Below are positions 1-64,000 of a DNA stretch of 64,000 bases, one piece after another. Made by a program: the position numbers and the translations under genes. The notes below the pieces were generated by a model. That model saw only the letters and a list, made by a program, of their open reading frames with translations, was not told the origin of the DNA and did no database searches. Source of the stretch: an uncultured Lachnospiraceae bacterium (GTDB lineage Bacteria; Bacillota; Clostridia; Lachnospirales; Lachnospiraceae). The stretch is from assembly GCA_947382645.1 (NCBI GenBank), contig CANDAE010000010.1, forward strand, positions 52,097 to 116,096. The letters run 5' to 3'. The first letter of the stretch is position 1. Each line of letters starts with the position of its first letter.

Positions 1-2
1 AT

Positions 3-443
3 GTAAAAACAGAAGTGGAATATACTACGGAAGAAGGTATTCCCTACGTGTGGCGTCCCGCGCAAATCTCCAGTTTTCAGGTTGGATATATTCTTCAGGT
101 TGCAAATGACGGTATCCGGCATAATCGCAGAGAATGCTTTCGTGTAGGAGTCTCCACCAGCGGAAAGCTGTTTGTAAACGGCAGAGGTGCAAAACCGGTT
201 ACCGTTCGTGATATCAGTCTTACAGGATTCTCCATCGCTGATAAAGTCAGGGATTTAAATTTTGAAGAAGGAGATCAGGCCAATCTTTATTTTGAGGATC
301 TGGGATATGTTCTTGACCTTTCAGGAACAGTAGTAAGAATTGAAAAACGCGACCACATGAATATATATGGATTCACCATTGGAAACATATGCAAAGACCT
401 GCCACCGTATATCAATGCAAAGCAAAGACATAACTGGAAGTGA
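3..443 (+). CDS. PilZ-domain (c-di-GMP-binding, YcgR-like) protein, 5'-partial
   Basis: Frame is open from the window edge. RRECFRV matches the PilZ RxxxR motif and DISLTGF matches D/NxSxxG. Confidence 0.8.
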   Translation, partial: VKTEVEYTTEEGIPYVWRPAQISSFQVGYILQVANDGIRHNRRECFRVGVSTSGKLFVNGRGAKPVTVRDISLTGFSIADKVRDLNFEEGDQANLYFEDLGYVLDLSGTVVRIEKRDHMNIYGFTIGNICKDLPPYINAKQRHNWK

Positions 444-457
444 CAGGCCTCTTGCCA

Positions 458-1102
458 TTATTCAATCTTAGAATATCCAAATGCATTGGCAAATGCATCT
501 ATTTTTTCTCCATTTTTGCAAAGAGAGCAGCCTTCCGGATTATATGTTTTATATTCCGGAATATCTGTTGTCGTAAAAAGAGAGTTAATTGGAATTCCCA
601 TTACACTATTGGCAGCGCTGAAAATTGCACTGATTCCACTGATCTTTGCGCCATAATAGCGAAGCGCCTGGGCTGCTTTTACGATTGTCTGCCCGGTAGT
701 TGCAGAGGCAAGCAATAAAAGCACATTTTTATCACGAATCATGGGAACCATATTTTCTCTGAACACAAGCTGGCCGGAATTAACGTATTCCGGAGTAACG
801 ATATAAATCGTTTTATGAGAATTCATGGAGTACACACCGGCTTTGGTCAAATCTTCTGCCAAAAATGCACCAATAATCTCACAGCCATCAATACAGACAA
901 TTGTATCTACAATAGTAGTTGCCAGAATCTGTCCGCTAAGCGCCTTTGCCGCTGCTGAAGCTTCACTGAGCCTGCACTTTAAGGTTGCCATATCAAGGAA
1001 ATAATTGACATGGGAATTGGGCGTTACAAAATGCCCGGGAATTGCCTTTAATACCACATCATGGTGCTCTTTTGATTTGATTTTTACAGCTTTACTCTGC
1101 AT
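458..1102 (-). CDS. Phosphoribosyltransferase-fold protein (orotate PRTase-like, degenerate PRPP loop)
   Basis: Type I PRTase-like sequence (YFLDM, VLLLLASATTG, GISAIF). Start moved to the ATG at 1102, which follows an AAGGAGG RBS. Confidence 0.65.
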   Translation of the reverse strand: MQSKAVKIKSKEHHDVVLKAIPGHFVTPNSHVNYFLDMATLKCRLSEASAAAKALSGQILATTIVDTIVCIDGCEIIGAFLAEDLTKAGVYSMNSHKTIYIVTPEYVNSGQLVFRENMVPMIRDKNVLLLLASATTGQTIVKAAQALRYYGAKISGISAIFSAANSVMGIPINSLFTTTDIPEYKTYNPEGCSLCKNGEKIDAFANAFGYSKIE

Positions 1103-1128
1103 AAACGTACCTCCTTTTAGAAACAAAT

Positions 1129-2853
1129 TTATTGCAATTTGAACTTATTTACTTCATCATTTAATTTTATGGAAATATTTTTGTTCAAATCTGCTTCTCC
1201 ACTGATATCTCTTACCCTCATAGTTAATTCTGATGACATTTCAGCTACATTTGTTATTCCCTGTGCGCTGTCTTCCATTGCATCATTTACCATAGAGACC
1301 GCATCCTTAATTCCATCAATGCTTTCCCGAAGCTTCCGGCTCTCTATGGCAAATTCTTCCATAAGACCGCCCATATTCCCCACATCATTCTGATAGCTTT
1401 CACTGGTTTCCAAAAGCTTTTGAAAACCTTCTATTGCTGTTTCACCCATAAAAGCAAGCATATTTTCCGCTTCCCTGGCAAGCTCTTCCACAGCTTCCGT
1501 CACATTATCGCTTACTTCACGAATCTGTGCTGCCGCCTGTGCGGAATTTGCCGCCAGTTTGCCAATTTCATTTGCAACTACTGCAAATCCCCTTCCGGCT
1601 TCTCCCGCCCTGGCAGCTTCTATACTTGCATTTAACGCAAGCAGATTTGTCTGTCCGGTAATGCTTATGATATTTGACGTCAATTCACCGATTTGCTCAA
1701 CTGTTCTGGACTTTTCTATTTTATCATTGACTGCCGCTGCCATAACCTGTGTCTTTTCATTGGCTTCTTTCTGGTTCTTAACAGCCGCCTGATAAATATC
1801 CGCTGCCTTCTTCATAATTTCTTCAGAGGAGCTTTGTCCTTCATCCGCCTTTTGGGAAATATCTTCAATTGCATGGTAGATGTCTCCAATGGAATCATGA
1901 ACCTGGCTTAAGGAGCAGCTTGTTTCTTCAACTGCCGCACTCATTTCCTCCATAGTTGCAGACACATCTGCAATATTTCCCTCCGCTTCAAAAAGGCTTT
2001 TTACTACATTTTTCGAAGAAACGCCCAACTGTTTTGAATTATCCGCAATATGAAGCATAATTGATCTGATATATTCCAGAAGTGCGTTAACATTTCCAGC
2101 AATCAGCTCCATTTCATCACCGGTTCGTATTTCCAGCTTTTGTGTCAGATCCCCTTCATTATGTACCAGTTCATATATTTTCTTATCTACCCGCTTAAGG
2201 CTCCTTGTAATGCTTCCTATAATCAGATATAGCAAGATAAGCGCTGCTGCCAGACAAATTGCTCCAAGTATAAATATCCATTGTCTTAATTGATTTAACT
2301 CATAAACCACATGAGACGCGTCATAATCACAGCCAAGAATTGCCGAAACTTTACCTTCCGAATCTAAAACAGGTTTATAAACCGAAATAAGATCCCCATC
2401 CTCTGTGGAATCAATGTAATCCTGTACATAAGCGTTTCCCTGAAAAACACTTTTCAGCTCTTCATACGGCGTATCAAACACATCCCCCGGCTGCATCTGC
2501 CCATCGCTTTCATCCGTATCTACTCCATAGTAGACCTGCTTTCCATCCGTATATAAGGTATACATATAAGCAATTCCAAAACTTTTCTGCATATTGCGCA
2601 TAACTGTCAGGAGCTTTTGGTATTCTTCCGTTTCCATACTGCCAGGCACAATTGCCTTCACCATATCGCCATCCACCATCTTTTGTGCGATTTCAGCCAC
2701 CATTCCGGCTTCTTCCACCCCTGTTGCAACCATCACGTTTTCCATGCGCTGAAAAGAATTAATTCCCATGACCAGGCAAATTCCAATCACTACTATGGTA
2801 ATTGGAAGCAGGATTTTAACCTTGATACTCATGATTCTTGATTTTTCCTTCAT
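1129..2853 (-). CDS. Methyl-accepting chemotaxis protein
   Basis: Two TM helices flank an extracellular sensor domain, followed by HAMP and the signalling hairpin [27 protein letters not shown]. Start placed at ATG 2853 after GGAGG; the longer ORF runs through a repeat element. Confidence 0.95.
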
Positions 2854-2864
2854 TTTTTCCTCCA

Positions 2865-2986
2865 TGCGGAGCTGTTTTTGCGAAGGCCGCGAGCCAAATT
2901 TCAAATTTGGCTCTGCGATATTGAGTTTGTGGCTCCGGCACAAACTCGTAGTTGAAAAATCAGCACATCAGTGTGATTTTTCAACC
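2865..2986. repeat. Three-hairpin dispersed repeat, copy 1 (122 bp; MITE-like or structured leader RNA)
   Basis: Matches 15800-15922 with 6 substitutions and 1 indel. Inverted repeats: gagccaaattt/aaatttggctc, gagtttgtg/cacaaactc and gttgaaaaatca/tgatttttcaac. Confidence 0.9.
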
Positions 2987-3086
2987 TTACTCCCATCTGC
3001 TCCTTTTAACAGGCACTTAAATACTCCCTTGTTATATTTTAACAAATTAGTCTGATAAAATCTATAGCTTCTTATTAATTTCCTAC

Positions 3087-3130
3087 AAAAAAGCAGCCTG
3101 CCCATATAACTATAAAAAGGACAAGCTGCT
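3087..3130 (-). terminator. Intrinsic terminator after the AhcY-family gene
   Basis: On the minus strand, agcagcttgtcc...gggcaggctgct is followed by a T run. Confidence 0.6.
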
Positions 3131-3137
3131 GATAACT

Positions 3138-4388
3138 TTATTCCAAAGTATAACTGTTTAAATATTTTTCCTGCTCAGGCGTAAGCACGTCAATCTCTTT
3201 TCCCAAAAATGCAAGTTTTCTCTTTGCCACATCCTGGTCTACTGATCTGGGCACGTCAATTAATTTTTCCGTAAGCTCACTTCCATGTTCAACCAGATAC
3301 TTTGCAGAAAGCGCCTGAATTGCAAAACTCATATCCATAATTTCCGCCGGATGTCCATCGCCTGCTGCAAGATTCACAAGTCTTCCCTCTGCAAGAACAA
3401 AGATCCACTGTCCGGTAGGCAGCTTATATCCCATAATGTTCTTTCTCTGCTCCCTGGTCTCCACCGCAATTTCACGAAGCCTTGCCATATCGATCTCACA
3501 GTCAAAATGTCCCGCATTACAAAGAATCGCGCCATCCTTCATTACCTTGAAATCTTCCTCGTCAATTACTTTATCACATCCGGTAACCGTTACAAAGAAA
3601 TCACCCACTTTGGCCGCTTCATTCATTGGCATAACATCAAATCCATCCATTACAGCTTCAATTGCCTTAATGGGATCGATTTCCGTTACAATTACTCTTG
3701 CTCCAAGTCCTTTCGCCCTCATGGCCGTGCCCTTACCACACCAGCCGTAACCTGCTACAACTACAATCTTGCCCGCCACAATCAGATTTGTGGTACGGTT
3801 AATTCCATCCCATACAGACTGGCCGGTACCATAACGATTATCAAATAAGTGCTTGCAGTCTGCATTATTTACACGAACCATCGGGAATTTCAATTCTCCA
3901 GCCTTATTCATTGCCTCCAGTCTGATAATTCCTGTAGTGGTTTCCTCGCAGCCGCCTATAATATTTGGAATCAGTTCCGGCATATGGGTGTGCACCATAT
4001 TCACCAGATCTCCCCCGTCATCAATAATAATATTGGGACCTGCCTCCAGCACGTGGCGGATATGAGTTTCATATTCCTCCGGCGTACAGTCATACCAGGC
4101 ATGAACTTCAAGCCCGGCTTTTACCAGTGCTGCTGCCACATCATCCTGAGTGGAAAGGGGATTGGAGCCTGTCACAAACATCTGCGCTCCGCCTGCCTTA
4201 AGCACCAGGCACAGATAGGCTGTTTTTGCCTCCAAATGTACGGAAAGTGCAATCTTTTTTCCCTCAAAGGGTTTCGTCTTTCCAAATTCTTCTTCCAAAG
4301 TCCGGAGAAGATCACAGTTTCTTTTTACCCATTCGATCTTACGCTCTCCTGATTCGGCTAAATTAATGTCTCTGATTTCACTGCTCAT
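3138..4388 (-). CDS. ahcY: Adenosylhomocysteinase-family hydrolase (short type; likely S-inosylhomocysteine-preferring)
   Basis: Motifs GSNPLSTQDDVAAAL, GCEETTTG, KHLFDNRYGTGQS, GYGWCGKG and GRLVNL. The nucleobase-binding motif reads HLEAK. Confidence 0.95.
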   Translation of the reverse strand: MSSEIRDINLAESGERKIEWVKRNCDLLRTLEEEFGKTKPFEGKKIALSVHLEAKTAYLCLVLKAGGAQMFVTGSNPLSTQDDVAAALVKAGLEVHAWYDCTPEEYETHIRHVLEAGPNIIIDDGGDLVNMVHTHMPELIPNIIGGCEETTTGIIRLEAMNKAGELKFPMVRVNNADCKHLFDNRYGTGQSVWDGINRTTNLIVAGKIVVVAGYGWCGKGTAMRAKGLGARVIVTEIDPIKAIEAVMDGFDVMPMNEAAKVGDFFVTVTGCDKVIDEEDFKVMKDGAILCNAGHFDCEIDMARLREIAVETREQRKNIMGYKLPTGQWIFVLAEGRLVNLAAGDGHPAEIMDMSFAIQALSAKYLVEHGSELTEKLIDVPRSVDQDVAKRKLAFLGKEIDVLTPEQEKYLNSYTLE

Positions 4389-4508
4389 TTTTCATTTCCT
4401 CCAATAAAATTAAGATAGTCAGCCGAATTTTTATTATAGTGATGGTCGTCTGTCCTATCATCACTTTTTATGACAACTGCACAGCAGTTACATACTTGAT
4501 TAAGCAGA

Positions 4509-5810
4509 TTAATATTCTTTCTTGTCCAGTCCCATACGGACAATAATTTCATTGACTTTTTTATACACTAATTCTTCATCCAGCGTCAAGACTTTCCTCT
4601 CTTCCATTGTAACTTTTCCGTCAATGATAACTGTCTCCACCTCTGAGCCATTTGCAGAATAAGATAATCCTGCAATCAGATTGTTTCTGGGTGTCAGGGA
4701 AGGCGTATTCAAATTAAGAATTGCCATATCAGCCTTTTTTCCAATTTCCAAAGAGCCTGTCACCTCGGAAAGCCCAAGAGCTTTCGCCCCATTAATGGTT
4801 GCAATGCGGAACCCTTCTGCTGCACTGATGCATTGAGGCGTTTTCTTAACCCCCTTGTGAATCAACGTTAGTAAACTTAATTCGTGGAACAGATTCAGAC
4901 TGTTATTGCTGGCCGCTCCGTCTGTTCCAAGGCAGACATTAATCCCCTTTTCAAGCATGGCAGGTACTGGCGCAAACCCGTTGCCCAGCTTCATATTGCT
5001 GGCAGGATTGGTTACCACGCTCACATTTTTCGCCTTTAAAATCTCCATATCCCTTTCCGTAATCTGTACGCAGTGGGCAGCAATGGCAGGCACATCAAAC
5101 AAACCGTTTTTATCCGCCATTTCAATAGGAGAACACCCATATTTTTCTTTGATCTGCTCTATCTCGCTTTCACTTTCAGATAAATGCACATGAATCCCCA
5201 TATGATTCTTTTTTGCTTCCTCTGAGACAATGCGCATAAAGGCATCATCACAGGTGTAGGGAGCATGAGGCCCAAGCATAAAGGTTAATCTGTCACAGTC
5301 TTTTGCTGCATCCCTCTCCTCATATGCCTGTTTTAATCTGATCTGGCCTGCCTCGTTATCTCCGCTTCCAATCAGCCCCCGGCAGATGACTGCACGCATA
5401 CCTGATTCCTTCACCGCCCTTGTGGTCTGGTGAATATTCATCTGCATATCGTTAAAGCAGGTGGTACCACTTTTCATCATTTCAATAATTGCAAGACAGG
5501 CGCCCCAATAGGTATCCTCATCCGTCATCTGCTGTTCAATGGGATCAATGGTTCCAAACAGCCAGTCCATAAAGCTGAGGTCATCCGCCACATTTCTCAT
5601 AAAGGACATGTAAGAGTGAGTATGGCAGTTGATCAGTCCAGGAATCACAAGCCTGTCCTTTCCATCAATCACCTTATCCGGCAAAAAGCCTTCCGGCTTC
5701 GTTCCAATACCGGCAATCTTATCCCCTTCAATATAAATATCTGTTTCCCTGATTACATCTTTTTCTCCTTCCGGCAGAACCGCCAGAATGTTTTTTAATA
5801 AGATTCCCAT
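4509..5810 (-). CDS. mtaD: 5'-methylthioadenosine/S-adenosylhomocysteine deaminase (amidohydrolase)
   Basis: Motifs PGLINCHTH, GPHAPYTC, HVHLSE, AAHCV, NPASNMKLGNG and GTDGAASNN. Lies immediately upstream of the ahcY-family gene. Confidence 0.85.
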   Translation of the reverse strand: MGILLKNILAVLPEGEKDVIRETDIYIEGDKIAGIGTKPEGFLPDKVIDGKDRLVIPGLINCHTHSYMSFMRNVADDLSFMDWLFGTIDPIEQQMTDEDTYWGACLAIIEMMKSGTTCFNDMQMNIHQTTRAVKESGMRAVICRGLIGSGDNEAGQIRLKQAYEERDAAKDCDRLTFMLGPHAPYTCDDAFMRIVSEEAKKNHMGIHVHLSESESEIEQIKEKYGCSPIEMADKNGLFDVPAIAAHCVQITERDMEILKAKNVSVVTNPASNMKLGNGFAPVPAMLEKGINVCLGTDGAASNNSLNLFHELSLLTLIHKGVKKTPQCISAAEGFRIATINGAKALGLSEVTGSLEIGKKADMAILNLNTPSLTPRNNLIAGLSYSANGSEVETVIIDGKVTMEERKVLTLDEELVYKKVNEIIVRMGLDKKEY

Positions 5811-5987
5811 AGCACTTTCTCCATTCCACTATAATATATTTATGATTTATATCCCTTGCAGCCCATAAGGAATTATCCGTCTTGCTGCTTAAGCCCATTG
5901 AAGATGATATTCTCCATAAATTATACTTCATCCAAATAAATTATACAATTGATAATGAAGCTTTTTGCAAATAGCGGCATCAAAAGT

Positions 5988-6020
5988 AAAAAAGAGGTTC
6001 ACCAACTGTTCCGGTGAACC
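5988..6020 (-). terminator. Intrinsic terminator of the ROK/sugar operon
   Basis: Perfect 8-bp stem ggttcacc/ggtgaacc followed by tctttttt on the minus strand. Confidence 0.7.
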
Positions 6021-6066
6021 CCATACACTCCCGTCAAATAAAATTTCTACCAAAAAGTAATATTGT

Positions 6067-6921
6067 TTATTCAACAGAAGAAGCCAATTCCACGATCTTA
6101 TCTACCGCTGTTTTATTTGACACAATGGATACTTCAGGAAACTGCCTATAGTTTGGCAGCATTTCCAATATCACGTAATCATCATATCCTATTTTATTCA
6201 AAGACTGTGCAACTTCTTTAAAATCAACGTCTCCTGCAAACAGATCTACAAAAGCACCAAGCCCCGACTGCGAAGTACGATAATCAGATAAATGTATCTT
6301 TTTAATATCGGTGTCCAAAATTTCTATCCAGTCGCCGGGATACCCAATATACATAATATTCCCCACATCAAAATAAACCCCTACATTGGGTGAGCCTACT
6401 TCTTTGATCAAACGTTTCATTTCCAAAGGGGACAGCAGAAAACGGTTCCATACATTTTCTATCCCAATATTTACATTGGCTTTTTCTGCTTCAGGCGCCA
6501 GAATCTCCAATGCACTCCGACATCTGTCATATGCAATATCATACCTGACTCTTTCAGGTTCTGATGCAAAGTCACAGCCCACATAACCTGGTACAATCAG
6601 GATGGTATCTGCTCCCAGCAGATGTGCCGCTTCAATCTGTTTTTTTACAATGTCCATAGCTCTTTTTGCTGTTTTGGCATCATTTGATATCAGGTTATTT
6701 TCCCACAGTGCCCATACCCCCACACTTGGTATTTCCAATCCAAAGTCATCTGCCAGATTCTTTATTTCCTTTATTTGTGCAACCGTTGAATTAGGATTTA
6801 AATACCCGTTTTCACTTAAAACAGGTTCTGCTCCGTCATATCCCGCCGCTTTTATTTTACCAAAAACATTTTTTAAATCCGCATCTGTCGTAAAGGAAAA
6901 CAAACTTACTCCTGTCTTCAT
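6067..6921 (-). CDS. Sugar phosphate isomerase/epimerase (xylose isomerase-like TIM barrel)
   Basis: Metal-ligand pattern GIENVWN, YFDVGN, IHLSD and ILEM. Start placed after GGAGG. Confidence 0.85.
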   Translation of the reverse strand: MKTGVSLFSFTTDADLKNVFGKIKAAGYDGAEPVLSENGYLNPNSTVAQIKEIKNLADDFGLEIPSVGVWALWENNLISNDAKTAKRAMDIVKKQIEAAHLLGADTILIVPGYVGCDFASEPERVRYDIAYDRCRSALEILAPEAEKANVNIGIENVWNRFLLSPLEMKRLIKEVGSPNVGVYFDVGNIMYIGYPGDWIEILDTDIKKIHLSDYRTSQSGLGAFVDLFAGDVDFKEVAQSLNKIGYDDYVILEMLPNYRQFPEVSIVSNKTAVDKIVELASSVE

Positions 6922-6951
6922 TCCAACCTCCATAACTTTGTTTCAGCACAA

Positions 6952-7956
6952 TTAATAGGAAACCTTAATTTTTTCCCCAGTCTCTAAAGATGTCTGGATT
7001 GCTTCTATGGTGCAAAGTACGTTTCTTACATCCTCCATACAAATAACTTCAGATTCCCTATCCTTTTCCACACAATCCAGAAAATGAAGCAGTTCTGTTT
7101 GATAGGCATCCGTTTCATCAAGAGGAAGTACAATTACCGCCCCGTCTTCATAGATTTTTGTTTCCCTTTTTGCGCTTGCAACATCTTCTAAATTAGCTCC
7201 GGCCTTCATTATATAATCATAGACCTTTTTCTCGCCAACCAGACGAAGCTGCATAGTAAAAGGATATCCTTTTACCATTTCAATGATACCCTCGATTGTT
7301 GCACTGATTCCATTGGGAAAGCTCAGGATACTCATAACATGGTTCCAGCAGCCATATGTATTTTTCTGCCCTGCTGCATATACATATTCAGCTTTTCCAA
7401 GCAGATAACATATATAATCCACATCATGCAAATGTAAATCAAATAATCCCCCTCCGCTGTTTTCTACCCTTCTATACCATTCACTCCATGCCGGATGCTC
7501 TGACAATCTGGCTGCATAAACTGCCTTTAAATCTCCAAAGTCTCCGCTGTCATATCTCTTTTTAGCCTCCACATATTCCGGCCAGAAACGTACTACCTGC
7601 CCCACAAACATTCTTTTACCGCTTTGTCTGACTGCCTGCATCATCCCATCTAATTTTTTTACTGAGAAAGTAACCGGTTTTTCACAAAATACATGTTTCT
7701 TATATTTTGCTGCAATCATCACATATTCTTCATGTAAAAAGGTAGGCACGCAAATATCTATAACATCTGTTTCGCATTGCTTCAGTAAATCTTCTATCTC
7801 TTCAAAATAGGCACATTGAAATTCCTCTGCAAATTTTTCTCCGAGTTCTCTGTTTTTATCACATAGTCCAATTATCTGGGCATTCTCGGCCTTTTTATAA
7901 ATCTGGGCATGGGTTCTGCCCATAAATCCGGCTCCTATAATTGCTACTTTTATCAT
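6952..7956 (-). CDS. Gfo/Idh/MocA family oxidoreductase
   Basis: Motifs IIGAGFMGRTH, HVFCEKP and GGGLFDLHLHDVD. Confidence 0.92.
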   Translation of the reverse strand: MIKVAIIGAGFMGRTHAQIYKKAENAQIIGLCDKNRELGEKFAEEFQCAYFEEIEDLLKQCETDVIDICVPTFLHEEYVMIAAKYKKHVFCEKPVTFSVKKLDGMMQAVRQSGKRMFVGQVVRFWPEYVEAKKRYDSGDFGDLKAVYAARLSEHPAWSEWYRRVENSGGGLFDLHLHDVDYICYLLGKAEYVYAAGQKNTYGCWNHVMSILSFPNGISATIEGIIEMVKGYPFTMQLRLVGEKKVYDYIMKAGANLEDVASAKRETKIYEDGAVIVLPLDETDAYQTELLHFLDCVEKDRESEVICMEDVRNVLCTIEAIQTSLETGEKIKVSY

Positions 7957-7969
7957 ATCCTGCCTCCTG

Positions 7970-8917
7970 TTATTTGTTTTTCTTCATATTATTTAAATTG
8001 CTGAGTACTACCGCACATACAATAATTGCTCCCGTAATAATCGTCTGAATGTATGTTTCCACCTGTAAAATGTTCATTGCATTGCTGATGACACCCATTA
8101 AAATACATCCCAGAAATGCCCCGGAAATAGTGCCTTTTCCACCATCAAAAGTTACACCGCCTATAATTGCCGCCGTCAATGCATTGGTTTCATAACCGTT
8201 TCCGGCATTGGCTGTAATTGAATCTATTCTTGCTGAAAAAATAATTGCTGCTATGGCACAGAAAAATCCGGCAATTCCATAAATAATCACTTTATATTTT
8301 ACTATATTGATTCCTAATAAAAAGGCGTTTTTTTCATTGCCGCCAAGAGCAACAATACGCCGGCCAAATTTTGTTCTGTTCATAATTACATAAGAAATCA
8401 ACACCATCGCCATAAGCACAAACAGCATAACCGGAAAAACATCAAAGAGTTTCGTCTTTCCAATGGCATTAAATGCACCCCCAAAGCTCATAATCCTGCC
8501 GCTGGAAATCGTAAGCGCAAGCCCATAAAACATCTGGCTCGTTCCCAATGTGATAATAAGCGGAATACATTTACTTTTTGCTATGATAATACCATTCAAA
8601 ACGCCGCACAAAACTGCTGTTGCCAAGCCTGCCAAAACTGCCAGTACCACATTTCCATTTATACTGATAACCTGCGCCATTACCACGCCCGACAGCACCA
8701 TCATATTTCCAATTGACAGATCAATTCCGCCGCTGATTAAAAGCATACTCATGGCCATTGTCAAAATGCCAATTACCGATATCTGTTGAAAAATGGTAAT
8801 CAGGTTTTTAACTGCTATAAATCTGGGATTAATCATCGCCACAATGGCCACGATTGCCACAATCACAAAACTGAGTAAAATTCTCTGGTCCTTTAAAATC
8901 TTAATTTTATTTTTCAT
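7970..8917 (-). CDS. Monosaccharide ABC transporter permease (RbsC-like)
   Basis: Motifs GGIDLSIG, GRRIVALGGNEKNA and IAAAIIGG-like; hydrophobic throughout. Confidence 0.92.
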   Translation of the reverse strand: MKNKIKILKDQRILLSFVIVAIVAIVAMINPRFIAVKNLITIFQQISVIGILTMAMSMLLISGGIDLSIGNMMVLSGVVMAQVISINGNVVLAVLAGLATAVLCGVLNGIIIAKSKCIPLIITLGTSQMFYGLALTISSGRIMSFGGAFNAIGKTKLFDVFPVMLFVLMAMVLISYVIMNRTKFGRRIVALGGNEKNAFLLGINIVKYKVIIYGIAGFFCAIAAIIFSARIDSITANAGNGYETNALTAAIIGGVTFDGGKGTISGAFLGCILMGVISNAMNILQVETYIQTIITGAIIVCAVVLSNLNNMKKNK

Positions 8918-10430
8918 CTTTTTTCACTCCCAACGCACGTTTTATAATATTTTGTTCCGTAATTGCTTCTCCTTCCAGTTCTCCATCAATTGCCCCGTCT
9001 CTTATGACAAGAACCCGGTCACTCATTGAAATCAGTTCCGGCATGTCAGAGCTTATCATAATAATGCATTTTCCCTGTTTTGTAAGCTTTGACATCTGTT
9101 TATAAAACTCCGCTTTTGCATTGATGTCAATTCCCCGTGTCGGCTCATCAAAAATATATATTTCCTGCTCAATAAAAAGCCATTTTGCCAAAACTACTTT
9201 TTGCTGATTTCCACCGGATAAATATACTGCTTCCGTCCAAACAGAGGGGGTTTTAATACACAAATCAGTCACCAGCTTTTCTACATAAGGCGGAAACTTC
9301 TTTATTTGTATAAAAAATCCCTTTATTTTCTCTCTCAATCCAATGACCGTAATATTCTCAAGTACGGAATTATGGAGCATCAAGCCCAGTTTCTGTCGGT
9401 CTTCTGTAATGTGGGCAAAGCCTGCCCTGATACTGTCCTGCGGATTTTTTATGGTTACCGCTTTGCCGTGTATTTTAATTTCTCCACCATATTTGCTGTC
9501 TGCTCCGGTCAGGGCCCGTACAATCTCCGTTCTTCCCGCACCGACCATTCCTGCAAATCCTACGATTTCACCTTTTCTTACCTGAAAACTGATCTTGGGG
9601 CTGTCCTTTGTTAACTGAAAATCTTTTACCTCCAAAAGCACTTCCCCAATGGATTGTTTTTCCTTTTGATAAAATGTTTCTACCGGCCGCCCCACCATGT
9701 CTGTGGTGATGGCCGCTATCTGAATATCGCGATTTTTGTTGTGATAAGTGTTGATGACTGCACCGTCTCGTATTACCGTTACTCTGTCTGCTATTTGTTG
9801 TATTTCATTCAGGAAATGGGAAATATATACGATACTGATTCCTTTTTCCGATATAGTCTTCGTTAATTTTAATACTTTTGCCGCATCTTCCACATTAAAC
9901 ATGGAGGTTGGCTCATCCATAATCAGAACCTTTGGCTCTACCGACAGGGCCTTTAATATTTTTACATACTGTTGATCGGAAACAGAAAGATTTTCTATCC
10001 TGGTCAACGGATTAATTTGTATGTTCAGTTCTTCTATCTGCCTTTGTGTTTCTTTCAACATTTCTTTAAATTTCACAAATCCAAAACGATTTGCCTTTTC
10101 ATTTCCAACATAAATATTTTCTACTACATTCATACCTGGAACCAAATCGTTTTCCTGGTAAACAATGTTAATTCCCAATTCTTTTGATAAGTTGGGAGTC
10201 AATGTCTCATAGGATTTTCCTTCTACCTCTATGCTTCCCGACGTAGGCCGATATGCTCCGCTTAAAACTTTCATAAGCGTAGACTTTCCCGCACCATTTT
10301 CACCTACCAGGCAGTGTATCTCTCCCTTATACAAATCAAAAGTAATACCGGACAATGCATATACGCCTGAAAACTCCTTCTTAATTTCATTCATTTTTAA
10401 AATAGGTTTGCTGTTGTAATCAATATCCAC
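8907..10430 (-). CDS. Monosaccharide ABC transporter ATP-binding protein (RbsA/MglA-like, two NBDs)
   Basis: Motifs GENGAGKST, LSGGNQQKV and DEPTRGID. GTG start after GGAGG. Confidence 0.95.
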   Translation of the reverse strand: MDIDYNSKPILKMNEIKKEFSGVYALSGITFDLYKGEIHCLVGENGAGKSTLMKVLSGAYRPTSGSIEVEGKSYETLTPNLSKELGINIVYQENDLVPGMNVVENIYVGNEKANRFGFVKFKEMLKETQRQIEELNIQINPLTRIENLSVSDQQYVKILKALSVEPKVLIMDEPTSMFNVEDAAKVLKLTKTISEKGISIVYISHFLNEIQQIADRVTVIRDGAVINTYHNKNRDIQIAAITTDMVGRPVETFYQKEKQSIGEVLLEVKDFQLTKDSPKISFQVRKGEIVGFAGMVGAGRTEIVRALTGADSKYGGEIKIHGKAVTIKNPQDSIRAGFAHITEDRQKLGLMLHNSVLENITVIGLREKIKGFFIQIKKFPPYVEKLVTDLCIKTPSVWTEAVYLSGGNQQKVVLAKWLFIEQEIYIFDEPTRGIDINAKAEFYKQMSKLTKQGKCIIMISSDMPELISMSDRVLVIRDGAIDGELEGEAITEQNIIKRALGVKKDEK

Positions 10431-10558
10431 TATTCTGCCTCCAAAAAACCATCGCCCGAAAACAATGATTTTAAATATTTTGCGCTGTTACAATCTCCTA
10501 TATAGCAGAAACTGCCTCAAAGCCGACTGGCCCTGAGACAGCTTTACTCTGTAATGAT

Positions 10559-11611
10559 TTATTTTCCTGATACAAATTCATATGCTGCTTCATAATCATC
10601 CCAGGCAATAAACTCATCTAATTTATCAGCAGATACCGGAATAATCGGCAGTGAGATAAACTGTTCCGGTGTTTTTCCTTCCACCACTGCATCATATAAG
10701 TTCTGGAATGTCTGAACTCCCTGAATGGAAACAGGTGCTGTCATATTTGCTGCCTCAATGCCATCCTGCAGCATTTTGTAATCATCTGGAGATCCCCCTG
10801 TAGATACGATCGGAATATTTTCCATTCCTGCATCCTGCAGTGCCTGGTAGCATCCCTGCGCCATCATGCCATTGTTTGCAAAAACATAATCAAACTCTTC
10901 TCCTGACGCAATCAGATCAGTGGTCACATTATAAGCTTTATCTGTCAGCCAATCACCATGCAGAGTTGCCGCGATTTCCACTTTATCGCCAAATTCTTCT
11001 ATTGCACGGTCCACACCCTCCTGATATTTTTCATATACACCTGCCCCCTGCTGTCCTGCACAGAAAAATACTTTTGCACCAGGATGTACTTCTGAAATAT
11101 ACTTAATTGCTTCATATCCAATCTGATCATATTCGCAGGCAACACTGGCAATATAATCTCCCGGATCCGCAACGTCCATCTTAAAGTTCTCTACAGTGAC
11201 CGGAATTCCTGCTTCATTTGCCATCTTTACCAACTGTGCTCCCTGCTCTGTGGAAATCGGGAAAATAGAAATGCCATCAACGCCCTGCTGAATCAGAGAT
11301 TCCATTGCTGTCACAGAGTCTTCCAGACTGTTTTTAGAATCTAACACAACAGTTTCTACATTTACATCCGCCTGGGTTGCAGCATATTCAAATGCCTTTG
11401 CTGAATACTCATTCCAAATATCTGTCATATCATAAGCGATATACCCAAATGTATAACTGTCTTTCGCCTCTGCATCTGACTCCTGTGCTTCTGTTTCTGC
11501 TGCAGGCACCTCCTCTGTCACTGACGGCGCTTCCGGTTCACTTTTACCTCCACATGCCATCAACGAACATGCCATTACTGCACTGAGTAATACTGCTGTC
11601 ATCCTTTTCAT
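10559..11611 (-). CDS. Sugar ABC transporter substrate-binding lipoprotein
   Basis: Lipobox LMAC, an acidic E/A-rich linker and a periplasmic binding protein type 1 fold. Start at 11611 after GGAGG. Confidence 0.9.
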   Translation of the reverse strand: MKRMTAVLLSAVMACSLMACGGKSEPEAPSVTEEVPAAETEAQESDAEAKDSYTFGYIAYDMTDIWNEYSAKAFEYAATQADVNVETVVLDSKNSLEDSVTAMESLIQQGVDGISIFPISTEQGAQLVKMANEAGIPVTVENFKMDVADPGDYIASVACEYDQIGYEAIKYISEVHPGAKVFFCAGQQGAGVYEKYQEGVDRAIEEFGDKVEIAATLHGDWLTDKAYNVTTDLIASGEEFDYVFANNGMMAQGCYQALQDAGMENIPIVSTGGSPDDYKMLQDGIEAANMTAPVSIQGVQTFQNLYDAVVEGKTPEQFISLPIIPVSADKLDEFIAWDDYEAAYEFVSGK

Positions 11612-11673
11612 TTTTTGTCCTCCTGTAATTTTCTTTTCCTTTATCAAAAACACTATTGTGTCTTTTGAACTGC

Positions 11674-12486
11674 TTATACTGCAAAACCTTTTTCTTTTAA
11701 GTACTGATAAGAATCCAATACTGCCTGATTTACCTCATCAATATCCCTGGCTCCCTCTTTCGTAAACTCAATCTCTATGCTAAAAGGACAGTCATTATTA
11801 TCCCTTTCAAGATTTTCAAAAATTTTCTGGAAGTTTACCGTTCCCTTTCCAAGGGCCGGGAAATCCCATTCCTGTTGTCCGCCTCTTTTATCTTTCAAAT
11901 GCATATATGCAATCTCATTTTTACAGTTTTGCATGTCCTCTTCCGGTTTTACTCCGCCATAAAAAATTGCGTTTGCTGTATCATAATTGATTTGCACATG
12001 TTCAGAATCAATTAAATCGACTATTTCTTTCAAAATCTTTCCATTACAATGCTCTCCGTGAATTTCCAATACAAGCATCATCCCTGCATCTTCCAGCAGG
12101 GGAATGAGAGATCTGATGTTCTCTGCCAATATCTCATTACCTGTTACTTCTTTATCTTCCAGGTGTGCTTCTCCCACAGAGGAAACGATATACTTGCATC
12201 CAAAAAATCTTGCCAGTTCTATGTTTTCCATAAAATCCTGCAGTCTTTCTTTATCCATTAGATTACAATGCCCACTTAACGCAAAAGGTATGATAGAAAG
12301 CTCCTGCATTTTCTTCTTTAGGCCGACAAGATAAGCAAATGACTGTGTTGGAAAAACATGCTCAGTCCATCCCTTCGTTGCCGTCAGCTCAATATAGCGA
12401 AAGCCCGCTTTATATATTCCCTCCAATGCTTCTTCTATGGAATAACCATGATAGCAATTTGAATTAACGCCTATAATCCGTTTCAT
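11674..12486 (-). CDS. Sugar phosphate isomerase/epimerase (TIM barrel)
   Basis: Motifs LVLEIH, NYDTAN, MHLKDK and SIEIE. Confidence 0.85.
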   Translation of the reverse strand: MKRIIGVNSNCYHGYSIEEALEGIYKAGFRYIELTATKGWTEHVFPTQSFAYLVGLKKKMQELSIIPFALSGHCNLMDKERLQDFMENIELARFFGCKYIVSSVGEAHLEDKEVTGNEILAENIRSLIPLLEDAGMMLVLEIHGEHCNGKILKEIVDLIDSEHVQINYDTANAIFYGGVKPEEDMQNCKNEIAYMHLKDKRGGQQEWDFPALGKGTVNFQKIFENLERDNNDCPFSIEIEFTKEGARDIDEVNQAVLDSYQYLKEKGFAV

Positions 12487-12514
12487 GCCTGCATTTCCTC
12501 TCTGCCCAATTTGC

Positions 12515-13714
12515 TTAATATAGGAATAATTTATCTGTCATATCTTCTAAAAATTTATAATGCATATCCATATAATACTTTGCGGCTCCCTGTAAAAGAG
12601 CTTCTTCTTTCAGTCTGGTGAATCGAATATCAACCTTGGAAACAAATTGCTGGAAGCCTGTTGCCCTGACATTCTTTTGCAGTTCCTCCAAAAAAATATC
12701 TCCCAGTTTTCTGCCCATACCTCCGATTACAACACTTTCCGGATTAAACATGGCAATCAGATTGCTCAGTGCATAACCTAAATCAATTACCAGGGAATCT
12801 ATAATTCTCAGGGCGCCCTGATTTCCTTCCGCTGCCAGGTTCCCCACATCCTTAAAAAGAATTGGAGCATATTCCTGAAATATTTCTTCCGCATTGCACT
12901 CTTTTGCTATTTGGGGAAGTGCAAGTTCTCCAATACGATGTTCCAGACAGCCTCTGTTTCCGCAAACACATTTTTCACCATTCCTGTCCACTGAAAAATG
13001 TCCAAACTGGGTTCCCATACCAGTGGCTCCCTTGAGAATATTTCCTTCATAAACCAGTGCCGCACCAACACCTTCATTCATATTCAAATATACATAATTT
13101 CTTCCCTTCATATCTCCGAAGGCATTTTCCGCATAAGCAAGACATGCTGTATCATTAAATACGGACAAAGGGTACTCCTGTATCCTGGTTCTCAGTTCCT
13201 GAATCACCTTTTGTTTTTCATCCAGCGAAAGAACCATAGAAATAATTTCTTCCGCTTCACTGTCTATCATACCCGGAACTACCAGACAAATCCCCAGCAC
13301 CTTTTTATTTCCGCACCTTTGTTCAATACATTCCTTGACCTGTTTTTCAATTTGAGCGGCATAGTTTTCCCCTGTCTTAACTTCGGTTTCATTCACATGC
13401 TCTACTTCAAAAGAAGAAGTCACAATTGCTGTTTCTAAAATCCTTTTCCTCCAATTGATTACCAGAAAACAGTTTCCTTCGCTGTTTACTACCAGACTAT
13501 TAGGCTTTCTGCCCTGTCTGTTACTTTCCACACTGCCTTCGTCTGTAATATAGCCTTCCTGAATCAGTTCATCAACCAGAGCAGATACCGTCGTTTTACT
13601 CAAATTTGTAATATTGGCCAACTGGATTCTCGAAATACCCGGATCAGCATTAATTAGCATATAGATATTTTTCTTATTTATGGCTTTTATTGTTTGCTGA
13701 CTATATACTCCCAT
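12515..13714 (-). CDS. ROK family transcriptional repressor (XylR/NagC-like)
   Basis: N-terminal HTH ISRIQLANITNLSKTTVSALVDELI and C-terminal GTQFGH...CVCGNRGCLE. Confidence 0.93.
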   Translation of the reverse strand: MGVYSQQTIKAINKKNIYMLINADPGISRIQLANITNLSKTTVSALVDELIQEGYITDEGSVESNRQGRKPNSLVVNSEGNCFLVINWRKRILETAIVTSSFEVEHVNETEVKTGENYAAQIEKQVKECIEQRCGNKKVLGICLVVPGMIDSEAEEIISMVLSLDEKQKVIQELRTRIQEYPLSVFNDTACLAYAENAFGDMKGRNYVYLNMNEGVGAALVYEGNILKGATGMGTQFGHFSVDRNGEKCVCGNRGCLEHRIGELALPQIAKECNAEEIFQEYAPILFKDVGNLAAEGNQGALRIIDSLVIDLGYALSNLIAMFNPESVVIGGMGRKLGDIFLEELQKNVRATGFQQFVSKVDIRFTRLKEEALLQGAAKYYMDMHYKFLEDMTDKLFLY

Positions 13715-13797
13715 ATCTTGCCTCCAAACAGTCTGAAAAACCATTTTAAACATATAGCTTCCAGACTTTTTTCTCTTTTATTGTATACCCTCGTTAT

Positions 13798-13822
13798 TTA
13801 GTTTGTTCAGCGACCTTACTAA
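13798..13822. promoter_or_regulatory. Candidate ROK/XylR-type operator
   Basis: The 25-bp imperfect palindrome TTAGTTTGTTCAGCGACCTTACTAA upstream of the ROK gene resembles my recollection of the Bacillus xyl operator (TTAGTTTGTT...AACAAACTAA). Confidence 0.5.
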
Positions 13823-13892
13823 TTAATTAGAGACTAACATATTTGCATAATAAATGCAATATTTTTTTATATTTTTTTTTATTTTTGAAAGT

Positions 13893-13920
13893 AAAAAACA
13901 CCAGCCATTTCTGACTGATG
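13893..13920 (-). terminator. Intrinsic terminator after the 2-hydroxyacid dehydrogenase gene
   Basis: Minus strand reads catcagtca-GAAA-tggctggtg-tttttt. Confidence 0.7.
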
Positions 13921-13931
13921 CTTTACAGCTT

Positions 13932-14891
13932 TTATAAATTTACTATATTTCTATCCCTGCCATTTAAAAAGGCTTCGATATTTTTACAGGTCTCAAGCAC
14001 ACACCTTCTTCTTGCTTCCGTGCTTGCCCAGGCCAGATGAGGGGTGATGATCAGTTTGCTGCTGTCTTTTATTTTACTCAAGGGATTCGATTCCTTCATA
14101 GGCTCCGTACCTGTTACATCAAGGCCTGCTCCTGCAATATACCCTTCTGTCAAGGCGGTATAAAGATCTTCGTCATTTACCACGGGACCTCTTGCAACAT
14201 TCACTAAAACAGCAGTTTTTTTCATTTTTCTCAGTGCTTCCAAATGAATCAGATTTCTGGTTCTTTCACTTAACGGACAGTGAAGTGACAAAAAATCTGA
14301 TTCCTTAAGCAGGGTATCAAAATCAACTCTCTCATATTCCGTGCAGGTACTTTGCCCGGATGCGGAATAAAAAATAACCCTGCAGCCAAAAGCCCTGGCA
14401 ATTCCCGCCACTTTTCTTCCAATATTTCCCATGCCAACAATCCCCCAGTTCTTTCCGGAAAGCTCCGTAAAGGGAATATCAAAATTTGAAAAGCGGTCCT
14501 GCGACGCATATGCGCCGGATTTTACATATTCATCATAATGGCGGAGCTTTTCCAGTACATAAAAGCACAAGGCAAAGGTATGCTGTGCCACTGCATCTGT
14601 GGAATAATTCACCACATTGGCTACCTTAATTCCCCTGCTTTTGCAGTAAGCAAGGTCAACATTATCATAACCCGTTGCAAATTCACAAATCAATCTTACA
14701 TCAGGTGCATCTTTCAATGTCTCTTCATTTAAAGGCGCCTTGTTGGCAATGATAATTTCCGCGTCTTTTATTTTTTCCTTCACATCAGCTGCCGTCGTAT
14801 TTGGATAGGAGGTTACATCTCCAAATGCACTTATTTCATCTACAGATGTGTCAAGCCCCACACTGTTTCTTTCCAAAATGACTATTTTCAT
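13932..14891 (-). CDS. D-isomer specific 2-hydroxyacid dehydrogenase (glycerate dehydrogenase/HprA-like)
   Basis: Motifs ATGYDNVD, GIVGMGNIG, LHCPL, NVARG, GLDV and TPHLAW. Confidence 0.9.
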   Translation of the reverse strand: MKIVILERNSVGLDTSVDEISAFGDVTSYPNTTAADVKEKIKDAEIIIANKAPLNEETLKDAPDVRLICEFATGYDNVDLAYCKSRGIKVANVVNYSTDAVAQHTFALCFYVLEKLRHYDEYVKSGAYASQDRFSNFDIPFTELSGKNWGIVGMGNIGRKVAGIARAFGCRVIFYSASGQSTCTEYERVDFDTLLKESDFLSLHCPLSERTRNLIHLEALRKMKKTAVLVNVARGPVVNDEDLYTALTEGYIAGAGLDVTGTEPMKESNPLSKIKDSSKLIITPHLAWASTEARRRCVLETCKNIEAFLNGRDRNIVNL

Positions 14892-14970
14892 GTATCTGTC
14901 TCCCTGCCTTTTTATTTCCTTTCATTATATAAAAATAATTTTCATTTGAACAGATATTATATTCACAATT

Positions 14971-15783
14971 TTATAGAGAGGTTGCATCTACTGCCCATGC
15001 AAGGGCTTTATTAATGTGTCCGTTCCATATATACCACTCGTGGGTGCCCGGTGTTTCTTCATAGTAAAAAGATGCGTTTTCTTTTTTTAAAAATTTGTTA
15101 AGCGCCCTGCTGTGTTCCAGCACAAAGTCCTCTGTTCCGCAGGTCAGATAAATGTCAGGAATTTCTTCTTTGTCTTTTTTCAGCCTTTGATAAAGTATTT
15201 CCAGGTTTACCTCTGACTGCAGTAATTCTTTTGGCGAACCAAACATGGTGTTACAATAATCCTTCGTCATGCCATTCTCAAGAAAGAAATTTTTCTGTTC
15301 ATTGTAACCATAGCATACAATTCCAGGCGCCATAGATAAAATCTTACTGAATGTTTTATGGTTGCGCATTCCCAAATACAGGGCGCCAAAGCCTCCCATT
15401 GAAATTCCACCGATAAAGGTATCTTCTCTTTTGTCTGATACTGCCCGAAAGGTATCCCTTGTATAGTTTACGAATTCTTCCGCCACAAATTGTTCATAAT
15501 AAGCTTCTCGTTTTTTGCTGTCAAGGTAAAAAGAATTTTCACCTGCCGGCATAAATGCAGCTACATTATATTTAAGGCAAAAAGTTACAATCTGTGTGTA
15601 ATGAAGCCAGTCCGTGTGTCCTCCTGAATAACCTGACAGAAGATAAATTGTCTTCATTGGTCTTTTGTAACATTCGGAAATGCACTCGGGATGAACTGCC
15701 GCCCCATCTGTGGGTAAAATTCCTGTTGCAGGCACATAACGCCCTAATTTTTCAGAATAAAAATTAAATTCAAAAACTGCCAT
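14971..15783 (-). CDS. Alpha/beta-hydrolase esterase (acetylesterase/EstA-like)
   Basis: Nucleophile elbow GGISMGG, plus CGTEDF and GTHEW. Confidence 0.88.
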   Translation of the reverse strand: MAVFEFNFYSEKLGRYVPATGILPTDGAAVHPECISECYKRPMKTIYLLSGYSGGHTDWLHYTQIVTFCLKYNVAAFMPAGENSFYLDSKKREAYYEQFVAEEFVNYTRDTFRAVSDKREDTFIGGISMGGFGALYLGMRNHKTFSKILSMAPGIVCYGYNEQKNFFLENGMTKDYCNTMFGSPKELLQSEVNLEILYQRLKKDKEEIPDIYLTCGTEDFVLEHSRALNKFLKKENASFYYEETPGTHEWYIWNGHINKALAWAVDATSL

Positions 15784-15799
15784 TTATTATTTTCCTCCA

Positions 15800-15922
15800 T
15801 GCCGGAGCTGTTTTTGCGAAGGCCGCGAGCCAAATTTGAAATTTGGCTCTGCGATATCAAGTTTGTGGCTCCGGCACAAACTCGTGGTTTAAAAATCAGC
15901 ACATCAGTGTGATTTTTAAACC
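15800..15922. repeat. Three-hairpin dispersed repeat, copy 2 (123 bp), flanked by 10-bp direct repeats ttttcctcca
   Basis: Near-identical to 2865-2986. The 10-mer ttttcctcca occurs at 15790-15799 and 15923-15932. Confidence 0.9.
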
Positions 15923-15978
15923 TTTTCCTCCAATTCTTTTGTATAACTTCTATAAGCCAAACCCAGTCTGCCCTGATT

Positions 15979-16644
15979 TTAAAAACCACTCTCCTGCCAA
16001 TTGCCGTCTGCAGCAAGAGAAAAAATATCCGAAAACTTATGTATTGGATAATCTGTTTTCTCATAAGCTGCTGCATCACCAAGTCCGGCACAGGGAAATC
16101 CTCCTGCTATAGCCGCATCTATTCCAGATCTGGCATCCTCTACTACCAGACACTGCCCCGGTTTACATCCCAAATATTCTGCTGCCTTTAAGAATACTTC
16201 TGGCGCCGGCTTTGAGCGACTAATATTATTTCCGTCAGAAATTGCATCGAATATTTCCAGCAATCCAATTTTCTCTAAAATAAAACGCGCATTTTTGCTG
16301 GAAGAGCCGATTGCTATCCCTATGTTTCTTCTTTTCAGCTCATTTAATGTCTCTGCTACCTCCTCTGAAACATCTTTCGGTGACATTTGGCAAAGCAGAT
16401 TTCTGTAAATATTATTTTTCTTTTCTGAAAGCTTCTGTTTTTCTTCTTCTGTCATATTTCCCTGATATTGTTCCAAAATGATCTCAAGACTTTCCATCCT
16501 GCTTACGCCTCTTAATCTGTCATTAATGGCTTCATCAAAATATACTCCAATTTCATCAGCAATCTGCTTCCATGCCATATAATGATATTTGTCCGTATGG
16601 CAGATCACTCCGTCCAGATCAAAAATTATTCCTTTATACTGCAT
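15979..16644 (-). CDS. pgmB: Beta-phosphoglucomutase (HAD)
   Basis: Motifs FDLDGVI, LRGVSRMESL, SKPAPEVF and VVEDA. Directly follows a GH65 gene. Confidence 0.92.
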   Translation of the reverse strand: MQYKGIIFDLDGVICHTDKYHYMAWKQIADEIGVYFDEAINDRLRGVSRMESLEIILEQYQGNMTEEEKQKLSEKKNNIYRNLLCQMSPKDVSEEVAETLNELKRRNIGIAIGSSSKNARFILEKIGLLEIFDAISDGNNISRSKPAPEVFLKAAEYLGCKPGQCLVVEDARSGIDAAIAGGFPCAGLGDAAAYEKTDYPIHKFSDIFSLAADGNWQESGF

Positions 16645-16674
16645 ATCATTTTCATTCCTCTCTACCCATCTAAA

Positions 16675-18966
16675 TCATTCATCCTTCTGTGTTTTATACA
16701 GCCTGATTTCATCCTCCACCAGCACAGGTCTGCCATATAAATGAACTTCTACCGGCTTCCCTTCCAGTCTGTGAATCCGGCAGCCTTCTTTGTCAACCTT
16801 GACTTCCAGTCTCGTTCTCTGATACTGAAAGCGGAATTGATAGCTTTTCCACTTATCCGGTATGCGGGGAGATAAATATAATCCTGACTCTTTGATTCTC
16901 AAACCTGCAAATCCGTAAACAATGGCCATATAATTACCTGCCATATTTGCTGTGTGGATTCCGTCTTTTGTATTTTTGTGTGTGTTAAATAAATCCAGCT
17001 TCGCCGACTCTCCAAAGTAGTCATAAGCCTTCTCAACCATTCCAAGTTTTGCCGCCATAATGCTGAAAATACAGGTAGAAAGAGAAGAATCATGAGTTGT
17101 CACGCCCTCATAATATAAAAAGGAGCTGCGTATGGTGGAAAGCTTTTGATAATCCTCTAAAATAAAGTGTGCCAATACGGTATCCGCCTGTTTGCACACC
17201 TGTTTCCGGTAAAGCGCAAGGGGATGATAGTGGAGTAAAAGAGGATAATTTTCTTTCGGTGTATTGGCGAAATCCCATTTCTTTTTCTTTAAAAAGGAAT
17301 CATCCTGGGGATTAATGTCCAACTCCTCGTCATAGGGGAGGTACATGTTCTCTGCCGCCATCTTAAATTCATCTATTTCCTCCGGCTGGAAATTTATTTT
17401 TTTGCATAATGCTTTCCATTTTCCTTCCGCCATTAATAATTCTTTACACTTCACCGCCCATTCCAGATTGTATTTGGCAAGCAGATTTGTATAATAATTG
17501 TTGTTCACCATACAGGTGTACTCATCCGGTCCGGTTACATCCTGAATGTGAAACTGTCCATCCACATAATTTCCCACATCCGCCCAGAGACGGGCGGTTT
17601 CCAGCAAAATTTCTGCTCCCTGCCCGCATAAAAATTCCATATCATTTGTGGCTAAATAGTAGGACGCCACAGCATAGGCAATATCGCCGCTGATATGATA
17701 AGCCGCGGTGCCTGATGGAAAGTAGCCGGAACATTCCTCTCCGTTTATGGTTCTCCAGGGGTATAATGCTCCCTTTTTATGCCCCAGCTTTCTGGCATTC
17801 TCCCTTGCCTGATTCAATGTCCCGTACCGGAAGGAAAGCAATGCTTTTGCAAGTTCCGGCTGAGTAATGGTAAAGCAGGGGAGCGCATACATTTCCGTAT
17901 CCCAGAAAAAGTGACCTTCGTACCCTTCTCCGCTTAATCCTTTTGCCGCCATATTGCTGTAACGGTCTTTGCCTGCGGACTGTAAAAGTGCATACTGATT
18001 ATAGTGAACAGCACTGTTCAGCTCCTCGTCGCCTTCTATTTCCAGATTGCTTTTCTCCCAATAATCCGAAAGGTATTCTTCCTGTTCGCGGTAAAGTTCC
18101 TCCACCGGCTGCCGCATTACATTTCTTAAGCCTTTTTCCGTTTCTTCTTCCGGATTTCCACATCTGATGGAATCTGAAAACCAACTGTACTTATTAAATC
18201 GCAGAGTTTTTCCTTTTACTGATTTTCCCGTTATTTTATGTATTACTTTTTTGTCTTTTACAACTGTCTGCTTCTCAAAGCCAGCAGGAACCCCATGTCC
18301 TACTCCACTGCACAGGCTAAGTCCGGATCGGGACGTTTTCGCCAAAATCAGGGAAATATCATCCTGACAGCGGGGTGTGCCTGCAAACAAATACTGTGTT
18401 TTTTCTCCTGCCACCCTCGGATCTGACGGATCACAGAAATTTTCCACTTCTCCAATGTGTGAAGAAATAAGACATACTTCTCCCTCATAATTGTGGCAGG
18501 TCAACGTTATTTCCTGCAAAAAAAGAGGAAGTGTTACAAAAGATGTCATCCTGCAAAACTGTAATGAAATTTCTTTTCCTTCCGGTGAAACCCATGCTAT
18601 TTTCCGCAGAGTTACGCCTTTCTTTAAATCAACAGACCTTTTTACTTCTTTTACAGTTCCGTGAAACAGGGAAAACTGCTCGTCTCCCAGCCAGATTTCC
18701 ACACTTTGGGTATCTGCAACGTTAAGCATGGTCTGCTTTTTTTCAATCAGACCGCAAAGGGCTTCCGCCTGCTTCATATCCGTAATGTCGTAGAATCCAT
18801 TGATATATTGTCCTCTGATACTGGTATATTCTGCCGGGTATCCTTCCTCGTAAGCGCCTCTTACTCCAATGTAACCATTTGCATTGTGAAAAATAGTTTC
18901 ACCCAGCAAAAGCGCTTCCTGGCTTTTAGCATTTCCCTCTATCTCATAAAAAAACTGCTTTTCCAT
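16675..18966 (-). CDS. Glycoside hydrolase family 65 alpha-glucoside phosphorylase
   Basis: Motifs NGYIGVRG, AKGLSGEGYEGHFFWDTE, VTGPDEY, KQAD and HDSSLS. Confidence 0.95.
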   Translation of the reverse strand: MEKQFFYEIEGNAKSQEALLLGETIFHNANGYIGVRGAYEEGYPAEYTSIRGQYINGFYDITDMKQAEALCGLIEKKQTMLNVADTQSVEIWLGDEQFSLFHGTVKEVKRSVDLKKGVTLRKIAWVSPEGKEISLQFCRMTSFVTLPLFLQEITLTCHNYEGEVCLISSHIGEVENFCDPSDPRVAGEKTQYLFAGTPRCQDDISLILAKTSRSGLSLCSGVGHGVPAGFEKQTVVKDKKVIHKITGKSVKGKTLRFNKYSWFSDSIRCGNPEEETEKGLRNVMRQPVEELYREQEEYLSDYWEKSNLEIEGDEELNSAVHYNQYALLQSAGKDRYSNMAAKGLSGEGYEGHFFWDTEMYALPCFTITQPELAKALLSFRYGTLNQARENARKLGHKKGALYPWRTINGEECSGYFPSGTAAYHISGDIAYAVASYYLATNDMEFLCGQGAEILLETARLWADVGNYVDGQFHIQDVTGPDEYTCMVNNNYYTNLLAKYNLEWAVKCKELLMAEGKWKALCKKINFQPEEIDEFKMAAENMYLPYDEELDINPQDDSFLKKKKWDFANTPKENYPLLLHYHPLALYRKQVCKQADTVLAHFILEDYQKLSTIRSSFLYYEGVTTHDSSLSTCIFSIMAAKLGMVEKAYDYFGESAKLDLFNTHKNTKDGIHTANMAGNYMAIVYGFAGLRIKESGLYLSPRIPDKWKSYQFRFQYQRTRLEVKVDKEGCRIHRLEGKPVEVHLYGRPVLVEDEIRLYKTQKDE

Positions 18967-18996
18967 TTTTCCTAATTCCTTTCTTGTACCTGCACA

Positions 18997-19125
18997 GTGA
19001 AATCCCCCGCAGCAAGCTACGGGGCATCATAGCTTGAATGCGCAGCAAGCTGCGGGGTATTTCACCCTCGCGGCAGTCGCCAAGGTCATGCAAGCATGAC
19101 TTTGGCTCGTTGCTCGCGGAAATTA
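18997..19125. repeat. Palindromic intergenic element (PATE/IS200-IS605-end-like)
   Basis: A 16/17-bp inverted repeat (18997-19013 vs 19049-19065), an internal direct repeat gcagcaagct, and a third hairpin ccaaggtcatgc-aa-gcatgactttgg. Confidence 0.65.
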
Positions 19126-19150
19126 ACCAGAGACACAGGCACGCAGTTAA

Positions 19151-19954
19151 TTATAAATTTTCAATCCGGTAAGCAATGGAAATGCGCCCGTGAAACCACA
19201 TTTTTCCACTTCCCAGATTGGTATTTATATTTTCTCCTGCCTGGGGCATTTCCAAAATCTGCTTTGCGCATTCTTCGTATTCTTCCAGATAATCCAAATC
19301 CAGAGGAAATTTATGATGCCCCGGCCAGATTCTGTCAAAACTGTTTTTTTGCTTCTTTAACAATTGAATGCTTTGTAGAAATTCTTTGACAGATGCCGAG
19401 TGGGGAAGGAAGAGCAGTATCCCCTGATCACATACCGTATCTCCGGAAAATAAATTTCTTCTTTCCTGATCAAACACACATATGCTTCCCTTTGTGTGCC
19501 CCGGTGTTGCAATCATTTCCAAAGCGCGCTTTCCCAGATCAATAATCTGTCCATTCTTAAGGGGCAAATAAGGAACCCTCTGCCCTGCATGGGACAATTC
19601 CTCAATTTCATTTTCCGTAAGTGGAAGAGCAAATTCCTGTAAAAATCCTTTAATCATCTCTTTTCGGAATTCTATATTTGTGTGTTCTTTTAAAACCTCC
19701 TGATCCTCTTCCATCAGATACCGGCTTTCAAACTGGCAGTTTCCTCCAACATGATCTAAATGCCCGTGGGTATTAATAACCATAACCGGCTTTTTGGTCA
19801 GCTCCTCTACACACTCCCTAAGCCCCGGCATCCCCATCCCGGTATCAATTAAAGCAGCCTTTTCTTCTCCCTCCAGCAGATACATATGACATTTAAAACA
19901 GTCTTCAATTCTCCAGGTGCATTCATCTATCTGCATTACTTGATAAAAGCTCAT
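19151..19954 (-). CDS. MBL-fold metallo-hydrolase
   Basis: Motifs NTHGHLDHVGG, TPGHTKGS, LFSGD and WPGH. Confidence 0.9.
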   Translation of the reverse strand: MSFYQVMQIDECTWRIEDCFKCHMYLLEGEEKAALIDTGMGMPGLRECVEELTKKPVMVINTHGHLDHVGGNCQFESRYLMEEDQEVLKEHTNIEFRKEMIKGFLQEFALPLTENEIEELSHAGQRVPYLPLKNGQIIDLGKRALEMIATPGHTKGSICVFDQERRNLFSGDTVCDQGILLFLPHSASVKEFLQSIQLLKKQKNSFDRIWPGHHKFPLDLDYLEEYEECAKQILEMPQAGENINTNLGSGKMWFHGRISIAYRIENL

Positions 19955-19970
19955 ATGATCCCCCATTTCT

Positions 19971-20771
19971 TTACTTAATTTCCTTTTTTAAATCTGTCAT
20001 ATTAAAATTGATTTCCTGCCCTTTAACAGCTTCATCATAACGCAGCAATTCTACCTTATACTGTTTGCAGAGCATTACATTCTTGTAATCTGTTAAAAAA
20101 CGGTAATCCAATTCACGTGCTCTGGCCACCCTTTCTCCACTGAATTCCCTGTTTCCCGTTAACTTCATTTCCTTTCCATATTTTGCAGGATGCATGATAA
20201 ACAGATACTGCCCATCCATTTTTTTAAGTGTCTTTTCAAACAAATATGGTTTTTCTGCATAAAGATCATTTCCTGGCAGAACACGATTATACCATTTATG
20301 ATCTATCAGACCTTCCTCTTCCATCATCCGGCTCATGGCTTCACTAAGCCCGGGTACATACACTTCCGGCAGCATATGGGAATCCATATATGAAATTTTA
20401 AATCCTGCCTTTCTTGCATCCTCCAATTGATATTTATATTCCGTAATGATTTCTTCCAGCTTCGGCATATGTACACGGAATTTTTCAGGCGACTGATAAA
20501 AAACCCCTCTTTCATCTATCAGACTTGATACTTTTTCCTTTGGTGCAGCCGGTCCCCAGGTCACCTGATCCCACTCGGAATTAATGCAGCCATGCAGGCC
20601 AAAACAAATCTCCTTTTTATCCGACAGCATTTCTGCTGCCTCCTCCAGGTATTCTCCGCAGGCCATTATAGATACATTTTTAATAAATCCTGCTTCTGCC
20701 GCCTCATAAATTGCTTCATTTGCCGCATGTGAACTGCCGCAGTCATCTGCTCTTGTTATAATTGCCTTCAT
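19971..20771 (-). CDS. ChbG/YdjC/HpnK family carbohydrate deacetylase
   Basis: Motifs TRADDCG, GLHGCIN, YMDSHM and MHP. Confidence 0.85.
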   Translation of the reverse strand: MKAIITRADDCGSSHAANEAIYEAAEAGFIKNVSIMACGEYLEEAAEMLSDKKEICFGLHGCINSEWDQVTWGPAAPKEKVSSLIDERGVFYQSPEKFRVHMPKLEEIITEYKYQLEDARKAGFKISYMDSHMLPEVYVPGLSEAMSRMMEEEGLIDHKWYNRVLPGNDLYAEKPYLFEKTLKKMDGQYLFIMHPAKYGKEMKLTGNREFSGERVARARELDYRFLTDYKNVMLCKQYKVELLRYDEAVKGQEINFNMTDLKKEIK

Positions 20772-20807
20772 ATAACCCCTCCATTCTAAATTCATTTGCC
20801 TATGGTT

Positions 20808-21662
20808 TTATCCCTTTACTGCACCGTCCGCCATGCCCTTAATAATCTGCTTTTGAAATAGTAAAAAGAAAATAAGGGCCGGTAAAATTGATAACATCAA
20901 AGCTGCCATAATCAAATCCCAGCGGTTTAAATAGGTACCATAAAAGACGCTCATGGATAATTGAATCGTCTTCAGCTTTTCCGAATTAATCATAATAAGG
21001 GGCAGCATAAAATCATTAAATACCCCCAGCATATTAATAATTGCAATTGTTGCCGTAATGGGCTTTAAAATGGGAAATACCACATAAAAGAAAGCCTGGA
21101 ACTGGCCGCATCCGTCAATTAAAGCAGCTTCTTCAAGTTCTCTGGAGACACCTTTTATAAAACCGCAATACAAAAACATTGCCATTGGCATCAAAAACCC
21201 CCAGTACATAACAACCATTCCGTATAAAGTATTTACGATATGCAGATTTCTTGCCACAATCACGACAGGTACCATTAACACCTGAAAAGGAATTGCCATT
21301 GTAAATAAAATTCCATAGTAAATTACATTACTTATTTTATTTTTTACTCTTGTCACCTTATAAGCCGCCATAGAGCCAAACAAAATAATTCCCATCACAG
21401 CGGAAGCAGATACAAAAATGGTATTGGCAAACTTCCGGAAAAAGTTCATTTTGGAAACAGCTTCCCTGTAATTTCCAAAACTCCATTTTTCAGGCAGTGC
21501 AAGCATATCAAGCAAAATTTCTCCATTTCCTTTAAAACTGTTTACAAAAATTAAAACCATAGGAAACATCATAAAACAGGCTAATACCACAAGTACTGCT
21601 TCCACACAAAAAAGTCCCATGCCATACTTCCTTCTTTTTCCACCTTTTCCCTGTTTCATCAC
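20808..21662 (-). CDS. Carbohydrate ABC transporter permease (MalG-like)
   Basis: EAA loop ELEEAALIDG and FNDFMLPLI. Confidence 0.93.
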   Translation of the reverse strand: MMKQGKGGKRRKYGMGLFCVEAVLVVLACFMMFPMVLIFVNSFKGNGEILLDMLALPEKWSFGNYREAVSKMNFFRKFANTIFVSASAVMGIILFGSMAAYKVTRVKNKISNVIYYGILFTMAIPFQVLMVPVVIVARNLHIVNTLYGMVVMYWGFLMPMAMFLYCGFIKGVSRELEEAALIDGCGQFQAFFYVVFPILKPITATIAIINMLGVFNDFMLPLIMINSEKLKTIQLSMSVFYGTYLNRWDLIMAALMLSILPALIFFLLFQKQIIKGMADGAVKG

Positions 21663-22549
21663 ATCTCTACCTCCTTCCTCCTAGTTGTCTTTACCTGAAT
21701 AATTGCCACAATTCCAATTACTACGGAAAAGATAACAGCTTTTGCAGAGGCATAAGATAATTGATCTGCATTAAAAGCATCAAGAAAAATCTGATATGCA
21801 ATGGTTTTGGTGGTTCCATATGGTCCGCCTCCTGTCAGTGCATAATTTAAGTCAAACGCCTTTAAACTGTTCACAATACTTAAAAACAGGCAGATGGTAA
21901 TGGAGGGACGAATCAGCGGCAATATGATTTTCGTAAAGCGGTCTTTAAACCCTGCCCCGTCAATCTCCGCCGCCTCCAAAATATCAGATGGCACCCCCTG
22001 CAGTCCGGCCAGATAAATAATCATATAGTAGCCTGTTCCCTGCCAAAGACTGACGATCACCAGGGAAAGAAAAGCTGTACCGGGGTATGCCAGCCAGTTT
22101 TTTTCAAACATTCCAATTCCAAAGGTCTTTCCCAAAAAGGGAAGAAATGAACCAATAATAAAATTCCATAAATAGCCCACTGTCGCAGTACCAATCACAA
22201 TCGGCATAAAGTAAACAGCCCGAAGAATTCCCTTTAATTTCAGCTTCATATTTAAAAGCATTGCCAGCGCCAGTCCCAAAACGTTATAACCGGCCACCAT
22301 CACCAATGCAAATTTTAATGTAAAACCAATGGTTCCCAAAAAACCTTTATCCGACAATGCATTTACATAGTTTCTTAATCCCACAAAATTTGAGCTGATG
22401 CTGATTCCGTTCCAGTCCCGGCAGGAATAATAAAGCCCTATGAACAGTGGTACGAAAATAAAAAGAATGCTGAGCAAAACCGCTGGTGCCACAAACACCG
22501 CATATATTAAATTATTTTTTGTTTTTAAGGTTGTTTTTTTTGACCTCAT
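21659..22549 (-). CDS. Carbohydrate ABC transporter permease (MalF-like)
   Basis: Motifs FVGLRNY, YLAGLQGVP, EAAEIDGA and TGGGPYGTT. Confidence 0.93.
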   Translation of the reverse strand: MRSKKTTLKTKNNLIYAVFVAPAVLLSILFIFVPLFIGLYYSCRDWNGISISSNFVGLRNYVNALSDKGFLGTIGFTLKFALVMVAGYNVLGLALAMLLNMKLKLKGILRAVYFMPIVIGTATVGYLWNFIIGSFLPFLGKTFGIGMFEKNWLAYPGTAFLSLVIVSLWQGTGYYMIIYLAGLQGVPSDILEAAEIDGAGFKDRFTKIILPLIRPSITICLFLSIVNSLKAFDLNYALTGGGPYGTTKTIAYQIFLDAFNADQLSYASAKAVIFSVVIGIVAIIQVKTTRRKEVEM

Positions 22550-22613
22550 ACTTTTTCTCCTTAAAGGGAAAGCTGCCGCAATATTTCCTGCAGCAGCCCG
22601 CCGATATTTCTTC

Positions 22614-23930
22614 TTATTCTGTTGCGGAAGAAGAGGCTACTCTGCCATCCCACAGTTCCTGCAATGCCCTGCAGGTTGCTTCCCGATCCGCTGCTCCTGC
22701 TGCATATGCCTGTAAGGGTTCCGCCTGATCCGTATTAAATCCGGAAGGCCATTCTTCTGCGCCCAGTCCGTCATAAGACATTCCATCAGCCATATACTGA
22801 TTCATATCCATATACAAAGGTCCTATATCTGATAAATCCAATGTGTCATAGGGAGCTGCAATACACACCTTTTCAACCAGATATTTCTGTGCATTGTCCA
22901 CAAACCACTGTAGAAAGGCCTTTGCTTCCTCTTCATGTTTGGAAGTATTTGAAATACTTAAAAATCTGGTAGTGGAAACCTGCAGTTTTGTCTGGGAAGG
23001 ATCATCTGTAAGAGGAACCGCAAACAAACCGATATTCATATCAGGATTGATATTTAAAAGCGTATCCGTATACCAGGTTCCCTGTTTTACCATAGCAATT
23101 TCTCCGTTGACAAAGGAGTTGATCTGGTCATCAAAATGGTGCCCTATGGACTCTGCTCCCCAGCCATATTCCAGCGTCAGATCATAAAAATCAAAAAAGC
23201 TGTCCATGTATTTCATGTTGGAAAATGTTTCTTCTTTTGCAGAAAGTCTCTCCGAAGTTTCCAATGCACCTTCATAAGTAAAAGGAATTCCTAAAATATG
23301 CATCAAAAATCCCCAGTCTCCCCACGCTTCACCAAAAGCCTGAATGCCTGCCGCCTGCAGTTTTTCACAGGTTTCCTTTAATTCGCTGATTGTTTCAGGT
23401 ACTTTTTCAATTCCGGCCGATTCAAATAAATCTTTGTTATATATGATACCGCTGCCCTCCATTGCATAAGGAAGACCATATATTTTACCTTCATAGCTTC
23501 CTCCATTTAAAGAAGCCTCATAAGCATGCTCTGTCCATGCTTCTCCTGAAAGGTCCATGCATCTTTCGTACCAGGTATCGTAATCGCCGCCTCCCAAGTC
23601 AAAAATATCCGGTGCTTCTCCGGAAGCAAAACGGGCTTTTAACACGGTGTAAGGCTCATCTCCCGGAATTTCCCACTCCAGAGTTACACCTGTTTCTTCC
23701 TTATAATCTTTACAAATCTGCTCTACCATTTCTGTATATCCTGCAGTTCCCTGATATACCGTAAGTACAACGTCCTCACTTTGCGCCTGACTTGTGCTGC
23801 TTTCGGATGTGTTTGAACTCCCTTCTGCATTTGATAAATTTTCCTTTGCAGTATCAGCACTGCATCCTGCCAAAACAGAAAATGTTAAGGCTGCTGCTGC
23901 CAGACAGCTAATCACTTTTTTTACTTTCAT
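22614..23930 (-). CDS. Oligosaccharide ABC transporter substrate-binding lipoprotein
   Basis: Lipobox LAGC, GEAPDIF, GKIYGLP and IYNKDLFE. Start after GGAGGG. Confidence 0.92.
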   Translation of the reverse strand: MKVKKVISCLAAAALTFSVLAGCSADTAKENLSNAEGSSNTSESSTSQAQSEDVVLTVYQGTAGYTEMVEQICKDYKEETGVTLEWEIPGDEPYTVLKARFASGEAPDIFDLGGGDYDTWYERCMDLSGEAWTEHAYEASLNGGSYEGKIYGLPYAMEGSGIIYNKDLFESAGIEKVPETISELKETCEKLQAAGIQAFGEAWGDWGFLMHILGIPFTYEGALETSERLSAKEETFSNMKYMDSFFDFYDLTLEYGWGAESIGHHFDDQINSFVNGEIAMVKQGTWYTDTLLNINPDMNIGLFAVPLTDDPSQTKLQVSTTRFLSISNTSKHEEEAKAFLQWFVDNAQKYLVEKVCIAAPYDTLDLSDIGPLYMDMNQYMADGMSYDGLGAEEWPSGFNTDQAEPLQAYAAGAADREATCRALQELWDGRVASSSATE

Positions 23931-24093
23931 AATTTTATCCCTCCATCTCCGGATACTTTTTACTCCTGTAAGCTGCAAGTCATTGCTGCCTGGAAATTTT
24001 CCGTATCCTGTTTGATGTTTTTATTATAAAATTCATCCCTCAAGTGCTCTACAGAACATCCGAACCTCTTTCCAGCACAATTTGAAACCATAT

Positions 24094-25635
24094 TTATTCA
24101 GATTGTCCTCTTCTGTACCGGGCAGGTGTCTGCCCTGTATATTTTTTAAAAACTCTTCCAAAATAATTTTCATCTTCATAACCAACCATTTCCGCCACCT
24201 GTACCACACTTCTTTTTCCTGTTTTCAGTAATTCACAGGCTTTTTCCATCCGCATCTTTGTAATGGCGGTTACAATGGTCATATGATATTTGTTTTTAAA
24301 AATTCTTGCCACATATTGTGGCGTCTGAAAAAGATCCGCCGCAATAGTTGAAAGCGTTATATCTTCTGAATAATGCTCCTTGATGTAAGCATATATTATC
24401 TCCGCAGGTTCTTCCTTTATCCGGAAGTAATCCATAAGCAGGTCAAGACGTTTTAGCACTTCTTTTTCCCATAAATCAATGTCATTAATCCACAGAGAAA
24501 GAAGTTCCGTAGGAACCTCCCTCTCCTGTCTGGCGGCAAGCCGTCCAAGCAGAAGATTCATGTCGGCAGTACATCTTTGCAGTTCCTGTAATTTCAACGC
24601 CCCTCCCCTCTTTAAGCCGCTACAGTAATCTCTAATAATTTTTTTAAGCATTTCTCTGTCCTTGCTTTCCAAAACGCTTATCATTCGCAATTCCAGACTC
24701 AATGCCCCGTCACTCTGCACAGGATTTTTTTCTGCCAGAGAAGCTATCGTGCCGCATCCCCAAACATTTCTTTGACGTAAAATTCCATTTTGTTCCCCTA
24801 ATATATTCTTTAAGTCTTTCAGCTCCACAGGTTCCAGACTCACTACCCAGGTAATCTTTAGTCCAACAGCTTCTTCTATCTTCTTTTCAAAAATCTTCAT
24901 TTTATCTGAAACCTTAAAGGAATTCAATTCTTCTTTCTGTAAAAAAAACTGCCAGTTAAATTCATCTACATAAATATCCTGTTTGAAAAAATAAAGTTTA
25001 AAAATGTCACGCATAACATTTCCTACAGTAAAAAAACAAAGTTCTCTGTCACCCTCATATTTATTCTCTATGACTTCTGAGGCATTCCGGCTCAAAACAG
25101 ATACCAGTAAAAATTTTCCATTTCCGGCACCCAGCTTTACAAATGCTTCCTCTGTCTGCTCCCTGCTCACCCCTTCTCCTCTGCAAAAACTCTGCAAAAT
25201 CTGATTAGCCATAACAATCCCCATTTGTTCATGTTGTCTGTTCTTAACAGCCTCTTCTTTTTCTCCCCGAATTTTTAAAATAGCTTTTTCCAGCGCATTT
25301 ACCAGAGTTTCCTTTCCGAAGGGCTTTAAAATATAATCAACTCCGTTAGCCAGCAGTGTGGCATAAACATAGGAAAAATCGCTGTACCCGCTGATTGCAA
25401 TTACCTGAATTTTAATCTGACGCTCCGTAATTTCTTTCAGAAGCTCTCTTCCGCCCATCACCGGCATTTCCATATCACAAAGTAAAATTTCCGGCTTTTT
25501 TTCCTCAATTATTTTCAGGGCTTCTATCCCATTTGTTGCATAATAAACTTCCTGCACTTCATAACTCTCCCAATCGATCATCAGCTCAATGGCTTCTCTC
25601 ATATGAACTTCATCATCAACAATTATTACTTTCAT
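24094..25635 (-). CDS. Two-component response regulator, receiver plus AraC HTH (YesN-like)
   Basis: Motifs IIVDDE, CDMEMP and YILKP, with a C-terminal AraC HTH (YFGRVFKKYTGQTP). Confidence 0.93.
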   Translation of the reverse strand: MKVIIVDDEVHMREAIELMIDWESYEVQEVYYATNGIEALKIIEEKKPEILLCDMEMPVMGGRELLKEITERQIKIQVIAISGYSDFSYVYATLLANGVDYILKPFGKETLVNALEKAILKIRGEKEEAVKNRQHEQMGIVMANQILQSFCRGEGVSREQTEEAFVKLGAGNGKFLLVSVLSRNASEVIENKYEGDRELCFFTVGNVMRDIFKLYFFKQDIYVDEFNWQFFLQKEELNSFKVSDKMKIFEKKIEEAVGLKITWVVSLEPVELKDLKNILGEQNGILRQRNVWGCGTIASLAEKNPVQSDGALSLELRMISVLESKDREMLKKIIRDYCSGLKRGGALKLQELQRCTADMNLLLGRLAARQEREVPTELLSLWINDIDLWEKEVLKRLDLLMDYFRIKEEPAEIIYAYIKEHYSEDITLSTIAADLFQTPQYVARIFKNKYHMTIVTAITKMRMEKACELLKTGKRSVVQVAEMVGYEDENYFGRVFKKYTGQTPARYRRGQSE

Positions 25636-27371
25636 TCCTGCTCCTTATTTTCTTTTGCTATTACAAACTCAACTGTTGTTTCCACTTTGGGTATACTTTG
25701 AATTTCCCAGTCAAATCTTTCTTCATAATAAATACTGCATCTTTGCAGCACATTTAATAAGCCAATTCCATGATCCGAGGCCGCAGTAAATTCATAATTT
25801 TTATAGGCTTCCTTCAATTTTTGTATCTGCTCCCTGCTCATACCAATTCCATTATCAATAACCCGTATCTGGTATTTATCCGGTTTTTCATTAATGGAAA
25901 TCATAATAGTTCCTGTTCCGTCCTTTTTGTCAATTCCATGCTTAATGCTGTTCTCCACAAGAGGCTGTAGAATCATTTTGGGAATAAGCAGGCTGCCTGC
26001 CTCTTTGGGATAATGAAGCATAAAATGGAGTCTTCCGGCAAATCTTCCCTCCTGCAGCGCAATATAGTTTTCAATATGCTTCAACTCTTTTTTAAGGGTA
26101 ACAATATCCTCTCCGGTATTCATTGTATATTGGAACAGTTCTCCTAACTGCGTCAACTGCATTGAAACTTCCTGGCAATGATGTTTCAGTGCAGTCGTGC
26201 TGATATATTGCAGCATATTATATAAAAAATGCGGATTGATTTGTGCCTGCAGCATTTTAAAACGGGATTTTGTCACCTCTAACTGATAACGATAATTTTT
26301 ATTGATCAGCTCATCCAGGTTTGTCATCATTTCCGCATACTTGTTTTCCAGAATTCCCAGCTCATCTTTGCGGTTTGATTTCGACTTATATACAAATTCG
26401 GGTTTTTGTTTAACCGCTTCCATATTATTAAGCATTCTTCTCACCGGAGAAATAAACAGATTAAACACCAGAAACAAAAATACTACGGATACTGCCAACA
26501 GACAGGCCTGTACTGCCATTGCCCCAATGACGACTCTCTCGGCAGGATCTGTAAACCAGTGATTATCTACAAACATAATAAGACGAACCTCTTCTCCTTT
26601 ATAGAAATCTCTTTTCAGAAAAAACATTCCCTTTGCTCCGTCCAATGTTCCTTTGGTATAATGTTTTTCTAAAAGTTCTTTTTCTGCATAATCGGCATTT
26701 TCAAAAAAACCTGACGTATAAATCAGTTCTCTGCCATCTTCTCCAAGGCAGACCATAACCACATTGTCTTTATACTGTCCGCATAATGTTTTTGTCACCT
26801 CCTGTAATTCTTTTAAATCTGCAAAAATGCGCATACTGACAGCAGTGTCATAAGATGGAACATTCTGAATATCCATATTGTAAATTAAATAAACTGGATT
26901 TCCCACTTCGTCTCTTCCCACCTGAAAAATATCTCCACTCCGCTCCGGATATTGATACTCTCCAATTTCCATCCTTCTTTGTGCATTCGCATAAACGCCA
27001 TTAATGACCTCCCCATTTTTGCAGTACATCACAATACGAAAAATTGCAGGCGCTTTATCACTGACAGCTTTGCCGTATTTACGTACCATATAACGCTCTA
27101 CATCTGTAAACTTTGTTTTTCGATTTAATATTCTGACAACATCCGGATTTTCAAATAAATTCATAGGCGCCTGTTCTATCCTGCGGATAAAATTTATTGT
27201 CTCCTCCATGCCAATTCCCATCATGCTTTCATTCCAGTCAATAATCTGCTGCTGCATCATATGGTAATTCTGCCTGTATGCAATCACATTAGATATGATA
27301 CTTGGCAAAATAATAACCAACATTAGTAGTGCAATCAGTTTCATAAAAAGGCTGTTTTTAATTTTATCCAT
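25632..27371 (-). CDS. Sensor histidine kinase (YesM/LytS-like)
   Basis: Motifs LQAQINPHFLYN, LQPLVENSIKHG, DNGIG and GIGLLNV, with two TM segments. Confidence 0.93.
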   Translation of the reverse strand: MDKIKNSLFMKLIALLMLVIILPSIISNVIAYRQNYHMMQQQIIDWNESMMGIGMEETINFIRRIEQAPMNLFENPDVVRILNRKTKFTDVERYMVRKYGKAVSDKAPAIFRIVMYCKNGEVINGVYANAQRRMEIGEYQYPERSGDIFQVGRDEVGNPVYLIYNMDIQNVPSYDTAVSMRIFADLKELQEVTKTLCGQYKDNVVMVCLGEDGRELIYTSGFFENADYAEKELLEKHYTKGTLDGAKGMFFLKRDFYKGEEVRLIMFVDNHWFTDPAERVVIGAMAVQACLLAVSVVFLFLVFNLFISPVRRMLNNMEAVKQKPEFVYKSKSNRKDELGILENKYAEMMTNLDELINKNYRYQLEVTKSRFKMLQAQINPHFLYNMLQYISTTALKHHCQEVSMQLTQLGELFQYTMNTGEDIVTLKKELKHIENYIALQEGRFAGRLHFMLHYPKEAGSLLIPKMILQPLVENSIKHGIDKKDGTGTIMISINEKPDKYQIRVIDNGIGMSREQIQKLKEAYKNYEFTAASDHGIGLLNVLQRCSIYYEERFDWEIQSIPKVETTVEFVIAKENKEQE

Positions 27372-27547
27372 GTAAAATATCCTCTCTGATCTTAAAAGCA
27401 GAATTTGCTGTATCACGGCATATACAGAATCATTTTACTAAAACTGCTCAAGGCAAAACAGGGAATATCTGAACCTGTTTTACGTACAATTTGAATTATT
27501 TTTCATTTCTTATTACTAGTCTTAACCAGGAAATCGGCACTGAATTC

Positions 27548-27576
27548 TTGACTTTTAAATTATTTAGTCATAGAAT
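27548..27576 (+). promoter_or_regulatory. sigmaA-type promoter of the phosphonate cluster
   Basis: TTGACT, 17-bp spacer, TAGAAT. Confidence 0.7.
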
Positions 27577-27617
27577 TAATTACATCATTTTCATCCGGCA
27601 GAAAGGACATTATAATT

Positions 27618-27872
27618 ATGAAAAAAATAGGACTGGCAGTCTTTAAATTTACGTATTTTTTTACATGCTTCTTTTTCCTGTTCAGTAATACCGCATTTGC
27701 ATATATTGATCCGTCTGCAGTCACTTATGTGATTCAGGCTGTCGCAGGTATTTTCATTGCTGTAGGCGCTGCATGTACCGTTTACAGACACAAAATTGCA
27801 AAGTTTTTTCGAAAGATGAAGAAAAAACACAATAAAAAGAAACAGGAGAAGGAACAGGAGTCCCATGAATAG
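27618..27872 (+). CDS. Small membrane protein (signal peptide, YIDP motif, TM helix, basic tail)
   Basis: AAAGGA RBS; predicted AFA|YIDP cleavage site; hydrophobic VIQAVAGIFIAVGAACTVY; K-rich C-terminus. Overlaps the next gene by 8 nt. Confidence 0.75.
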   Translation: MKKIGLAVFKFTYFFTCFFFLFSNTAFAYIDPSAVTYVIQAVAGIFIAVGAACTVYRHKIAKFFRKMKKKHNKKKQEKEQESHE

Positions 27873-29808
27873 TATAATTAATCTGATCGGTGATATTCTG
27901 GGATGGCTGATGTATTTCAGTTATCATCTCCTGCATAATTATTTCTGGTCGATTTTATTTTTTACTTTTTTAACAAAAATTCTTTTATTTCCGGTTTCTC
28001 TAATGGTACAGAAAAATTCCATTAAGATGGTAAAGCTCCAGCCGGAAATTAATTTTATTAAAGCGAAATATTTTGGAAATGGCGAAAAAATATCAGAGGA
28101 ACAATATGAATTATATAAACGGGAACACTACCAGCCTTTAGCGGACTTAATTCCCCTGATTCTTCAACTTGTCCTTCTAATGGGTGTTATTAACGTCATT
28201 AATGATCCGGTAAAACATATTTTTCGAGGCGGCGCCGGAACATTAAATACCATGTTTGGCGGGATAGATTTGTCTTCCATCCCCATAGAAACAAGAGGAA
28301 TTACATATTTAATTCCTCTTATTGCTGCATTTTCCGCCTGGTTTATGTGTTTTATTCAAAACCGCATTAATGTGCTTCAATCCGAACAAAATAAATTCAA
28401 TCAATACGGCACTATGCTGTTGTCCATTGGCTTATCCCTGTATTTAGGCTTCTTTGTAAAAACCGGGGTTGGTATTTACTGGACATTTAGTAATTTACTT
28501 TCCATTGCTCAGTTATATTTACTTAACATCATTATGAATCCCAAAAAATATATTGATTATGATGCATTGGAAAAAAGCCGGAAAGAGCTTGCCGAAAGCT
28601 CGGCCTTTCACAAATCTTCACAGAAAAAATTATTTGATAAGGATCCTTACCGCAGGAAAGAGAAAGCCGACTATAAACGATTTTTCAAAGATTATGAAAT
28701 GCAGATTGTCTTTTATTCTGAGAAAAACGGGTTTTACAAATATTTTCAAAATATCATTGAAACCCTGTTAAAAAAATCAAACGTAATCATCAATTATATT
28801 ACAAGTGATCCGAAAGATCAGGTATTTCAAATGGAAAGCGACCGCTTCCGTCCTTTTTATATTGGCGAGCATAAATTAATTGTTCTTATGATGAAACTGG
28901 AAGCAGATCTGGTAGTTATGACCACTCCTGACCTGGAAAATTTTCATTTAAAACGCTCTCTGGTTCGAAAGGACAACGAATACATTTACGTTCCCCATGA
29001 TGTTAACAGCCCGAACCTTACTTTTCATAAAGATGCGCTGGATCATTTTGACACCATTTTTTCTTCCGGTTTTTTATGCACAAAGGAAATTCGAAAAAGG
29101 GAAGAATTATATCACCTGCCTTCCAAAAATATCATTGAATGGGGCTCCGGCGTAATTGACAATATGATTTTTGCATACGAGAATATGGATAAGCGCCGAA
29201 AAACTGTTCGGGAAATTCTGATTGCGCCTTCCTGGCAAAAGGACAATATTTTATCTTCCTGTATAGAAGAAATACTGGATTATCTGGGGGGACTTGGATA
29301 TAAAATTATTTTAAGGCCTCATCCTCAGTTTGTCCGCCATGAGGAAAGCCGGCTTGAATACCTGCGCCAAAAATATCATATGGATTCCCGTGATGACATG
29401 GAATTACAGACAGACTTTTCTTCCAACAGCACCATCTATGAAGCCGATCTTGTCATTACGGACTGGTCAAGTATTGCATTTGAATACTCCTTTGCAACAC
29501 TGAAACCATCTTTATTTATTAATACGCCAATGAAGATTATGAATGAAGACTATGAAGAGCTGGGAATTACCCCTATTGATATAGAGCTTCGCAATAAAGT
29601 GGGCAGAAGCGTTGAACTGGAAAGTTTAAAGGATTTGCCGAAAATTATACATGAATTACTAACCAGCAATGAATTTTCAAGAGAAAGCCTTCACAAAATC
29701 CGTGAAAAATATATTTATAATATTGGCTCCAGTGGAGAAAAAGGCGCAGATTATATTCTTGAAAGACTAAAGTATTATAAGAAAAAACATGAAGAGGAAG
29801 ACGACTGA
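27865..29808 (+). CDS. YidC/Oxa1 insertase domain fused to a CDP-glycerol glycerophosphotransferase (TagF/TagB-like) domain
   Basis: N-terminus: LTKILLFP...KLQPEI...ELYKRE...LIPLILQL...GVGIYWTFSNLLSIAQ (YidC core). C-terminus: ILIAPSW, LRPHPQ and ADLVITDWSSIAFEY (Glyphos_transf). Confidence 0.85.
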   Translation: MNSIINLIGDILGWLMYFSYHLLHNYFWSILFFTFLTKILLFPVSLMVQKNSIKMVKLQPEINFIKAKYFGNGEKISEEQYELYKREHYQPLADLIPLILQLVLLMGVINVINDPVKHIFRGGAGTLNTMFGGIDLSSIPIETRGITYLIPLIAAFSAWFMCFIQNRINVLQSEQNKFNQYGTMLLSIGLSLYLGFFVKTGVGIYWTFSNLLSIAQLYLLNIIMNPKKYIDYDALEKSRKELAESSAFHKSSQKKLFDKDPYRRKEKADYKRFFKDYEMQIVFYSEKNGFYKYFQNIIETLLKKSNVIINYITSDPKDQVFQMESDRFRPFYIGEHKLIVLMMKLEADLVVMTTPDLENFHLKRSLVRKDNEYIYVPHDVNSPNLTFHKDALDHFDTIFSSGFLCTKEIRKREELYHLPSKNIIEWGSGVIDNMIFAYENMDKRRKTVREILIAPSWQKDNILSSCIEEILDYLGGLGYKIILRPHPQFVRHEESRLEYLRQKYHMDSRDDMELQTDFSSNSTIYEADLVITDWSSIAFEYSFATLKPSLFINTPMKIMNEDYEELGITPIDIELRNKVGRSVELESLKDLPKIIHELLTSNEFSRESLHKIREKYIYNIGSSGEKGADYILERLKYYKKKHEEEDD

Positions 29809-29852
29809 CATTTATCCTGGCTGATTATGAACAAAAATAAAGGAGAATCTAC

Positions 29853-30983
29853 ATGCAGATAGAAAGAAAAATATTATTAAATCCCGGACCTGCAACTACA
29901 ACAGATACTGTAAAAATGGCACAGATTGTACCTGACATCTGCCCAAGAGAAAAAGAATTTGCTTCCATGATGAAGCAGATGAGAGAAGATCTGGTCCGTA
30001 TTGTTCATGGCAGCCCTGATAAATACACTTCCGTCCTTTTCTGCGGTTCCGGAACCATTAATATTGATGTGTGTTTGAACTCACTTCTTCCCGAAGGAAA
30101 AAAGATATTAATTGTCAATAATGGTGCCTACAGCGCCCGGGCAGCGGAAGTATGTGAATATTACCATCTGCCATTTATCAATCTTAGATTTCCGGTGGAT
30201 GAACTGCCTGATTTGGCTCAAATTGAAACTGCGTTAAAAGAAAATCCGGATATTGCTCTGGTTCATACCACCCACAATGAAACCGGCACAGGTATCTTAA
30301 ATCCTATTCGGGAAATTGGCGCTCTGGTTCATAAATATCATGCTGTTTTTACGGTGGATACTACATCTACTTATGCCATGCGTCCAATTAACATAGAAGA
30401 AGACCAAATTGATTTTTGCATGGCTTCCGCCCAGAAGGGGCTTATGGCAATGACAGGACTGTCATTTATTGTTGGCAATAGGGAAATAATTAAAAAATCA
30501 GCTGAATATCCTAAACGTTCCTATTACTGCAACCTGTATCTGCAATATCATTTTTTTGAAACAACAGGAGAAATGCACTTTACTCCTCCCGTTCAGACAA
30601 TCTATGCCGCACGTCAGGCAATCAGGGAATACTTTGCAGAAGGAGAAGAGACGAAATGGCAGCGGCACTTAAGCGTTTTTCATGCCATTCATGAAGGACT
30701 TGACAGGCTGGGATTTAAAGATATTATTAAAAGAAAGTGGCAGGCAGGGCTTGTTGTTTCTGTCAGGTATCCGGATGATGCCAACTGGGATTTTGAAAAA
30801 ATTCATGACTATTGTTATGACAGAGGTTTTACAATTTATCCTGGAAAAATTTCCTCCCAGAACACTTTCAGATTATGCGCATTAGGCGCTATCACCACAG
30901 AAGATATTAAAAACTTTTTTGACATATTTGAGGAAGCCCTGAAAAAATATGAGATAAAAATTCCTGTTCAATATAATGATTAA
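29853..30983 (+). CDS. aepZ: 2-aminoethylphosphonate aminotransferase (PLP, class V)
   Basis: Motifs LLNPGPATT, NNGAYSAR, HNETGTGILNP, SAQKG and FTPP. Lies beside pepM. Confidence 0.92.
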   Translation: MQIERKILLNPGPATTTDTVKMAQIVPDICPREKEFASMMKQMREDLVRIVHGSPDKYTSVLFCGSGTINIDVCLNSLLPEGKKILIVNNGAYSARAAEVCEYYHLPFINLRFPVDELPDLAQIETALKENPDIALVHTTHNETGTGILNPIREIGALVHKYHAVFTVDTTSTYAMRPINIEEDQIDFCMASAQKGLMAMTGLSFIVGNREIIKKSAEYPKRSYYCNLYLQYHFFETTGEMHFTPPVQTIYAARQAIREYFAEGEETKWQRHLSVFHAIHEGLDRLGFKDIIKRKWQAGLVVSVRYPDDANWDFEKIHDYCYDRGFTIYPGKISSQNTFRLCALGAITTEDIKNFFDIFEEALKKYEIKIPVQYND

Positions 30984-31018
30984 CTGTTTTTAGTCCACAG
31001 AAAAGGAAATACAATAAA

Positions 31019-32314
31019 ATGAAAAAAGTATACACATGTTTCTGTACGGATGTGATCCATGAAGGCCATCTTAATATTTTAAAAGAAGCAAACAAATACG
31101 GTGATGTCACTGTAGGTATTCTCAGTGATGCCGCAATGATAAAGTACAACCGTTTTCCCACCATTTCCATTGAAGAGCGGAAAACAATTGTAAAAGAAAC
31201 CGGACTGGTTTCAAACATTATCATTCAGAACGAAATTATGTACGATAATGTCTTAGCACAGCTAAAACCCGACTACGTAATTCATGGCGATAACTGGTGC
31301 AAAGGTCCGGAAAGTGCAATCAGAACCAACGTAATTAATAATTTAAATAAATATGGCGGAAAACTGATTGAAATTGGTTACACTTATAATGAAAATGTCC
31401 GGAAAATTGACGATAACATAAAAGAAAAGCTTGCAATGCCTGAATTCAGAAGAAAACGTCTCCGCCAGCTTTTAAAATTATGCCCCATTGTAAAAGCAAT
31501 TGAGGCTCACAGCGGACTTACAGGGCTGATTGCGGAAAAAACAGTTGTTGAACACAACGGAGAATTAGATCAGTTTGATGCCATGTGGCTGTCGAGCCTT
31601 TGTGACTCTACTGCCAAAGGCAAACCTGATATTGAGCTTGTGGATATGTCCTCCAGAATACGCACCATTGACGATATTATGGAAGTAACTACAAAACCTG
31701 TTATTTTAGACGGAGATACCGGCGGTCTGGTGGAACATTTTATTTATAATGTGCGCACCTTAGAGCGCATGGGCGTATCGGCAGTGATTATTGAAGATAA
31801 AACCGGGCTTAAGAAAAATTCCTTATTTGGCACGGAAGTGGCACAGACACAGGATTCCATTGAAAACTTTTGCGAAAAGATTCGCGCCGGAAAAAATGCA
31901 CAGAGAACAGAAGAATTCATGATTATAGCCAGAATTGAAAGCCTGATTCTTGAAAAAGGCCAGGAAGATGCTCTTAAACGTGCTTTTGCATATGTGGATG
32001 CAGGCGCTGACGGTATTATGATTCATTCCAGAAAATCATTGCCTGACGAAATTTTTGCCTTTTGCGACGCTTTTAGAGCAAAAGATTCACATACACCCAT
32101 TGTTGTGGTTCCAACATCCTTCAACTGCGTGACAGAAGCAGAACTGATTAAGCATGGAGTAAATATTGTAATTTACGCAAACCAGTTAACGCGCAGCGCT
32201 TTTCCGGCCATGCAGAATACTGCCATAGATATTTTAAAAAACCACAGAGCTTTGGAAGTGGATTCCAGACTAATGCCTTTTAAAGAAATTATCACCTTAA
32301 TTGATGACATATAA
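31019..32314 (+). CDS. aepX: Phosphoenolpyruvate mutase with N-terminal cytidylyltransferase domain
   Basis: PepM signature EDKTGLKKNS and EAHSGLTG; N-terminal HxGH motif (DVIHEGH). Confidence 0.96.
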   Translation: MKKVYTCFCTDVIHEGHLNILKEANKYGDVTVGILSDAAMIKYNRFPTISIEERKTIVKETGLVSNIIIQNEIMYDNVLAQLKPDYVIHGDNWCKGPESAIRTNVINNLNKYGGKLIEIGYTYNENVRKIDDNIKEKLAMPEFRRKRLRQLLKLCPIVKAIEAHSGLTGLIAEKTVVEHNGELDQFDAMWLSSLCDSTAKGKPDIELVDMSSRIRTIDDIMEVTTKPVILDGDTGGLVEHFIYNVRTLERMGVSAVIIEDKTGLKKNSLFGTEVAQTQDSIENFCEKIRAGKNAQRTEEFMIIARIESLILEKGQEDALKRAFAYVDAGADGIMIHSRKSLPDEIFAFCDAFRAKDSHTPIVVVPTSFNCVTEAELIKHGVNIVIYANQLTRSAFPAMQNTAIDILKNHRALEVDSRLMPFKEIITLIDDI

Positions 32315-32327
32315 AGTGAGTAAAATT

Positions 32328-33038
32328 ATGAGCAAAGAAATTGGTATCATTATGGCAGCAGGGCTTGGAAGCAGAATGCACCCTGTCACAAAAACAATTC
32401 CCAAGCCTCTCGTAAAAGTATTTGGAAAACCTCTTATTGAAACTGTCATTGATGGCCTTTTAAAAAGAGGTGTTACGGAGATTTATGTTATTGTAGGCTA
32501 TTTAAAGGAATGTTTTTCCGGATTGTGCGATAAATATCCACAGATTACATTAATTACAAATCCCGATTACCTTGTGAAAAATAATATTTCTTCCATTTAT
32601 GCTGCCAGAAATGTTTTAGGCAAGGCCAATTGTTTTATCTGCGAAGCAGACTTGTTGATTTCCGATTCATCCGTATTTGAAAAAAAATTAAGCAGTTCCT
32701 GCTATTATGGCCGGATGATGGCCGGTGTTTCTGACGATTGGATCTTTGAATTAAAGGACGGTTATATTTCCAGAGTCAAAAAAGGTGGTAAAGATACCTA
32801 CAACATGGTGGGTATCTCCTACTTTACAAAAAAAGACAGCCTGATTTTAAAGGAAAAAATTGAGGAAGCATACCGCCAGGAGCAAAATTCCAATTTGTAT
32901 TGGGATGAGGTAGTGGACTTAAATCTGAACGAACTTAAACTTAAAATTGAGCCTGTAGAAGAAGGACAAATTATCGAAATTGATACGGTAGAAGAATTGC
33001 TTGCAATTGATCCAAATGCAGGAGAACAGGAGTGCTGA
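32328..33038 (+). CDS. LicC/PntC-like NTP transferase (probable AEP cytidylyltransferase)
   Basis: Motifs IIMAAGLGSRM, PKPLVKV, NNISS and EIDT. Sits between pepM and ppd. Confidence 0.8.
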   Translation: MSKEIGIIMAAGLGSRMHPVTKTIPKPLVKVFGKPLIETVIDGLLKRGVTEIYVIVGYLKECFSGLCDKYPQITLITNPDYLVKNNISSIYAARNVLGKANCFICEADLLISDSSVFEKKLSSSCYYGRMMAGVSDDWIFELKDGYISRVKKGGKDTYNMVGISYFTKKDSLILKEKIEEAYRQEQNSNLYWDEVVDLNLNELKLKIEPVEEGQIIEIDTVEELLAIDPNAGEQEC

Positions 33039-33040
33039 AA

Positions 33041-34189
33041 ATGAAAGCTGACTTTTTCTTACATAAAATAAATGAAATGGGCATTCAAACTATTGTCGGA
33101 GTGCCTGATTCCACATTAAAGCAGCTATGTGACGAAATTCAACTGGATGCCGGAAAAAATTTCCGTCATTACGTAACTGCAAACGAAGGGGCTGCTGTCG
33201 CCCTTGCTTCCGGTGAATATCTTGCCACAGACAGGCCATGCTGTGTCTATCTGCAGAACTCCGGCATTGGCAATATAATTAATCCGGTTGCTTCTATCAC
33301 CAACAGGGAAGTATATGGAATTCCAATGCTTTTTGTAATTGGCTGGCGGGGTGAACCGGGCAAAAAGGATGAACCCCAGCATGTCTATCAGGGAAAAATT
33401 ACCTGCAAATTACTGGAAGTAATGGACATTCCTTATTCCGTTATTGATTCTGAAACCACAAACGAGGAACTTGATACGATTCTTGCAAACGCAGATTCTC
33501 ACCTTTCAAATGAAATGCAATATGCTTTGGTAGTAAAAAAAGACACTTTTGAAAAGGGTTCTTCCTTTACCTGGGATAATGGCTATGCGCTTGTACGCGA
33601 ACAGGCCTTAAAAACAATTCTTGAGGAGGTATATGAAGATTCTTACCTTATATCCACCACTGGAAAAATTTCCAGGGAGCTGTACGAGCAGAGCAACCAG
33701 CTTTTTGGCAGTCATGAGCGGCTTTTTATGTGCGTTGGAGGCATGGGGCATGCATCCATGATCGCATATGGTATGGCACAGGCAGATAAAACGAAAAAAA
33801 TCGTCTGTATAGATGGAGACGGGGCCCTTATGATGCATATGGGTTCTTTGGCATTTATTGCAAAACAGGCTCCTGAAAATTATTTGCATATTGTAATCAA
33901 TAATGCTTCCCACGAATCAGTAGGCGCTATGCCTACCGGTTTTTCGGGCCAGACTTACGCTCAAATTGCAAAAGCATGCGGATATCCTCATGTCACTACC
34001 GTTTACACGAAAGAAGATCTTAAGGCAGCTTTACAGAAGGCTAAAAAAATGCAAAAACTTTCTTTCATTGAGGTTATGGTATCTCTGGATTCCAGAAAGG
34101 ATTTAGGCAGGCCTTTGGAAAGTGCAAGGGAAAACAGGATTCAATTTATGAATACCTGTATTAATCAATATAAGGGAGATTTTAAATGA
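33041..34189 (+). CDS. aepY: Phosphonopyruvate decarboxylase (ThDP)
   Basis: Motifs GVPDSTLK, ANEGAAV, YLQNSGIGN, DEPQH, GGMGHAS, DGDGALMMHMG and HESVG. Confidence 0.95.
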   Translation: MKADFFLHKINEMGIQTIVGVPDSTLKQLCDEIQLDAGKNFRHYVTANEGAAVALASGEYLATDRPCCVYLQNSGIGNIINPVASITNREVYGIPMLFVIGWRGEPGKKDEPQHVYQGKITCKLLEVMDIPYSVIDSETTNEELDTILANADSHLSNEMQYALVVKKDTFEKGSSFTWDNGYALVREQALKTILEEVYEDSYLISTTGKISRELYEQSNQLFGSHERLFMCVGGMGHASMIAYGMAQADKTKKIVCIDGDGALMMHMGSLAFIAKQAPENYLHIVINNASHESVGAMPTGFSGQTYAQIAKACGYPHVTTVYTKEDLKAALQKAKKMQKLSFIEVMVSLDSRKDLGRPLESARENRIQFMNTCINQYKGDFK

Positions 34190-35895
34190 AAGAAAAACTG
34201 AAAAATTGGGGCATCGGTTTTTTGATATGCTTTTTATTTGCCTTTATGCTTTTGATTTTCGGCCCGGCAGAAATTTATTTTGTAAATGTAGCTGAATTTA
34301 AATTTGTGTATGGTGAGTTTGTATGGCTCCTGTCCGGAATTGCCATAATCAGTTCCGCTGTCATAAGTTTTCTTGCTGCATTTCTTCCGCCTGTAGTAAG
34401 AAAAATTATATGGTCTGTTTTCTTCGGGCTGTCTGTTGCCGGTTATGCACAAATTATGTTTATCAATGAAGGGCTGGATCTGCTTGGAATGAATCCGGAA
34501 GGCTATCAATCCGGTATTGGACAGGCTGTTTTCAATGGCTTTCTATGGCTGGCGCTGCTTGCTCTTATTATTTTTCTGGCTTTATGGAAGGAAAAAATCT
34601 GGCAAAGCATCATTTGCTTTGGAGCAGTTTTTTTAATAGGCATTCAATCGGTTGCCTGGATTTCATTGATGTTATCGGCTGAAGAAATTGCATACAAATA
34701 CGAAGAAGGCGAATGGTCTCTTTCAGGTGAAGACCAGTTCAAAGTATCCTCTGGCAAAAATATTATTGTATTTGTACTGGATTATTTCAGCAATCAATAT
34801 ATAGAACCAACAATGGAACAGTACCCTGATCTGCTTGACGGTTTGAATGATTTTACCTACTACAGCAACACTGACTGCACCTATTTCGGCACATATCCAT
34901 CACTGGCACATATGCTGTCAGGCTCGGAACCTGATCCTTCAATTTCAATTAATGACTGGACCTCAAAAATATGGCAGGACGAAAAAACAGTGGGATTTTA
35001 TCAGGCTTTGCATGATCAGAATTATGTGGTAAATGTTTATACTCCGGATAAAAACATGCTTTGCGGCATGAACAGTGCAGAAATATTAAACCAAAATTTT
35101 TCCAACGTTACCAATGCCGGACAGGACTTTAATGTAAACTACGTCCTTCTTGCAAAAACAATGATTAAAATGTCAGCTTACCGTATGTTTCCATATGCAT
35201 TAAAACCTTATTTCTATGCAAATGTCAGCGAGTATTCTGAAATTATTACTCCGAAAAGCAGAGGAGTAAGCCATGAAAACCACCGTTATTATGGACATTT
35301 ACTGGAAGAAAAGCTTTCAACAGATGACAAATCAAATTATTATATATTCCAGCATTTGTCGGGAACTCATGTCTATGAAACAGACATAACAGGTGAATAT
35401 GCAGAAAACTCTTCTCTGGAAAAAACCGCAAAGGGCTGTATGGTCATCATGGAGGAATATTTAAATCAATTAAAAGAACTTGGAGTTTATGACGATGCCA
35501 CTATTATTATAACAGCAGATCATGGAGGTTCAAGGGACTCACAGGTTATATTTTTTATGAAAAATGCTCATGAATCCCATGAAGAAATGCTTATCAGCAA
35601 TGCTCCTATTGGTTTAACAGAATTTCAGGCGACTATTGCACAATCTGCCGGAATTGATTATTCACCTTATGGACCAGCAGTCAGCGATATCTCTCCCTCT
35701 ATACCCAGGGAAAGAACTGTATGGGTTCGTTTGTATGTTGATACCCTGCCCTCTGTTCCAAAATATTCCGGCGAAGGAGAAAGTGTATCCAATGCCTACT
35801 GCGGCTTTACCTATACGGGAGATATCAACGATCTATTCGAAAAATATGATGATGGACCAGATATTATCATTCCGGAAACAGACGGATTTTTCTAA
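34186..35895 (+). CDS. Multi-TM alkaline-phosphatase-superfamily protein (LtaS/EptA-like phospho(no)transferase)
   Basis: About 5 N-terminal TM helices, then VFVLDYF, GTYPSL (Thr at the nucleophile position), HLSGTH and IITADHG. Confidence 0.75.
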   Translation: MKEKLKNWGIGFLICFLFAFMLLIFGPAEIYFVNVAEFKFVYGEFVWLLSGIAIISSAVISFLAAFLPPVVRKIIWSVFFGLSVAGYAQIMFINEGLDLLGMNPEGYQSGIGQAVFNGFLWLALLALIIFLALWKEKIWQSIICFGAVFLIGIQSVAWISLMLSAEEIAYKYEEGEWSLSGEDQFKVSSGKNIIVFVLDYFSNQYIEPTMEQYPDLLDGLNDFTYYSNTDCTYFGTYPSLAHMLSGSEPDPSISINDWTSKIWQDEKTVGFYQALHDQNYVVNVYTPDKNMLCGMNSAEILNQNFSNVTNAGQDFNVNYVLLAKTMIKMSAYRMFPYALKPYFYANVSEYSEIITPKSRGVSHENHRYYGHLLEEKLSTDDKSNYYIFQHLSGTHVYETDITGEYAENSSLEKTAKGCMVIMEEYLNQLKELGVYDDATIIITADHGGSRDSQVIFFMKNAHESHEEMLISNAPIGLTEFQATIAQSAGIDYSPYGPAVSDISPSIPRERTVWVRLYVDTLPSVPKYSGEGESVSNAYCGFTYTGDINDLFEKYDDGPDIIIPETDGFF

Positions 35896-36011
35896 AAAAA
35901 CGTAACTATATAAACAACGTACGCTGCCTTCATAAGGCATCCTATGTTAATAAAATCATGTAAGTCTTTTCTGCATGGAAAGGGCTTATGTGGGAAAGCA
36001 CAGGTATAACA

Positions 36012-37325
36012 ATGAACATAGTTTTATTATCCGGCGGCTCAGGCAAACGATTATGGCCGCTATCCAACGATATTCGTTCCAAACAGTTTATTAAAATTTT
36101 CAAAACACCGGAAGGCGGCTATGAATCTATGGTGCAGCGCGTTTATCATCAGATTCGTAAGGCTGATGAAAATGCCACCATCACCATTGCCACATCCAAA
36201 ACACAGGTATCTGCAATTCACAATCAATTAGGTGATAATGTGGGTATTTCCGTAGAGCCCTGCAGAAGAGATACCTTTCCGGCAATTGCCCTGGCAACCG
36301 CTTACCTTCATGATGTTCTGGGCATTTCCAGGGAAGAATCTGTGGTAGTCTGTCCCGTGGATCCTTACGTGGAGGATGATTATTTTGAAATGATTAAGAA
36401 ATTAAGTCTTCAGGCAGATAAGGGAGAAGCAAATCTGGTTTTAATGGGAATTGAACCTACCTACCCCAGTGAAAAGTATGGTTATATCATCCCGGAAAAC
36501 AGTAATTTTATCAGTGATGTTTCCTGCTTTAAAGAAAAACCTGATGTAAAAACTGCCAAAGAATATATTTCCCAGGGAGCTTTGTGGAATGGAGGCGTGT
36601 TTGCTTATAAGTTAAAGTACGTCCTTGATAAAGCACATGAATTAATTGACTTTACTGACTATGAAGATTTGTTTTCCAGGTATGAAACTTTAACTAAAAT
36701 AAGTTTTGACTATGCAGTGGTGGAAAAAGAAAGTAAAATTCAGGTAATGCGTTTTTCCGGCCAGTGGAAGGATCTGGGCACCTGGAATACCCTGACGGAA
36801 GCAATGGAAGAGCCTAATGTTGGAGAAGCTGTAATGAATGAAACATGCAGCAATGTTCACATTATTAATGAACTTGATGTTCCCATTCTTGCGATGGGAT
36901 TATCTGACGTAGTTATCTCAGCCAGCCCGGATGGCATTCTGGTTTCAGATAAAGAGCAGTCAAGTTACATTAAGCCTTTTGTTGATAAATTTGACCAGCA
37001 GATTATGTTTGCAGAAAAATCCTGGGGAAGTTTTCGGGTACTGGATGTAGAATCAGGCAGTATGACCATAAAAGTTATTTTAAACCCGGGACATAAAATG
37101 AACTATCACAGTCATAAACACAGGGATGAAATCTGGGTAGTTATCTCCGGCACAGGACATACTGTTGTAGACGGAATGGAACAAAAAGTCAGCGCCGGTG
37201 ACGTAATCACCATGCAGGCCGGATGTCGTCATACTATTTTTGCCGATACAGAATTAAAGCTGATCGAGGTTCAATTAGGCAAGGAAATCAGTGTTCATGA
37301 TAAACAAAAATTTGCACTTGAATAA
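36012..37325 (+). CDS. manC: Mannose-1-phosphate guanylyltransferase with C-terminal cupin
   Basis: Motifs LSGGSGKRLWPLS, VEPCRRDT, YGYI, FKEKP, SFDYAVVE, WKDLGTW and EKSWG...H. Confidence 0.88.
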   Translation: MNIVLLSGGSGKRLWPLSNDIRSKQFIKIFKTPEGGYESMVQRVYHQIRKADENATITIATSKTQVSAIHNQLGDNVGISVEPCRRDTFPAIALATAYLHDVLGISREESVVVCPVDPYVEDDYFEMIKKLSLQADKGEANLVLMGIEPTYPSEKYGYIIPENSNFISDVSCFKEKPDVKTAKEYISQGALWNGGVFAYKLKYVLDKAHELIDFTDYEDLFSRYETLTKISFDYAVVEKESKIQVMRFSGQWKDLGTWNTLTEAMEEPNVGEAVMNETCSNVHIINELDVPILAMGLSDVVISASPDGILVSDKEQSSYIKPFVDKFDQQIMFAEKSWGSFRVLDVESGSMTIKVILNPGHKMNYHSHKHRDEIWVVISGTGHTVVDGMEQKVSAGDVITMQAGCRHTIFADTELKLIEVQLGKEISVHDKQKFALE

Positions 37326-38301
37326 CCCCTTTTTATTAAAACCGGCAGGAAAAGATTATCTGTGGGGCGGCCGCCGGTTAAATGACGATTTTTCAAAAGG
37401 CATTGATATGACGCCGCTGGCGGAAACCTGGGAATGTTCTACCCATCCTGATGGCCTCAGTATCATAAACAGCGGAGTTCATAAAGGCGCTTTTCTTTCT
37501 GACGTGCTGCAGGCACACCCTGAATATTTGGGCCTGCATTCCATGTCCCAAAAAGAGCTTCCAATCCTGATTAAATTTATTGATGCAAAAGATGATTTGT
37601 CTGTACAGGTGCATCCGGACGACGCTTACGCAATGGCCCATGAAAAAGGCGCCAACGGAAAAACAGAAATGTGGTACGTTATGGATGCTTCAAAAGACGC
37701 TAAGCTCATCTACGGTCTTTCCCACACTGCCGATAAGGAAACCATAAAAAAAGGAATTGAAGAGGGAACCCTTGAAAAGTACCTTCAAAAAGTACCTGTT
37801 AAAAAAAATGATGTTTTTTCCATAGAGCCCGGCACCATACATGCCATTGGTGCAGGTGCCCTGATTGCAGAAGTACAGGAAAATTCAAATATTACTTACC
37901 GCCTGTATGATTATGACCGTATAGATAAAACAGGGCATAAAAGAGCTCTGCATATAGAAAAAGCTCTTGATGTGGCTAATTTAAACGGAATCGAAGCACC
38001 AAGACAAAATTTAAGGGTATTAAAATATCAGCCCGGTTGTGCTGTTGAGTTTTTATACCGCTGTAAATATTTTCAAGTGGAACGTATGCTGGTAAATACG
38101 GAGCGGATTCGTGAAATGGTTCCCTTTGCCACCACCGAACTTTCCTTTGAAGTACTGCTGTGCATGGATGGCTGCGGAAGTATATCCTTCGGAAAAAATG
38201 AAATGCTCCACTTCTTTCGCGGCGACTGTATTTTTGTACCTGCAAGCTCTGTTTCCATTAAAATTCATGGCAGTGCACAATTCTTAAAGGTAGGCTGTTA
38301 G
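37291..38301 (+). CDS. manA: Mannose-6-phosphate isomerase, class I
   Basis: Motifs KDYLWGG, LPILIKFIDA, LSVQVHP, GKTEMWY, GTIHAIG and EVQENSNITYRLYDY. Exact start uncertain. Confidence 0.92.
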   Translation: MFMINKNLHLNNPFLLKPAGKDYLWGGRRLNDDFSKGIDMTPLAETWECSTHPDGLSIINSGVHKGAFLSDVLQAHPEYLGLHSMSQKELPILIKFIDAKDDLSVQVHPDDAYAMAHEKGANGKTEMWYVMDASKDAKLIYGLSHTADKETIKKGIEEGTLEKYLQKVPVKKNDVFSIEPGTIHAIGAGALIAEVQENSNITYRLYDYDRIDKTGHKRALHIEKALDVANLNGIEAPRQNLRVLKYQPGCAVEFLYRCKYFQVERMLVNTERIREMVPFATTELSFEVLLCMDGCGSISFGKNEMLHFFRGDCIFVPASSVSIKIHGSAQFLKVGC

Positions 38302-38322
38302 AAAAAATCAGAAAAAAAGTAT

Positions 38323-38351
38323 TTGACTTTTAAATTTTTCAGTGATATTAT
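38323..38351 (+). promoter_or_regulatory. sigmaA promoter of the trp operon (extended -10)
   Basis: TTGACT, 17-bp spacer, TATTAT, with TG at the extended position. Confidence 0.8.
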
Positions 38352-38369
38352 GTAAAAAATTAATAACAC

Positions 38370-38651
38370 CTAAACCGTTGATGCGGAGATAAAGGTGATG
38401 ATGCTCCCACAGAGAGCCCGGATTGCTGAGAACGGGCGGAAAACAAATCATCAAATGGACCGCTGAGGGTGCAGTGAACAATAGTTGCTTCGTAACTATT
38501 CAGTATTCTGCAACGTAAGGCATACGTCAGTTGCCAGGGATATGATGGTATCCCGTAAGCGTACAGCATGGGCTGTAAATCAAGGTGGCACCGCGGATAT
38601 AGTATACTTATTCGTCCTTGACAGAAATACTTCTGTCAGGGGCGTTTTTTT
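38370..38651 (+). ncRNA. T-box riboswitch (tryptophan specifier)
   Basis: AG box (acagagagc), GCTGAG, a UGG specifier at 38456-38458, T-box AAGGTGGCACCGCG at 38582-38595, and a terminator cgtccttgacag...ctgtcaggggcg-TTTTTTT upstream of trpE. Confidence 0.92.
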
Positions 38652-38670
38652 GTGTAAGAAAGGAGACATT

Positions 38671-40131
38671 ATGATACAACCTGAAATCAATGTACTAAAA
38701 GAGCTTCAAAAAGAAAATAAATACAAAACAGCTCCTGTCAGCATGGAAATTCTGTCCGATTTAAGAACTCCCATTGAAGTTCTTAAAATAATAAAAGGGA
38801 TTTCCACCCACTGTTATTTACTGGAATCTGTTTCTGACCACGAAAAATGGGGGCGCTACACCTTTTTAGGATATGATCCCAGCCTGGAAATCACATGCCA
38901 GAACGGACACATGAAACTGGGAGAATCTTCTTTTGAAACCACTGATCCGGGAAAATACATCCGACAGATATTAAGTGAGTACAAAAGTCCCCGATTCCCA
39001 CACCTTCCTCCTTTTACCGGAGGACTGGTAGGATATTTTTCCTATGATTACTTAAAATACTCAGAGCCTTCTTTAGATTTAAACGCAGTTGATACAGAAA
39101 GGTTTAAGGATGTAGATTTAATGCTGTTTGATAAGGTAATTGCTTTTGACAATTTCAGACAGAAAATTATTTTAATTGTTAATATTCATCTTGAACGTTT
39201 AGAAGATGAATACAAACGGGCGTCTGCCGAATTGAATAAAATGGCAGAACTGATAAAGGCAAGCAAACCTGTTTCCGGCTTTTCCGGCAGATGTACTTCT
39301 GACTTCCATCCTTTGTTTCAAAAAGAAGAGTACTGCGCTATGGTGGAAAAGGCCAAACATCACATTAAGGAAGGCGATATTTTTCAGATCGTTCTCTCCA
39401 ACCGCTTTGAGGCTGATTTTGAAGGAAGCCTCTTAAATGCCTACCGGCTTCTTCGAACCCTGAATCCTTCGCCCTACATGTTTTACTTTTCCAGCAGTGA
39501 TTTGGAAGTGGCAGGCGCTTCACCGGAAACTCTGGTTAAACTCAAAAATGATACTCTTTATACATTTCCTTTGGCAGGCACCCGCCAAAGAGGCAGGACG
39601 CCGGAAGAAGATAAAGCACTGGAAAAAGAGCTCTTAGCCGATCCAAAAGAATTAGCCGAGCATAACATGCTGGTGGATCTTGGAAGAAATGACATTGGAA
39701 AAATCAGCAAATTTGGAACTGTAAAAGTAGAGAAATACCTTAGCATCGAAAAGTATTCCCATGTGATGCATATTGGTTCTACTGTACGGGGACAAATCAG
39801 AGAAACAGAAGATGCCCTGTCAGCAATTGATGCTATTCTTCCTGCAGGCACGCTCTCCGGCGCACCAAAAGTCAGGGCCTGCCAGCTCATTAATGATCTG
39901 GAAAACAACAAGCGGGGAATTTACGGAGGGGCAATCGGCTATCTGGACTTTACCGGCAACCTGGACACCTGTATTGCCATCCGGATTGCCTACAGGAAAA
40001 ACGGGAAAGTATTTGTAAGAAGCGGCGCCGGAATTGTAGCCGACTCCGTTCCCGAAAAAGAATATCAGGAGTGCATAAACAAGGCGGCAGCAGTAATCAA
40101 TGCATTAAAATCCATAGAGGAGGTGGAATAA
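38671..40131 (+). CDS. trpE: Anthranilate synthase component I
   Basis: Motifs LLESV, GRYTFLG, GDIFQIVLS, NPSPYM, KELAEHNMLVDLGRND and PAGTLSGAPKVRA. Start after AAAGGAG. Confidence 0.97.
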   Translation: MIQPEINVLKELQKENKYKTAPVSMEILSDLRTPIEVLKIIKGISTHCYLLESVSDHEKWGRYTFLGYDPSLEITCQNGHMKLGESSFETTDPGKYIRQILSEYKSPRFPHLPPFTGGLVGYFSYDYLKYSEPSLDLNAVDTERFKDVDLMLFDKVIAFDNFRQKIILIVNIHLERLEDEYKRASAELNKMAELIKASKPVSGFSGRCTSDFHPLFQKEEYCAMVEKAKHHIKEGDIFQIVLSNRFEADFEGSLLNAYRLLRTLNPSPYMFYFSSSDLEVAGASPETLVKLKNDTLYTFPLAGTRQRGRTPEEDKALEKELLADPKELAEHNMLVDLGRNDIGKISKFGTVKVEKYLSIEKYSHVMHIGSTVRGQIRETEDALSAIDAILPAGTLSGAPKVRACQLINDLENNKRGIYGGAIGYLDFTGNLDTCIAIRIAYRKNGKVFVRSGAGIVADSVPEKEYQECINKAAAVINALKSIEEVE

Positions 40132-40712
40132 TGATTTTACTAATTGACAATTATGACAGTTTTTCCTACAACCTGTTCCAATTAATTGGTTCCTTAAATC
40201 CGGATATTAAAGTCATTAGAAATGATGCTGCTTCTGTAAAGGAAATTGAGGAAATGAAACCGGAAGCAATTATCATTTCCCCCGGCCCGGGCAGACCGGA
40301 GGATGCAGGAATCTGTGTTGATGCTGTAAAAGAATTAGGAAACAAAATCCCCATTCTGGGCGTCTGTCTGGGGCATCAGGCCATTTGTATGGCTTATGGC
40401 GGAACGATCTCCTATGCCAGAGAACTAATGCATGGAAAGCAGTCCGATATGACACTTGACAGAAGCAGTCCCATTTTTCAGGGATTGCCTGATCGAATAC
40501 CTGTTGCAAGATATCACTCTCTTGCACTTGTTGAAGAAACCCTTCCTGAATGCCTTACGATAACCGCAAGAACTGACAATGGAGAAATTATGGCTATCCA
40601 GCATAAAGCATATCCTGTGTATGGCCTGCAGTTTCATCCTGAATCTATTCTTACTCCGAATGGGAAATCTATTGCAGCTAATTTTTTAAAGCAGGTTAAA
40701 GTCTGCAAATGA
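40131..40712 (+). CDS. trpG: Anthranilate synthase component II (glutamine amidotransferase)
   Basis: Motifs [24 protein letters not shown] and QFHPES. TAATG overlap with trpE. Confidence 0.97.
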
Positions 40713-40782
40713 AAAAATAAAAGGAAATGTAACTGAAAACTCTAATGTGAATGCCCGGCAAAGCGGGCGGAAAGGAGCAATA

Positions 40783-41799
40783 ATGATTAAAGAAGCAATC
40801 GTAAAAATTGTTGATAAACAGGATTTGACTTATGAAGAGGCTTATGCTGTCATGAATGAAATTATGAGCGGAGAAACTTCTCCTACACAAAATGCAGCTT
40901 TTCTGGCGGCTTTATCCACCAAAAGCACCAAATCAGAAACCATACATGAAATAGCCGGATGTGCCGCCGCCATGAGAAGCCATGCGCTTAAAGTAACTCA
41001 TAATATGGATGTTCTGGAGATTGTTGGTACAGGTGGTGACGGTTCCCACAGTTTTAACATTTCCACTACCTCCGCATTAGTTGCTGCAGCAGGAGGTATT
41101 AAAGTAGCAAAGCATGGCAACCGTGCCGCTTCCTCTAAATGCGGAGCGGCAGACTGTCTGGAAGCCCTCGGTGTTAATATTGATCTTACCCCTGAAAAGT
41201 GTAAAGAGCTTCTTGAAAAAGCCGGAATCTGCTTTTTATTTGCGCAAAAGTATCATACCTCTATGAAATACGTAGGTTCTATCCGTAAGGAGCTTGGTAT
41301 ACGAACCGTATTCAATATTTTAGGTCCTCTGACCAACCCTGCTTCCCCTTCCATGCAGCTTCTGGGGGTTTATGATCCCTCTTTGGTAGAGCCCCTTGCA
41401 AGAGTGCTTTCAAACCTGGGAGTAAAAAGAGGCCTTGTGGTCTATGGACTTGACAAAATGGATGAGATTTCTGCAAGCGCGCCCACTGCTGTCTGTGAAA
41501 TAAATAATGGTGAGTACGCAAGCTATACCATAAAACCGGAAGACTTTGGCCTGACCTCCTGCCATAAAGAAGAACTTACAGGCGGCACTCCGGAGGAAAA
41601 TGCAGCTATCACACTTTCTATTTTAAAAGGAGAAAAAAGCCCCAAAAGAAACGCAGTTCTTCTAAATGCCGGCGCTGCCCTTTATATCGGAGGAAAAGCT
41701 GACAGTATGAAAGACGGTATTTTGTTGGCTGCAGAATTAATTGACAGTGGTAAAGCACTTACAACACTAGAAGCCTTCAAAGAAATAAGCAATTCCTGA
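40783..41799 (+). CDS. trpD: Anthranilate phosphoribosyltransferase
   Basis: Motifs [23 protein letters not shown] and [13 protein letters not shown]. Confidence 0.97.
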
Positions 41800-41854
41800 A
41801 AAACCTTTTTCCTATGCTGAGACTTTATAAAAAATGAAAGGATTTCATATCAGA

Positions 41855-42679
41855 ATGGCAACTATTTTAGACACAATTGCAGAATATACAAAAGAACGGG
41901 TTAAAAAGGAAAAAGAAGTTTGCTCTCTGACAAAAATAAAAAGTGAAGCTTTATCTATGAACTGCAATACAGGTTTTCCTTTTGAAAAAGCCCTCTCCTC
42001 ACAGGGCATCAGCTTCATCTGCGAGTGCAAAAAAGCTTCTCCTTCCAAAGGGCTTATTGCTGAGGATTTTCCATATCTGAAAATTGCAGAAGAATATGAA
42101 GCTGCCGGCGCCTCCTGTATTTCCGTTTTGACAGAACCCAAATGGTTTCTGGGAAAAAATGAATATTTAAAAGAAATTGCAGAGCATGTTTCCATCCCCT
42201 GTATCCGCAAGGACTTTGTTGTGGATGAGTACATGATCTATGAAGCAAAGCTGTTGGGTGCCAGTGCAGTTTTGTTAATCTGTTCACTGCTTCCCACTGA
42301 GCTTTTGACGGATTACATTGAAATTTGCAATCGGCTTGGTTTATCCGCCTTGGTGGAAGCACATGATGAACAGGAAATTGCTTCTGCCATAAAAGCGGGC
42401 GCACGTATCATAGGAGTCAATAACCGAAATTTAAAAAATTTTTCTGTAAATGTATGTAACAGCCAAAAACTCCGCACCCTGGTTCCTGAAAGTATTCTTT
42501 TTGTGGCGGAAAGCGGAATTAAAAACCGTAAGGATATAGAAGTTTTAGAGAAAGCCCATGTAGATGCCGTTTTGATTGGAGAAGTACTTATGAAAGCCCA
42601 GGATAAAAAAAGAATGATAAATACTCTAAAAGGCTTAGAGCCTGAAAGTTTTGCAGGTATAGAATCCTTAAAGTTGTAA
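41855..42679 (+). CDS. trpC: Indole-3-glycerol phosphate synthase
   Basis: Motifs ECKKASPSKG, ISVLTE, RKDF, LVEAH and GVNNRNL. Confidence 0.97.
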   Translation: MATILDTIAEYTKERVKKEKEVCSLTKIKSEALSMNCNTGFPFEKALSSQGISFICECKKASPSKGLIAEDFPYLKIAEEYEAAGASCISVLTEPKWFLGKNEYLKEIAEHVSIPCIRKDFVVDEYMIYEAKLLGASAVLLICSLLPTELLTDYIEICNRLGLSALVEAHDEQEIASAIKAGARIIGVNNRNLKNFSVNVCNSQKLRTLVPESILFVAESGIKNRKDIEVLEKAHVDAVLIGEVLMKAQDKKRMINTLKGLEPESFAGIESLKL

Positions 42680-42784
42680 GAGCGTTAATTTATGTGCAAT
42701 CTTAAGGTAATAAAAAAGCAGGATTTCCTGCAGAAAATACCCTGCACAAAGTGTGGATAAAGTAACATTCAAAGGAGTAAAGTC

Positions 42785-43387
42785 ATGACGAAAATAAAAA
42801 TTTGCGGTTTGCAGTCACCGGAAGATATTTCCTGTGTAAATCAATTAAAACCAGATTATATTGGTTTTGTGTTTTTACAGGGAAGAAAAAGATATGTTTC
42901 CCCAAAGGATGCTTTAGCCCTGCGGGCGCTTTTAGATCCTTCTATCCAAAGCGCAGGTGTTTTTGTAAATGAATCAATTGAAAATATTGTTCCCCTTTTA
43001 CAAAGTCAAACCATACAAATTGTGCAGCTTCACGGACAGGAAGACGCTTCTTACGTCCAAAGGCTTAAATCTTTGTATCACTGCCCTGTTATCAAGGCAT
43101 TTATCATAAATACCAAAGAAGATATTCAAAAAGCACTGAATTTTCCTGCTGACTATCTTCTTTTGGATAGCGGCTTAGGAACTGGAAAAACCTTTGACTG
43201 GTCACTAATCCAAAATATAAAACGCCCCTTTTTTCTGGCAGGCGGATTAAATGCGGAAAACGTAGCACAGGCCATATCCATGACACACCCTTATGGAGTA
43301 GATACCAGCTCTGGAGTGGAAACCAGCCACCGAAAAGATGCTGCAAAAATAGAAGCCTTTATCCGCTCTGTCCGCAATATTCAGTGA
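42785..43387 (+). CDS. trpF: Phosphoribosylanthranilate isomerase
   Basis: Motifs KIKICG, QLHG, LLDS, FLAGGL and GVDTSSGVE. Confidence 0.96.
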
Positions 43388-43466
43388 ATCAAATATCTCA
43401 CGCAGGCTGTTCTCTGGCGGATTGCCCGCGAAAATAAAAAATAAAGAGAAAAAGAGAGGAAAATTT

Positions 43467-44657
43467 ATGTCAAATGAAAAAGGACGCTTCGGAGTTCATG
43501 GCGGTCAATACATTCCTGAAACTCTCATGAATGCAGTGATTGAACTGGAAGAAGCTTATAACCATTACAAAAATGATCCTGAATTTAATCAGGAGCTTAC
43601 CACTTTATTTAATGAATATGCGAACCGCCCCAGCCGCCTTTACTATGCGGAAAAAATGACCAGAGATTTGGGCGGCGCAAAAATTTATCTAAAAAGAGAA
43701 GATTTAAATCACACCGGCTCTCACAAAATTAACAATGTATTGGGGCAGGCCCTTTTAGCCAAAAAAATGGGAAAAACCAGATTGATTGCGGAAACCGGCG
43801 CCGGACAACATGGGGTTGCAACTGCAACTGCCGCCGCACTGCTTGGCATGGAATGCGTTGTTTTTATGGGAGAAGAAGACACAAAAAGGCAGGCCCTTAA
43901 CGTATACCGAATGCGGCTTTTAGGCTCTGAGGTTATTCCTGTCAGAACAGGAACCGCCACCTTAAAGGATGCTGTTTCCGAAGCAATGCGGGAATGGACC
44001 AGCCGGATTGATGACACCCACTATTGCCTTGGCTCTGTTATGGGGCCTCATCCCTTTCCTACTATTGTGAGAGATTTTCAGGCTGTTATCTCCAGGGAAA
44101 TCAAGCAGCAGCTTATGGAAAAAGAAGGACGTCTGCCTGATGTGGTGATGGCGTGTGTAGGTGGTGGCAGCAATGCTATGGGTACTTTCTATCATTTTAT
44201 TGGTGATAAAAATGTAAAGCTGATTGGATGTGAAGCTGCCGGACGGGGAACTGACACCTTTGAGACAGCAGCAACTATTGCTACCGGCCGCCCTGGAATT
44301 TTTCATGGAATGAAGTCCTACTTTTGTCAGGATGAATATGGACAGATTGCTCCGGTTTATTCCATTTCCGCCGGTCTTGATTACCCCGGCATCGGACCGG
44401 AACATGCTTATCTTCATGATACAGGTCGGGCTCAATATGTTCCTGTCACAGATGAAGAAGCGGCAAATGCCTTTGAATACCTTTCACGCACAGAAGGCAT
44501 TATACCTGCTATCGAAAGCGCACACGCAGTGGCACATGCCATGAAGATTGCCCCCACATACGAAAAAGATAAAATTATTGTCATTACCATTTCCGGGCGG
44601 GGCGATAAAGACTGTGCTTCCATTGCACGTTACAGAGGGGAGGATATTAATGAGTAA
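43467..44657 (+). CDS. trpB: Tryptophan synthase beta chain
   Basis: Motifs [29 protein letters not shown] and [11 protein letters not shown]. Confidence 0.98.
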
Positions 44658-45441
44658 TATTAAAAAGGCTTTTGCAAATGGCAAAGCATTTATTCCGTTT
44701 ATTACCTGTGGTGATCCCGATCTTGACACCACAAAAGAAATTATACGCGCTATGGCGGCAAATGGTGCTGACCTGATAGAGCTTGGTATTCCCTTCTCCG
44801 ATCCAACCGCAGAAGGGCCGGTTATTCAGGGCGCAAATCTGCGCGCATTAAAGGGGGGCGTAACCACAGACAAAATTTTTAACATGGTAAAAGAACTCCG
44901 TCAGGATTTAAGCCATCCGTTAACTTTGCCAATGGTGTTTATGACTTATGCCAACGTGATATTTTCCTATGGCGCAGAGAAATTTATCAGTACCTGTTCG
45001 GAAATTGGGATAGATGGATTGATTTTGCCTGATCTTCCCTTTGAGGAAAAGGGAGAATTTGATGAAGTCTGCCAAAAATATAACATTGATCTTATTTCCT
45101 TAATTGCGCCTACTTCTGAAAACAGAATTGCCATGATTGCCAAAGACGCGAAAGGATTTATTTACATTGTATCCAGCCTTGGCGTCACCGGCGTAAGAAA
45201 TGAAATTCGTACGGATATTGCTTCTTTGGTAAAACTGGTTCGGGAAAATTCTTCTGTCCCCTGCGCAGTAGGTTTCGGCATCTCCACCCCTGAGCAGGCC
45301 GCTAAAATGGCCGGAATCTCTGATGGCGCAATCGTCGGCTCCGCAATTGTCAAACTGGTGGCGCAGTATGGAAAAGATGCCGCCGGACCGGTTGGGGAAT
45401 ATGTGAAGAAGATGAAGGATGCGGTAAGAAATCATATTTAG
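44650..45441 (+). CDS. trpA: Tryptophan synthase alpha chain
   Basis: Motifs [31 protein letters not shown] and GAIVGSA. Confidence 0.97.
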
Positions 45442-45701
45442 TCTGGCTGCTTTCGATTGATCATATGAACGTCTCCTTCGATTTAAGATTATCTTACGAT
45501 ATTCTTCTCATAACGAAGGAGGCATTCTGTGAATTTCTTTATTAGTTTCTTTGTTAGTCTTTAGGATTTCTTTGTTAGTTTCTTTATTGGTTTTTTGATC
45601 CCATTTGCAATTTTGTATATTTTTGTATATGTTCATTCATTTCATTTTCCCTGCCTGTTCAAATATTTATCAAACTTATCTTTTCTACCTGTAATTAAAT
45701 A

Positions 45702-47423
45702 CTAACTTTGCTCAATTTTAAATAATTTACTGTTTTGAGAAAGTTCAACTGCAATATGCGCTTTATTTAATACTTTTTCCGGCAGCTTATCCTTTAAAAT
45801 GGAAATTATCAGTTGGATATTTTTATCCTTAACAAATTCTGCCATCTTAATTAACTGATTATCATGCATAAGCTCTTTTTTGTCATTAAGTAAAAAACGT
45901 AAACATGGTAACTGTTCCTCGTCCGAAAACAATAAATATGCTAAATCAAAGCATAAGATTTCTCCTTGTTTTTTTCCAGAGCTCATATTTGCGTTGAACG
46001 CATTAAATTTATAATATTGTTGTCCTTTTTTATTTATTATTTGCTGATATGTAAGTCCATACGCTTCGCCGTATAATTCCTGCGAAATAGCAGAAAAAAT
46101 TTTATTAAATTTTTTCAATTGCTCTTTTAAAAGAGCCTCAAAATCTCCGGAAAAGAGATAACTATCAATACTTTCAATCTGTTCATTGAGTATACTTATA
46201 TTTCCCTCCACCTCTTCCAATTGTGAGATTACACTTTCATATTCGCCTTTAATCCTATACTTTTCATTTAATTCAAAAATAACTTTCTCTAATTCCTCAA
46301 ATGAATCTCCTTTTGCAATTCTTTCTGTTAATTCTTTCTCTTGCTTTAATAATACTGTTAATTCATTTTGTAATATTGCTAATTTTGCCAACAATCCCGG
46401 TAAGTCTTTTGCAATATACTTAGCCTTTTCTACAATCATATTATTGTGGTATTCGACCAAATCTTCAAATGTTTTTTGTATTCCATTAATACGATCACTT
46501 ACTTCCTTATATAACATTTTCAGCTGTTCCATATCAATTTGAGAAATACTTTTTTCTAAGCTTCGTTTTGAATCTTCAATTAAACCTTTACGAATTTCTA
46601 ATTTACTGATCAATGAACTTGTTTTATTAATGTTGTATCTGACAATATTGAGCTGCTCTAAATCTTCTTCCAATGTTTCATTTAAGTTAAAAGAAATCTT
46701 TCTTTCATTAAGCAAATTAATTTCATCATTAACCATATCTAATGCAATTTCATAAGTCGTTTTCGTCTGCTTTTTTTCCAACCGTTCTTTAAAAATTATT
46801 TCTTGATTAATTTTTGATATCAATGCCTGCTTCTTTGCTCCTTCATCAAAAGAACATCCCAGCAAGTATAAGTATAGCGTCTCATATTCTATATCAGTAG
46901 TAAATTTATCCAATGTCTTTAATGTATTATTGATGCTATCGTCTTTATATCGTATATTATGTGAAATGATCTGTCGAAATGTTGGTTTCTCAACCTCCTT
47001 ATTCGGCATAATCTTTTTTTCTAATTCTTTTTCAAAATCCTTCTCCAAAATCGAGTTCCCATTAATTTTTCTAATAGCTTTTTTACCTTGCAAAAAATTT
47101 CTTTGAATCTTTAATATCTTCGCATTTGGATCATTCAGATTTTCTGTTAAAATCAGTTTTACTTCTATCTCCTCATCAACCAAAAAATTTTTAACAATAT
47201 CATACTCCTCATTCTTGTTTTCCGTATCTGTATAAATTATTTTTCCCTTTGCTCCTAAGCAAAAATCAATAAGTTTCAAAACAGTTGTTTTTCCCACATT
47301 GTTTCCTGTTGATTTTGTATTTTCAAAAGGAGTATCATCAATAATCAAATTTAGTCCTGAACAAAAATCTATTTCCCGAATTATTTCTGTTGGTTTTTCT
47401 ATTATAAGCTTTTTTATGAACAT
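45702..47423 (-). CDS. ABC-three-component/Lamassu-type SMC-like ABC ATPase (DUF2326-like, LmuB-like)
   Basis: Walker A variant GNNVGKTT at the N-terminus, a long coiled coil, and C-terminal MSSGKKQG signature with FLLND/HD. Confidence 0.8.
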   Translation of the reverse strand: MFIKKLIIEKPTEIIREIDFCSGLNLIIDDTPFENTKSTGNNVGKTTVLKLIDFCLGAKGKIIYTDTENKNEEYDIVKNFLVDEEIEVKLILTENLNDPNAKILKIQRNFLQGKKAIRKINGNSILEKDFEKELEKKIMPNKEVEKPTFRQIISHNIRYKDDSINNTLKTLDKFTTDIEYETLYLYLLGCSFDEGAKKQALISKINQEIIFKERLEKKQTKTTYEIALDMVNDEINLLNERKISFNLNETLEEDLEQLNIVRYNINKTSSLISKLEIRKGLIEDSKRSLEKSISQIDMEQLKMLYKEVSDRINGIQKTFEDLVEYHNNMIVEKAKYIAKDLPGLLAKLAILQNELTVLLKQEKELTERIAKGDSFEELEKVIFELNEKYRIKGEYESVISQLEEVEGNISILNEQIESIDSYLFSGDFEALLKEQLKKFNKIFSAISQELYGEAYGLTYQQIINKKGQQYYKFNAFNANMSSGKKQGEILCFDLAYLLFSDEEQLPCLRFLLNDKKELMHDNQLIKMAEFVKDKNIQLIISILKDKLPEKVLNKAHIAVELSQNSKLFKIEQS

Positions 47424-47641
47424 AACTCAACTTCTCCCTTTTCATTAACCTGCGCTACATTAATTAAATACAGCCAATCAAGACATAAAATAAATGTGGA
47501 AAAAGACATCTCTCGTTTTTCTTTTATTCTTTGATACAAACTAAAAATTGACTGTCTTCCTGTTTCTTTTAACTCCTTAAGGAGCATTGCTCCATTATAA
47601 TAAATACATAATTCTGGCTGCATATTATCTGGTAACAGCAT
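47414..47641 (-). CDS. ABC-three-component middle component (LmuC-like), 75 aa
   Basis: Small gene overlapping both neighbours, with a GGAGGG RBS and the LCLDWLYLI motif. Confidence 0.7.
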   Translation of the reverse strand: MLLPDNMQPELCIYYNGAMLLKELKETGRQSIFSLYQRIKEKREMSFSTFILCLDWLYLINVAQVNEKGEVELCS

Positions 47642-48599
47642 AGTCATATCCCTCCGGATTCTTAAATATTTTACAACGGGTAAAGGCATCAACTACCAGA
47701 ATTGATACACACATTTCCAATTCATCATATGGAATTTCTATATAATTCCTGCTGTTCATTATCCTATCAACCAAACCATCTATAATAGATAAAAACAATT
47801 CGTTAGTGTCTTTTATTTTTATAGAAAGATTTACATATTCTTGGCGAATAGTAGACAAAACAGATAAACTTTTATTTACACCCTGTTTATCAAATTCTTC
47901 ATATTTTTCATTTATTCTGCTATAGTAAACTTTATAGTCATCAATAACAGGCTGCACCATTGACAATTCATTAAAATCTATTTTCCTTTGTATTTCAAAA
48001 GAATTTATTTCCGGATATTCACTGGGTGGGGTTAAATCATCTTGAAATAATATATTGATAATGCCAGCTAAATTAGAATCAACTTTAACCATATCAACAG
48101 AACATCCCAATTCATCTTTTATAAATTCATACAACAGATATTGCTCCTTAATTTCCATATTTATTAATATATTCAATATGGATTTAATATCATATATATC
48201 ATCCTTCGGGGAAAATTCAATATGATATGGATTAGAAAATGAAGCTGTTCTTAATTTATCTGCCATCCCAGAAATTGCAACAAATTTAAATTGAAAATCT
48301 TTATAATTTTCTAATATTTTCTTTTTCAAAGAACTTTCTATTTTCTGCTTTGAGCAGGTCGCTGACACTTGAACAACTACTTTGTTTTTAAAATCAATTA
48401 AATCAATTCCTTCCATATTTTGACTAATGGCATTAATATTTTCCAAATTATATCCCAATAAATGATTCATAAGCTCAGCAAAAAATGATTCTGAATAGAT
48501 ATTTAAATCCAATAAATTTATTTTACCCCTAATATATACACGATAAGATAAAGTATTTAATTTTTCTTCTATGTAATTAAAATATATGCTCCGATTCAC
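47625..48599 (-). CDS. SMEK-domain effector with ABC-3C C-terminal domain (LmuA-like)
   Basis: N-terminal NLLDLNIYSESFFAELMN...GIDLID...VQVSAT and C-terminal ILVVDAFTRCKIFKNP. GTG start after AAGGAGG. Confidence 0.72.
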   Translation of the reverse strand: MNRSIYFNYIEEKLNTLSYRVYIRGKINLLDLNIYSESFFAELMNHLLGYNLENINAISQNMEGIDLIDFKNKVVVQVSATCSKQKIESSLKKKILENYKDFQFKFVAISGMADKLRTASFSNPYHIEFSPKDDIYDIKSILNILINMEIKEQYLLYEFIKDELGCSVDMVKVDSNLAGIINILFQDDLTPPSEYPEINSFEIQRKIDFNELSMVQPVIDDYKVYYSRINEKYEEFDKQGVNKSLSVLSTIRQEYVNLSIKIKDTNELFLSIIDGLVDRIMNSRNYIEIPYDELEMCVSILVVDAFTRCKIFKNPEGYDYAVTR

Positions 48600-48734
48600 T
48601 TTATCCTCCTTTCGAAGCCCTCTTCGTCTGTTTATTAATATAAGAAAATTATATCATGTAATATGTCCAATAGAATGGGCTCAATACAGTTACTTAACTA
48701 AATTTTATGCCATTTTTATTTCAATACATAATAC

Positions 48735-49601
48735 TTAATCTTCAATACAGATTCCAAAATCATTTAAATATTTATCTATTTTATTAGCTCCATTTTCTTT
48801 CCAAAGATCCACGCTTCTTTTGTTAACCCCCTGCCAATTACCATTGTATGCTACCTTAAAATATTTCTCGCAATCCTTAATAATCATTAAGTCTCTAAGC
48901 ACCCCAATAAAAGTAGCTACATGATTTTGAAAAATACTTTCATATTTGTTTAAATCAATTTCTAAATCTTGTATAGTTTTATATCCGAATTTAATTACTT
49001 CCGCAATAATTTCCTCTGATATTATTGGCCCTTCCACAAATGGTCTAATATTTGTCGTACCTTCAAATCTTTTTAACATATATTGTTCCAGTGACTTTGA
49101 ATTTATACTCAAATTAAAATCACCTTTTGATAATGCTTTTTCCGTTTTCTTTGCATATTCGTCGATATCTTTCGATAACTTATCAAATTCGTAATCCATC
49201 AGTTCTAAGGCACCTGCCACCAGATAAAACCTTCTTTTTATTTCATTTGGCAGTACCCCTGCAAATTTGTAATTTTTATCATGTTCAATTTCTGCCCACG
49301 CATGTTGAAGCAAGGTTCTTACCTGCACTTCACATTTTAAATTCTCATATTCTTTATATTCAACTAATTCCAGACGCTTTTTGCTTAATTGCAATACGTA
49401 ATGAACAGATAAATATCCCACTTTATCTGTTGCCAGCATATCAGCTTTATTACCAGAATTGCCTTTATCAATAAGAAATTCATCCTGTAATATTTTGCAT
49501 ATGTCTGAAACATCCTGATTTGTATATGCAATAATCCTGATACCCGATATATCCATTATTTGCTCAATTGGATTAGTATACTTTTCATTTTTACAAATCA
49601 A
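48735..49601 (-). pseudogene. RelA/SpoT-type small alarmone synthetase, apparently 5'-truncated
   Basis: Contains DISGIRII, GYLSVHY, EVQVRT and HAWAEIEHD, but lacks the N-terminal helices and RxKxxxS motif. No RBS; an in-frame TGA lies immediately upstream, inside the 3' end of the ATPase gene. Confidence 0.7.
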
Positions 49602-50844
49602 GACTATTCATATTTAATAAAAAGTCATATATACTCATTATAAGTATTCCTTCCTCTGTATACCAGGGAGCAGGAGTATCTTTTACAATAATAATCTTCT
49701 TAAATGAATCGTTAATTCGAAGCAGCGAATTTGATTCCTGTTTCATTTTATTTGGATCCGGAATTGCAAAGGCAGACTGTATATAGTAACGTTTTGAACC
49801 TTTATTACATACAAAATCCACTTCCAACTGCTTACGTACAAATTTGTCATTTTTATCCTTTTGATTCACTATTACTAATCCAATATCCACATTAAAATTC
49901 CTTATAAGAAGTTCATTGAAAATAATATTTTCCATCGTATGATTTTCTTCTATCTGACGAAAATTAATTCTCACATTTCGAAGCCCTACATCTGTAAAAT
50001 AATATTTTTGCGGTGTATCAATATATTTTTTTCCTTTTATATCGTACCTGACTGCTTTATCTACAATAAATGCATCACACAAATAATCAAGATAATTCTT
50101 TACAGTATTCGTACTAAGTTTTTTCTGTTTTTTTGACTGAAAAGTATCGGCCAGTTTTTTAGGGTTCGTCAGGGAACCAATACCTGATGACAGAATATCT
50201 ATCAGTTCTTCAAATTCTTCTTTATTTTTGATTTTATGCCTTCCTACAAGATCATTAATATAGGTTTCTTTAAATAAATTTTTAAGAAATTCTATTTTTT
50301 GCTCCGGAGAAGGAAGTAAAACTACTGGCGGAAGCCCCCCATATAAAACATATTCATTCCAGCCATCATATTTATTACCATCATATACAGACATAAATTC
50401 AGAAAAAGAAAGTGGATACATATGAAGTTCATCTCCACGTCCACGAAACTCAGTAATTATATCTTTAGAAAGGAATTTTGCGTTACTTCCGGTTACATAA
50501 ACATCCACATTTTCTATTCGTATTAGCCCATTTAATACGGATTCGAATTCTCCAAGTAATTGAACTTCATCCAAAAGAATATAATACATCCTGTCATCAA
50601 TAATTTTGCTTTTAATATACGGGTAAAGAACTTCCGGATTACGGAACTGTCTATTTTCAAAAGAATCAAAAGCAATCTCTAAAATATGTTCTTTATCAAT
50701 CCCATTTTCTAAAAGATATTTTTTGTATAGGTGAAACAGCAAATATGATTTTCCACAACGCCTTATACCTGTTACAACTTTAATTAAACCGTTGTGCTGT
50801 TTCATAATAATTTTGTTCAAGTAATAATCTCTCTTTATTTCCAA
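49591..50844 (-). CDS. AAA+ ATP-binding protein with DUF4143-like C-terminus
   Basis: Motifs TGIRRCGKS, LLDEVQ, VTGSNAK, EFRGR, KYYFTDVGLRN and EVDFV. TTG start after GGAGG. Confidence 0.88.
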   Translation of the reverse strand: MEIKRDYYLNKIIMKQHNGLIKVVTGIRRCGKSYLLFHLYKKYLLENGIDKEHILEIAFDSFENRQFRNPEVLYPYIKSKIIDDRMYYILLDEVQLLGEFESVLNGLIRIENVDVYVTGSNAKFLSKDIITEFRGRGDELHMYPLSFSEFMSVYDGNKYDGWNEYVLYGGLPPVVLLPSPEQKIEFLKNLFKETYINDLVGRHKIKNKEEFEELIDILSSGIGSLTNPKKLADTFQSKKQKKLSTNTVKNYLDYLCDAFIVDKAVRYDIKGKKYIDTPQKYYFTDVGLRNVRINFRQIEENHTMENIIFNELLIRNFNVDIGLVIVNQKDKNDKFVRKQLEVDFVCNKGSKRYYIQSAFAIPDPNKMKQESNSLLRINDSFKKIIIVKDTPAPWYTEEGILIMSIYDFLLNMNSLDL

Positions 50845-50900
50845 TACAACACCTCCATTGAAAATTTCTGCATATATAATACTATATTTTCAATATAGAT

Positions 50901-50929
50901 ATTGTATGAGAGATATAAGAAAAAGTCAA
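50901..50929 (-). promoter_or_regulatory. sigmaA promoter of the AAA/DUF4143 gene
   Basis: Minus strand TTGACT, 17-bp spacer, TACAAT. Confidence 0.7.
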
Positions 50930-50946
50930 ATTAGTTTTTCTAATTT

Positions 50947-50985
50947 TTATGGCATATTTAGAATTTAATTCCAAATATGCCATAA
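50947..50985. terminator. 13-bp perfect inverted repeat between the ABC permease and the defence islet
   Basis: ttatggcatattt / aaatatgccataa. The U-tract is weak, so the terminator role is uncertain. Confidence 0.45.
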
Positions 50986-51006
50986 CTTTATTAGAAGATA
51001 TTCACT

Positions 51007-53328
51007 TTATTCCCTAATCAACGAATAAGCCGATATCTTCCTGATCGGCAAGGCCAGACACACGCTGATTACAAAATCGATTGCTATCTGACAGATAGCA
51101 AAAAGCATAAGAAACACAAAAGAAACCTCCAGATTATTTTTCATGGCGCCAATCATCTGAAAAAGCATTCCATTGATCACCGGCATATACCATAATCCCG
51201 CCACTGCTGAAATAAGTATGGCGGCAGCAGATACAGGCAGAAAGCTTCCGGCAATCTGCAGGATCAACTGAATATTAGAATATCCAATTGCCTTATAAAT
51301 ACCAAGCTCCTGTTTTCTCTTTATGATTAATGACTTAATCATCATATAAAGTACTAAAAAGATAATCAAAATAGTAACAAGGAAAATGGCTGCAATGATG
51401 CCTTCCACCATGTCTGAATAAATTCTCTGTGAAGATTTTGCCATTTTATCATAATTGACCACACTGATTATATCCCTTTCATATTTCTTTTCAATCTCCT
51501 CCACAAACCTTTCCACATCTGCCTTTTCATTCAGGTAAAGGTATAAGGACTGGCTTTGGTATGTACTGTCCAAATTTAAATATCCTTCATTGGTAAGCTC
51601 CAAAACCTCCCCCTGATAATTGACGCTTTGAATATAGCCTACAATATCATAAGTACAGTCTGAATTTCCATTTTTAATTGTAATCTTATCTCCAATGGAA
51701 TAATCCGAGGCCAGCCCACTTCCAACTGCAATCTCATTTTCCTTTTCCGGATTTCTTCCTTCATAACATAAATCATTGGAAACAAGAGAAAAGTCCTGGG
51801 CAATAAAGGCTGTTACGGTTTTTTCCTTTACTTCCAGTTTTACAGAAGCATATTCCAGCACCTGCTCTACTTCTGAGATATCCAGCATCTCCTTTTTCAT
51901 TTTTTCAAATCTATCCGGCTTTACTGTCAGAATAATACTGGGCATTTCCTCCGATAAAGTACTTGTAAAATGCTCCGGCTCTATCACCACATTGTAAAAC
52001 AACGTTCCGGCAAATGCAGCCAGAACCATCATCAAAAAAGATACAAGAAAAAGCAACACATTCTGTTTCGCTGAAACCGCTATCTGTTTTAAAATCAGAT
52101 TAACGTGCAGACTTCCGGCTGCCTCATCCAGTGGAAAATAATTTCTCCGGCCCCTTTTTCCTCCGCTGTTCCCTCTGATTGCGTCAATGGGAACCAGTTT
52201 TTTAATCCTTTTCGCTGCCAAGTAAGTAAAAAATAATGTAACTCCAATAAGTATCAAAAGAACCAAAATAAGCGCGCCTGTGTCAAAGCCTGGCTGAAAG
52301 GAAAACCCTGACTGAAGAGCAAGCATTTGCACCAGACCGGGCAGTAATCCATAGGAGAGTAAAATTCCTGCCAGCGCGCTTATTCCCCCCACAATCATAT
52401 AGGGAAATATGACTGCCATCAAAAGCATAGTCCCTGTGTAGCCCATCGCCTTTAAAACTCCCATTTGAGTTATCTCTTCCTCTATACTGTTTTGAATACG
52501 AAACTTGCAGAGAAACATGCTTACCAGCAAAACCACAAAGGAAAATGCCATCAGGATAAGAACTGTCAAGTCACATACCATTGTTCTTGTCTGCTTCGCC
52601 GAAGCACTGTCCAACATGGAAACCAGATGAATCCCCTTATTAGAAAGCATTTCATTAATCTGACTTTTCGTCTCATCCACATCCCCATTTGTCATAAGGG
52701 AATATTCTATTACCTGATTTCCTTCTTTTTCCCCTGCAAATGTTTGATAAGCATCCTCCGGCAGATATGCACATAACAGCCCGCTTCCTGCATTTCCATA
52801 CTGCATTTCCTCCAAAATACCGGCTACGTGAAAAGCATATTCTGTTCCATCTACTTCATATACAATCTCATCTTCCAGACTATACTCTCCAAATTCTGCC
52901 ACAAATAGAGGAATGAAAACAGTTGCTTCAAATGACTTATTGCTTTCTTTTACTATTTCATATTGATTCAGGTGATGTATTTCATCCATATTATAAAAAA
53001 TCGTATTCATGGCAAAATCTACACCCCGAAACTCTTTTATAACCGCAGAAGTAAAAATGCCTTCTTTGCTTTCTACCCTCTCCACTCCTTTCAGATCAGA
53101 CAGTTCTCTTTTCAATGAAGCTGTATTCTGAACTTTTGGAATGCAAAAATACAAACCTGCTGTACTTAAATCATCTGATTTCCGGTCATATGCTCTATCC
53201 ATCTGAAAAGATAAAACCAATGCCAGATTTAAGATAAAAGCTGTAAGCAGAATAATGATTCCAAAGGACAAGTACTGTCCCTTATCCTTTTTCAGATTAT
53301 GTATTACCATCCTTCCGATTTTCCCCAT
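51007..53328 (-). CDS. FtsX/MacB-family ABC transporter permease (duplicated architecture)
   Basis: Two repeats of TM-extracellular-3TM, with GVLKAMGY and GIYKAIGY. Confidence 0.9.
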   Translation of the reverse strand: MGKIGRMVIHNLKKDKGQYLSFGIIILLTAFILNLALVLSFQMDRAYDRKSDDLSTAGLYFCIPKVQNTASLKRELSDLKGVERVESKEGIFTSAVIKEFRGVDFAMNTIFYNMDEIHHLNQYEIVKESNKSFEATVFIPLFVAEFGEYSLEDEIVYEVDGTEYAFHVAGILEEMQYGNAGSGLLCAYLPEDAYQTFAGEKEGNQVIEYSLMTNGDVDETKSQINEMLSNKGIHLVSMLDSASAKQTRTMVCDLTVLILMAFSFVVLLVSMFLCKFRIQNSIEEEITQMGVLKAMGYTGTMLLMAVIFPYMIVGGISALAGILLSYGLLPGLVQMLALQSGFSFQPGFDTGALILVLLILIGVTLFFTYLAAKRIKKLVPIDAIRGNSGGKRGRRNYFPLDEAAGSLHVNLILKQIAVSAKQNVLLFLVSFLMMVLAAFAGTLFYNVVIEPEHFTSTLSEEMPSIILTVKPDRFEKMKKEMLDISEVEQVLEYASVKLEVKEKTVTAFIAQDFSLVSNDLCYEGRNPEKENEIAVGSGLASDYSIGDKITIKNGNSDCTYDIVGYIQSVNYQGEVLELTNEGYLNLDSTYQSQSLYLYLNEKADVERFVEEIEKKYERDIISVVNYDKMAKSSQRIYSDMVEGIIAAIFLVTILIIFLVLYMMIKSLIIKRKQELGIYKAIGYSNIQLILQIAGSFLPVSAAAILISAVAGLWYMPVINGMLFQMIGAMKNNLEVSFVFLMLFAICQIAIDFVISVCLALPIRKISAYSLIRE

Positions 53329-53329
53329 A

Positions 53330-54097
53330 TTACCACCCCATCTTTGCTAAAAATATGTCAAGCTTATCTTTTCTTTTTTCATCTCCGTCAGAAAAACCTT
53401 CCAAATCACATTCTCCAAAAATCTGTCCATCCTTTAAATAAATAATCCGGTTTCCCCGAAGCGCGCTCTTTTTATCATGGGTTACCATGATAATGCTTTG
53501 ACCATTACAATGCAGTTTCGTGAACACATCCAAAACCGCATCAGAATTGCCGGAATTAAGTGCGCCTGTAGGTTCATCGGCAAACAACACCTCCGGCCGG
53601 TTAATGACAGCTCTTACAATCCCGGCTCTCTGCGCCTCCCCACCGGAAATCTGGGAAGAAAATTTCTTTTGTGTTTCTTCCGGAATATTCACCAGTTCAA
53701 ATAATTCCGAAGCTTTTTTCGTAATTTCCTTCCGGTTTTTATTTACCAGCGCACCTGCGGTAATCACATTGTCCATCAGACTCATTTTTTCCAAAAGATA
53801 AATCTGTTGAAAAACAAAACCACAATTTTTCCTCCGAAACACTGCAAGCTGGTCGTCATTTAGCTTTGTAATGTTCTTACCATTAAATTTAATTTCTCCT
53901 GCAGTTGGGCGGTCCATCCCGGAAAGTGCATACATTAATGTAGATTTTCCGGCTCCTGAGGAACCCATAATTACGGTAAAATCTCCTTTATAAATATCCA
54001 GGTTCAGCTGATCAAAAATATCCTGAGATCTGTCTTTGGTGGTAAAACTTTTCTTTAAATTTTTTGCTGATATAATTGCTTCTTTTTTCTTTTTCAC
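53330..54097 (-). CDS. ABC transporter ATP-binding protein (LolD/MacB-like)
   Basis: Motifs GSSGAGKST, ISGGEAQR, ADEPTGAL and VTHD. Confidence 0.93.
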   Translation of the reverse strand: MKKKKEAIISAKNLKKSFTTKDRSQDIFDQLNLDIYKGDFTVIMGSSGAGKSTLMYALSGMDRPTAGEIKFNGKNITKLNDDQLAVFRRKNCGFVFQQIYLLEKMSLMDNVITAGALVNKNRKEITKKASELFELVNIPEETQKKFSSQISGGEAQRAGIVRAVINRPEVLFADEPTGALNSGNSDAVLDVFTKLHCNGQSIIMVTHDKKSALRGNRIIYLKDGQIFGECDLEGFSDGDEKRKDKLDIFLAKMGW

Positions 54098-54109
54098 TCT
54101 TGCACCCCT

Positions 54110-54991
54110 TTATAGATTTGAAGTATAGATAACCAGTTCACTTTTAATACCATTTAATTCAATTCTGTTATCAGAATCCTCATCTGCAAAACATGTGGTT
54201 TTCTGCCCGTCCTTTTCATAGGAAATACTTGTTTTGATTCCCTTTGACTGGGCAGCAAATGCGGTTTTTTCCGGCAAACGAATTCTTGATGTTGCGGAAA
54301 CCTGATTAATTTCTACTGATCCGTTCAAAGAATTACAGATAATATTCATATCCAGATTACAGTTTATTTCCACAACCCCAATTACCCCATCTAAAATCAT
54401 ATTTTTTGTTTTTGTATCAAGTTCAATTTTTTCACATTCCAAAGAACGTATTTCAATATTTTCAGCATTGACGGACAGCTCAATCTTGCCAATGTATTTA
54501 TTTGGAAGCTGTACAAATATTGTAAGTGCTCCTTTTGCATCCGCCTCTGTTATTCCATTTTTTCTTGTAATATCCAAATCAATACGGTTTTTAATGTCAT
54601 CAATTTTAAGCTTAAAATCATTCTGCAATGTCGATAAGGTATTAGAAGCCAGCCGGACTCGCACCTTTTCTCCCTCATATCCTGACATAATCAGTGCATT
54701 GGCGCCTCCCAGTTTCATATCGAACCTCTTGGAAAAATCAATATCATATTCTGTAACACTTTCAAATAAGTAATCCCTCAGCTGTGTAATATTTTTTTCA
54801 TTAGACAAAAGCTCATCAATTGAAACATGAAACAATGTGGAAACAGCCATAATATTTTCAATATCCGGAATTCCCGCATTTGTCTCCCATTTTGTAATTG
54901 CCTGTCTGGACACTCCCAGTTTTTCTGCCAGTTTTTCCTGTGACATTCCCGCCTGCCTGCGGATTGTCTTTAATTTTTCACCAAATGTCAT
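54110..54991 (-). CDS. XRE-family HTH regulator with C-terminal beta-rich domain
   Basis: GMSQEKLAEKLGVSRQAITKWE...PDIEN. Confidence 0.88.
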   Translation of the reverse strand: MTFGEKLKTIRRQAGMSQEKLAEKLGVSRQAITKWETNAGIPDIENIMAVSTLFHVSIDELLSNEKNITQLRDYLFESVTEYDIDFSKRFDMKLGGANALIMSGYEGEKVRVRLASNTLSTLQNDFKLKIDDIKNRIDLDITRKNGITEADAKGALTIFVQLPNKYIGKIELSVNAENIEIRSLECEKIELDTKTKNMILDGVIGVVEINCNLDMNIICNSLNGSVEINQVSATSRIRLPEKTAFAAQSKGIKTSISYEKDGQKTTCFADEDSDNRIELNGIKSELVIYTSNL

Positions 54992-55034
54992 TCTTATCCT
55001 CCTGTTTTTCATTTAACTGAATATGTTAATTCAC

Positions 55035-55072
55035 ATGATAGAAAAATGCACTTTCCATAACAAGAAAGTGCA
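55035..55072 (-). promoter_or_regulatory. sigmaA promoter overlapped by a 9-bp inverted repeat (candidate XRE operator)
   Basis: Minus strand TTGTTA-17-TATCAT (55063-55035). TGCACTTTC-N8-GAAAGTGCA at 55047-55072 brackets the -35 element. Confidence 0.6.
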
Positions 55073-55119
55073 GATTACATAAATGATATTTTTGCTACTT
55101 TACGTGGCATTTATGGTTT

Positions 55120-56421
55120 TTACGCGCTTTGTACCGCTTCTATCTGACAAATGGAGTCAAAAAACGCATCCACCACTACCGGATCAAAATGTGTGCCGGA
55201 TTCTTCTCTGATAATGCTGTATGCTTTCTCAACCGGCATGGCGCTTTTATAGCATCTCTTAGATACAAGTGCATCAAATACATCTGCTACCGCCATAATC
55301 CTTGCACATAAAGGAATATTTTCTCCTGCAATTTGATAAGGATAACCTTTTCCATTCCACCACTCATGATGGTATGCCGCCATATCTATTGCAATATTTA
55401 AGTAAGAGGACTCGCCCAATTGCTGTTTGGCACGCAGCAAAAGATCTCTCCCTTCCGCCGCGTGGCTTTTCATGATTTCAAATTCTTCCTCTGTCAGTCT
55501 TCCCGGTTTATTCAGTATAAGATCTGAAACATGAATTTTTCCAATATCATGAAGGGGCGCCGCAACGATCATGTCCGCCATGTACTGGTCTGTCAAAATA
55601 TCCGGGAATGCTCCCTGCTTTCTTAATGTTTTTGCGATAGCCTCCACATACCTGGCAGTGCGTCTTATATGACCGCCTGTGTTGCCATCTCTGCTTTCCA
55701 CGATATCCGCCATTGTGGTAATAATGTTAAACTGCATATCCGATACCTGCTCATGATAATAAGATCGTTTATTTCCCTGCACAATCAGCACAATAATTGT
55801 GATTGTCAGTATAAAAGCAGTAATTCCCATAATACACATATTTAATGCATATTGGCTGGTAAAAAATTTCTCTTTTGTATCTTCTACATTAGCAACCGCC
55901 ATATTGGAAAAAACCAGCATCAAAATACCAACTGCGCAAAGCAGCCACCGCTCCCAATTATGTAAATGCCGGTGATTCATTTCTTTTTGAAAAAAATCCC
56001 GCCAGCTTTTACCTTTTATATAAAACAATATCAATAAAAAAGCTGTCAATCCCATTATGGCAAAGCTATATAATTGTTTTCCCTCTGCTGACAAAATTAA
56101 TAAACGCACCGGCAATATTAAAATTGGAACAAGCAGCCCATCTATAATTCCAGGAATTGGAACACATAAAAGAAATCCCCGCAGTCTGTGCGTTTTCCTT
56201 GCAAAGCTGATATTTACTCCCACTGTAAGCAAAACAAGCAGTGTTGCGTAATCTTTACCAGAAAAAATATAAACAAGAAAAATAAGAAGCAGACTGGCCA
56301 GATAAAAAAGCTTCTGTTTTTTTAATTCCAGGTCATTTTCAAGAAATACATATTTTTTAATCAAAAAGGCGCCTGCATATACAATAAAAATTTCCAGAAT
56401 ATCATTGACAGCACTCATCAT
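55120..56421 (-). CDS. Membrane-bound HD-GYP phosphodiesterase
   Basis: About 7 TM helices, then ESRDGNTGGHIRR, LHDIGKI, HHEWWNGKGYP and ARIMAVADVFDAL. Confidence 0.9.
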   Translation of the reverse strand: MMSAVNDILEIFIVYAGAFLIKKYVFLENDLELKKQKLFYLASLLLIFLVYIFSGKDYATLLVLLTVGVNISFARKTHRLRGFLLCVPIPGIIDGLLVPILILPVRLLILSAEGKQLYSFAIMGLTAFLLILFYIKGKSWRDFFQKEMNHRHLHNWERWLLCAVGILMLVFSNMAVANVEDTKEKFFTSQYALNMCIMGITAFILTITIIVLIVQGNKRSYYHEQVSDMQFNIITTMADIVESRDGNTGGHIRRTARYVEAIAKTLRKQGAFPDILTDQYMADMIVAAPLHDIGKIHVSDLILNKPGRLTEEEFEIMKSHAAEGRDLLLRAKQQLGESSYLNIAIDMAAYHHEWWNGKGYPYQIAGENIPLCARIMAVADVFDALVSKRCYKSAMPVEKAYSIIREESGTHFDPVVVDAFFDSICQIEAVQSA

Positions 56422-56654
56422 TTGTCCACACCCTTCCTCCATAAACATTTTTATAGGAGAACCAATCAAATACATAACTGTATTATTATACCTGAACCTA
56501 TTTATTATTACCAGAAACTTTTCGTTGCAATGCAATTTACCGCAATAACTTGTCCATAAAATCGCAACGAATGTGTATGGGACTGCACGAAGAGCACATA
56601 TCAGCATAGACGAACTGCTGTATCTATGTTATAGTAATAATCGAGGTGGCTTTT

Positions 56655-57065
56655 GTGCGGAAGATAGAACGGTATATAATCAGTTTCATAATTGTATTAT
56701 CCATGCTGATTTCCGGAATGTGCTTTGATAATTATAAAGCAGATTCCTCTTTGGATTACACGCCCTTTTCATCTCCCGCAGCCAGCATTTCTTCCTGCAG
56801 CACTGATGCGGCAGACAGTGCAATCTGCACCACAGAAATGCTTGGCATCCATAATATTTCCTATGTACGACCGATTACCAGACAAAGCTCTGGTTTAAGG
56901 AAAGATATCAAAGCATCCTTTGAGTTTTTATGTGAAAAAGCACAGTCTCATTTAAATTCTAATTTTCTTATGGCAACAGGCATTATGCAGTTTCCCAGGC
57001 TATACTTTCAGGCTGTCGTCTCAAATTATATCCACAATACAGATGGTAAAAAAAGAATGGCATAG
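56655..57065 (+). CDS. Hypothetical protein with N-terminal signal/TM segment
   Basis: GTG start 7 nt after GAGGT; hydrophobic IISFIIVLSMLISGMC; ends YIHNTDGKKRMA. Confidence 0.55.
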   Translation: MRKIERYIISFIIVLSMLISGMCFDNYKADSSLDYTPFSSPAASISSCSTDAADSAICTTEMLGIHNISYVRPITRQSSGLRKDIKASFEFLCEKAQSHLNSNFLMATGIMQFPRLYFQAVVSNYIHNTDGKKRMA

Positions 57066-57156
57066 CTACTCTTATTGCCTATGAATCCATAGGCTTATTT
57101 GCGTACCCAAATTTTAGCAGTTTTTAAAATATGTTTTATTTTATGGAGGTAATGTT

Positions 57157-57309
57157 ATGTCATTATATAATATTATAATACTTTTGATTGGTATTGTCGG
57201 CGCAATTGTGGGCATCGGCTCTACACTGGCTATTATTGTTTCTCTTTTTGGAACACTTGGATATAAAATTCACAGAAAAATTAAATATGGAATTTCTTTA
57301 TATAAATAA
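57157..57309 (+). CDS. 50-aa small membrane protein (not in the ORF track)
   Basis: GGAGGT RBS and ATG at 57157. Translation MSLYNIIILLIGIVGAIVGIGSTLAIIVSLFGTLGYKIHRKIKYGISLYK; a hairpin follows. Confidence 0.75.
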   Translation: MSLYNIIILLIGIVGAIVGIGSTLAIIVSLFGTLGYKIHRKIKYGISLYK

Positions 57310-57312
57310 TTC

Positions 57313-57340
57313 AAAAAGCTGCCGCGTAAACCGCGGCAGC
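57313..57340. terminator. Terminator between the convergent small-protein gene and pgi
   Basis: Perfect stem gctgccgcg/cgcggcagc with a T run on the minus strand. Confidence 0.8.
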
Positions 57341-57373
57341 CTTACATTCCAGGATTTTTATTAACTTTGCAAT

Positions 57374-58720
57374 TTATAATCTCTTAAGCAGTTCTTCCCT
57401 CTGTGCCTCATAGCCGGGCTTTCCAAGAAGTGCAAACATATTCTTCTTATAACTTTCCACACCGGGCTGATTGAAAGGATTTACGCCAAGTAAGTATCCG
57501 CTGACGCCGCATGCAAACTCAAAGAAATAAAATAACTGCCCCAGGTAAAATTCACTCACTTCAGGTACTTTAACCATCAGGTTGGGAACCTGTCCGTCCG
57601 TATGAGCAAGAATGGTTCCATTCATGGCGCTCTTGTTTACGAAATCAACGCTCTTGCCTGCCAGGTAATTAAGCCCGTCAAGATCCACTGCTTCTTCCTT
57701 GAGAACAATCTCTTCTCTGCTGGTTTCAATGTTGATTACCGTTTCAAACATATTTCTTGAGCCATCCTGAATGAACTGCCCCATAGAATGTAGATCAGTA
57801 GTCAGATCCACGCTGGCAGGGAAAATACCTTTCTGATCTTTGCCTTCGCTCTCTCCATAGAGCTGCTTCCACCATTCGGAAACATAATGAACGCTGGGTT
57901 CATAGTTTGCAAGAATTTCAATACATTTTCCTTTTCTTAAAAGAATATTCCGAAGAGCAGCATATTTCAGCGCATCATTTTCTTCAAAGGAAGCTTCCAG
58001 AGCGGCCTTGCGTCCTGCCTGAGCTCCTTCCATAAGTTTATCAATATCTGCTCCGCTTACAGCAATCGGAAGTAAACCAACAGCAGTAAGAACGGAAAAA
58101 CGTCCGCCTACATCATCCGGAACTACGAAGCTTTCATAGCCTTCTTCCGTAGCAAGATTTTTTAAAGAGCCTCTTGCCTTATCTGTTGTGGCATAGATTC
58201 TCTTTGCTGCTTCTTCCTTGCCATATTTCTTTTCCATCATTTCCTTAAACACACGGAATGCAATTGCAGGCTCTGTAGTAGTGCCTGACTTACTGATCAT
58301 ATTAATGGAGAAATCTCTGTCTCCAATTACATCCATTAAATGTTTAATATAGGTGGAGCTGATAGAGTTTCCTACAAAATATATTTCAGGAGTTTTTCTG
58401 ATTTCCTTACTTACTGTGTTATAAAAGCTGTGTCTTAAAAATTCAATGGCTGCCCTTGCTCCAAGGTAGGAACCGCCAATGCCAATCACCAGCAAAACCT
58501 CTGAATCGCTCTGGATTTTGGCTGCTGCCTTTTTAATTCTGTCAAACTCTTCCTTGTCGTAATTTTCAGGAAGGTCAATCCATCCAAGGAAATCATTACC
58601 TGCACCTGTTTTGGAAACCAATAATTCTTTTGCATCCAGAGCCAGCTTCTTCATGGATTCAACTTCCTGATCCTGAATAAAGGAAGCTGCTTTGGAGTAA
58701 TCAAATGTTACTTTGTTCAT
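57374..58720 (-). CDS. pgi: Glucose-6-phosphate isomerase
   Basis: Motifs [38 protein letters not shown] and [12 protein letters not shown]. Confidence 0.98.
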
Positions 58721-58837
58721 AATGTACACTCCTTTTTATAAAATAATATTTTTTACCATATTAACCAATTTTTAGTGTAACAAATAGATTGGTCTTTTTC
58801 AAGAACTTTGCTTAAACAGTTCCACCAGGCATAGCAC

Positions 58838-60067
58838 TTAATCCCCAATATAGTATTCTTCCAGCGTCATATTTCCATCCAGAAAACGATAAAACTCCTC
58901 GTCAAATTCATAATCCTTACCTTCATATTCTCCGGCAAGCTCTTTCGCTTCCTCCACCCTGCCATTTGCCACAAGTGCAACTATGTAAGTATCCACAACA
59001 TAATTGCCCTCCTCATACAGTTCATAAGCGCGCAGTGCATAGTCAAGGCCCTTTTCCAGATTGCCTTCCACCAGCTCCAATGTTGCATAAGAACGCAGCA
59101 CCGCATAATCTTCTTTATTTACTGCATAAATTTCCTCAAGTATCTGCCTTGCCTGTTCCAGCTCTCCCTGCCTGCGGTAATAGGTTGCAATCTGTGCCTG
59201 TGCATCAAAATAATAAGGGTTAATCTCAATGCATTCCTTTAAATAATTCATTCTCGCTTCATCATCTGCCGTCATACTGCCCAGACAGTAATAAACAAGC
59301 GCCTGATCATAATTTTTACTTCCAATGTATACTGACATGGCTTCACAATATTGCTCCATAGCTTCATAGGGATCTCCATCTTCGCCAATATCTTCATACA
59401 CCTGTTCTACAAGTTCATCACTTAAATCACAGGTATCATAATATATATTAAGCTTATCCACATATCCAATCACTTTCCGGTATTGTTTATCGGAAATGTC
59501 TCTTTCCGCAATATATTGATTGATTGCATAAGACGCATAGTCATAATACCCATACTTCATGCCAATATCTGTAAGACGAAATGCTGTATTGATATCTTCC
59601 GGATCTTTTTCCAATGCGTCGAGCAATTCATTCATTTCCGTCAGAATATATCCATTTTCTGCTGTAAGAGACGTACTTTCCTGCCCTTTATCCGGCTCCT
59701 GTACATCCTCATTTTCCGACATATCCCTGGCTTCTGAGGAATCTTTCGATTCTAATACATCTTTGGTATCTGAAATCTCTTCGAGCGCAGCTTCCGCCTC
59801 CTGCGTATGCTGCTTTTTTAACGCGCCTACAGCCAGTAAGACGCCGGCAGCACAAATACAAACCACCGCTGCACCAGCCCCTATGCAAAGTATCCGCCGC
59901 TTCTTCTTCCTGATTAGTTCTTCTCTGCATTCTTTACACAAAACAGATTTGGGATCTTCACTCCGGTCTATGGCTCTGCGCTTACAATTTTCACAAAGTC
60001 CCTGTCCCATATTTCCAAATGGATCTCCTGTGTATCCTGCCCACCATTCATTATCCCTGTTTTCCAT
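58838..60067 (-). CDS. Zinc-ribbon, TM, tetratricopeptide-repeat protein
   Basis: CENC...CKEC, one TM helix, an acidic linker and C-terminal TPR-like helices. Confidence 0.7.
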   Translation of the reverse strand: MENRDNEWWAGYTGDPFGNMGQGLCENCKRRAIDRSEDPKSVLCKECREELIRKKKRRILCIGAGAAVVCICAAGVLLAVGALKKQHTQEAEAALEEISDTKDVLESKDSSEARDMSENEDVQEPDKGQESTSLTAENGYILTEMNELLDALEKDPEDINTAFRLTDIGMKYGYYDYASYAINQYIAERDISDKQYRKVIGYVDKLNIYYDTCDLSDELVEQVYEDIGEDGDPYEAMEQYCEAMSVYIGSKNYDQALVYYCLGSMTADDEARMNYLKECIEINPYYFDAQAQIATYYRRQGELEQARQILEEIYAVNKEDYAVLRSYATLELVEGNLEKGLDYALRAYELYEEGNYVVDTYIVALVANGRVEEAKELAGEYEGKDYEFDEEFYRFLDGNMTLEEYYIGD

Positions 60068-60130
60068 TTTCTCCCTTCCTTTCTCTCATGCATCCCGACA
60101 ATACAAATATATAATAAAAAAGTTTGCATT

Positions 60131-60694
60131 TCATAACATATTTTTATTATAAACCGCTCTCTCCCCACCAATAAACTTCCCTCTTGTTCTGGCACATACC
60201 AAATGTGCATGGCCGATTTCTTTTATATGAATGCGTACTGGAACCGCCACCTCCATAAGATGCATACCAATCAGCGTATCTCCGATATCCATTCCTGCCT
60301 GCCCGCTGATGTGCTCTACCACCACCGGTTCAGAAAATCTTTTATAAGCTGTGGTTCCAAAGGAACCTCCTGCTTTCGGCTGGGGAACCACATTTACAAC
60401 AGGAAGCCGCTCTCTTCTTGCCAGCTCTTTTTCAATAACTAACGCCCTGTTTAAATGCTCGCAACATTGTGCTGCCAGATAAAGCTTCTTTTCCAATACC
60501 ACCTGATAAATACCTTCAAACACTGCCTCCGCTGTTTCCAGACTGGAAGAGGTGCCGATTCTTTCTCCCGTCACTTCACTGGAAGAGCATCCCACAACTA
60601 AAATATCCCCTTCCAATAAATGCGCCTGTTCAATAAGCAGTCTGGTCGCCTGCCCTGCCTGCTTATTTATTTCTTTTAAAAATTCTTCTTCCAT
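60131..60694 (-). CDS. TIGR01440/UPF0340 (YwlG-like) protein
   Basis: Motifs VVGCSSSEV, AAQCCEHLNRALV, PKAGGS and DIGDTLIGMHL. Confidence 0.9.
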   Translation of the reverse strand: MEEEFLKEINKQAGQATRLLIEQAHLLEGDILVVGCSSSEVTGERIGTSSSLETAEAVFEGIYQVVLEKKLYLAAQCCEHLNRALVIEKELARRERLPVVNVVPQPKAGGSFGTTAYKRFSEPVVVEHISGQAGMDIGDTLIGMHLMEVAVPVRIHIKEIGHAHLVCARTRGKFIGGERAVYNKNML

Positions 60695-60728
60695 GTAATA
60701 TTTCCTTTCTCAATTTTAACAGTTTTTT

Positions 60729-63700
60729 CTACCGATAGAAAGCATATCCTTTTACTTCCCTGACAAAACCATTTTCTTCCAGAATTTTTGCTGCCTCATC
60801 AGGGTATTCTTTTACCTGAATTCTCTTTTTATCTTTAAAAATCTGTCCTTTTTTATACTCTTCCACAAATAATTTTACTGCTTCTTCTAAATACTTATCC
60901 TCAAAAACCCGCAGCGTTTTTCCCTGTTTTTCAAAAACTGCAACAGGATTTCCTCCTTTGAGAGCCGCCGCTGAGCCCGATATATTAAGGAAGTTTTTAC
61001 CTTCTTTGTGGGGAAGAAGTTTTCCCCATATCTGCATGGGATCTGCTCCGTTCAGCCAGACCATATCACTTTCTGCATGAGACAATGCAGCGGTTACTCC
61101 GCCAAAATCTTTTCCTCTGATAAACTGTGCCCCGGACAGTCCTTCCACAAAATATCCTCTTCTTACCTGTCCCGTATACTCCTGAATCCGTAAAAGATTT
61201 AGCGCCTCCTGCCAGGACAAACCATATGCAGCAGCGCTTTCCCGGCAGAGAATCAGGTACCTGTCAAAGCATCTCTCCATCTGCTCCTGCACTGTAAGAG
61301 GACGAAGCGGTCTCACCAAATCCCACCGTCCTGCCTGCAGCGCTTTCACACGGGCTCCCACCCGCACTCTGGCAGCAGATTTTTTTATTTTCTCCTGACC
61401 AAGCCACTGGAGCACCGGCACAAAGCTGTCTGCACACACAATGCCTTTTTCCATAAGAGCTAAAAGAGTATCATAAGGCGATTCCCCTTCCAGAACTCCA
61501 CTTAGCGCCTGCATAAAACTGGCTCCCCGTCTGGATAAAGCCCGTACCAGCAGCTTTTCCTTTTCCGAAAGACTCTCCCAGTCAATTTCCGGTTCTTTCT
61601 CCCAATCAATCCCATCCATACGGTCAAAACGAACTTTCCCACCCTCTTCCATATGCCAAAAATATTCCCCGGCAGATAAAAAGGCATCCAACTGACTTTC
61701 CCTGTAATTTTTTACCCTGGAGGGAAAGAGTACTTCCTCCCATAAAGCTGCCGGAAAAGCTGTTCCCGCAAAGGAGGATACCGTCATTTTTAAACTCTCT
61801 TCGGATGGTGCAGAACGATGCACACGGGAAGCAAGCAGTGCTGCGTAAGCCTGCGGCGGACAGGTGGAAATTTCCTCCCTGCGGTTTTTTAATGTTTTAT
61901 TTCTGGCACGCTTATATAATTGGGCATGATAATAGACAACAACCTTATCTTCCTTTTCTTCATCCAAAGATTCTTCCTGAGAAACAATTTCTTCATTTTC
62001 ACATAATATTTTAAGCAGTTCCAGGGCTTTTTCTTCCTTCCAGTTATAACGGAGCGCCACCTGACGCGCGCTTGCCCCTCCCCGATATCTTAACATACGC
62101 CGGATAACAGAACACGCCTCTTCTCTGTTTCCTTCCTCCAGCGCCCCATGATAATCCGCTTCCTGTTCCGCCGCAATCCAAAGCCCCTGCTCCAGGTAAA
62201 GGACGCGGCCTTCTTTGCTCAAATTTTCAAGCCACTCCACCGGAATATCCAGATCTCCGGCCGCCAGATCTCCCTCTGTCATTAAAAGGGAATGAAGCTG
62301 CTTTTCATCTGTCGGAAGCTTTTCTCTTTTTTGAACCAGGGAAAGCTCCAGAGCGCCCGGTCTTACCATTTCCTCCTGCTTTAGCGCATCTGCAACTGCA
62401 GCATGAACGCCTCTGGGCGTCGGCGCATAATCATACATAACTGCTGCCTCCTGCCCCCACTGTAAAGGAAGGGACATGGGAGAAGGCGTCTTTGTGTAAA
62501 CCTCGCGCACCAGAACTTCTCCCGATCTGATTTTTTCAAGCAGCTCCCGTACACCTGCACCGTCCCAAATCTGTTCCATGCACTCTCTTTTTGTCTCTCT
62601 GATCAGAGGATGGTTTTTCTCTCTTACCACCTGATCCAGCATTTCCGCACTCCGAAGCCGCTGCATCCAAAGGGGCTGCCTTCCATTTCCTTTTGCTCCC
62701 ATCATAAGTGCTCTACCGCAGTTATAACGAAATGCCATGTTAAAAACAGGTGCGGAGGGAAGCATGGCGGTTAAAACTGTTTCTACTGTTTCAGGATCAA
62801 TTCTGTTAAGCAGACCTTCCGGCATTACCTGATCCCCATAGGAATAAAGTAAAAATCCATCCTCCTCATCCACACTGCCTACATTCATTTTAAGTTCTAT
62901 TTCCGCTTCCTGCGCTGCAAGCAGTGCCAGGGGCGCATTAATCCGCCTCCCAAAAACGGAATGGATCATTAACTGGCTGTTTCCGGACTGATCCCGAAAA
63001 TGCTCCGCCAAAATAGTTTTATCATCAGGCAGCCCGCCTGTGGCGGCAATCTGCCTTTTCAAATATCCTTCCGAAAGCAGTGCCGCAGATTCATCCAGCC
63101 CCAGCTTAACAAGGGCATCTTTTAAGTTTCCCTCCTCTTCTGCTTTGGAAAGACTGCGCAATATTTTTCCAAAATAAATTCCGGTTTCCTTGTTCCGCCC
63201 TTTCAACTCCCCCTTCCAGAAGGGAAGCCTTGCACCCTCCACCGGCGCCTGTGTAACCGTCACTGTATCTCTTCCAATATTTACTACTTTCCATGCAAAA
63301 GCGCCTAATATAAAACGATCCCCTTTTTGCGTCTCATAGACAAACTCCTCATCTGCCTCTCCTACTTTTACCCCTTCCTCCGTACGAACCGTGTAAAGCC
63401 CCTTGTCAGGAATCGTTCCACCTGCTGAAATGGCAAGCATTCTGCTGTAACCATCTCCTTCCACCTTTTCATGAATCCTGTCGTACAAAATTCTGGGGCG
63501 GACCGGAACATCTCTTTTATGCTCATAATCCCCTGCCAGCATTTGAAGCACTTCTTTTACATCCTCTTTTGTAACTTCGGAAAAAGACCATGCTCTTTGC
63601 AGAATTTCCATCACATCATCCACTTCATAGCCCTTAAATGCCGCCATAGAAACCAAATGCTGGGCCAGCACATCAAAACACCCTCTGGGAGGATTCATTA

Positions 63701-63998
63701 ATTCCACTTTCCCTTCTCTGGCAAGCTGCGCGGTCATTCCACTTAAAATGCACTCCGCCGCTGTTCTGGGAAATAAATACATCACGCTGGTGCGTGAGGG
63801 GTTATGCCCTGCACGCCCTAACCTCTGCATTGTCCCGGAAATGGTACGGGGACATCCCACCTGCAGCACCTGATCGATTTCTCCCACGTCAATTCCCAGT
63901 TCCATAGAAGAAGTAGCGCACAAAAGCCGCAGCTTTCCTTCCCTTAAAGACTCCTCCACTTCCTGACGCTGTTCTTTGGAAAGGCTTCCGTGATGCAC
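60729..63998 (-). CDS. lhr: Lhr-family DEAD/DEAH helicase, 5'-partial
   Basis: Motifs HHGSLS, ATSSMELGIDVG, QRLGRAGH, DVLAQH, AGGTIPD and C-terminal RRGYFVEGLSGAQF. Continues beyond the window. Confidence 0.9.
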   Translation of the reverse strand: MHHGSLSKEQRQEVEESLREGKLRLLCATSSMELGIDVGEIDQVLQVGCPRTISGTMQRLGRAGHNPSRTSVMYLFPRTAAECILSGMTAQLAREGKVELMNPPRGCFDVLAQHLVSMAAFKGYEVDDVMEILQRAWSFSEVTKEDVKEVLQMLAGDYEHKRDVPVRPRILYDRIHEKVEGDGYSRMLAISAGGTIPDKGLYTVRTEEGVKVGEADEEFVYETQKGDRFILGAFAWKVVNIGRDTVTVTQAPVEGARLPFWKGELKGRNKETGIYFGKILRSLSKAEEEGNLKDALVKLGLDESAALLSEGYLKRQIAATGGLPDDKTILAEHFRDQSGNSQLMIHSVFGRRINAPLALLAAQEAEIELKMNVGSVDEEDGFLLYSYGDQVMPEGLLNRIDPETVETVLTAMLPSAPVFNMAFRYNCGRALMMGAKGNGRQPLWMQRLRSAEMLDQVVREKNHPLIRETKRECMEQIWDGAGVRELLEKIRSGEVLVREVYTKTPSPMSLPLQWGQEAAVMYDYAPTPRGVHAAVADALKQEEMVRPGALELSLVQKREKLPTDEKQLHSLLMTEGDLAAGDLDIPVEWLENLSKEGRVLYLEQGLWIAAEQEADYHGALEEGNREEACSVIRRMLRYRGGASARQVALRYNWKEEKALELLKILCENEEIVSQEESLDEEKEDKVVVYYHAQLYKRARNKTLKNRREEISTCPPQAYAALLASRVHRSAPSEESLKMTVSSFAGTAFPAALWEEVLFPSRVKNYRESQLDAFLSAGEYFWHMEEGGKVRFDRMDGIDWEKEPEIDWESLSEKEKLLVRALSRRGASFMQALSGVLEGESPYDTLLALMEKGIVCADSFVPVLQWLGQEKIKKSAARVRVGARVKALQAGRWDLVRPLRPLTVQEQMERCFDRYLILCRESAAAYGLSWQEALNLLRIQEYTGQVRRGYFVEGLSGAQFIRGKDFGGVTAALSHAESDMVWLNGADPMQIWGKLLPHKEGKNFLNISGSAAALKGGNPVAVFEKQGKTLRVFEDKYLEEAVKLFVEEYKKGQIFKDKKRIQVKEYPDEAAKILEENGFVREVKGYAFYR

Positions 63999-64000
63999 CC

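Follow-up and report, generated by a model that had tools for sequence, protein, structure and literature searches.

Most bacterial phosphonate biosynthesis is thought to serve cell-surface decoration, and the synthesis of aminoethylphosphonate (AEP) and CMP-AEP is established chemistry for the Ppm, Ppd, PhnW, and cytidylyltransferase families. Beyond CMP-AEP, the steps "remain enigmatic" (Rice et al. 2019, PMC6697681), and LicD-like phosphotransferases or glycosyltransferases have been suggested in three species (same source). The locus described here raises the question of which enzyme could complete the attachment of AEP. The window, a 64,000-nucleotide stretch of DNA from an uncultured Lachnospiraceae bacterium, carries an AEP operon from which LicD is absent and in which a set of TagF-like, YidC, and alkaline-phosphatase-like (AP-like) genes is found instead. 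The AP-like gene, hereafter the target (34186..35895, 569 aa), encodes a membrane-anchored alkaline-phosphatase-fold enzyme resembling LtaS and EptA. We regard it as a candidate AEP transferase of the outside face, although that activity is inferred.

Results

Locus organization and translational coupling

All features described here lie on the forward strand. The window carries a microprotein gene, a YidC-TagF gene, and the AP-like target. The microprotein (84 aa; 27618..27872) has a signal-peptide-like N-terminus, a YIDPS motif, one TM segment, and a basic tail, and is the constant third member of the module. The conserved partner of the target is a fusion of YidC (60KD_IMP) and TagF-like (Glyphos_transf) domains (27865..29808), the proposed maker and flipper of a lipid-linked AEP donor. 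Between this fusion and the target lies a four-gene AEP/CMP-AEP cassette (29853..34189) encoding PhnW/AepZ (29853-30983; 459.7 bits), a cytidylyltransferase-Ppm fusion (31019-32314; 410.4 bits), a LicC-like NTP transferase identified by profile match (32301-33038), and the phosphonopyruvate decarboxylase Ppd (33032-34189; 450.4 bits).

The target start codon, the ATG at 34186, shares a 4-nt overlap (ATGA, 34186-34189) with the TGA of the Ppd gene and is preceded by the ribosome binding site AAGGGAGA at 34172-34179, an arrangement of translational coupling. The reading frame is a real gene and not a chance ORF, as 3510 cluster representatives match it at E<=1e-3 and 1021 at E<=1e-30. A sequence-only reading had described the ORF, its TM helices, its AP-type motifs, the 4-nt overlap, and the nature of the upstream genes. 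The first four claims were borne out by the ORF listing, the AlphaFold2 model, and the sequence, and the last by Pfam and NCBIfam profile matches. The position of the gene varies, downstream of Ppd here and upstream of the microprotein in most relatives, while its operon membership is kept.

Downstream of the target lie a ManC-like gene (35988-37325) and a ManA-like gene (37291-38301). These are possibly on the target's transcript because no strong terminator occurs before 38613, but neither is conserved with the module elsewhere. A Pfam scan of the operon and flanking genes revealed no glycosyltransferases in the window operon, which fits the decoration of a polymer made elsewhere; in the same restricted scan, neither operon nor flanking genes yielded a maturase (anSME or FGE). 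Most relatives of the target sit in large loci for surface glycans, alongside glycosyltransferases, ABC exporters, and GT-C-like proteins. The source genome encodes a genuine CTPSR sulfatase at another site, and no canonical LtaS was found in it. Carriers of the AP-like gene include the cultured Roseburia inulinivorans DSM 16841.

Fold, topology, and family placement

The AlphaFold2 model of the target (pLDDT 89) shows five long N-terminal helices (residues 2-33, 43-64, 69-93, 111-134, and 136-164) followed by an alpha/beta domain. Based on the model's secondary structure, hydropathy and charge bias, and conservation, residues 1-165 (34186..34680) form a membrane domain of five TM helices with the N-terminus in. 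Conserved polar residues (N34, Y87, Q89, and N94) lie at the outer helix ends and W121 lies within TM4. The loops assigned to the inside are rich in K and R and those assigned to the outside are acidic; hydropathy and the positive-inside rule thus predict an internal N-terminus and an external catalytic domain. This AP-fold domain spans residues ~186-569 (34741..35892), as delimited by Foldseek and by hhalign to LtaS.

A Foldseek search of the PDB returned 195 matches at E<=1e-3 (probability 1.0), all of them in the alkaline-phosphatase superfamily. The nearest structures are PbgA/YejM, LtaS, LtaP, and EptA, plus sulfatases. PbgA/YejM (6xlp, 6v8q) gave the top full-length matches, and the phosphonate monoester hydrolases 4upk, 2vqr, 2w8s, and 9gve are also among the neighbors. 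Profile comparison by hhalign with 18 LtaS orthologues gave a probability of 99.1% (E 1.6e-17) in global mode and 97.5% (E 8.8e-12) in local mode. Alignment of the target to E. coli EptA and OpgB was limited to the DHG region. The Pfam Sulfatase match is sub-threshold (24.3 bits; GA 25), the Phosphodiest match is likewise sub-threshold and weak, and the target fails the NCBIfam LtaS model NF053595 (14.8 bits against a cut-off of 970). Because it passes no curated family model, we place it in a family of its own, one that no such model covers, within the LtaS/EptA/OpgB/GacH mechanistic type. The suggestion that this is an extracellular, Thr-type enzyme akin to LtaS and EptA held for the fold and, by the AlphaFold2 model and the positive-inside rule, for the extracytoplasmic placement of the catalytic domain.

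Active site

The motifs read from the sequence, L198-D199, G235-T-Y-P-S239, H390/H395, and A444-D-H-G447, are all present. Conservation was counted over 151 relatives of 28-48% identity, with per-column totals of 147-150, and D199, T236 (T/S), H395, D445, and H446 proved essentially invariant. The metal constellation of the superfamily, an acidic residue after strand 1 plus a D-H pair, is present as well: D199 (codon 34780..34782; 148/148), a predicted metal ligand, aligns with LtaS E255 (HMMER, 2w5q), and D445-H446 (35518..35523; 147/147 and 146/147) align with the ligands D475-H476. H395 (35368..35370; 147/148) lies one position from the His of the LtaS "SNH" motif in the profile alignment.

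The predicted catalytic nucleophile is T236 (34891..34893), which lies in T-Y-P-S-L in the register of the sulfatase C-x-P-S-R motif. Across 150 relatives its column reads T in 145 and S in the other 5, no other hydroxyl residue of the segment is invariant, and T236 opens helix 236-245 in the AlphaFold2 model. The C/S-x-P-x-R formylglycine motif is absent from the target, where the sequence reads T236-Y-P-S-L240. At position 240 the relatives carry mainly M, I, L, or V, and R is not among the five commonest residues. The nearby C231 is not conserved, and pairwise alignment to a true sulfatase was ambiguous, with a non-significant score. The proposed replacement of the sulfatase Cys by Thr held, in that an invariant Thr/Ser stands where the nucleophile is expected. 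The nucleophiles of LtaS and EptA are T300 and T280, respectively. The comparison with these enzymes, which had been put forward as a check, could be made by sequence profile only, without residue-level structural superposition; hhalign placed T236 two residues N-terminal of the LtaS catalytic Thr, inside a low-confidence loop.

A conserved YidC-TagF and microprotein partner

The AP-like family has as its most conserved partner the YidC-TagF protein together with a microprotein of ~85 aa, ahead of the phosphonate genes. Among 301 Lachnospiraceae genomes, sampled at about one per genus, the AP-like gene occurs in 19, YidC-TagF in 18, and both in 17 (Fisher p=1.3e-24), and the two lie within ~6 kb of each other in 15. 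The two other AP-like genomes carry YidC-AP-like fusions beside a TagF-like region: in G075 a stand-alone TagF-like gene adjoins the fusion, and in G144 a TagF-like match lies just upstream of the fusion ORF and overlaps its start. Across 77 related loci, YidC-TagF lies within 10 kb (<=10 kb) at 48, and all 48 also have a same-strand microprotein. Genomes with orphan loci carry YidC-TagF elsewhere in 22 of 23 cases, compared with a background of 6%. Natural fusions were found in the orders AP-YidC-TagF (P0161), YidC-TagF-AP (P0280 and the 1224-aa L120), YidC-AP (P0207, L039, and L040), and microprotein-AP (P0231 and P0278), every one compatible with the known topologies of the components. One to three tandem AP-like paralogues accompany a single YidC-TagF. 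The link to the TagF-YidC protein proposed in the sequence-only reading thus held more strongly than claimed, with near-obligate co-occurrence, adjacency, and fusions.

Headgroup cassettes

The module adjoins interchangeable CMP-headgroup cassettes, namely AEP, BCCT with LicC and choline kinase, TagD-like, and others. The target falls in a clade of 65 members (support 98) whose module-linked members are associated with AEP in 48 cases and with non-AEP cassettes in 2, and the AEP label requires 7 changes on the tree versus 19.3 (minimum 14) in 200 shuffles. Sister clades adjoin choline, CDP-glycerol-type, and unknown cassettes. As such, the family as a whole is not phosphonate-specific, whereas the target's own clade is almost exclusively AEP-linked; the link to AEP originally inferred holds for the clade and not for the family. 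The correlation of clade with cassette is partly confounded by organismal relatedness. Ppm is present in 19 of the 23 orphan-locus genomes. No AP-like gene lies near Ppm in 31 of 37 Ppm-positive Lachnospiraceae genomes, and AEP can therefore be used without an enzyme of the target type.

Discussion

Proposed mechanism

On balance we lean toward the view that the target is an extracytoplasmic phospho(no)-headgroup transferase of the LtaS/EptA/OpgB/GacH type, specific for AEP in this operon. This rests on inference for the donor lipid, the acceptor, and the activity alike, without biochemical or expression evidence. In this view, Ppm, Ppd, and PhnW would supply AEP and the cytidylyltransferase would convert it to CMP-AEP. 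The cytoplasmic TagF-like domain may then use CMP-AEP to load AEP onto a lipid carrier in the membrane, at a hydroxyl or a phosphate, and the YidC-fold domain and microprotein may present or flip the AEP-lipid to the outer leaflet, although a flippase role for the YidC fold is unproven. The five-TM domain of the target would bind the AEP-lipid, and T236, metal-activated (D199, D445, and H446), would attack the phosphorus, releasing the carrier and leaving an AEP-Thr enzyme intermediate. The final acceptor would be a hydroxyl group on a surface glycopolymer or glycolipid, to which the enzyme would hand AEP. AP chemistry cannot break a P-C bond, which leaves the P-O bond to the carrier as the only cleavable one at the phosphorus of an AEP ester; attack of the AP type on such a substrate must then either transfer AEP itself or release it by hydrolysis. 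The paralogues, whether in tandem or dispersed, would probably differ in acceptor and share one donor-making machine. The relay originally envisaged, from PEP through AEP, CMP-AEP, and lipid-AEP to a surface polymer, is thus supported by context, while lipid-AEP, the acceptor, and the transfer remain inference. One point against it is that TagF-family enzymes normally act directly on cytoplasmic lipid-linked glycans, and AEP could then be attached without any transferase on the outside.

Comparison with known systems

The best sequence and profile relatives are LtaS and LtaP (S. aureus 2W5Q; L. monocytogenes 4UOR/4UOP), which share with the target five N-terminal TM helices, an extracellular AP-fold domain, aligned metal ligands, and a Thr nucleophile expected at a helix start. 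However, identity to LtaS is only ~17%, and LtaS uses phosphatidylglycerol without a dedicated partner, whereas the target family has YidC-TagF, the microprotein, and a CMP-headgroup cassette. Since AEP cannot be polymerised, the target would be a decorator and not a polymerase like LtaS. The phosphoethanolamine and phosphocholine transferases EptA, MCR-1, EptC, and PptA likewise combine a membrane anchor, an AP fold, and a Thr nucleophile on the outer face of the cytoplasmic membrane, and their cargo, taken from a lipid and delivered to an acceptor at the surface, is a small zwitterionic aminoalkyl-phospho headgroup; 5fgn is a Foldseek match of the target. AEP is the C-P isostere of phosphoethanolamine. 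These enzymes differ from the target in their bulk PE donor and Gram-negative hosts, and to our knowledge none transfers a phosphonate. GacH/SccH of the streptococcal rhamnose polysaccharides and E. coli OpgB (annotated as phosphoglycerol transferase I) are LtaS-like, lie in or near glycan loci, and add a phospho-headgroup to an exported glycan outside the cell, as with glycerol-phosphate transfer by GacH-type enzymes to streptococcal polysaccharide (bioRxiv 10.1101/337519). Unlike the target, they draw on phosphatidylglycerol and have no cytoplasmic TagF-like or YidC partner.

Three-component extracytoplasmic decoration is known from GtrA/GtrB/GtrC and CsbB/GtcA/YfhO (glucosylation) and DltABCD-DltX (D-alanylation). 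In these systems a membrane carrier is loaded by a cytoplasmic activating transferase and taken across by a membrane component; transfer to a surface polymer then falls to an outside enzyme, often present as several acceptor-specific paralogues. The proposed relay would share this logic, and DltX is a precedent for a conserved microprotein; however, the folds are unrelated (GT-A, GT-C, and MBOAT), and these systems carry a sugar or D-alanine instead of a phospho(no)-headgroup. LicD, of the Lic and proposed Pnt pathways, is similarly proposed to use CDP-choline or CMP-AEP for surface-glycan decoration, but it has another fold and acts in the cytoplasm on lipid-linked precursors. The only mention of sulfatase-family genes beside AEP biosynthesis genes in the literature searched concerns "multiple sulfatases" in Selenomonas AEP gene neighborhoods (GCF 400; Li and Horsman 2022, PMC8942020), where they are listed without a proposed function, partner proteins, or mechanism. 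No publication describing the target family or its role was found in that search.

Alternative explanations

The alternative that survives best, although we consider it unlikely, is an extracytoplasmic phosphonate-monoester or phosphodiester hydrolase that would strip or trim surface polymers or the lipid carrier of AEP or another headgroup (editing, recycling, or carrier release) without transfer to an acceptor. Covalent Thr chemistry ends in hydrolysis when water is the acceptor, and both the phosphonate monoester hydrolases and sulfatases among the Foldseek neighbors and the weak Phosphodiest match favor this possibility. However, five TM helices joined to an outside AP domain are the architecture of the lipid-donor transferases LtaS, EptA, and OpgB, and known phosphonate monoester hydrolases are soluble and dependent on formylglycine, the motif for which the target lacks. 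One to three tandem paralogues per YidC-TagF better suit acceptor-specific transferases, and fusion to a biosynthetic transferase would be odd for an antagonist.

It is also improbable that the target is a classical LtaS/GacH/EptA-like enzyme that uses PG or PE to build the acceptor polymer or decorate it with glycerol-phosphate or phosphoethanolamine, while the TagF-like domain attaches AEP in a separate cytoplasmic step. In its favor, every enzyme of this architecture characterised so far takes its donor from bulk phospholipid, TagF-family enzymes as a rule work straight on lipid-linked glycans, and the target could substitute for the canonical LtaS missing from the source genome. Yet an enzyme fed by PG or PE would need no YidC-TagF, which nonetheless accompanies the AP-like gene in 17 of 19 genomes (the other two having YidC-AP fusions beside a TagF-like region) and in 22 of 23 orphan-locus genomes. 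The family is also repeatedly fused to YidC-TagF, its clades track the headgroup cassette, and its presence in merely 19 of 301 Lachnospiraceae genomes argues against a housekeeping LTA synthase.

A third possibility, again with little in its support, is that the end product is a membrane phosphonolipid or phosphono-glycolipid, and that the AP-like protein passes AEP from lipid to lipid, with a glycolipid anchor as one conceivable acceptor, instead of to a wall polymer. The Selenomonas neighborhoods mentioned above were earlier classed as "Group 4 phosphonolipids" (Li and Horsman, PMC8942020), and the window operon has no glycan-assembly genes. Most relatives, however, lie inside large surface-glycan loci, and this proposal is a variant of the best explanation with another acceptor more than a true rival.

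Finally, a true sulfatase or a non-catalytic PbgA/YejM-like lipid sensor is very unlikely: the weak Pfam Sulfatase match and the top full-length Foldseek matches to PbgA/YejM speak for them, but L240 replaces the R of the C/S-x-P-x-R motif, the operon has no maturase gene and the genome a separate CTPSR sulfatase, and the complete set of metal and nucleophile residues is kept throughout 151 diverse sequences, which speaks against a non-catalytic protein. The role of PbgA/YejM itself, Gram-negative LPS sensing by LPS- and cardiolipin-binding proteins for which headgroup transfer is not proven, was rejected for a host of the Gram-positive-lineage Lachnospiraceae with an invariant catalytic constellation.

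Implications

Returning to the transferase reading, a bolder version can be entertained, which we hold to be possible but fall short of favoring. Here the microprotein, YidC-TagF, and the AP-like transferase would form an undescribed relay that carries CMP-activated headgroups across the membrane on a lipid carrier (AEP here; elsewhere phosphocholine, glycerol-phosphate, and unknown amino-alcohol phosphates), with the YidC fold acting on lipid and not on nascent protein. That would make the target the first extracellular phosphonyl transferase known and the missing last "Pnt" step in gut Firmicutes.

The target is a concrete and testable candidate for the final attachment of AEP in common gut Lachnospiraceae. 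If this assignment is true, the LtaS/EptA/MCR-type mechanism would be widened to a donor purpose-made by a dedicated partner in place of a bulk phospholipid, and it would extend to a C-P headgroup. Given the constant pairing with a YidC fold, this universal insertase fold may have been co-opted to handle cargo linked to lipid. In commensals, surface AEP and phosphocholine may help to determine both host immune recognition and phage adsorption, and knowledge of the attachment enzyme would open both questions to genetics.

Results

The 569-codon open reading frame at 34186-35895 on the forward strand is intact, and its ATG shares 4 bases (ATGA, 34186-34189) with the stop of the upstream gene; AAGGGAGA is found at 34172-34179, ahead of the start. 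The position and the 4-nt overlap given by an earlier sequence-only reading held when the sequence was re-examined. The directly upstream gene encodes phosphonopyruvate decarboxylase (Ppd; TIGR03297, 450.4 bits) and is preceded by a LicC-like nucleotidyltransferase gene. Also upstream of the target, all on the same strand, are genes for a cytidylyltransferase-PEP mutase (Ppm) fusion (TIGR02320, 410.4 bits), a 2-aminoethylphosphonate (AEP) transaminase (TIGR03301, 459.7 bits), and a 647-aa protein in which a YidC insertase core (60KD_IMP) is fused to a TagF-like CDP-glycerol glycerophosphotransferase domain. A same-strand ORF for an 84-aa microprotein overlaps the YidC-TagF gene start; these two genes and the alkaline-phosphatase-like (AP-like) target gene constitute the module discussed here. 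No glycosyltransferase was found in the operon or its flanks, and a histidine kinase, an AraC-type response regulator, and a sugar ABC transporter are encoded on the opposite strand upstream of the operon. Downstream, ManC-like and ManA-like genes (35988-38301) follow the target without a terminator-like hairpin between them, the first strong one being at 38613. ManC is near only 2 of 77 related loci, and the link of ManC/ManA to the module is therefore doubtful.

Curated models do not recognize the target protein. The only Pfam matches, to Sulfatase (24.3 bits against a cut-off of 25) and to Phosphodiest, were sub-threshold, and NCBIfam gave merely a 14.8-bit match to its LtaS model; we therefore treat the protein as belonging to a separate, unnamed family, whose members are labelled 'hypothetical protein' at NCBI. 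A phmmer search of the PDB matched S. aureus LtaS at E=0.007 over a segment ending A-D-H-G. The AlphaFold2 model, for which 45 homologues served as input, has a mean pLDDT of 89 and contains five long N-terminal helices (2-33, 43-64, 69-93, 111-134, and 136-164) followed by an alpha/beta domain, and hydropathy is consistent with this arrangement. Lys and Arg residues occupy the N-tail and loops 65-72 and 133-140, while acidic residues occupy loop 94-112 and the linker after TM5, so that the N-terminus is predicted to be inside and the catalytic domain outside. Foldseek retrieved 195 PDB matches at E<=1e-3, without exception from the alkaline-phosphatase superfamily, with full-length PbgA/YejM at the top, LtaS, LtaP, and EptA next, and S1 sulfatases and phosphonate monoester hydrolases also present; these structural neighbours have 10-17% sequence identity. 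Fold and predicted topology are thus shown, and the earlier claim of about five TM helices with an alkaline-phosphatase-superfamily domain held by model, hydropathy, and Foldseek alike.

The catalytic constellation is conserved throughout the family. The target matched 3510 cluster representatives at E<=1e-3, with 1021 matching at E<=1e-30, and 150 representatives (28-48% identity) were collected and aligned with it. D199 (148/148), H395 (147/148), D445 (147/147), and H446 (146/147) are all but invariant, position 236 is Thr in 145 of 150 sequences and Ser in the other five, and N192, K340, K459, R508, and R510 are further near-invariant residues. HMMER alignment with LtaS (2w5q, chain numbering verified against the construct start at residue 218) placed D199 on E255 (NIIVFVLDYF vs NIIKIHLESF) and D445-H446 on D475-H476. 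T236, which opens helix 236-245 of the model, begins a T-Y-P-S-L motif that shares its register with the sulfatase C-x-P-S-R, Thr replacing Cys and a hydrophobic residue replacing Arg. The earlier claim that Thr stands where sulfatases have Cys therefore held (Thr/Ser in 150/150), and C231 is not conserved.

Alignment was less decisive for T236. Comparisons of E. coli EptA and OpgB with single-sequence and close-family (A1, Neff 2.3) profiles aligned the DHG segment alone; being uninformative on the Thr, they were replaced by a profile-profile alignment of the 151-sequence target family with 18 LtaS orthologues. This gave 99.1% probability globally and 97.5% locally, and T236 fell two residues short of the LtaS catalytic Thr (G-K-T-S-D), on its N-terminal side, within a loop of low confidence in which the target is shorter by two residues. 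That the Thr coincides with the LtaS nucleophile, as had been supposed, was thus assessed by sequence profile only and was not borne out to the residue. T236 is probably the catalytic Thr, an inference from sequence that is well backed by conservation and motif and unproven by alignment.

The target's own genome encodes a genuine CTPSR sulfatase elsewhere (contig C10, 15739-16851), which is one of three PF00884 matches, the others being the target and one weak match. When the target family profile was compared with this sulfatase by hhalign, only the C-terminal half aligned, and a Smith-Waterman comparison of the N-terminal segment paired the sulfatase Cys with the non-conserved C231 at a score reached by 11 of 500 shuffles, which is not significant. 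No canonical LtaS was detected in this genome at E<=1e-60, and the target is the sole membrane-anchored AP-type enzyme detected there.

The closest partner of the AP-like family is the YidC-TagF fusion. Of 301 Lachnospiraceae genomes, roughly one for each genus, 19 carry the AP-like family, 37 PEP mutase, and 18 YidC-TagF; AP-like and YidC-TagF occur together in 17 (Fisher p=1.3e-24), within about 6 kb of each other in 15. Only six such pairs have Ppm nearby. Ppm as the primary link of the family was rejected, since it is wholly absent from six module-bearing genomes and the AP-like gene is not near it in 31 of the 37 Ppm genomes. YidC-TagF is the tighter partner. The two remaining AP-like genomes have a YidC domain joined to the AP-like protein instead (787 and 1079 aa): in one (L039, 9414-11777; genome G075) the TagF-like domain is encoded by a neighbouring gene of its own, next to a gene for a TagD-like cytidylyltransferase, and in the other (L040, 3411-6650; genome G144) a TagF-like match just upstream overlaps the start of the 1079-aa ORF. 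The YidC fold appears to be the hub, attachable to either enzyme.

Lachnospiraceae Ppm occurs in two architectures, either as a cytidylyltransferase-Ppm fusion of ~430-460 aa or within an ORF of ~650-700 aa that surrounds the Ppm match; Ppm adjacent to AP-like/YidC-TagF is of the shorter type in every case.

A wider scan of species-representative genomes yielded the 77 related loci, of which 48 have YidC-TagF within 10 kb. The microprotein, whose N-terminus resembles a signal peptide and which carries a conserved YIDPS motif, a single TM helix, and a basic tail, was found in 12/12 module loci first examined and in 48/48 of these, always on the same strand; Ppm was found in 40/48. AP-like copies without YidC-TagF in the 10-kb flank (orphans) seldom lack it elsewhere: 22 of the 23 orphan-locus genomes tested carry a full-length copy, often barely beyond the flank, and 19 carry Ppm, usually 2-4 kb from YidC-TagF. 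For six more orphan copies, the same assembly holds a full module at another locus of the set.

P0129 (L005/L006), a homologue at 51% identity that was seen in 127 collection blocks, is encoded in a glycan locus alongside genes for CTP_transf_3 cytidylyltransferase, HMGL-like aldolase, HAD phosphatase, ABC exporter, and GT-C-like proteins, and no YidC-TagF was found within 10 kb of it, the rest of the genome not being covered. In Roseburia inulinivorans DSM 16841 (L086-L088 with relatives), three AP-like copies, two adjacent and one divergent, apparently lie at a distance of ~14 kb from the YidC-TagF and AEP genes, a figure read from coordinates on the assumption that L086 comes from contig C84. 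Independence of such orphans from YidC-TagF was rejected for the 23 tested genomes, which do not include the P0129 contig. Proteins of ~588 aa without Pfam matches at the post-Ppd position of relatives (L001, L004) were also rejected as divergent target paralogues and are unrelated.

Coupling extends to natural fusion. Triple fusions of 1206-1224 aa unite YidC, TagF-like, and AP-like parts in both possible orders, AP-YidC-TagF (P0161) and YidC-TagF-AP (P0280; L120, 7958-11632, 1224 aa, in Lachnospiraceae bacterium RGIG9225). YidC-AP (P0207, L039, and L040) and microprotein-AP (P0231 and P0278) fusions also occur. The YidC core is N-out/C-in, AP-like proteins are N-in/C-out, and TagF-like enzymes are cytoplasmic; inferred from this established topology, each observed order is likely to be coherent.

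The cassettes beside the constant three-gene module, which serve CMP-activated polar headgroups, are interchangeable. One consists of the AEP genes, another combines a BCCT transporter with LicC and a fusion of LicC to choline kinase, and a third contains a permease and a LicC-kinase fusion. The others feature a TagD-like cytidylyltransferase, a fused nucleotidyltransferase and aminotransferase, or a class-V aminotransferase alongside a cytidylyltransferase-oxidoreductase fusion. Taken as a whole, the AP-like family is therefore not specific to phosphonates. In a FastTree phylogeny of 116 AP-like sequences, the target falls inside a 65-member clade (support 98) whose module-adjacent members are 48 AEP-linked versus 2 not, one of the latter at a contig edge with Ppd present. 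AP-like proteins of non-AEP modules are longer and deeper-branching. The AEP/non-AEP label changes 7 times on the tree, whereas 200 shuffles needed 19.3 changes on average and never fewer than 14. This clade-AEP association is shown; it is partly confounded by relatedness, which support values and shuffles do not remove, although the non-AEP modules belong to the same bacterial family.

Several AEP loci contain a second AP-like paralogue of 700-730 aa from a deep clade common to choline-type modules (L057, 18272-20380; L060, 14011-16155; L083, 19198-21309; L067, 14054-16177; L081, 1059-3257), and its role beside the ~570-aa AEP-clade enzyme is unexplained. Module loci without Ppm include unusual cassettes (L009, 10599-12422; L043, 7884-9689; L011, 14121-16519), among them a fusion of an NTP-transferase and a class I/II aminotransferase, and a class-V aminotransferase beside a cytidylyltransferase-GFO/IDH oxidoreductase fusion. 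It is possible that these yield unknown CMP-activated amino-alcohol phosphates.

Discussion

Formation of CMP-AEP has been established, while later steps were called enigmatic and LicD-like enzymes were suggested for them in other species (Rice et al. 2019, PMC6697681). 'Multiple sulfatases' were listed, and no more, in Selenomonas AEP neighbourhoods (Li and Horsman 2022, PMC8942020). We found no description of the AP-like family or the three-gene module in the full-text literature searched.

LtaS, EptA/MCR-1, OpgB, and GacH move a membrane-lipid phospho-headgroup via a covalent Thr to a surface acceptor. The target shares with them five TM helices and a predicted outside AP domain with the metal site and, probably, the Thr, and by analogy its mechanistic type would be that of LtaS, EptA, or GacH. 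Unlike them, it is coupled near-obligately, up to fusion, to a TagF-like transferase of the cytoplasm and a membrane domain with the YidC fold. The most economical model is a three-step relay, in which the TagF-like domain would use CMP-AEP to charge a lipid carrier with AEP, the YidC-fold domain would, together with the microprotein, bring the AEP-lipid to the outer leaflet, and the target would hand AEP to a surface polymer or glycolipid. A trans-membrane relay with TagF-YidC had been proposed in the sequence-only reading; the genomic coupling and the AEP-clade link are shown here, and the carrier lipid, flipping, acceptor, and transfer remain inferred.

One alternative is hydrolysis. By chemical reasoning, an AP-type nucleophile acting at phosphorus can break only the P-O bond to the carrier in an AEP ester, and the target must therefore either transfer AEP or hydrolyse it off; transfer is inferred, without expression or biochemical evidence. 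It is unlikely that the target draws on bulk PG or PE as donor, as such an enzyme would have no need of a TagF-like/YidC partner. We rejected a sulfatase and a non-catalytic PbgA-like protein as readings because of the motif and the conservation pattern.

Returning to the transferase reading, one to three tandem AP-like paralogues accompany a single YidC-TagF, and extra copies are scattered inside other glycan loci. The triple fusion would be an ideal structure-determination target for the whole machine, and R. inulinivorans DSM 16841, a cultured type strain, is a practical organism for genetics and NMR. Together with the absence of glycan-assembly genes from the operon, the tandem paralogues and dispersed copies favour the inference that AP-like proteins are likely acceptor-specific transferases that share one donor-making machine.
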